From: Chiloscyllium plagiosum
Lineage: Eukaryota
NCBI RefSeq assembly: GCF_004010195.1
Contig: NC_057719.1
Coordinates: 48,467,896 to 48,505,447, forward strand
Length of the DNA: 37,552 bases
Direction of reading: 5' to 3'
Notes under the pieces: model-generated
Told to the model about the DNA's origin: nothing
What the model saw: the letters and a program-made list of their open reading frames with translations, nothing else
Database searches by the model: none
Part shown: one piece after another, positions 1 through 37,552 of the stretch
How the letters are laid out: every line of letters begins with the position of its first letter
How positions within the stretch are numbered: position 1 is the stretch's first letter
Program-made: the position numbers and the translations under genes

Positions 1-211
1 CTGGCTAATGCACCTAACACTATGGGCAATTTAGCATGGCCAATTCACCTGACCTGCACATCTTTGGACCTGTGGGAGGAAACCGGAGCAAACCCACGCA
101 GACACAGGGAGAATGTGCAAACTCCACACAGACAGTCGCCCAAGGCTGGAATCAAACCTGAGACCCTGGTGCTGTGAGGTAGCAGTGCTAACCATTGAGC
201 CACTGTGCCGC
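1..211 (-). mobile_element. HE1-type tRNA-derived SINE (partial, cut by window edge)
   Basis: Reverse complement is homologous to the copies at 3669 and 18448 (ggcacagtggctcaatggttagcactgc... with A/B-box-like head). Confidence 0.85.
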
Positions 212-395
212 TTAAGGTTTAAGGTGAGAGGGGAAAGATTTAAAAGGCACCTAAGGGGCAGTGTTTTCATGCAGAGGATGGTGCGAGTATGGAATAAGCT
301 GCCAGAGAAGTGGTGGAGGCTGATACAGTTACAGCGTTGAAAAGACATTTGAATGGATATATGAATAGGAAGGGTTTAGTGCGATAAGGGCCAAA
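212..395 (+). mobile_element. CR1-type LINE 3' fragment
   Basis: Translates to FKVRGERFKRHLRGSVFMQRMVRVWNKLPE, the CR1 ORF2 C-terminus also seen at 14640-14750. Confidence 0.85.
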
Positions 396-399
396 TGAT

Positions 400-662
400 G
401 ATGCGGGGGGGGGGAAAGGAGGGGTGGGAGGAGAGATGGGAGAGCAGGTGGGGTGGTGGGAGGTTGTTGAAATTGCTCAGTGGGAAGGTTGGAGCAGATA
501 GCCTGGACATGAGGTAAGACTTCGGGGGGGGGGTCAGTATTTTGAAGCTGGTGAAGTCAATATTGAAACCATTGGACTGTAAACTCCCCAGTTTGGCCTG
601 AAACATTGACATTCCTGCTTCTCACATGCTATCTGACTTGCTGTGCTTTTCCAGCTTCACCG
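400..662. mobile_element. Penelope-like element remnant with inverted junction at ~590
   Basis: Minus strand encodes LGSLQSNGFNIDFTSFKI (PLE GIY-YIG C-terminus-like) followed by a C-rich 3' UTR. The plus strand from ~591 carries the pseudo-LTR segment gcctgaaacattgac...ctgtgcttttccagc, homologous to the reverse complement of 2030-2100 and 37320-37380. Confidence 0.65.
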
Positions 663-689
663 CTATTGACCTGTGCCAATTATGTGCCT

Positions 690-1305
690 TAGGAACATAA
701 GAATAGGAGTCGGTCATTCAGCCCCTCAAGGCTGTACCATCATTCACTGAGATCATGGCTAGTCTGTGGCTTAACTCCATATACCTGTCTTTGGCCCATA
801 TCCCTTAATAGCTTTCCTTAACAAAATGTATCTGTCTCACATATGAAATTAACATCTGATCCAGCATCCACTGCCATTTGTGGAAGAGTGGTCCAAATAT
901 CTGCACCTTTTATGTATAGAAGTGTTTTCTAACATTTCTCCTGAACAATCTGTTGTTAATTCTTAGACTGTGCCCGCAAGTTCTAGAATCCCCAACCAGT
1001 GGTAATAGTGTATCTTTATCTACCCTATCATTTCCGTTGATATCTTGAAGACTTTGATCAGATTACCCCTTAACCTTCTAAATTCTAGAGAAAACAGATC
1101 TGATTTGTATAATTCTCCTCATAACTTAACCCTTGAATTCTAGGTATCATTTTTGCAAACTTACATTGTATTCCCTCCAAGGCCAATATATTCTTCCTAA
1201 AGTGTGCTGCCCAGATCTGCTCATAGTACTCCAAGTGGGCTCTAACCAGGGCTTTGTATAACAGCAGCATAAGTCCTACACTCTTGAACTGCAGTCCTCT
1301 AGGTA
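690..1305 (-). mobile_element. CR1-type LINE 3' portion
   Basis: ORF 1085-1270 reads LYKALVRAHLEYYEQIWAAH...LEGIQ; CR1-type tail near 690-730. Confidence 0.85.
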
Positions 1306-2025
1306 TAAAAGTAATGTGCCATTTTCTACACCTCCCAACCCCAACGATGTGTCTGTGCTGTCCTGAGATCTGTAGCTGGCTTAGAGGGTGTCTATCCTAT
1401 AGTTGAACCTATTGACCTTGGAGGTTTGGTTAGGCAATGCCAAGAGTATTTGTCTCTAGAGGGCCCAGACATATTGAATGCGTCCCTGTCCACCAAGAAC
1501 TCCAGGTTCCTCATCAAATGGCAGGGTGCCAATATCCCGTTGTCTGCCATGTCCAGGACAAATTTCAGTAAATGTATAGGGCAACTCTGGATTGCCAGTG
1601 CTTCACCAAGCCACAACAATCTTGTAGAGTTGGCACTGGTACCAGGGATCCTATGATATCCTGGCAATGGTGCATATCTCCACTAATGCGAGTAGGAGAA
1701 TCCAACTAGCATTGGACATGAACTTGCCATAGAGGCATAGTAATAAAGTTTGGGTTGATCAAGAGAAAAATCTCACTTGGCCTTGTGGAGAAAAATCTCT
1801 CATGAAACTCAACAAAACTGATATTTTGCCAGTTTATGGTAAAAGGTAGTCCCATCTGGCGCTTTGAGTTTTATTAGTGTGTAGTGGGGAGTACACAACA
1901 GGAAATGCCGAAATTTCATTTTGATTTCATGTTAACTTAATTAACATTGGCTATTGTACTAAGGGCGCTTTCCATTCCTCCTCAATTTTCCAACAACTTG
2001 GTATGGAGCTGGGAAATTGAATTAG

Positions 2026-2150
2026 TCCAGAGTGTGGTGCTGGAAAAGCACAGCAGGTCAGGCAGCCTCCGAGGAGCAGGAGAATTGATGTTTTGGGTAT
2101 AAGCCCTTCATCAGGGGCTGATCTCCAGCATCTGCAGTCCTCACTTTCTC
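2026..2150 (-). mobile_element. Short Penelope-like insertion with decayed hammerhead motif and 17-bp TSD
   Basis: Exact direct repeat ctgggaaattgaattag at 2009-2025 and 2151-2167. Minus strand reads cctgatgaagggcttatacccaaaacatca, a CpG-decayed version of the 37366-37401 motif. Confidence 0.8.
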
Positions 2151-3165
2151 CTGGGAAATTGAATTAGCCAGGATTCTCTTTGCTACCAACCAGTGACTTC
2201 AGCTGGAAGTGTAAATGTGGACATTGGATGAGAATATATTTTGATTAGTCTTGGTGTTCTTTCTTTTCCCAGTGATTGTTAAGCCTGCTGTTTGTTTTTG
2301 TCTCGGCTAAGATTTGAACACATTGTCACATTGTGAGGTATTGAAAGTATTTTTAGAGAAAGAGAACATTGGCATGAAGGAAAATGTTATTGATGTAGTA
2401 ACTTCAGTGTGGAGTAATAGATGTGATTCTCAATGATTTCTGGACTTAAATCTATGTACTCAATCTTTTTTAAACTGTTTAGAATTTGTACCCAAATTTG
2501 TCATCTTTGAAACAATCTACATTTAATGGCAATTTTCAGCTGCAATCTGAAATTACTAGAGGTTTTTATAGCTTCAGACACCTGCTTCGTGAAGAACAAC
2601 TACAAAAGATACTTTGAATCATATACAAGGTTTGTGAATAATATATTTATTATTTGACCTGTAGGTTATCTGGTTCCGGAACATGTAAAGTGTTGAACTT
2701 CAGTTATGATATTCTCGATTAAGATTAAAATAAAGAGGGTTTTGTTTTACTTGAAATGTTGTACTCCAGCCATCACCATTCTTCCAAACAAATACAATCC
2801 ATCTCTTCAGCCAAATTAGCTTTGTCAGCCTCTCCTTATCCTGCAGTGTTATTGTTTTCACATTACCTCCACCCTGTTGCATCACATGCTCGCTGTGCAC
2901 TAGACACCAGCACTAAATAAACCCAACAACAGCTGCATCCCTTAACATGATCAATCAATCTGGACAGACAAGAACTAAACATTGTTATAGATATTTTCTG
3001 TCTTTTGTATGCTGCAAATTGCAATTTGCGGTTTTGTTAAGTTTTATTTTCATGAGCAGTTGATATACAAAATAGCTAACTATTGTTACAATAATTGTAC
3101 TGTTAAAAGCCAGTTGGAAGTCTAAAGAAATGTATTAATGTGCTTCTCTATTTTATACTTCATAG

Positions 3166-3267
3166 GCGGTCAGTTGTAAAGGGCAACATAGCATCTCATA
3201 TACGCTATCCAGAAACCAAACTGTGGTGGTCGAGTATACTCATGACAAGGACACTGACATGTTTCAG
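3166..3267 (+). CDS. PELI2: Pellino-2 internal coding exon (102 bp), AVSCKGQHSISYTLSRNQTVVVEYTHDKDTDMFQ
   Basis: Manual translation matches the recalled vertebrate Pellino-2 FHA-region peptide (SCKGQHSISYTLSRNQTVVVEYTHDKDTDMFQ). Flanked by a pyrimidine tract plus ttcatAG and by GTgaga; phase 0. Not in the supplied ORF track. Confidence 0.95.
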
Positions 3268-3298
3268 GTGAGACCTCATTACTCTCTGTATTTGAGTA

Positions 3299-3412
3299 GG
3301 CGATGCAGAGGACTTGTGTGGTGTCCCTACCTTTGAGCTAGGAGGCCTCCATTCAAGTCCAACTTGCTCTAGGGGTGTATCATGACCAGGCTGATCAGGT
3401 TGATTTAAAAAA
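3299..3412 (+). mobile_element. Short degenerate tRNA-like SINE
   Basis: gtggtgtccctacctttgagctaggaggcc...ttcaagtcc resembles a B-box-containing tRNA-like head, followed by an A-rich tail. Confidence 0.45.
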
Positions 3413-3668
3413 CAGAAAAAAGCCTATGTACTGTTTAGATTCTTAAAAGATACTACTTTATTATAATAATTCACCATATTGTTTGTAACAAAGTAAATTA
3501 AAATCATAAAGGTTTATGATTCAGTTTGTTGATTTATTGAATCTCACATGAGCTTCAGTTTGGGAATACTACACTTAGAATCAATATTCCTGGTTTTGAG
3601 GGGGCAACTGGTAGCTAGAATTTGTACTTCTTTAAATAATCTTATCATGATTCCCAAGAGAGTCATAT

Positions 3669-3992
3669 GGGCAGCACGGTGGCACAGTGGTTAGCACTGC
3701 TGCCTCACAGCGCCAGAGACCCGAGTTCAATTCCCGCCTCTGGCAACTCTCTGTGTGGAGTTTGCACATTCTCCCCGTGTCTGCGTGGGTTTCCTCCGGG
3801 TGTTCCGGTTTCCTCCCACGATCCAAAAATGTGCAGGTTAGGTGAATTGGCCATGCTAAATTGCCCGTAGTGTTAGGTGAAGAGGTAAATTTAGGGGAAT
3901 GGGTCTGGGTGGGTTGCGCTTCGGCGGGTCGGTGTGGACTTGTTGGGCCGAAGGGCCTGTTTCCACACTGTAAGTAATCTAATCTAATCTAA
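3669..3992 (+). mobile_element. Full-length HE1-type SINE
   Basis: A box tggcacagtgg, B box gagttcaattcc, central domain, CR1-like tail gggccgaagggcctgtttcc and (taatc)n terminus. Confidence 0.92.
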
Positions 3993-5649
3993 GAGAAGTG
4001 CACGATGATAGATACAGATTAGATTACGAAGCCCCTCAGAGTTGAACAACCTGTCTAGGCTGAGTTAAGCCAAGAACTGCATCAAACTGGCAAGCATATA
4101 CCATTACCTTCATGAGATGATAAGTAGAAAGAACAAAAAGTAACTTATTGTGCATACTAAAATTCCTGTGTCTTTTTAGTTTTTATGTGTTTGTAGGATA
4201 ATGTTTCCTGTATGAGACAGATCCATCAATTTTTGTATGTCTTTTCCCTAGGATTTCCTTCTAAGATCATTGGAGAATCTGTCTTCTCCACCTGTCTTCT
4301 AAAGTAAAACATTCAAGAAAACCTATTGTCCCAAACATTGAAAATTTAAGGGGATAAATCTGTACTTTCCACATATTGTCTTTTCCTTGGAAAGTTCTCA
4401 AAGATATATTTGTTACATTTGTCTTAACAACATTGAAAACTTAAACAGCAGAGAAATTTCCAGATGTTAAAGATTACCAGTGTTTGAATTTTAATTGTCT
4501 AATACATCAAAAGATCTAAAATTCATTAAATAAAATTTGTTATAATTGCTGTAGTGCTAGATTTACTGTCAGTGATATTATCAGACAAAAGACTAGCACA
4601 CTGACGTATCATTTCTGAATGTGCATATGTGGTTGATAGTTGAGTAGCCAAATAGCTGCGCTTCAATTAATGGTGTGGAAGAGAAACTTTAAGTTGGATT
4701 TTGCTGGTCAACGGATACAAATCTGTACTTAGAGTGGATGGAGATGAAATAGGAGGGCAAAGTTGGGTGGGACCTGATTCCAGATTTCCTGGCCCATTCC
4801 CATCATTTTCTTTAAGGGCACAGGATAGGATGCACACAGCAGTTGTGAAACTGGTGGTACTATTTTGGAGGTAGTGATTTCAGATCCCCTGCAATTTTCA
4901 CAGAGGCATGATTCACGCCATTTCAAAAGTGTTGTGAATAATATAGAAAACCTGTTCTTGAGTTGACAACTTTTTGATAAGTAATTGTAAATGGTGTTGT
5001 GAACTTCATATAATGTAATGATGTTTGATAAATTAAGTATGTTTTAACTGCAGTGCTTGATGAAGATGCCATTATGTAGACCAATGCTATGAATGCAGAA
5101 AAATCTTCTGATGTGTTAAATTAATTTATCTTGTCGATCAAATGCTTCTCCAAGTTGAACAGTATTGAGATTAAGATTTTATTGTGTCAATCGTACCCTG
5201 TCCTTTGATATTTTATTAATTCTTCACTCAGTCACCTGTCTAGGTTTGAAGCAGTGGAGCAGGTTAACACTTGGAAGTTTTATTGGACGTATTGTGCAAA
5301 TAAATATTACTATAAACTTTTGGGGTGAACTCCATTAGTTGAGCGGGCTGGGAAGGCCAGAAGCTCTTGTGGTATTGAGGAGACAATAATTGGTAACCAA
5401 CCTAGTAAACGGTGTTGTTCTATGCTCCTTTCCAATTATCACCAACACTAAGAAATTCCTGTTATGTGTGAGCATTTTTCCATCTTCTCCAACTAATTAC
5501 TTCTCTTCTCTTATACAGGCACTAACAGCTCTCAAGGAACCTCAACAAAGATACTACATTCTCAAACTTTGTGACAGTCCTACCTCTGATGAGGAAGTTT
5601 ATGAATCCTCAGAGGGTGCACTATCACAGAGACTTTGGCTTTGGTGGGA

Positions 5650-5935
5650 AATCTATCCAGGTTATTGGTAGTGTAGATGAGCAGAGAGATCTCGATGTTC
5701 AGGTACATAGATCCTTGAAAGTTGCCACCAAGGTTGATAGGGTTGTTAAGAAGGCATATGGTGTGTTACCTTTTATTGGTAGAGGGATTGAGTTTCTGAA
5801 CCATGAGATCATGCTGCAGCTGTACAAAACTCTGGTGCGGCCACATTTGGAGTATTGTGTACAGTTCTGGTCACCGCATTACAGGAAGGATGTGGAAGCT
5901 TTGGAAAGGGTTCAGAGGAGATTTACTAAAATGAT
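5650..5935 (+). mobile_element. CR1-type LINE internal fragment
   Basis: EQRDLDVQVHRSLK...LYKTLVRPHLEYCVQFWSPHYRKDVEALERVQRRFTKM. Confidence 0.9.
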
Positions 5936-6649
5936 GGTAGCCTCCTTGGAAATACACGTCACGCACAAGGCTCAGTGCCAGATATGCATTTAGAGCTATA
6001 ATCCCATCCCTTTAATCATGTATGTTCAGCGTCAGTGGCGAGACAGGAGAGGGATAAGGCATCTTGACCTCACTCCAGGTGCTCATTCCTGTCAGGAGAC
6101 AGGATTCTACCAGCAGACACCCACGGGGAGGCACCACAAGAGCTTCTTTGAAGATACTATAGAGGAGACCTTCCTCTCTGACTCCTCCCTGTGATCACAA
6201 AGCCTGCAGTATTTCAAGTTAAGGAGAGTGAGCCTAGTCTTTGGGCAGGAGAATCTTAGCTGGTCTGAGTCCTCGGCTGAAGTACATTGGTGATGACTTC
6301 CCACATCTTCCAAGGCAACATGATGAACTATAGAGCAGGCTCTCTACCCCCAGTTTGGACTTTGGGTCTGTGTTTAAACATAGTTGGAGGGAGAGAAAGA
6401 AGAAATATACTGAGGACAGATAGGTGGCCTGGGTGCCACCTCATTCTAAATACGCCATACTTTCAAAAATGTTCATGTACGTGCACTGCTTTGCTGTCTC
6501 TTGTACAATTATTATCTGCTCTTAATATACTAACAAGAGCATCATAAGTGCGAACCAGATGACAACTGAGGAGGCTCTTCATACATTCTAAGGATGTAAG
6601 ACTTTATAATTACAAAGAAATTATCATCTCTATCAAACAATTAGTTTGC

Positions 6650-7070
6650 TGAATATCGCTAAACTCTTCTCTCAGGCATCTTTGAACCTTAACTTTAGAA
6701 ATGGTAGGCAAATCATTGTACGTTAATGTGGTTGAGATTGAGGTGCAAGGTAATGTAATGGCATGGTGACCTTATGGTGAGAGGGCAGAATCATTGATGA
6801 GGCCATGCATCTAGGTGGGGAAAGGATTTGCCTTTCAAGGGAACTTTTTCAAGGGAGCACACTGAAATTCAGGGCTGTGACAAGTTCACTGGACAGTTCA
6901 CATGTCTATTGTGAATGCTGCAGTAAGTAGAAGTCAGATCAGTTCTCAGGATATCCAGTGCAGAGTGCAAAAAAACCCTGACATTAGCGATGACCATGAT
7001 AGCCACAGAGATGCAATTGCCATCCAGTCCCTTTGTGTGCAAGTCCGAGTACAACTGCTAGCATAGGTCT
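6650..7070 (-). mobile_element. Possible highly decayed PIF/Harbinger transposase fragment
   Basis: Minus-strand peptides DLHTKGLDGNCISVAIMVIA and HINVQ loosely match Harbinger motifs seen more clearly at 16810-17345. Confidence 0.35.
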
Positions 7071-7696
7071 GAGATGATGGATTGGGACGTTCTTATTCTT
7101 CTATGTCATTACCATTCTGTCATTTGAAGATAAATGCAGTGTTTGACTATACCTTTGCACTTCCTTGGTGGATGTTGCCCTGATGATTCTTCCTCTGGAA
7201 GTTATGCGGCATCATTGGAGGATTTTTATTGCTGAGCTTTCCAAAGCTCGTGTTTCTGATGTTTCCTTCTCAAAAGCAATGCTTTAAGAAAAGCTGATTG
7301 ATTGAAACCAGCCATTTCTGCTTAGTTGGAAGAGACTTTGAGGGCAAATTCAATGAGATGACAGTGTTATTAAAGGGATGCCTAAGCTCTCACATCCTTA
7401 ACAATCAAGCTGAATTTTATATCCTTACGCAAGATTGCTTGGAAGATAATAGTCATCCTCACTAAGGAAATCCAATGTAAGTGACCTTACCAAATGCATG
7501 GTGGACAACTAAAGTGTCCGTGTTCCATTGGGAGTAGGCTTCTGGCAGTAAGTTCACTACATTCTTTTCCACATCATATTTCTTGTCTTTGCTGACTTGT
7601 CATTTCTTTTGTGAGGATGTGGCAACTATTACGTATTGTCTTCCATTAATTATTATATATTGGCTTGGCCAATGAGAACTTCACATATTCATCGAT

Positions 7697-8192
7697 TCAT
7701 AGAAATGTACAGCACAGAAACAGACCCTTTGGTCCAACTCGTCCATGCCGATCAGATATCCTAACCTAATCTAGTCCCATTTGCCAATACTTGGCCCATA
7801 TCCTCTAAAGCCTTCCTCTTCATATACTCATCCAGATGTCTTTTAAATGTTGTCATTGTACCAGCCTCCACGACTTCCTCTGGCAGCTCCTTCCATACAT
7901 GCACCACTCTGCATGAGAATGTTGCCCCTTAGGACCCTTTTAAATTTTTCCCCTCTCACCCTAAACCTATGCCGTCTAGTTCTGGACTCCCCCACCACAG
8001 GAAAAAGACTTGTCTATTTACCCTATCCATGCCCCTCATGATCTTATAAACCTCTATAAGGTCACCCCTCAGCCGCTGACATTCCAGGCAAAATAGCCCC
8101 AGCCTATTCAACCTCTCCTTACTACTGAAACTCTCCAATCCTGGCAACATCCTTGTAAGTTTTTTTTACCCTTTCAAGTTTCACAACATGCT
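7697..8192 (-). mobile_element. CR1-type LINE 3' end
   Basis: ORF 7956-8150 reads MLPGLESFSSKERLNRLGLFCLECQRLRGDLIEVYKIMRG; tail is the reverse complement of the 14850-14912 type. Confidence 0.92.
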
Positions 8193-8410
8193 TCTTCTCC
8201 TTCAGCTTAGATCTCAGGGTGACAATCAACAGCCACAATGTACTACTCATGTTTGTTTCAAGATATAATTTAAGTGGATTGTTCGACCTGCAATGAAGTG
8301 TGAATCCACTTGGATATAATTAATCAATGGATTTCCACCGCAATTAATCCTTGTAGCACCTCAAAAAAAAATCCAAATTCTGCCCCCAGGTTAAAAAAAA
8401 AGCTGCTTAC

Positions 8411-8820
8411 TGTTGTGGACTAGGCCAGACCACTCAAAACCCTAGACCTAACTTTGGAATTTGTTTCAATAAGTGTATAGTGCAAATCACCTGGAGTAAG
8501 ATAGCTAGGTTGACTACTAGATTTTAAAACAGCCAAAAAAGTTATTCACAAAATTACACAATGAAACACAAAGAACAGAATAAAGAACTCCTACAGAATG
8601 CAACCTACCCAGCTAAACTTAATTTTGCTGTTCTGAATACACACAACAGTCCCAATAAGCAAACTCCTTTTAAAACCCAGTATAAATGGAACACATGCTT
8701 ACAGGAAGGGCAGAAAAGAGAGAGAGTTTCCACACAGCTCCCTGTTGAACTTCCCAGTTCACACCGAACTAAAAACTGCTCAGCTCAGCTAGAGACCTTG
8801 AAAACTGCCTGTGACCTAAC
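8411..8820. repeat. Unclassified interspersed repeat, possibly a solo LTR
   Basis: Begins TGTTGTGGAC; composition differs from the flanks; no coding motifs and no partner copy in the window. Confidence 0.25.
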
Positions 8821-9716
8821 CCCTGGACTGAACTCCCATCAGTCCCTTGACTGATTGGAGTCCATCCTCATCTCACTAATCACTCATCCCTTTTGACTTT
8901 CACAGTGTCATTTTCTTTAATTGCATGTCATGTGTTTACTGTATAAGCTGTCACACATGCTGCAGCTCTGCTGTACAAAAGAACACGTCCCTTGCACTGA
9001 CTGAATCATTTATTCTTTAGCGCTTCTCCTTCCTACAAGATGCCAGCCTCTCCTTTTGTGCTAACAAGCAGGTTAAATTACAGAAGCTGTCTTGCTGTAT
9101 CTCAGAACTTAATACCTACTACGCCAAAACACAGCTAAGGTACAGAAGATGCCTGGCACCTCAGCATAAAACAATTTGCCACAAACATGCAAGTCCTGAT
9201 TCTCCCTCCACTCCAATGTACGTGCTTGACATCCTCAGTTTGTACCTGAGCTGTCTTGACAACAAGTAAGATGAGTGTGGCTGCAGCTTTGTTGATACCA
9301 AGTTGCAAGGCTGAACATGGTTATTGACTATTGAGGTGTCTTCTGTGGATGAAGCTGTTCCTTGTATATACAAACTGTATGGCTGGCACAGCAATTCTGC
9401 AAGTTGCAATGAATATGGACAAGACAACAGCTACCCGCTATTAGATTTTAGTCTTGATTGTGGAGAGGATGCTAAAATGAAGAGTTGTGCATCTAATGAA
9501 ATACAAACAGGCCTCTCAATACTCATTGGCAGGATTCTGAGCTCACCAATATAAGGCATGAGGACTTAATTGCAAGAATTTCTAATGGATGGCAAGAATT
9601 TGATTTCTTGACTCTCTCTTGATTAAGTAATTTTGCTCATCATTATTCTTGTCACCTGAGAAAGAGTAAAATTCACCCCTGTACCATGCCTCATTAGGTT
9701 CAAACAAGTGATGACT

Positions 9717-12560
9717 GGGGTGAGGTGCTGGCCTAGTGATATTATCACAGACTATTAATCCAGAAATTCAGCTAATGTTAATCCTTGAAGGAGCTAAGCT
9801 CGAAACCCGCCAGGGTAAGATTTGGTAGGATTTGAATTTAACCCACAACAATGTAGTTAACTCTTAACTACCCTCTGAAATGCACTTGCAAGCCAGTCAG
9901 TTGTGTCAGTCGCAACAAAGTCTCAACAAAGAAATGAAATGAAACCAAGTAGACCATGTGGCGTTGACCGAGGCAGCGGAAGTGACAATCAAAAAACAGT
10001 CCTCTTGACCTTACTAAGACCTTACCAACTTCTTGAGGCTGGTGCCAAAATTGGGAGAGCTGTCTCACAGACTATCAAGCAGCAGCCTGACACAGTGATA
10101 CTCAAGGGATTATACCTTACAGAAAATGTCCCAATATCGTCCCTGATATGTCCTATACTACCAGCAAGGCAAACGCAGCAGAGGTTGCAGCACTCAGGAG
10201 GAAGTTGCTCTGGGTATCCTCACTATCGACTTCCCATCCCATGAAGCCTCATGACTTAGGTTAAACATGGGCAAGGAAATTTCCTGTAACTCACCATGTA
10301 CATCCTCCCTTGTTGATGAATCAATACTCCTCCATGTGGAACAGCACTTGGATAAAGCACTGAGGACAGAAGTGGTGCAAAATATGGGGATTTCAGTGTC
10401 CAGCGCCAAGAGTACCTCAGCAGTATGAAAGATTGAGCTGGTTGGGTCCTAAAGATTATAGCTGCAAGACTGGATCTGTGGCTGGTGATGAGGGAACCAA
10501 CAAACTAACACATTTGATCTCACTCTGATGAAAGATTCCAACCTGAAACATCGACTCCCCTATTACACAGATGCTGCTTGATTTGCCATGTCGACTTTGA
10601 CCTCATCCTTATCAATCTGCCAGCTGCAGATGGATTTGCAAATAGGACAGTGCTAATAAGAGTGACCATCACACAGTTCTTGTAGAGGTGAAGTCCCGTC
10701 TTCACATTGAGAATAACTATCATGTGTGGCACAAGCGTGATGCTAAATGGGACAGACTTTGAACAGATTAAGCAACTCAAAACTCAAAACTGGGCATCCA
10801 GTGAGATACTGTGGGCAATCAGCAGCAGAATTGTGCTGTGACGCAATCTGCTACCTCATAGCCTGGCATGTCTCCCACTCAACCATTACTATCAACCCTA
10901 GTTCAATGGAGAATACTGGAGGGCATGCCAGGAGTAGCACCAGACATAGAAAAAAATACATAAAACCAATGAAGTACCGGACAGGACTGCTTGTGTACCA
11001 AATAGCATAAGCAGCAAGTGATAGACAGAGCTAAGTGATCCCACAACCAACAGATCAGGTCTAAGCTCTGTAGTCCTCTGCCATCTAGTCATGAATTAAA
11101 TAACTCAGTAGAAGAGTATGATCCACAAATATCTCCATCCTCAATGATAGAAGAACCCAATGTCTGAGTTCAAAAGATAAGTATGAAGCAACTGCAGTAA
11201 TCTTCAGCCAGAAATGCCAAGTAGATGATCCAGCATGACCTTCCTCCAGTGGTCCCCAGCATCACAAATGCCAGTCTTCAGCCAATTTGATTCACTTTTC
11301 AAGAAACAGTCAGAGGCATTGATTACTGCAAAGGCCAGTGGCCCTCATTCCAGCAATAGGACTGAAGACTCGTGCTCCAGAACTTTCCACGCTCCTAGCC
11401 AAGCTGTTCCAATACAGTTATAATACTGGTATCTATCTGACGATGTGAAAAATTGCCCAGGTATCTCTTGTACATCAAAAGAAGGACAAATCTAACCCAG
11501 CCAATTACTGTCTCATCAGTCTACTTTCAATCATCAGAAAAGTAATGGAAAGTGGCATCAATGGTGCTATTGAGCAGCACCTGCTCAGCAATAACCTGAT
11601 AAGTGACACCCAGTTTGATTCCGCCAGGGCCATTCGGCTCCTGACTTCATTACAGCTTTGGTACAAATATGTACAAAAGCATTAAATTCCAATGGTAAGG
11701 TGCAAATGTTAGCCATTGACATCAAGACCACATTCATCCAAATGTGGCATCAAGGAGCCCTAGCAAAACTGGAATCAATGGATATCAGGAGGCAAATTCT
11801 GCTGTTTGGTGTTATATCTGGCACTGAGGTAGCTAGTTGTGGTTGTTAGAGGTCAGTCACCTCAGTTCAAGGACATCTCTTACAAGAGTCCCTCAGGGTA
11901 GTGTCTTGGGCCCAATCATCTTCAACTGCTTCATCTTTGACCTTCTCTCCATCAGAAATCAGGATATTTGCTGATGATTGTGCATTGTCCAGCACGATTC
12001 ACAACTCCTCTGAAGCAGTCCATGTCAAAATGCACCTAGATCTGGACAGTATCCAGGCTTGGGTTGACAACGGCAAGTAACATTCCCACCACACAGCTGT
12101 TAGGAAATGACCATTTTCAATCATCTAACTACTGCCTCAACAATCATTAGTGTTCCCTTAATCAAATCCTTCACTTTCAACATCTTGAGGTTATCATTGA
12201 CCAGAAACTTAACTGGACTCACCATTATAAATACAGTGGTTACAAGAGTAGATCAGAGGTGTACCCCTGGATTCCTCAAAGCTTGCCTGTCATCTGCAAG
12301 GCACAAGTAAGCAGTGTGATGGAATACTCCCCACTTGCTTGGATGAGTGCAACTCCGTTAACACTCAAGAGGCTTGGCAGCATCCAGGACAAAGAGGCCA
12401 CTTTGCCATATCCACAAACATCCATTGCCTCCACCACTGTAAAGTAATGTGTTCTATATACATGATACACTGCAGAAGCTCGCTACAAATTCATAGACAC
12501 ACCTTCCAAACACAAAATCACTTATGTCTAGAAAGACAAGAGCAGCAGATACTTGGAATA
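9717..12560 (+). mobile_element. Decayed CR1-group LINE (APE endonuclease + RT) with a SINE-like 5' head and no ORF1
   Basis: Frame-shifted motifs: KQQPDTVIL (APE, ~10080), SNPANYCLISLLSIIRKVME (~11490), LAIDIKTTF..WHQGAL (~11710), VPQGSVLGP (~11890), FADD (~11968). 9717-9900 is a tRNA/Deu-SINE-like sequence. Confidence 0.8.
10521..10592 (+). mobile_element. Tiny PLE-derived fragment with hammerhead-like motif inserted in the LINE
   Basis: CTGATGA-A-agattccaacct-GAAA-CATC-gact followed by acagatgctgc, as in the 26158 element. Flanked by tttgatctca / tttgacctca (imperfect TSD). Confidence 0.6.
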
Positions 12561-12944
12561 TTTTCAGCTCTTGAGGTTTTCCAATGGAATCCTTTTTAAT
12601 TATCCTTGTCTAAGCTCCAACCTCCCCACACACATTCAATTTAGTCAAAATAGTTATTTATCTTGACAGTTTTATAACTACTTAAGAGGATTATGTATTC
12701 TGAACTGATTTTTGAATTAGTGTTTGTCATAACAATCTCGTGGCCATCTCAAAGATTTCCTAATGTGTGGGGTTCAAGAGTTCTCTATAAGATGGATACT
12801 GAGTGAATGGATATAGGTTAGTGAAAGGTTATGGTGGAATGGATGTGAAGGACCGTGAGGGACATGGAGGGAATGGAGGTGAGGCGTGGCATGAAGGTTG
12901 TGGAGATAAAGGGACCTCACTCAGTATTAGATCGGGATTATTAT

Positions 12945-14912
12945 TTCAGGCAATTTTGACAGTATTAGACAAGAACTTTCAAAAGCTGATTGGGTGCCGA
13001 TGTTTGCGGGTAAAAGGATGGCTGGAAAATCGGGAGCCTTCAGAAATGAGATAACGTGAGTCCAGAGAAAGTATATTCTTGTTAGGGTGAAAGGAAAGGC
13101 TGGTAGGTGTAAGGAATGCTGAATGACTAAAGAAATTGAAGTTTTGGTTAAAAAGGAAGCATATGTCAGGTAGAGACAGGATCAATCGAGTGAATCCTTA
13201 GAAGAATATAAAGGCAGTTGGAGTATACTTAAGAGGGAAATCAGGAGGGCAAGCAGGGGACATGAGATAGCTTTGGCAAATAGAATGAAGGAGAATCCAA
13301 AGGGATTTTACAAATACATTAAGGACAAAAGGGTAACTAGGGAGAGAATAGGGCCCCTCAAAGATCAGCAAGGCGGTCTTTGTGTGGAGCCGCAGGAGAT
13401 GGGAGAGATACTAAACGAGTATTTTGCATCAATATTTACTGTGGAAAAGGACATGCAAGATATAGAATGTAGGGAAATAGATGCTGACACCTTGCAAAAG
13501 AAAAGGAAGTGTTGGATGTCTTGAAACGCATAAAAGTGAATAGATCCTCAGGACCTGATCAGATGTACCCTAGAACTCTGTGGGAAGCTAGAGAAGTGAT
13601 TGCTGGGCCTCTTGCTGAGATATTTGTATCATTGATAGTCACAGGTGAGGTGCCAGAAGACTGGAGATTGGCTAATGTGGTGCCACTGTTTAAGAAAGGT
13701 GATAAGGAAAAGCCAGGGAACTATAGACCAGTGAGCCTGATGTCGGTGGTGGGCAAGTTGTTGAAGGGAATCCTGCGGGAGACTGGTTAGCAAGGTTAGA
13801 TCTCATGGAATACAGGGATAACTAGCCATTTGGATCAGAACTGGCTCAAAGGTAGAAGACAGAGGATGGTGGTGGAGGGTTGCTTTTCAGACTGGAGGCC
13901 TGTGACCAGTGGAGTGCCATAAGGATTAGTGCTGGGTCCGCTACTCTTTGTCATTCATATAAATGATTTGGATGTGAGCATAAGAGGTACAGTTAGTAAG
14001 TTTGCAGATGACACCAAAATTGAAGGTGTAGTGGAGAGTGAAGAAGGTTATCTCAGATTACAACAGGATCTTGATCAGATGGGCCAATGGGCTGAGAAGT
14101 GGCAGATGGAGTCTAATTTAGATAAATGTGAAGTTCTGCATTTTGGGAAAGCAAATCTTAGCAGGACTTATTCACTTAATGGTAAGGTCCTAGGGAGTGT
14201 TGCTGAACAAAGAGACCTTGGAGTGCAAGTTCATAGCTCCTTGAAAGTGGAGTCGCGGGTAGATGGGATAGTGAAGAAGGCATTTGATATGCTTTCTTTT
14301 ATTGGTCAGGGTATTGAGTACAGGAGTTGGGAGGTCATGTTGCAGCTAAACCGGACATTGTTTAAGCCACTGTTGTAATATTGCATGCAATTCTGGTCTC
14401 CTTCCTATCAGAAGAATGTTGTGAAACTTGAAAGAGTTCAGAAAGGACTTACAAGGATGTTGCCAGGGTTGGAGGATTTGAGCAATAGGGAGAGGTTGAA
14501 TAGGCTAGTGCTGTTTTCCCTAGAGCATCAGAGGCTGAGGGGTGACCTTAGAGGTTTACAAAATGATGAGGGGCATGGATAGGATAAATAGACAAAGTCT
14601 TTTCCCTGGGGTGGGGGAGTCCAGAACTAGAGAGCATAGGTTTAGGGTGAGAGGGGAAAGATATAAAAAAGACCTAAGGGGCAACATTTTCACGCAGAGG
14701 GTGGTACGTGTATGGAAAGAGCTACCCGAGGAATTGGTGGAGGCTGGTACAATTGCAACATTTAAAAGATATCTGCATGGGTATATGAATAGGAGGGGTT
14801 TGGAGGGTATGGACCAGGTGCTGGCAGTTGGGACCAGATTGGGTTGGGATCTGGTTGGCATGGACGAGTTGAACTGAAGGGTCTGTTTCCGTGACGTACA
14901 TCTCTATGACTG
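12945..14912 (+). mobile_element. 5'-truncated CR1-type LINE with an internal deletion at ~13780
   Basis: NPKGFYKYI, GPDQMYPRTL, DWRLANVVPLFKKG..PGNYRPVSL, LGPLLFVIHINDLD, KFADDTKI, and a terminal tail. Confidence 0.95.
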
Positions 14913-15338
14913 AATGGAACAGAACTTCAAACCCAGTCATCTCAGTATCTCTCCATCTTCCCCCTGCTTCAGGAGACTGTGGCCTAATCTCCATCCCTGC
15001 CCTAACTCTGAGGTGGAAAATTATAGTGGACATGCATGATTGCATCAGTGACAGGATCATGATATCAGAAAATTATTTGATTCCCAATTTCCATCTCAAT
15101 GGGGAAAGGAGCGGAGTGTTCTGTTTAAAAATTATTCAGTCCAAGGTAGAACTATAAGAATCAAACTTATCGCTTACTTAAGCCATTAGAAAACTAAATG
15201 AATTTTAATATTAAAAAGTCTTTATTAATTCTCAAAATGAAATGTACATTCTCATTGCAATGAGAAAGCATAAACTGTCTATTGGTAAAATTCAATGAAA
15301 AATTAGTTTTGAATTCATTTACTTTTCCTTTTTCACAG

Positions 15339-15536
15339 ATTGGACGGTCCACAGAGAACCCCATTGACTTTGTGGTGACAGACACTGTTTCTGGTAGCCA
15401 AAGTAATGATGAGATGCAAATCACTCAAAGTACTATCTCTAGATTTGCATGTAGGATAGTTTGTGACAGAAATGCGCCATACACTGCTCGGATTTATGCT
15501 GCAGGCTTCGATTCATCAAAAAATATATTTCTTGGA
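15339..15536 (+). CDS. PELI2: Pellino-2 internal coding exon (198 bp), IGRSTENPIDFVVTDT...AAGFDSSKNIFLG
   Basis: Lies within ORF 15282-15611. Pellino FHA core motifs GRST and QSTISRFACRI. Acceptor ttttccttttcacAG-type tract ending at 15338, donor GTaagt at 15537; phase 0. Confidence 0.96.
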
Positions 15537-15663
15537 GTAAGTATGGAGCACAATTTGGTTAATCTAAAAGCACATTTCTTAAGTGTGTACAAATTAGATT
15601 CCAAGTGCTAATAATATGTTACTTTTTCCTGTCAACTATTGAGAAAAACATTAAAAGGTGCTA

Positions 15664-16210
15664 GTTTCATATCTGGGAATTGCGCACATATCTGTGGCAA
15701 AAGATAGGCTGTTTAGATGGGACTAGTGGGATATTTTCTTCACCCAGGGTGTATTGAGGGTCTGGAAAACATTGCCTCAAATTGAAGTAGAAGCAGAAAT
15801 CCTCATGTACGATATCTACAATTTTCTCCTTTATTTTATTAATAAAAAAAACTTTGTTTACTTGAGCTTGCAAACATATTTTAAAAATGTATTCCAAGTT
15901 TTAAAGTACCTGGCATGAACCAGTCATGGAATTGTAGAAATCAATAGCACAGGAGGCCATTGGGGCTGAAAAGTAGTCATGCAGTCAAATCCCACTTTCC
16001 TGCTTATAGTCCTGTACCTTGTAAGTAATTGTACCTCAAGTGTATATCAAAATGTTTTTTAAATGCTGTGAGGATTTCTGCTTCTACTTCAATTTGATGC
16101 AATGTTTTCCAGACCCTCAATACACCCTGGGTGAAGAAAATATCCCACTAGTCCCATCTAAACAGCCTATCTTTTGCCACAGGTCTGTGCCCAATTCCCA
16201 GATATGAAAC
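15664..16210. repeat. 142-bp inverted duplication (arms 15664-15805 and 16069-16210)
   Basis: Arms are reverse complements with 4 mismatches by manual alignment; 263-bp spacer. The right arm is part of an old minus-strand CR1 tail (~15925-16270). Confidence 0.93.
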
Positions 16211-16809
16211 CCTCAACCCACAGGAAGAGGTTGTCCTATATACTGTCTAAATGCCTCATAGTTTTATACTTTTTGTTGGTGCCTTTGACTTTCTACTACT
16301 ACTAAAAGAAGCCTGTTAGTTTATTACCCTTTATACATTTAACCTGTGATGTACAGCAGAATTTAACCGGCCAAGGGGAAGCATATTAAGGTTAAACATC
16401 AAAAAACGGTGTTGTGTTGCAAACCAATATAATTCCAGCTATTTCCAGGTTTGACCTAGGTGAGCAATGAAATCCTGTATTATGCAAGTATGCAGTTAAC
16501 TTTGAATTTAACCCAACATTGTCGTTTTATCAGTGAGTGTGTGGTTTGCCTGAGCTGGCAGAAGGGTGTGATTGATCACTCTTGCTTCAGTTTTCTTGCT
16601 GTCAGTCTCTATTGCAGCATATGAGCACTCTAACTTGGAACTCTCTTCAGGAGCAGCAGCACCAGATAGCAGACCAATAGCAACACTAGAAGCACAGCAC
16701 AGGCGACCTTCTCAGTAGTAAATTGTCATTCCACATGACAAAAAGAATGAACAGAAAATTGCAGCTCATAGAAGGTGATATCCATAACAGTCTCCGCAGA
16801 CAGAGGATG

Positions 16810-17345
16810 AGTTACCTCAACATGACCCTGTAGCTGTACCTCAGAAGACTCAGGCTTTTGTTGTGACTCATTGCTGATATCCACACTTCCCTAAAAAAAA
16901 ACATCTTTCCAAGAGGGCCAGATGGGCATGCATCAGCTGTCACTGTCAAGGTCAGCACAAATAGGTCGGCCATGGTGTGACATATCAATGATCTCTTGAT
17001 CTGGTCTCCATGAGACCACCTCTCAGATGACCAATGCCTTATTTTCTGATGCATCCGCCACATATATGAATTGTGCCACAATAGGGCTAATCAAACATAG
17101 ACGGTTCTTAGCTTTTTTGTCAGAGGCTGGTTGTCCCCAATTGCAGAAGGTCATTGGTTGCAAGCAGGTGGCAACCGAAGTTTTCACAAATCACATGCTG
17201 ATTGAAGCGATTAGGGGAATTTGGCATTTGCACTTCTTCAGTGTCTAATTAGTTTTTGACCACTGGAAGGTAACCATATGCATCTGCCACAGATATCGAG
17301 GAAGCTGCCTTGATTTATTCCTTCTGTTCCAGTTGTATTTCCTGC
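16810..17345 (+). mobile_element. Decayed PIF/Harbinger (HARBI1-like DDE) transposase
   Basis: Ordered motifs LRRLRL, RGPDGHASAVTVKVST, MTNALF, AGCPQLQKVIGCKQVA (cf. GFP.V.G.IDCTHV), HFFSV*LVFDH...ICHRYRGSCLD.F.L (cf. HSLNVQLVCDH...ARYPGSCHDSFIL). Confidence 0.75.
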
Positions 17346-17474
17346 AGTTTTTCACTCCTCATCATAGCCTCAGAGTCTGACTAAGTGGAGAGGAGGAATG
17401 CCCTCTATTACATGCTTCATTCAGTCTGGACAGAAGCCTTCAGGTGAATTACATTTTCTTAATTACATTTTCAT

Positions 17475-17775
17475 GTAGGTGTCACTGGGTAGTATTTCTT
17501 ATTTATCCCTAATTGCCCTTGAACTGAGTAGCTAGTTACGTTATTTCAGAGGGGCATCTACATTGCCATAGATCTGAAGTCACATGTAAGACCAGGTTAA
17601 GATGGCAGTTGGAGATGTGTTTCATGGCACCATTATTGAGACTAGTTTTATATTCTAGATCCCCATGTTGATTAAGCAAATTTAAATGTTACCAGCTGCT
17701 GTGGTGGCATTTGTACCTGTGTCCCCAGGGTCTACCACCACACCAGTGACACTACCACTATACTACCACCTCCCC
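17475..17775 (-). mobile_element. Degenerate Deu-domain/SacSINE1-like SINE
   Basis: Reverse complement begins ggaggtggtagtatagtggtagtgtcactgg and contains ccctctgaaa...ctcagttcaagggcaattaggga; shares blocks with the head at 9717-9900. Confidence 0.6.
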
Positions 17776-18447
17776 CTTGATTGATTTCTATTAGGAGGCA
17801 AGGATGTGAACATGATGCTTCTTGGTTGATGGTTGAAATTAATTGTGTCTGAAGGAAGCAGGTACAAGATTCCTGATATCATACAAGTTTGTCAAGATCA
17901 GCACAAACACTTCAGGGTACTTTTAGTGACTTTTTAATGATTTTCAGTTAGTCCCTTATAGGTTCACTTCCCAGCCTTCTTTTCTAAAGTCTCCACTTAT
18001 GTGCAATTTGCCACAATGATATTAAACCAGCAAAGGGCTGGTTTATATTCCTGGAATGAACCATATAAGTGGACCAAAAGGAAGACCCAGCAAGACCAGT
18101 GTGACCACAGGGATAATATTAGAATAGACAACTGGGTTGCTGAAGACACACTTCACTTCAGAGGCATCAAAAGATTTGGAGGGTGGTCTTCAGTAGTCTT
18201 CCCTTGAAGTATCTTGAGAACAAGATGCTATACTGTTGAGACACTTTGTGCAAAGATCTCTGTATTTTGGAATCTGTAAGCTTCCCAACAAACAATACCT
18301 CACCTACTCTTGTGCAGTGCAAGAAATGTGAAGAGAGCATCTTGAGTCCCACCTGAATTGTAGACTTTCCCTATCTTCTTTCCACCTACATTTTCCTGCT
18401 AACCAAAGATCTTAGCATGTCGGAAAGACATGAATAACTAAAGCAAT

Positions 18448-18771
18448 GGGGCGGCACGGTGGCACAGTGGTTAGCACTGGTGGCACAGTGGTTAGCACTG
18501 CTGCCTCGCAGTGCCAGAGACTCTGGTTCAATTCCCACTTCAGGCGACTGACTGTGTGGAGTTTGCACATTCTCCCTGTGTCTGTGTGGGTTCCCTCCAG
18601 GTGCTCCAGTTTCCTCCCACAGTCCAAAAATGTGCAGGTTAGGTGAATTGGCCATGCTAAATTGCCTGTAGTATTAGGTGTAGGGGAGTGGGTCTGGGTG
18701 GGTTGCGTTTCAGCGGGTCGGTGTGGACCCGTTGGGCCGAAGGGCCGGTTTTCACATGGTAAGTAATCTAA
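18448..18771 (+). mobile_element. HE1-type SINE with a 21-bp tandem duplication of the A-box
   Basis: Colinear with 3669-3992; ggtggcacagtggttagcact occurs at 18458-18478 and 18479-18499. Confidence 0.92.
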
Positions 18772-19439
18772 GTCTTTGCTGTGTGTGTCCACTGAAAGAC
18801 CATGCTGGCCTTTCTTTTGCACAGCTCACAAGGTTGCTTGATTCTTCATGTCAGCGAATATCACCACAGTCATGCTAAATATGAACACCTTCATTCCCTC
18901 TCCAATTGATGTGTACTGCCTTTGAACGTGCTCCCAGAACCAGAAATGCTGCAATTCCATTTTTGTTTTGTGAATTGCTTAGAGTGTGCTGAGCATTCAG
19001 TGGAGATTCTCCCATACTGACCCTGTTTTCAGTACCTGTTCCTGCCCTCAGTGATGTGCTTTTCACCATGTGACAACTGAGACATGCCTACCGCATTGTG
19101 CACTAAGGTGCCAATATTATCTGTATTTGTTGATGGTGTGTGTGATTCATTTGATAATGCATTCTCAGAAGGCCCTTTTCCCTCTGAGGAGTGCTCAACT
19201 TGGTCCCTCATCATTTGAGAGATTTGTAGGAGATCATGTGTTAATAGGACAAAAGACATGAGCTACTACAAACATTGAGAAAGATTTCAACAAATGAGGT
19301 ATATCATCATATTCAGTTACTGGTGAAATAAATCCAATTTAGTGTTCAGTAACAATGCATCTTCTAATGTTGACATTATGTTTGAGTCATTCCCATTCTT
19401 ACATTGGCAACACCTAATGTTTGCACTACCAGTTAATTT

Positions 19440-19810
19440 CTAGCCTGTCTACCTCCATTAGATCAGGGATATTATGATTATTAATTTTCCATGCTGAAGT
19501 TGGTCGTGTTCTGTCATTTATGTGGTACAAGTGTTTATTGCCTCTTGCTTACCCAAACCTCAATGTTGTCCCAGTTTACTGCATGTGGGGATGGGGTTCC
19601 TCAATGTCTGACGAATCGTAAATAGCACTGAATGCTGTACAATCTTCAGGAAAGATTTCCTGTCTGTCTTTAGGATGGGGGGAAAGGTCATTGAAGCATC
19701 TAAAGACTGGCATTTAAAGGCATCTAAGTGCCAATACGCTGTCATGAGGATCTCTTCCAACAATGCCTTTGAACTGAGACAATTAGCCTTCAGCAACCAC
19801 AACCATCTTT
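19440..19810 (-). mobile_element. Decayed LINE RT fragment, same group as 9717-12560
   Basis: Reverse complement gtggttgctgaaggctaattgtctcagttcaaaggcatt parallels gtggttgttagaggtcagtcacctcagttcaaggacatc at ~11840. Confidence 0.55.
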
Positions 19811-19964
19811 CTTGTGTTTATATTCTATATATTTTTCATTAAGCAAAAATCATTTTGTCATCTAATTTTTTTATTATAACAGGTAAATTTGACTTATTTG
19901 CTAAAATAAAGCTTGTATTTTTAAAGTACATATTGTCAATCCAAATTATTTTTACCTTTTATAG

Positions 19965-20153
19965 GAAAAAGCTGCTAAATGGAAAAATCCTGATGGCCAC
20001 ATGGATGGGTTAACAACTAATGGAGTGTTAGTAATGCATCCTAGGGGAGGCTTTACAGAAGAATCCAAACCTGGGATATGGCGGGAAATTTCTGTTTGTG
20101 GAGATGTGTACACTCTAAGGGAAACAAGATCAGCGCAGCAAAGAGGAAAACTG
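19965..20153 (+). CDS. PELI2: Pellino-2 internal coding exon (189 bp), EKAAKWKNPDGHMDGLTTNGVLVMHPRGGFTEESKPGIWREISVCGDVYTLRETRSAQQRGKL
   Basis: WKNPDGHMDG and HPRGGFTEES resemble PELI2 rather than PELI1 (recalled sequences). Acceptor ccttttatAG, donor GTgggt; in frame with the previous exon. Confidence 0.96.
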
Positions 20154-21113
20154 GTGGGTGAACATATTCGTCCAATAGTAACCAACATGCTGGCTTATTG
20201 CAGTGTGTTTTTTCTCAACAGTTAATTCTTTTCAAATCAGTCAAAAATAGGTAATATTATCTATGTAAAAATTGTAAAATTTAAACATCTGGCAATTAAT
20301 ATTTCTTTTTGATTATTTAAACCAAGTTGAAGAGTCAACGCATATTATGCAGTAAGATAAAACAGCAGCATAAATACAAATCAGGATGATTTAGGGAAGA
20401 AAATTGATTCAGGTCCTTACGATGAGGAATAGATTAATCAGGGAAAGAGTAGGGCCTGCTTGGAACACAGAGGGCAATCTGTATGTGAAGCTGGAAGACA
20501 TTAGTTGAGTGTTAAATATGTACGTCACATCTGTCTTTGTTCAGGAGAAGGAGGATGCAAGTATAGGAGAAGGTGGACTGTGAAGTTCTTGAGTAGATTG
20601 AGATAAGAAGTGAGGAAATTTTGAAGATTTTGTTATAATTAAAAGTGGCTATTTCCCCAGGTCTATATGAGTTGTGTCTCAGGCTGCATAGGGAGCTGAG
20701 GGAGGACATCATAAACTTCCTGACCCCAGATTTTAAATCAACTATGGCCACAGGGGAGGGACCAGAGGACAGAAAATGTGATTCCATTTTACAAGAAGGG
20801 TGGTAGAGATAAACCAGGGAACTATAGACCAGTGGTAGTGAAATTATTGCAGAAATTAATGAAGAAGAAAATGTATTTGTCACTTAGAGAGGCAAGGTTT
20901 CATCAGGGATAGTCAGCATGGCTAAAAATCTGGTGGAATTTTTCAAGGAGTTGATCAAATGTTTTGATAAGGGGAGGGCATTTGATGTTGTTGATATGGA
21001 TTTCAGCAAAACCTTTGACAAGGGCCCACATGGGAAACTGATAAAGAAGGTAAAATCTTACGGGATAAAGGGTAACTTGGCATGTCGGATCCAAAATTGG
21101 CTTACTGATAGGA

Positions 21114-21493
21114 CAGAGTTAAAAATCACACAACACCAGGTTATAGTCCAACAGTTTATTTGAAAGTACAAGCTTTTGGAGCACTTCTACTTCATCAGGT
21201 AGCTCGTGGGGCAGGATCATAGGACACAGCATTTATAAGTAAAAGATCAAAGTGTCATATTACTGATGCAATGTATTGAACAAACTGAGCTTGCTGTTAA
21301 GACTTTAATTACTTAGAATGGGGCTGCAGGTTTCAATTGATGAATATGTAAATCCCAGAACTTCTATCAAGTCACAGTCACACTTGAAAGCACTCCGAAA
21401 GCTTGTACTTTCAAATAAACCTGTTGGACTATAACTGATGTTGTGTGATTTTTAACTCTGTCGACCCCAGTCCAACACTACACCTCTACATCA
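21114..21493 (-). mobile_element. Penelope-like insertion with inverted pseudo-LTR arms, hammerhead motif and 12-bp TSD
   Basis: Exact TSD ttactgatagga at 21102-21113 and 21494-21505. Inverted arms ~21112-21184 and ~21389-21462. Minus strand 21167-21201 reads TAC-CTGATGA-A-gtagaagtgctcc-AAAA-GCTT-GTA. Confidence 0.85.
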
Positions 21494-21567
21494 TTACTGA
21501 TAGGAGACAGAAATTGGTGGTAGTGGCTGTTTTTGTGACTGGAGCCTGGTGTTTAATGGTGTACCAT

Positions 21568-21703
21568 TAGTAACCAACATGCTGGCTTATTGCAGTGTGT
21601 TTTTTTTCTCAACAGTTAATTCTTTTCAAATCAATCAAAAATAGGTGATATTATCTATGTAAAAATTGTAAAATTTAAACATCTGGCAATTAATATTTCT
21701 TTT
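21568..21703 (+). repeat. ~135-bp direct copy of unique intron sequence 20176-20309
   Basis: Manual alignment gives 2 substitutions and a 2-nt T-run length difference; the copy sits inside the CR1 RT region. Confidence 0.95.
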
Positions 21704-22797
21704 AGGTCCCTTATGGCTTGTGATATTCATAAATGATTGTAGATGAGAATAAGCATGGGGTGTGATAAGTAGGTTTCTGGCTTACACAAAGATTGGCTAG
21801 GTGGTGGATAGTCAGGAGAAAGGTGTTAGATAACAATGGTATAAATGGCAGATCAGGACAAAAAGAATTTTATCCTGGTAAGTGTGAGGTGATGTAGTTT
21901 GGAAGAAGAAACAAGACAAGGGAGTACTAAATGAATGGCAGGACACTGGGAAGCTCAGATGAAACGAGGAATCTTGGGGTGCTTGACCACAAATGCCTGA
22001 AAGTGGCAGGTTAGGGCAATAGGGTTGTTAAGAAGGCATATGGGATGCTTGCCTTTCAGTCATGGCATTGATTGTAAGAGCAGGGAAGTCACTTTGGAGC
22101 TTGGCAGAATTTTAGTTTGTCTACACATTGAGTACTGTGATTATCACACTGAGAAGGATGTGTTTGTGTTGGAGGAGTGCAAAGGAAATTTACCAGGATA
22201 ATGCCTGGATGGACCATTTCACCTTTTGAAGAGAGGCAGGATACACTTCAGTTGTTTTCTTTGGAGAAGAAAAGGTTGATGAGGGACCGAACAGAGGTAT
22301 ATAAGGTTATGAGGGACACGAACAGAATGAGTAGAAACCAGTAACAAGGGGCATGACTTTAAAGTGAAAGGCAGGAGGTTTGGAGGGGATATGAGGGAAA
22401 AAAAACTTTATCTGGAGTGCAGTGGCTGGGAGGGTAGTTGAGGTGGAAGACCTCACAATCTTTAAAAAATACTTTAGTGAGCACTTGAAATGTCATAACA
22501 TCCAAGACTATGGGGCTACTGCAAGAAACTGAGACTCGTGTCAATAGTAGTGTATTTTTGGCAGTACAGACTTGATGGGCTGTAGGGACTCTTCCCTACA
22601 GTATGATTCTAGATTCCATGATGATGCAACATTATTTCAGGTGGTATCTTGTGAATTCCCAAGTATTGGATCTCTTCAGCACTTTGCAGCTTGTGGCACT
22701 TTCATCTGAAGGCATTGAACCCGTTAAAGTCTGCTGCTTTGATTTTAGTTAAATATTACGCAACACCAGGTTATAGTCTAACAAGTGTATTTGGACG

Positions 22798-22832
22798 CAC
22801 TAGCTTTCGGAGTGCTATTCCTTCATCAGGTG
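22798..22832 (-). ncRNA. Minimal type I hammerhead ribozyme motif within a PLE pseudo-LTR fragment (~22748-22836)
   Basis: Minus strand: CAC-CUGAUGA-A-GGA(auagcac)UCC-GAAA-GCUA-GUG. Core intact, stem I CAC/GUG, stem II GGA/UCC, palindromic stem III AGCU, predicted cleavage after CUA. Confidence 0.75.
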
Positions 22833-22844
22833 GTTGTTTTATTT

Positions 22845-23490
22845 TTACAACTTCAAGATTTATCATCGATGTATTGGAAGGCCAACAGGATCTCATTAAC
22901 TCTGCCTTCAACCTAAATCTGTTCTTCAACGTGTGGGAAAGGTCCTTCTCACAGTAGAATTTGACATTTAAATATTAAATTGTAAGTAACCAGTTTTTCC
23001 CAGGATCCTGCCTTTGAAGTTAAATACATGAATTTCCTGGAACTTGTCAGGTAAAACAAAATGAGAGGACAATAAATATTGAGTAAGTGACAGGCAACAA
23101 AGACTTTAAATATTGAGATATGACAACTGCCCCTCGCCCAGTTCCAGACTTTTCCACAATGGGAAACAATCACTCTGCATCTTACTCTGTCAAGCCCCTA
23201 AGATCCTAGCCCGTGATGCCTTCATTCTGTTAATGAATTTAAATGAAAAGTATCATTGCCATTTATCATACAGAAGGAGGCTGTTTAGTTAATCATGACC
23301 GGTCAAAAATGAGCTAATGTCACTTTCCTGCTTTTATTTGTAGTCTTATAAGTTTGGTATCTTGCAGTGCACATATCTAAGTGTTTGTTAAATGTGTTTA
23401 GGTTTTCTGACTGTGCCAACCTTCTCAGAACATTAGCTTCAGAACTTCCCATTCTCTGGATGAAAATAAATTCTCTTCAACATCCCTTCA
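22845..23490 (-). mobile_element. Old CR1-type LINE 3' fragments
   Basis: Minus strand IVSHCGKVWNWARG resembles the CR1 C-terminal region; a second decayed tail lies at ~23270-23490. Confidence 0.5.
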
Positions 23491-24939
23491 GTGCTTGGGC
23501 ATGGGGTGAGACAAAGCTCTTTAATGTTTCTGCAGGTGAAATGTAGAAAAAGAAGAGGCATGTGAAGAACAGGCAGGTTTCAAAGTAAGAGGTCAGTTGC
23601 TGAAAGTAGTGACCAAGCACTTGTAACTTGCACGTAGATGTACAAATACTAATCAACAGAGTGAATGAAGTAGTGAAAGTTTACGGATTAAAACTTAATT
23701 GAAAGAGACAAAATTTATGAATGTTAAAAAAAATAGTGCAAATACAGAGGTCAATATAAATTGGTAATAGCTTAATAAGTTTCACAATTAGCAACATCTT
23801 ATTCTAAGATGGTTAAGTCATTTTTTTAAAAAATCAGGGCCAGAATAGCAAAGGCAAATAATGAACTCTCCAAACATAAAGAATTGCATACATTGGAATG
23901 AGTAGCATCTGGAAAAAATAATTGAATTAGAGTGTTGCTACTTGGGGCTAAAGTGTGAACTCAAGTAAAGCATACATCCAAAACCTAGATAGGTTCTTGT
24001 TAAAAAGAATTGAGTAGGTCAATTGGAGAGAACACAAAAGCATGGATAGTGGAGAGGGAAACATTGTTAGGGAATATTATTAAGAAACTTCAACAAGATT
24101 GGATTGGCCAAACTCTTAAGGCTTGGAAATTTCTGAAGGAGGTAATAGAACCACAATAAGAAGAATTTCATGAATAATGATGTGAGACAACTTAACTTAA
24201 AAATGAGAAGCCACTGAGGTGGAATGAGTAAACCTTGAGGTGTGAAAAATGGACAGAAGACCTGCTGTTCGACAAACCAGTATTCTAGGAGTGGCCAACT
24301 CATTTTATAAAACAGACATACAGCCAGGAACGTAGACAGCATCCTTAGTGAGGTCAGATGTGGGAAGTGAGGCTGGGTGCAAACTAGTGGATAGAAAATC
24401 CATCAGGCAGAGTTCTGGCAGTGAAAGCACTTCTGAGGATCATTGATTCACTGAGTTCTATCATTTTTAATTGCTTGGTGATACCAAAATCTTAAAAATA
24501 TTAATCAAGAAAGTTGGTGCAGTTGGTAAAAATATGAGAAATAGGAACAAGAAGAGATGATACAACTCTTCCAACCAATCTGTTAGTTGGTTGAGATCTA
24601 TTCCTAAAGTATAAAATTATGCAGGAACTAGTGGCTAGGTAAATATATAGTAAAAAAATAAATAATTGAATAAAATAAATATTTAATTAAAACTTAAGGA
24701 TGGCAGTAAAGGTGATATATCACAGGAACTGCATGTGGAACCTTCTAGAGGCTGGTGTGCTCCACAATAAACACATCTATCAGTGACTCTTTGCAGTTTG
24801 AAAAATTTTTGTTCAGAGCCATTGAACTGGTGCCAGAGTTTCAGACTCTGTGACACATTAGAGCTGGAGAAAATTACCTGAATATTTTTTGAGGTACAAG
24901 TCATCTGGCTTTATGGTAGGGCCTTCCAGTTTGTTCAGT

Positions 24940-26780
24940 GGTCAAGAATAGGGGAATGTGGCTGCAACTGAGGTAGGTGACAAGAGCCAGAGATCAGGCG
25001 TCTGTGAACCGCAGCTTTTGTACCTGTTGGGTTTGAGCTTCTTTCAGATTGTTTGGATGAGAGTGGGTGCTGCAAAGTTATTAGCTATGTGGTCATGGCA
25101 CAAAGATACAAGAAGCCCTTCAAGTAAGTGAAATATAAAGGAAATGTAGGGACAGTATAATGAAAGACATTTACACTGTTCCCTACAATAAAGCCTGGTG
25201 CCAGGATTTGGAGTGTCTGCTCAGGGCTGGCTCGGAACTTATAGAGTGGAGGGGAAAGATCTATGTTGTTATTTTCTTTGAAATTACCATGGACATAGAC
25301 AGGGCAGAAAGAAGTTCTGCATAGTCAATATGTGAGGCAAGACACCCAAGTTAAGACTTGGAGCCTTAAAGGCAATAATCTCTCGATTAATACTTAAACC
25401 ACATGCAAATTGACATAGGGCAAATGAGGTCAGCAAAATGAATGTGTGATGAATGGTGTAGTAGAATTGGACTCTGGTTCATATGCCATTGACACAAATA
25501 CTGAGCAAGGTACTATTGGGACAGTCTCTACCTAATTGTGTTAAGTGTTCAAGTGAACTTCAAGGGAAGTAGAGAATATTTCAAACTACATGGGGCGGGG
25601 GGAGGGAAGGGTCAAATTTGGGAAAATACGGTAAAGTAAAGAGTACAGATGAGAAAAAAGCAGTAATGTGCAAAATTAGAAATAGGGCATGACAAGAAGG
25701 GAGAGTACAAATCGAAGATAAGGCCACAGAGTACAAAAATAATAAAAGTACAAAACTGAAGTCTCATGAATGCACATAGCATTCAAAACAAAATAAATGA
25801 AATAATAGTGCAAATAGAAATAAATAATGGTGATCTGATTGCCGTTACAGAGACATGACTGCAAAATGACATAGATTGGAACCTGAATATTGAAGGTTAG
25901 ATGACATTTAGGAAGAATAAGAAGCCAAGAAAAGGTGGAAGGATGATTTTATTACTGTATTAACAGTAGAGAGGAATATGATAAATATGAGAGTCTGCCT
26001 GAAAGGTACAGTGATAATCATGGTGGGTTTTGATCTACATGTAAATTGTAAAAATCAGTCTGAAGAAAGTAGACTGGATTAGAAATTCTTAGAATGTTTA
26101 CTTGATAGTTTGTTAAAACAGCATGTTCTAGAGACAATCAGAGAGTAGGTTATTCTACAACAAAAACAGAAATTGCTAGAAAAGCCAAGCAGATCTGGCA
26201 GCATTTGTGTAGAGAAAATAGCGTTAACTTGACCCTTCCTCAGAACCCCAGAGACACTCGACTCAAAAAGTTACTCTGCTTCTGTCCACAGATGCTGCCA
26301 GACCTACTGAGCTTTTCCAGCAATTTCTGTTTTTGTCTTTGATTTACAGCATGTGCAGTTCTTCCATTTTTTTTTAGTAGCTAATCTAGATCTGGTATTG
26401 TACTATGATAGGATTTTATGATCTCATAAAATGGATTCCGTCCAGCAACAGTGAATTATAGGTTGAGTTTGATTGAGAGAAGAGTGGGTCCAAGGCTAGT
26501 ATTTAAGCTTAAATAAGGACAGTTATTCAGCATGAAGGCAGAGTGTGCTAAAGTGAACTTTCAAATTTGCTTAGCGGGCAAGTCAATAGAATTGCATTGG
26601 TAGACATTTGAGGAGATATTTTGGAATACATAGAATAGATACATACCAACAAGAAAGAAAAATTTCAGGCAGATATTACTATCTTTGGTTAACTAAAAAT
26701 ATTAGAGATAATATCGAACTTAAAGAGAAAGCATATAATTATGCAAAGATGGCTAGCAGGTCAAGACTGGGCAGAATTAT
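24940..26780 (+). mobile_element. Heavily decayed CR1-type LINE (ORF1 remnant plus APE region)
   Basis: atgaatgcacatagcattcaaaacaaa, DLIAVTET, catggtgggttttgatctacatgtaaattg (GDFNL-like) and EKSGSKAS parallel the 33200-34300 element. Confidence 0.65.
26158..26375. mobile_element. Penelope-like inverted (fold-back) insertion with degenerate hammerhead remnants
   Basis: Arms acaaaaacagaaattgctagaaaagc...gcagcatttgtg and cacagatgctgcc...cttttccagcaatttctgtttttgt. Minus strand has ttctgaggaagggtca. Imperfect TSD agtaggttattcta / agtagctaatcta. Confidence 0.7.
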
Positions 26781-27027
26781 AGGATGGAATCCTTCCAGGC
26801 CCTGAATTACATAGGCTACGGTATGACATTTGGGAAAATCTGGTGAGAAATCGAGTGACTCCCTTTTTGATGCCAAGACCAAATAGTTGTATTATCCAAA
26901 CAAGTCCCATGCATAAAGATGGCATTTTTGCTTGTGAGCAACAAACTGCCTATTAATTTTTTTTTTTTCTTTATGTCTAGTTTCTATCTGGCAGCTGGTA
27001 GAGTAACTACCATATTAATGAGGTGTT

Positions 27028-27236
27028 CCATCACCAAGTCACCCTTTATTTACACATGCATTGTATTTGACAATGATCCGGCTTCCTTCGAGCCAGCTCT
27101 CAGAGTGAGTAGAATCTCTGACGCTCCTATTTATTTATTTTTTTGTGGCGAGTCCTTGATACTGGTCCACCTCCCTCAGAGCCAGCTCTCAGAGTGAACA
27201 GAACCTCTGACACTCCAATTTATTTATTTATTTTTC
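27028..27236 (-). mobile_element. Partial LTR of the Gypsy family below, opposite orientation, with an internal ~89-bp tandem duplication
   Basis: ccatcaccaagtcaccctttatttaca and gagccagctctcagagtga.cagaa.ctctgac.ctcc (twice) are reverse complements of 28050-28155. Confidence 0.75.
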
Positions 27237-27530
27237 CCCATACTACCGCCTTACTGCGGTAGTGCTTATATTTTCCCCAGCATCCATGTGTGTGTGTGTA
27301 GGTGTGAGACACAGTGAAAGACACAAGGTGCACGAATCTTTATTCAGTTTCCACCACCAGGAAGAAAGCAACACCCGAGTGGCCAGTGACCAGCAGTGCC
27401 CTTCACATCAAAGGGCAATGCTGCGTGATCAAACAGTGAAGGGGAGGGCAGGGATTAAATCAAAATAGAGTTGGAGGGGGAAATAATGCACTCCACTCCC
27501 TGCGGTGCCCACCTCTCCCTGAACAACTAC
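27225..27530 (-). mobile_element. Tx1/L1-group LINE 3' end
   Basis: Minus strand LFRERWAPQGVECIISPSNSILI* (stop 27455-27457), then AATAAA, a terminal hairpin and an (AAAT)n tail. Confidence 0.55.
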
Positions 27531-28441
27531 AAACTGCCAATTAGCAGTGCTTATCGCTTATTAACACCCTAATTATTAGTTAATTTTACCTCATTAATAT
27601 GCAGCCTCCCATTCTCCCATCCACCTGATAAAAGCTCGATGTCGAAAAGTCTTGATATGAAAGTCAGTACCTGGTGACTCTAGCTTGTCGCTTACTTCTC
27701 CAGATCTCCTTCATGGACCTGGTAGAGCAGAAAAGGTAATCAATCTTCTTCCTACATTGTTAGGCATTCCTTTGGATTGTTGAGACTGCACTGACCCAGT
27801 TAGAAATCCAGATTGGTATGGTCTCGTGCTGTGGTCTCGTGTCAGTCCTTGAAGCCCTTCTCTACACTAACCTATCCACCCAGACTTCCAGTTCCTTATC
27901 CACAAAGCAGGGCACTCAATTTCCCCATATCCCTTGTATTTGGATTGGAGCAAATATCATAAACTTGTAGTGATTGTCCTTATAGAATATGAATTCCCTG
28001 ATTGGAGCTGTTAATCTGGTCCAAACAGGGAGTCCTGGTTTACAGATATAAACAGGAGTGTCAGAGGTTCTGTTCATTCTGAGAGCTGTCTTTGAGCAAG
28101 CTGGATCAGTTCACGGACTCTCCACATGTAAATAAATGGTGACTTGGTGATGGGATACTGGCGTCTCTGGAGTTATTTCAGTGGTGACAAGAGTGGGATA
28201 TGACTTTGAGTTAACCCTTAATGAGATACTGAGAGAACATTTGGGATGTGGGATTAACAATGTTTAATGTTAATTTCACAATCATGTAAAAGCATCTACT
28301 GGCTGAAGCCTAACTGGACTTCAACAGGCAATGCAACTGCCTTTATCATTGGAAAATGTGGCAAGTGGAGTATATGAGTTTCAGGGTATTCTGATGGAAT
28401 TGGACACTCTTGCCAGCCTGACTGAGCTTGAGGAACATGTA

Positions 28442-29638
28442 GAGGACCAAGCATGTAGATGAGGGTAGGGCAGTTCACGTGGTGTACATGGACTTCAGTA
28501 AAGCCTTTGATAACGTTCCACATGGTAGGCTTTTGGAGAAAATGCAGAGGCATGGAATTGAGGGTGATTTAGCAGTTTGGATTAGAAACTTGCTTTCTGA
28601 AAGAAGGCGGCGAGTGTGGTTGATGGAAAATATTCAGCCTGGAGCCCGGTTACTAGTGGTGTGCCACAAGGATCTGTTTTGGGACTATTGCTGTTTGTCA
28701 TTTTTATAAATGACTTAGACACAGGCATAGGTGGATGGATTAGTGAATTTGCAGACGACACTAAAGTCGATGGAGCAGTAGACAGTTTGGAAGAATGTTA
28801 CAGGTTGCAGGGGGACTTGGATAAACTGCAGAATTGGGCTGAGAGGTGGCAAATGGAGTTCAATGCAGCTAAATGTGAGATGATGCACTTTAGGAAGAAT
28901 AACAGGAAGGCAGAGTACTGGGTCAATGGAAAAATTCTTGGTCGTGTGGATGTGCAGAGGGATCTTGGAGTCCATGTACATAGATCCCTGAAAGTTGCCA
29001 CTCAGGTGTTGTTAAGAAGGCATACGGTGTGTTAGGTTTCATTCGTAGAGGGATTGAGTTCCAAAGCCGCAATATCATGCTGCAACTATACAACGCTGGT
29101 GCAGCCGCACTTGGAAGATTGTGTACAGTTCTGGTCCTCCTATATCGGGAAGGATTTGGAAGCATTGGAAAAGATGCAGAGGAGATTTACCAGGATGTTG
29201 CCTGGTCTGGAGGGAAGGTCTTACGAGGAAAGGCTGAGAGATTTGGGTCTGTTCTCATTGGAAAGAAGAAGGCTAAGAGGAAATTTGATAGAGACATACA
29301 AGATGATCAGAGGATTAGATAGGGTAGACGGTGAAAGTCTTTTTTTCCTCGGATGATGTCGCCAGCTTGTACGAGGGGGCAGAACTATGAATTGACGGGT
29401 GATAGATTTAAGACAGATGTCAGAGGCAGGTTCTTTAGGCAGAGAGTGGTAAGGGCATGGAATGCCCTACCTGCTAATGTAGTCAACTCAGCCACATTAG
29501 GGAGATTTAAACAATCCTTAGATAAGCACATGGATGATTTTGGGATAGTGTAGGGGGACGAGCTGAGAATAGTTCACAGGTCGGTGCAACATCAAGGGCT
29601 GAAGGGCCTGCTCCGCGCTGTATCATTCGATGTTCGAT
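28442..29638 (+). mobile_element. 5'-truncated CR1-type LINE nested in the Gypsy gag region
   Basis: VYMDFSKAFDNVPHGRL, SGVPQGSVLG, FADDTKV, LVQPHLEDCVQFWS; tail gggctgaagggcctgctccgcgctgta. Confidence 0.93.
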
Positions 29639-30975
29639 CATTTGAGTGAAAGTAATTTCATAGCCTCGCTCAGTTCATATCTTGAACAGAGGGACTCTAG
29701 GTCAGCCCACAGAAAAACCCCAAAACAAATCCAAAACTCAGCCAAACTGTTAAAATTTTCTTCGGGAAGCTGGCTGGCAAGTCATTGTAGTTGCTACTGG
29801 TATATGGAGACAGTAAAAGAGACCCATTTGACCTAAATTGAGTAAGAGAACTGATAAACAGGTATCCAGGAAAGTGCACACCCTGGAAAGTCTACCTACA
29901 CTTGGTTTGGAACTGTCAAATTGCTGAGCATCCAAATGAGAACCAATCAAAATAAATATCTAGTCACTCAGTTCTAATGGAGGTCAATACCAGTGCGGCT
30001 GTATCAGTGATCATAGAACTAGTCTTTAAAAAAGTTTGCTGTGGACTCCAACCCTTAAGTTTGCGCCGGATCTCAGCTCGACTGAGAACCTATACCGGGG
30101 AACATTAGATTATAGGTACAACTTCGGTATGAGAAGCAGCTATTTCAGTTAGCACTAATTGTAGCAAAATGCTCAGTCCCAAGCTTGATGGAGTAATTGA
30201 TTGAGAAAGATTCATGTAGATTGGCTCAACATTTTTTGATTAGAAAATGGCTTCCTAAGTGAAATCCTAATTAAATACCTGGAAGTTATTCAGGAATGTC
30301 TAGGGACTATCAAAAGAGCCACCTTACATATTGACCAGTAAGCAATTCCGTGGTTCTGCAAGGTCCACCTAGTGTCATTTGCCTTACAGGCAAAAGTAGA
30401 GGCAGAAATCAGAATGCTGAAATGTGAAGAAATCAATAAAACAGTCCAGTTTGCAGAATGGGCAGCACCTGTTATACCGCTAGTAAAGCCCGGTAGGGAT
30501 TTTAAACAAATGGTAAACTGCTTTTTGCAGCTGGACAAATACCCAACCCCTCACTGAGAGGATTTATACATAATGCTGGCAGAGGGGGTTGCCCTTTACA
30601 AAGCTGGAAATGAGTCACGTGTATTTGCTGTTGCAGTTAGATGAAGATTCCCAGATGTATGCTACAATTAATACCCAAAGAATTTGTAGCAATATGCGAG
30701 ACTGCTGTTTGGGGTATCGTCAGCCAGTGCAATTTTTCAGGGGACGATGGAGAACATTTTACAATGTTTATCCCTGGTCACCATTTATCTAGATGATGTC
30801 ATAATAACAGGGAATTCCAATAAGGAACACTTAGAGAACTTTGTTTTGGTCCTTAATTGTTTCTCCCAGGTAGGCGTATGCCTTAAGAGGGAAAAATGTG
30901 TGGTCTGGGCACCCTAAGTGACCTACTTGCGCTACAGAGTTGACAGGACTGGGTTACACTTGTTGGAAGATGAAA

Positions 30976-31012
30976 TTAGATTAGATTAGATTACATTACA
31001 TTACAGCGTGGA
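30976..31012 (-). mobile_element. Tail-only SINE/LINE insertion in Gypsy pol
   Basis: (ttaga)3(ttaca)3gcgtgga is the reverse complement of the HE1 tail tccacactgtaagtaatctaatct at 3962-3992. Confidence 0.7.
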
Positions 31013-33158
31013 GGGTGATCAAATGTGCTTTCTACTTATGTACTGGAGCGTGGGACTTTCCTTGGGCTGGAGAACTATTACTCAAAGTTTATACATAACC
31101 TGGCTTCCATCCTGGCACCTTTGCATCAACTCTTAAAGGGTCAGCTTTGGAAATGGTCATGTAGCCAAGCCATATCTTTCAGGGAAGTGAAGAAACAGCT
31201 GTCATCCTCTAAAGTATTGGCAACTATGATTCCAAGCGCGATCTTGTATTAGCATGCGATGCTTCCCTGTATAGTATTGGGGTAGTGTTGGCTTGCCAGT
31301 GGCCCAGCAGTGAGGAATACCCAATAGGTTAGGCTTTCTGGACTTTGCTGATGCCAAATGAGGACATGCACAGATGCTTCGACAGTAATCTTTGATGTGA
31401 GCAAGTTCCACTAATACCTTTATGGAAGTAAATTTGTGATTGTAGCGACTGCAAACCCTTGCTAGGGCTACTAAAAGAGGACAGGATTATGCTGCCCATA
31501 GCTTCAAGTAAACTTCAGCTGTGGGTTCTTATACTGAGTGCACACAATTACATATTGGAACACCCTCTGGGAGACCAAGTGGAAAATATGGAAGCATGGA
31601 GTCACTTCCCTCTGGCAGATACACCACTGGTGGTGCACCACTAGAAGAGTCTTCCTGGTTTTAAACTTTCAGGACATCCTTCTGGTCACTGCTGACAATA
31701 TCAGACAGAAAAAGGTCTGGTCCTAGCAAAACGAAAGCATCTGGTGGTGATGGGTGAAACAAAAGGGCCATCACAATCAGAATTGAAACCTTTTGAACCC
31801 GGTGAGATGACATCACCAGAGAAGTTGGTATATTATTATGGGTTGCAAGAGTGATTGTTCCTAGGAAAGATTGCTGCCAGATAACTGGCTGAAGTCCACT
31901 AGGTTCATCCAGGGGTTTCCAAAATGAACATTGGTGAGAAATTTTCTCTGGTGGCCAGGATTGGATGCCAACATAGCATTAGTGGGGCAATGCCCAAAGT
32001 ACCAACAGGAGAAAAATTACTGCCAGTAGCTCCCCCACATTTGTGGGAATGCCCAGGTAAGCCCTGGACTTGGTTACAAGTTGAGTCTGCTAGTTCTTTC
32101 ATAGGCTCTATCTTTTAAGTCGCTGTGGACATCTGCTCAAAATGGTTGGACATGCATAGAGTTCATTTGCCAAACATGGGGACGACGATAGAAAAATTGC
32201 AAGCATCTTTTGCAAGATACAGACTCCCAGCATCACTGGCTAAAGATAATGGGCCATCAGGGAATTTTAATATTTCCTAAAGTCGATTGGCATTCAGTAT
32301 GTGAGGTCAGCTCCATACCATCCATCGTCACGTGGTCTGGCAGAAAGAGCAGTCCAAACTTTGAAGGCAAGCACACAGAAACAGCTGACAGCTTTACTTG
32401 ATACCAAACTGTTGGTTCCTGTTTGATTTTAGGATTACCCCTCACTCAATTACAGGGACAGTTTCAGCAAAGTTGTTAATGGGAAGAAGACTCCAAACCA
32501 GGTTAAATCTGACTTTCCTGCACTTGCAGGGAGGGTGAAATGGCATCAGCAGAACCAGTACCAAACACAAGATTCCTCTAAGTGAGAAAAGCACTTTACT
32601 TCAAGGGACGAAGTTTGGTGTTGAAGTCACAAGGATGGATAAGAGGCATGGTCGACGTGAGGTCAGGTTCCGTGACACACAAAATTCAAGTTGGAGAGGC
32701 AGTCTTGAACAAGCACATGGACTGCATGAAAACTGTAACCTCGCAAACCGGGCAGGAGCAAAACATAGCCAGCCCTTCAAAAGATCTGGCAAGGCTGTCA
32801 GAACCCATGGGTTTTCCCCATCTGTTTAACATCAAAGAAACCTCTAAAGCTGAGATGGACATGGCACATGAAGAAGTTGAATTTTGGCCAAGACGCTTAG
32901 GACGTAAGACGTGGGCTAAGGTTTAGTACACGTCACCAACATCCAGGGCAGAGTCAGACAAACTGGATCTGGTGCGAAAATGCTCCAGGAGAAACTACAG
33001 GATAAAGAATGGGCCTACGTCCTAGGACTTAGAGAGGGTGGGGGGATGTAGTGATTGGAACAAGGACAGCCAGGTGGATCTTGTAGAATATTAATTCACA
33101 ATTGGGGTTGTTCACCTGGTCCAATCAGGGAGTTCTGCCATTGGGTTAAAAACAGGAA

Positions 33159-36080
33159 TTTTCTAATTTCCCCTATAACTGAACGGTCCCTCCCTCTATT
33201 TAGTTGAAAGTCCCACGTTACTAGGGCTGTAGAAAGGGCTTTAAACCGAATGGGGGGAGAGTTCAGTTGTAGGGGAAATTAGAAAACCCAAATTAAATGT
33301 GCAGAACTCAGGAGACGTTATTAAAATCTCCAGCACAGACACAAATAGGACAGAGTGTATGGAAAGTGTTAACAGTCAAACTTCAAGCATGCTGGACAAA
33401 TAAATGACAATGAGAAGAGAGACAGTTAATATTCAAGGATATATATCCTATCGAAAAGATAGCAGGTGGGCAGAGTGGGTGGGGTTGCCTTATTAGGAAG
33501 AAATGAAATTAAATCAATAGTAAGAAATGAAGTAGAGTCGGATGGTCTAGAAGCTGTGTTGGTAGCATTGAGGAACTGCAAATCTGAAAAAACCATAGTT
33601 GGAGTTATGTATAGGCCTCCAAATAGTAGTCAGGAGCTGAGGCATAAGATATACCAAGAGATAGAAAAGATGTGTAGGAAAGGCAAAGTTATAGTGATAA
33701 TGGGGGATTTTAATATGCAAGTAAACTGGGAAAATCAGGTTAGGATTGCAAGAAAAGGAATTTGTGATGGCTTTCTGGAGCAGCTTGTCGTGGAGCCCAC
33801 TCAGGAAAAGGCAATACTGGATTTAGTGTTGTTCAATGAGGCGGACTTGATAAGGAAGTACAAGGTGAAGGAATCCTTAAGAGGCAGAGATCATATTATG
33901 GATTGAATTTACTCTGCAATTTGAGAGGGAGAAGATAGAATCAGAGGTAATAATATTGCAGCTAAATAAAGGCATGAGGGAGGAGCTGGGTAGAATTGAC
34001 TGGGCGAGCAGCTTAGCAGGAAAAACAGTGGAACAGCGATGGCAGGAATTTCTGAGAGGAGTAATTCAGGCGACACAACAGAAACATCCCTAGGAAAAAG
34101 AAGCATGGTACAGCGAGGATGACGCATCATGGCTGACTAGGGAAGTCAGGGATAGCATAAAAGCAAAGCGAAAGCATATAATGTGGCGAAGGACAGTGGG
34201 AAACCAGAGGATTGGGAAGCTTACAAAGAACGACTGAGGGCAACAAAAAAAGAAAAAAAAGGAGGGAGAAGATTAAATATGAGGATAAGCTCGCCAGTAA
34301 TATAAAGGAAGACTGTACAAGTTTCTTTAGATATATAAAGGGCAAAAGTGGGCATTGAGCTACTGGAAAATGATGCTGGAAAAATAGCAGTGGAGACCAA
34401 GGAAATGGCTGAGGAACTGAATAATCACTTTGCATCAGTCTTCATGGTGGAAGACATGAATAATATCCAAACAATTCAAGAGTTGCGGGCAGAGCTGAAT
34501 ATGTTGGTCATCACCAAGGCGAAGGTGCTCGAAAAACTGAATGGCCTGAAGGTAGATAAACTGGACTAGATGGACTACACCTCAGAGTTCCAAGGGAGAT
34601 AGCTGAAGAGTTAGTGGAGACGTTAGTGGTGATCTTTCATGAATTGCTAGAATCTGGGAGGGTCCCAGAGGACTAGAAAATCATGAACATGACACTCCTT
34701 TTTAACAAGGGAATAAGGCAAAAGATGAAAAATTACAGACTGATTGTCTTATCTCAGTCATGGGTAAGTTCCTGGAATCCATTGTGAAGCTTGAGATTTC
34801 TGAATATCATGTGTAAGGTAAAATAGGGCAAAGTCAGCATAGTTTTATCAAGGAAAGGTGATACCTAACAAATCTGCTAGAATTCTTTGAGGAAGGAATG
34901 AGCAGGTTAGACCATGGAAAGCCAATGGATGTTATCTACCTGAACTCCCAGAAGGCCTTTGACAAGGTGCAGAGGAGGCTACTGAGTAAGATAAGGGCCC
35001 ATGGTGTCACCAGCAAGGTGCTAGCATGGATAGAAGCTTATCTGTCTGGCAGAAAGCAAAGAGTGGGAATAAAAAGGTCCTCCTCAGGATGACAACTGGT
35101 GACAAGTGGTTCCACAAGGCATAGTATTTGGACCACAGCTTTTCACTTTATATATTAACAATCTAGATGAAGGAACTGAGGGCATTCTGGCTAAGTTTGC
35201 ACATGATAGGTCAAGGGACAGTAGCATTGAGGAGGCAGACAGGCTGCAGAAGGATTTGGGCAGGTTAGGTGAGTGGGCAAAGAAGTCGCAGATGGAGTAT
35301 AATTAGGGAAAGAGAGGTCATGCACGTTGGTAGGAAGAGTAGAGGCATGGACTATTTTCTAAATGGGGAGAAAATTCAGAAGTCTGAAGTGCACAGAGAC
35401 TTGGCCGTTCTAGTCCAGGATTCTCACAAGGTAAACTTGCAGATTGAGTCAGTAGTTAGGAAGGCAAATGCACCAATGGCATTTATTTTGAGAGGACTTG
35501 AACATAAAAACACGGATGTACTTCTGACGCTCTCAGGCTTTGGTCAGAACATACTTGGAGTGTTATGCGTAGTTTTGGAACCAATATGTCAAGAAGGATC
35601 TATTGGCCCTGGAGCATGTTCAGAGGAGGTTCATAACAGTTTTCCCAGGAATCAAAGACTTAACACGTGAGAAACATTTGAAGATTCGGGCTTTCTACTT
35701 GATGGAGTTCAGAAAGATGAAGAGGGCATCTAATATAAACTTACTAAATGGTCTGGACAGAGTGCATTTGGGAAGATGTTCATTTGTAGGAGAGACTAGG
35801 ACCCGAGGACATAGCCTTAAAGTAAAGGGAAGACCTTTTAGAATGGAGATAAGGAGAGACTTCTTCAGCCAGAGAGTGGTGAATCTATGGAAATCATTGC
35901 CATTGAAGGCTGTGGAGGCCAGGTCATTGGGTTGATGGATAGGTTCTTGATTATCAAAGGGATCAAGGGTTACAGGGAGAGAGCCGGAGAATGGGGAATT
36001 AACAGCCATGATTGAATGGTAGAACAGACTCGATGGGCTGAATGGCCTAATTTCTGCTCCTATGGCTTACGGTCTCTTAT
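33159..36080 (+). mobile_element. CR1-type LINE (ORF1 end, APE, RT, tail) nested in the Gypsy 3' LTR, with a 5' inverted segment
   Basis: GGVALL, GVMYRPPNS, IMGDFN, AILDLVLFNE, DVIYLNSQKAFDKV, VPQGIVFGPQLFTLYINNL, FFSQRVVNLWKSLP; tail gggctgaatggcctaatttctgctcctat. Confidence 0.93.
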
Positions 36081-36274
36081 GGGTTCTATTCACTCTAGCT
36101 AGCTCTTAGCTAGCTGGATCAGTGTCAGTGGCTTGGTAATTGGATGTTGGCCTTTGAGGAGTCATTTCAGTGTGAAAAAAGATGTCTGTCTGAGGCTGGG
36201 CCAATAAATAAGGGAAACAAGTTAAATAGTCAAGGCAGGCAAGAGCACTGCAGAGAATGAGGTAATACTGATAA

Positions 36275-37308
36275 ATTAAACTGCATTTATTTCAATGCAA
36301 GAGGCCTGACAGGTAAGGCAGATGAGCTTAGGGCATGGTTGGGAACATAAGACTGGGATATCAGGTATTACAGTAATGTGGATCAGGGAGGGGCAGGACT
36401 AGCAGCACAATGTTCTGTGATATAGAAACCCTAGGAAGAGTAGAAAAGGGGAGGGGGGGGGCAAGAGAAGGGGCGTAAAGTTTTTGGTGAAGAATAATAT
36501 TCTGGTTATTTTTAGGGAGGATATTCCTGGGAGAATGTACAGTGAAGTTGTGTGGGTGGAACTGAGAAATAAGAAAGGGATGATGACCTTATTGGGATTG
36601 TAATGTAGACCGTGCCAACTGGCCACCCACCCCACCCCTGCGCACACACCCGCCTGTCCGTCCAAAGTCAGTGGGAAATGGAGAAGGAAATATGTAAGGA
36701 GGTCTCCAATATCTGTAAGAATAAAAAGGTTTCAATGGTAGGAGATTTTCACTTTCCAGACATAGACTGGGACTGCGATAGTGTTAAGGGCTTGGATGGA
36801 TAGGAATTTGTTAAACAAGAAATTTTTCTTAATAAATGGATGTACCTACTGGAGAAGGAGCAAAATGTGACCACCTCTTGGGGAATAAGGCAGGGCAGGT
36901 AATTGAGGTGTCAGTGGGAGAGCACTTTGGAGCAAGTGATCATGATTCTATTAGTTTTAAAATAATTATGGAAAAGGATATATCTGATCTAAAAGTTAAA
37001 GGTCTAAATTGGTGTAGAGCCATTTTTGACGGTATTAGGCAGGAACTTTCAAAGGTTGACTGGAAGATGCTGTTCGCAGGTAAAACGATAGTCACAAAAT
37101 TGGAGGCCTTCAACATGAGAATGAGAGGTCAGAGGCAGTATGTTCCTGTTAGTGAAGGGCAGGGTAGATGAAGGGAATGCTGAATGACTAGAGAAATTGA
37201 GGCTTTGGTCAAGAAAATGGAGGCATATGTCAGGTATAGACTGCTGAGATTGAGTGAATCCCTAGAGGAGTATAATGTCAGCAGGAGTATACTCTAGACA
37301 GAATTCAG
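36275..37308 (+). mobile_element. CR1-type LINE ORF2 5' part (APE), interrupted by a PLE
   Basis: LNCIYFNARGLTGKADEL, VGDFHFPDIDWD, EHFGASDHDSISF; 37020-37290 is homologous to 12950-13230. Confidence 0.88.
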
Positions 37309-37552
37309 CTGAAAATGTGTTGCTGGAAAAGCGCAGCAGGTTAGGCAGCATCCAGGGAACAGGAGAATCGACGTTTCGGGCATAAGCCCTTCTTCAGGAA
37401 TGAGGAAAGTTTGTCCAGCAGGCTAAGATAAAAGGTAGGGAGGAGGGACTTGGGGGACGGGTGTCGGAAGGTCAAGGTGAGGGTGATAGGTCAGACGGGG
37501 GTGGGGGCGGAGAGGTCGGGAAGAAGATTGCAGGTTAGGAAGGCAGTGCTGA
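37309..37552 (-). mobile_element. Young-looking Penelope-like element 3' end/pseudo-LTR (runs off window)
   Basis: Same family as 2026-2116 with CpGs retained; G-rich plus strand as at 400-540. Confidence 0.8.
37366..37401 (-). ncRNA. Minimal type I hammerhead ribozyme motif
   Basis: Minus strand: AUUC-CUGAAGA-A-GGGC(UUAU)GCCC-GAAA-CGUC-GAUU. Core intact, perfect 4-bp stem II, palindromic stem III ACGU, canonical GUC cleavage triplet; stem I is weak (one U-U mismatch). Confidence 0.75.

Follow-up and report, generated by a model that had tools for sequence, protein, structure and literature searches.

Near one end of a 37,552-nt stretch of the Chiloscyllium plagiosum genome (hereafter the window), the minus strand carries a short sequence laid out like a hammerhead ribozyme, which raises the question of what element it belongs to and whether the RNA of that element cuts itself there. 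A sequence-only reading had placed at 37366-37401 a minus-strand hammerhead with all core nucleotides, a perfect stem II and a GUC site, and the letters are as it claimed: read from 37401 to 37366, the minus strand has the complete hammerhead core together with a stem II of 4 bp, the additional A, ACGU and GUC. The 5′ strand of stem I (37401-37398) is followed by the core C3-A9, in which N7 is A (37397-37391), by the extra A between positions 9 and 10.1 (37390), and by stem II, built of four G-C or C-G pairs with a 4-nt loop (37389-37386 with 37381-37378) and comprising the pair G10.1-C11.1 (G37389-C37378). Then come GAAA (37377-37374), C15.2 (37373), G16.2 (37372), U16.1 (37371), C17 (37370), a predicted cut between 37370 and 37369, and the 3′ strand of stem I (37369-37366). 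The order CUGANGA, GAAA, NUH is that of the minimal hammerheads (min-HHR) of metazoan Penelope-like elements (PLEs). Helix III is absent, positions 15.2-16.2 are palindromic, and the palindrome A15.1-C15.2-G16.2-U16.1 (37371-37374) could pair only between two copies. Stem I is weak (C-G, U-A, a U·U mismatch and A-U, with only two contiguous pairs), that is, 2 bp, U·U and 1 bp in the subfamily of the window against the ~4-5 bp of helix I in min-HHR. Below, positions are counted from C3 = 0, A37401 being -4 and the base after the cut +28.

An Rfam scan of the window with E up to 1 matched no hammerhead family, the folding energy of the 36-mer was unremarkable (z = -1.33), and the bare core pattern occurred in the window at chance level (6 matches for 4.63 expected). 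Because the bare core is not rare, Rfam is blank and the folding energy is ordinary, the case for the motif rests on family evidence. A genome-wide motif scan, proposed by the sequence-only reading, provided much of it: the exact 32-mer of the motif has 30,393 copies in the 3.56-Gb genome, and the reversed control has 0. A sample of 80 stretches of 10 kb, taken at fixed round positions on the larger contigs (800 kb, of which 36,423 bases are N), held the exact 32-mer 7 times; extrapolated to the genome this makes 31,119, in agreement with the true count. A structural descriptor matched 46 times in this sample, against 0 times in the reversed sequence and 0-1 times in 10 shuffles, and the structured motif is far above chance. 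These 46 matches correspond to about 204,000 motif-intact hammerheads genome-wide (95% range 150,000-273,000); 21 of them, counted by hand, still have the palindrome as well as two or more pairs in stem I, corresponding to about 93,000, and 45 carry an extra base between 9 and 10.1. A profile search of the same 800 kb gave 120 family fragments, or about 530,000 genome-wide.

We also compared 254 distinct motifs across loci, partly chosen by likeness to the window, and distinguished at least four hammerhead families with different stems II. The covarying features named here lay outside the requirements of the descriptor. Over the four families, the pair 2.1-1.1 is C-G, U-A or A-U, the pair 2.2-1.2 is U-A, A-U or C-G, and the pair 15.2-16.2 is either C-G (family A, with CpG decay) or G-C (family C). 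The stem III palindrome pointed out by the sequence-only reading is retained across families, as ACGU or AGCU, and core conservation holds in the family, the catalytic positions being fixed over the 254 motifs while the stems covary. Among 64 close relatives of the window copy, variants recur at +30, within loop II and beyond the motif; the inner core positions vary little, G12 with its CpG decay excepted, and variation at C3-G5 goes with truncation of the copies. This pattern fits selection for the hammerhead fold in parent elements, as far as sequence comparison can tell. Together with the sequence itself and the descriptor with its controls, the covariation leads us to regard 37366-37401 as a genuine minimal type I hammerhead motif, whose self-cutting is predicted to be weak and to take place in pairs.

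The subfamily of the window, with U·U in stem I, is the most abundant (159 of the 254 motifs, from loci partly picked for resembling the window). Stem I has all 4 bp in family B and in the GAAU subfamily, which has a different loop II and is predicted to fold better (L090:4287-4326, L083, L143 and L275). Other relatives were noted along the way. The window has a second hammerhead at 22795-22833 (minus strand), of family C, with the AGCU palindrome, a CUA site and one stem II mismatch, and two older, broken relatives of the pseudo-LTR (pLTR), at 2031-2116 (minus strand), where G12 is lost, and at 10524-10588 (plus strand), where stem II is disrupted. Family D hammerheads have U as the extra base and a stem II of 5-7 bp (L072:7747-7792, L160:4718-4763, L027:5110-5155).

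The hammerhead had been attributed to the pLTR of a PLE, and this attribution is borne out by other copies, in which reverse transcriptase (RT) and GIY-YIG are encoded upstream of the same pLTR. At locus L075, RT, GIY-YIG and a pLTR 90.5% identical to that of the window follow one another contiguously, with frameshifts; the RT is supported by an RVT_1 match (E 8e-7), and the GIY-YIG match is weak (E 0.002), below the Pfam cut-off in shark copies. At L285, which belongs to a sister subfamily, the order is pLTR, hammerhead, tail, ATG and ORF N-terminus, the first likely ATG being downstream of the tail. Compared by eye with the alignment rows in the supplement of PMC8557442, the family looks like the Neptune rows, and unlike those of Nematis or Poseidon, in its linker CX4CxxC, its spacer and its C-terminus, and the linker zinc finger (CHRRNCKTC in P0002, CNRRRCKT in L075) fits the Neptune CX2-5CxxC and spacer length. 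By these motifs, the family, an EN+ PLE, is likely of the Neptune clade. Its elasmobranch character, also claimed at the outset, agrees with the best 120 of 1,237 RT matches, in which the nearest named relatives are from Chiloscyllium punctatum (92% and 90%), Stegostoma (72%) and Mobula (69%), followed by marine invertebrates near 50%. An RT search of the genome gave 33,231 first-look candidates. The description of the family as recently active stands loosely: copies are mostly 85-97% alike, which favours it, and against it no intact full ORF was found: of 150 listed loci, 20 were selected for their long frames, and open frames without gaps reached about 600 aa at most in them. A full-length copy with two hammerheads was found in none of 20 RT loci, 29 N-terminal loci and 6 paired loci, many interiors of which are N. 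Beside one RT fragment, a 400-codon open frame made of short tandem repeats (L063:6837-8036, minus strand) is probably satellite.

The copy in the window is an inverted, tail-less pLTR arm on the minus strand, which spans 37309-37552, continues to the window end and stops ~91 nt after C3. The sequence-only reading had suggested looking past 37552 for RT and GIY-YIG. A PLE pLTR arm and a target duplication do lie there, around an interior that is partly N, and the coding sequences were found in other copies. After an unreadable part comes a direct, tailed arm ending at +125, and the two arms of the insertion match at 221 of 228 aligned bases, with one further 18-nt gap. A 16-bp target-site duplication bounds the insertion, its left copy at 37293-37308 (plus strand) and its identical copy after the tailed arm (L013:3419-3434). 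The insertion is hosted by a degraded LINE at 36200-37292 (plus strand; left limit approximate), which we take to be CR1-like by resemblance and whose LINE-like sequence resumes past the right duplication; Pfam gave no family for the ORF 36836-37168 within it. The partner hammerhead of the same insertion is on the opposite strand and, because its two hammerheads sit on opposite strands, the locus is unable to form a same-strand dimer. Being the inverted arm without a tail, in an insertion that a 16-bp target duplication bounds, the window copy is a passive relic and not itself a working partner in a dimer. An inverted truncated copy with a tail on one end only is described as typical of PLEs in the available text of bioRxiv 2021.04.23.441226. 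Elsewhere in the window, degraded LINE pieces lie at 13174-14877, 28601-29356, 33463-33906 and 35269-35935, with RVT_1 at 13923-14375 and an exonuclease-endonuclease-phosphatase domain at 33463-33903.

As the window copy is one of many, the boundaries of the other copies were used to ask which RNAs had been copied. Genome-wide start patterns, which demand five mismatched flank bases and differ somewhat in anchor and flank odds, gave 302 starts at -7, 3,985 at -4, 89 at +26, 353 at +28 (the cut site), 145 at +29 and 216 at +31. The first base of the motif is about 10 times commoner as a start than the predicted cut site (9% of the -4 count), and its peak is sharp, 13-fold over -7; cut-site starts exceed their neighbours 1.6-4-fold. 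In the 800-kb sample, 42 copies with at least 88% identity included 10 starting at -4 (2 of the sister subfamily, with other upstream sequence), 4 at -3 and 0 at +28, and the other 78 fragments included 9 starting at -4 and 1 at +28. Coverage by reads and contigs aligned to the window is about three to four times lower upstream of 37401, loose ends are found at that position, and joints to the opposite strand occur at 37390-37401. With 3,985 copies starting at the first base of stem I and 353 at the cut site, most templates were likely uncut RNAs that began at the ribozyme. The minus-strand stretch 37397-37403 is initiator-like, fitting the consensus YYANWYY, and A37401, the commonest 5′ end of the family, is the putative RNA start. 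Poly(A) single-cell RNA, which is a poor test and whose reads come from many copies, showed no clustering of molecule starts or ends among 1,549 reads (a second run gave 0 reads) and speaks for neither side. A splice acceptor at the 5′ boundary was also considered and rejected, as no AG precedes A37401 and the upstream flanks differ from copy to copy.

From 100 listed -4 places, 81 were dissected, 19 palindromic ones being left out; 44 of the 81 are inverted pairs and 37 are solo copies. Exactly one arm is tailed in 40 of the 44 inverted insertions. A duplication of at least 10 bp (one mismatch allowed; mostly 14-16 bp) bounds 38 of the 44, and such a duplication is present in 9 of the 37 solo copies. 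Three of these nine have only G or GG added, as a cap would leave, and of the 73 listed joints that are not palindromic, 38 have G before A(-4), against 26% expected; the -7 control is also G-rich (14 of the first 20 listed), and the sign of a cap-derived extra G is weak. At the cut site, 51 of 100 listed joints, counted by hand, fall in two recurrent classes sharing a GA microhomology, which could arise with no cut at all, by fold-back through stem I in the DNA copy, or by a template jump after run-off at a cut end. Of 20 cut-site loci dissected, 13 have an opposite arm that runs across the uncut site, which is compatible with templates that were never cut or with a complex of two RNAs of which one was cut. 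The small cut-site excess is ambiguous. Two further observations concern single copies. In L250 and L261 the tail runs up to ~150 bases into the ORF start before the next stub, which suggests further internal priming sites or insertion into own copies, and in the solo stubs L214, L221 and L231 the first bases of the element are briefly duplicated between the target duplication and A(-4), as if from repeated template jumps at the RNA 5′ end.

We consider it probable that the motif is a minimal hammerhead in the pLTR of a very abundant Neptune-type PLE, likely slow, acting in pairs and probably assisted by protein, with most RNAs likely copied uncut. The RNA start, the pairing, the protein help and the two-site priming are parts that we infer. 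The element RNA would start at A37401, the first base of stem I, in the upstream pLTR, and would carry a second hammerhead ~3 kb later. The two hammerheads could swap stem I strands and pair through ACGU, forming a double hammerhead. The predicted fold of this double form in the subfamily of the window is at -9.3 kcal/mol, 7.1 higher than two monomers at -16.4, the non-canonical core contacts being omitted; in the GAAU subfamily the double form is 1.1 kcal/mol above two monomers (nearest-neighbour energies, core contacts again omitted). According to the available part of the study by Cervera and De la Peña, the monomer is inactive and the activity of the dimer is low (PMC4209133), and that of Frangieh et al. 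describes the hammerhead of an Anolis PLE as inactive without protein (PMC11167929). The protein would nick both target strands, and reverse transcription would be primed at two internal sites, ~91 and ~125 nt after C3, so that one arm would lack a tail and the other would have one. Stubs of ~100-130 nt reaching the RNA 5′ end would result from priming in the first pLTR, and priming in the last pLTR would yield longer, 5′-truncated copies, of which the window copy would be an example. The one-tailed inverted pairs and uncut stubs agree with the picture reported by Frangieh et al., in whose available text insertion in vitro does not need the Anolis hammerhead and the tail is bounded by two start sites of RT (PMC11167929).

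More tentatively, we put forward as a possibility that the capped transcript begins with the very first base of the hammerhead it carries, which would make the ribozyme a conditional self-decapping switch: uncut RNA would be copied and, rarely, two RNAs pairing in a protein complex would be cut, which would remove a 32-nt capped leader and leave the recurrent cut-site joints. If true, self-decapping would assign a regulatory role to the PLE hammerhead, which has long gone unexplained, and the shark genome would be a mass record of Penelope RNA ends.

The excess of cut-site starts (353, against 89-216 at the neighbours) may also be read as the small footprint of efficient dimer cleavage in vivo, the cut RNAs being circularised, degraded or translated and rarely copied. 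This reading agrees with the dimeric self-cleavage put forward by the sequence-only reading and with the model of Cervera and De la Peña. The core and palindrome retained with covariation across four families would suit such cleavage, as would the full 4-bp stem I of the GAAU subfamily and its double fold within 1.1 kcal/mol of two monomers. However, cut-site starts reach only 9% of the -4 count and, once the two microhomology classes (51 of 100 listed) are subtracted, about 170 remain, level with the neighbours; also, the opposite arm crosses an uncut site at 13 of 20 cut-site loci, and the most abundant subfamily (159 of 254, loci partly picked by likeness) has U·U in stem I. We therefore judge efficient cleavage unlikely.

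Behind it comes another reading that we hold improbable, in which structure in the RNA or cDNA immediately ahead of the core makes the A37401 boundary an RT stop or a hotspot of fold-back, and the motif is conserved as a structural or promoter element and not as a catalyst. Palindromic and fold-back joints are indeed common at -4 (27 of 100 listed), opposite-strand joints lie at 37390-37401, a hairpin is predicted over 37409-37390, and the extra-G evidence is weak. In the available text of PMC2377424, the matching region of the Drosophila Penelope pLTR contains an internal promoter, which also speaks for this reading. Against it, the peak is sharp (13-fold over -7) and coincides with the initiator-like A and the first stem I pair, and the catalytic positions are fixed while the stems covary across families, which fits selection on the ribozyme fold. 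Finally, it is very improbable, and largely refuted for the window copy, that the motif arose by chance, is a stand-alone host ribozyme or belongs to a tandem non-LTR retrozyme: the bare core pattern does arise by chance in the window, and non-LTR retrozymes are reported in one chondrichthyan genome in the available part of 10.64898/2026.07.22.740005, but the flanks are a PLE pLTR with its target duplication, same-strand neighbours are separate stubs kilobases apart in 3 of 3 cases, and the descriptor controls are near zero.

The motif is of a kind already known from Cervera and De la Peña (2014; PMC4209133), and its presence was expected and alone matters little. As far as that article is available, the shark motif resembles the metazoan PLE min-HHR in consisting of a core with no real helix III, in its extra base between 9 and 10.1, its G10.1-C11.1 pair and its palindromic 15.2-16.2, and in its occurrence in pLTRs, mostly as single dispersed copies. 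It differs by the U·U mismatch in stem I of the commonest shark subfamily, and by number: ~200,000 motif-intact copies here, against ~4,000 in coelacanth and ~9,000 in Xenopus, which were counted with another descriptor (PMC4209133). The copy number suggests far higher numbers of hammerhead motifs in shark genomes than were counted there in vertebrates. No shark host is named in the text and supplementary files of PMC4209133 that were searched. The sequence-only reading could not tell whether the family had been described, and the literature search found no paper on it; Lünse et al., several supplements and the chondrichthyan tables of the retrozyme preprint could include it. In the whale shark, an expansion of Penelope-like elements is in print (bioRxiv 443036, available part).

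Animal non-LTR retrozymes, as presented in the available text of 10.64898/2026.07.22.740005, are likewise pLTR-derived, hammerhead-bearing, short and non-autonomous. They are head-to-tail tandems, whereas the shark copies examined are solo or inverted pairs with target duplications, and no head-to-tail hammerhead array was seen at the window locus or in 3 of 3 same-strand pairs. The motif is not a canonical Rfam hammerhead nor, in the loci examined, a tandem retrozyme.

With the Neptune-clade EN+ PLEs, as far as described in bioRxiv 2021.04.23.441226 and PMC8557442, the shark family shares an RT followed by a C-terminal GIY-YIG, the CX2-5CxxC linker, a partial-tandem pLTR, an inverted 5′-truncated arm and a 30-40-bp tail on one end. 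The partial-tandem pLTR is seen ahead of the ORF at L285, and the inverted truncated arm with a one-end tail in 40 of 44 insertions and at the window locus. Unlike the Neptune PLEs of these two sources, it has a very high share of short stubs starting at the hammerhead. PAc, the Poseidon element of Anolis carolinensis, is of another clade and, in the available part of PMC11167929, its ORF starts inside the hammerhead, whereas the shark ATG is downstream of the tail (L285). Like PAc, the shark family has its hammerhead in the pLTR and two 3′ ends bounding the tail, and in both the main template appears to be uncut RNA. What PLE hammerheads do is still described as open in the available texts of PMC11167929 and bioRxiv 2021.04.23.441226. 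With tens of thousands of young copies, RNA ends can be read from insertion boundaries, and these boundaries point to uncut templates starting at the ribozyme, in line with the one in vitro study.
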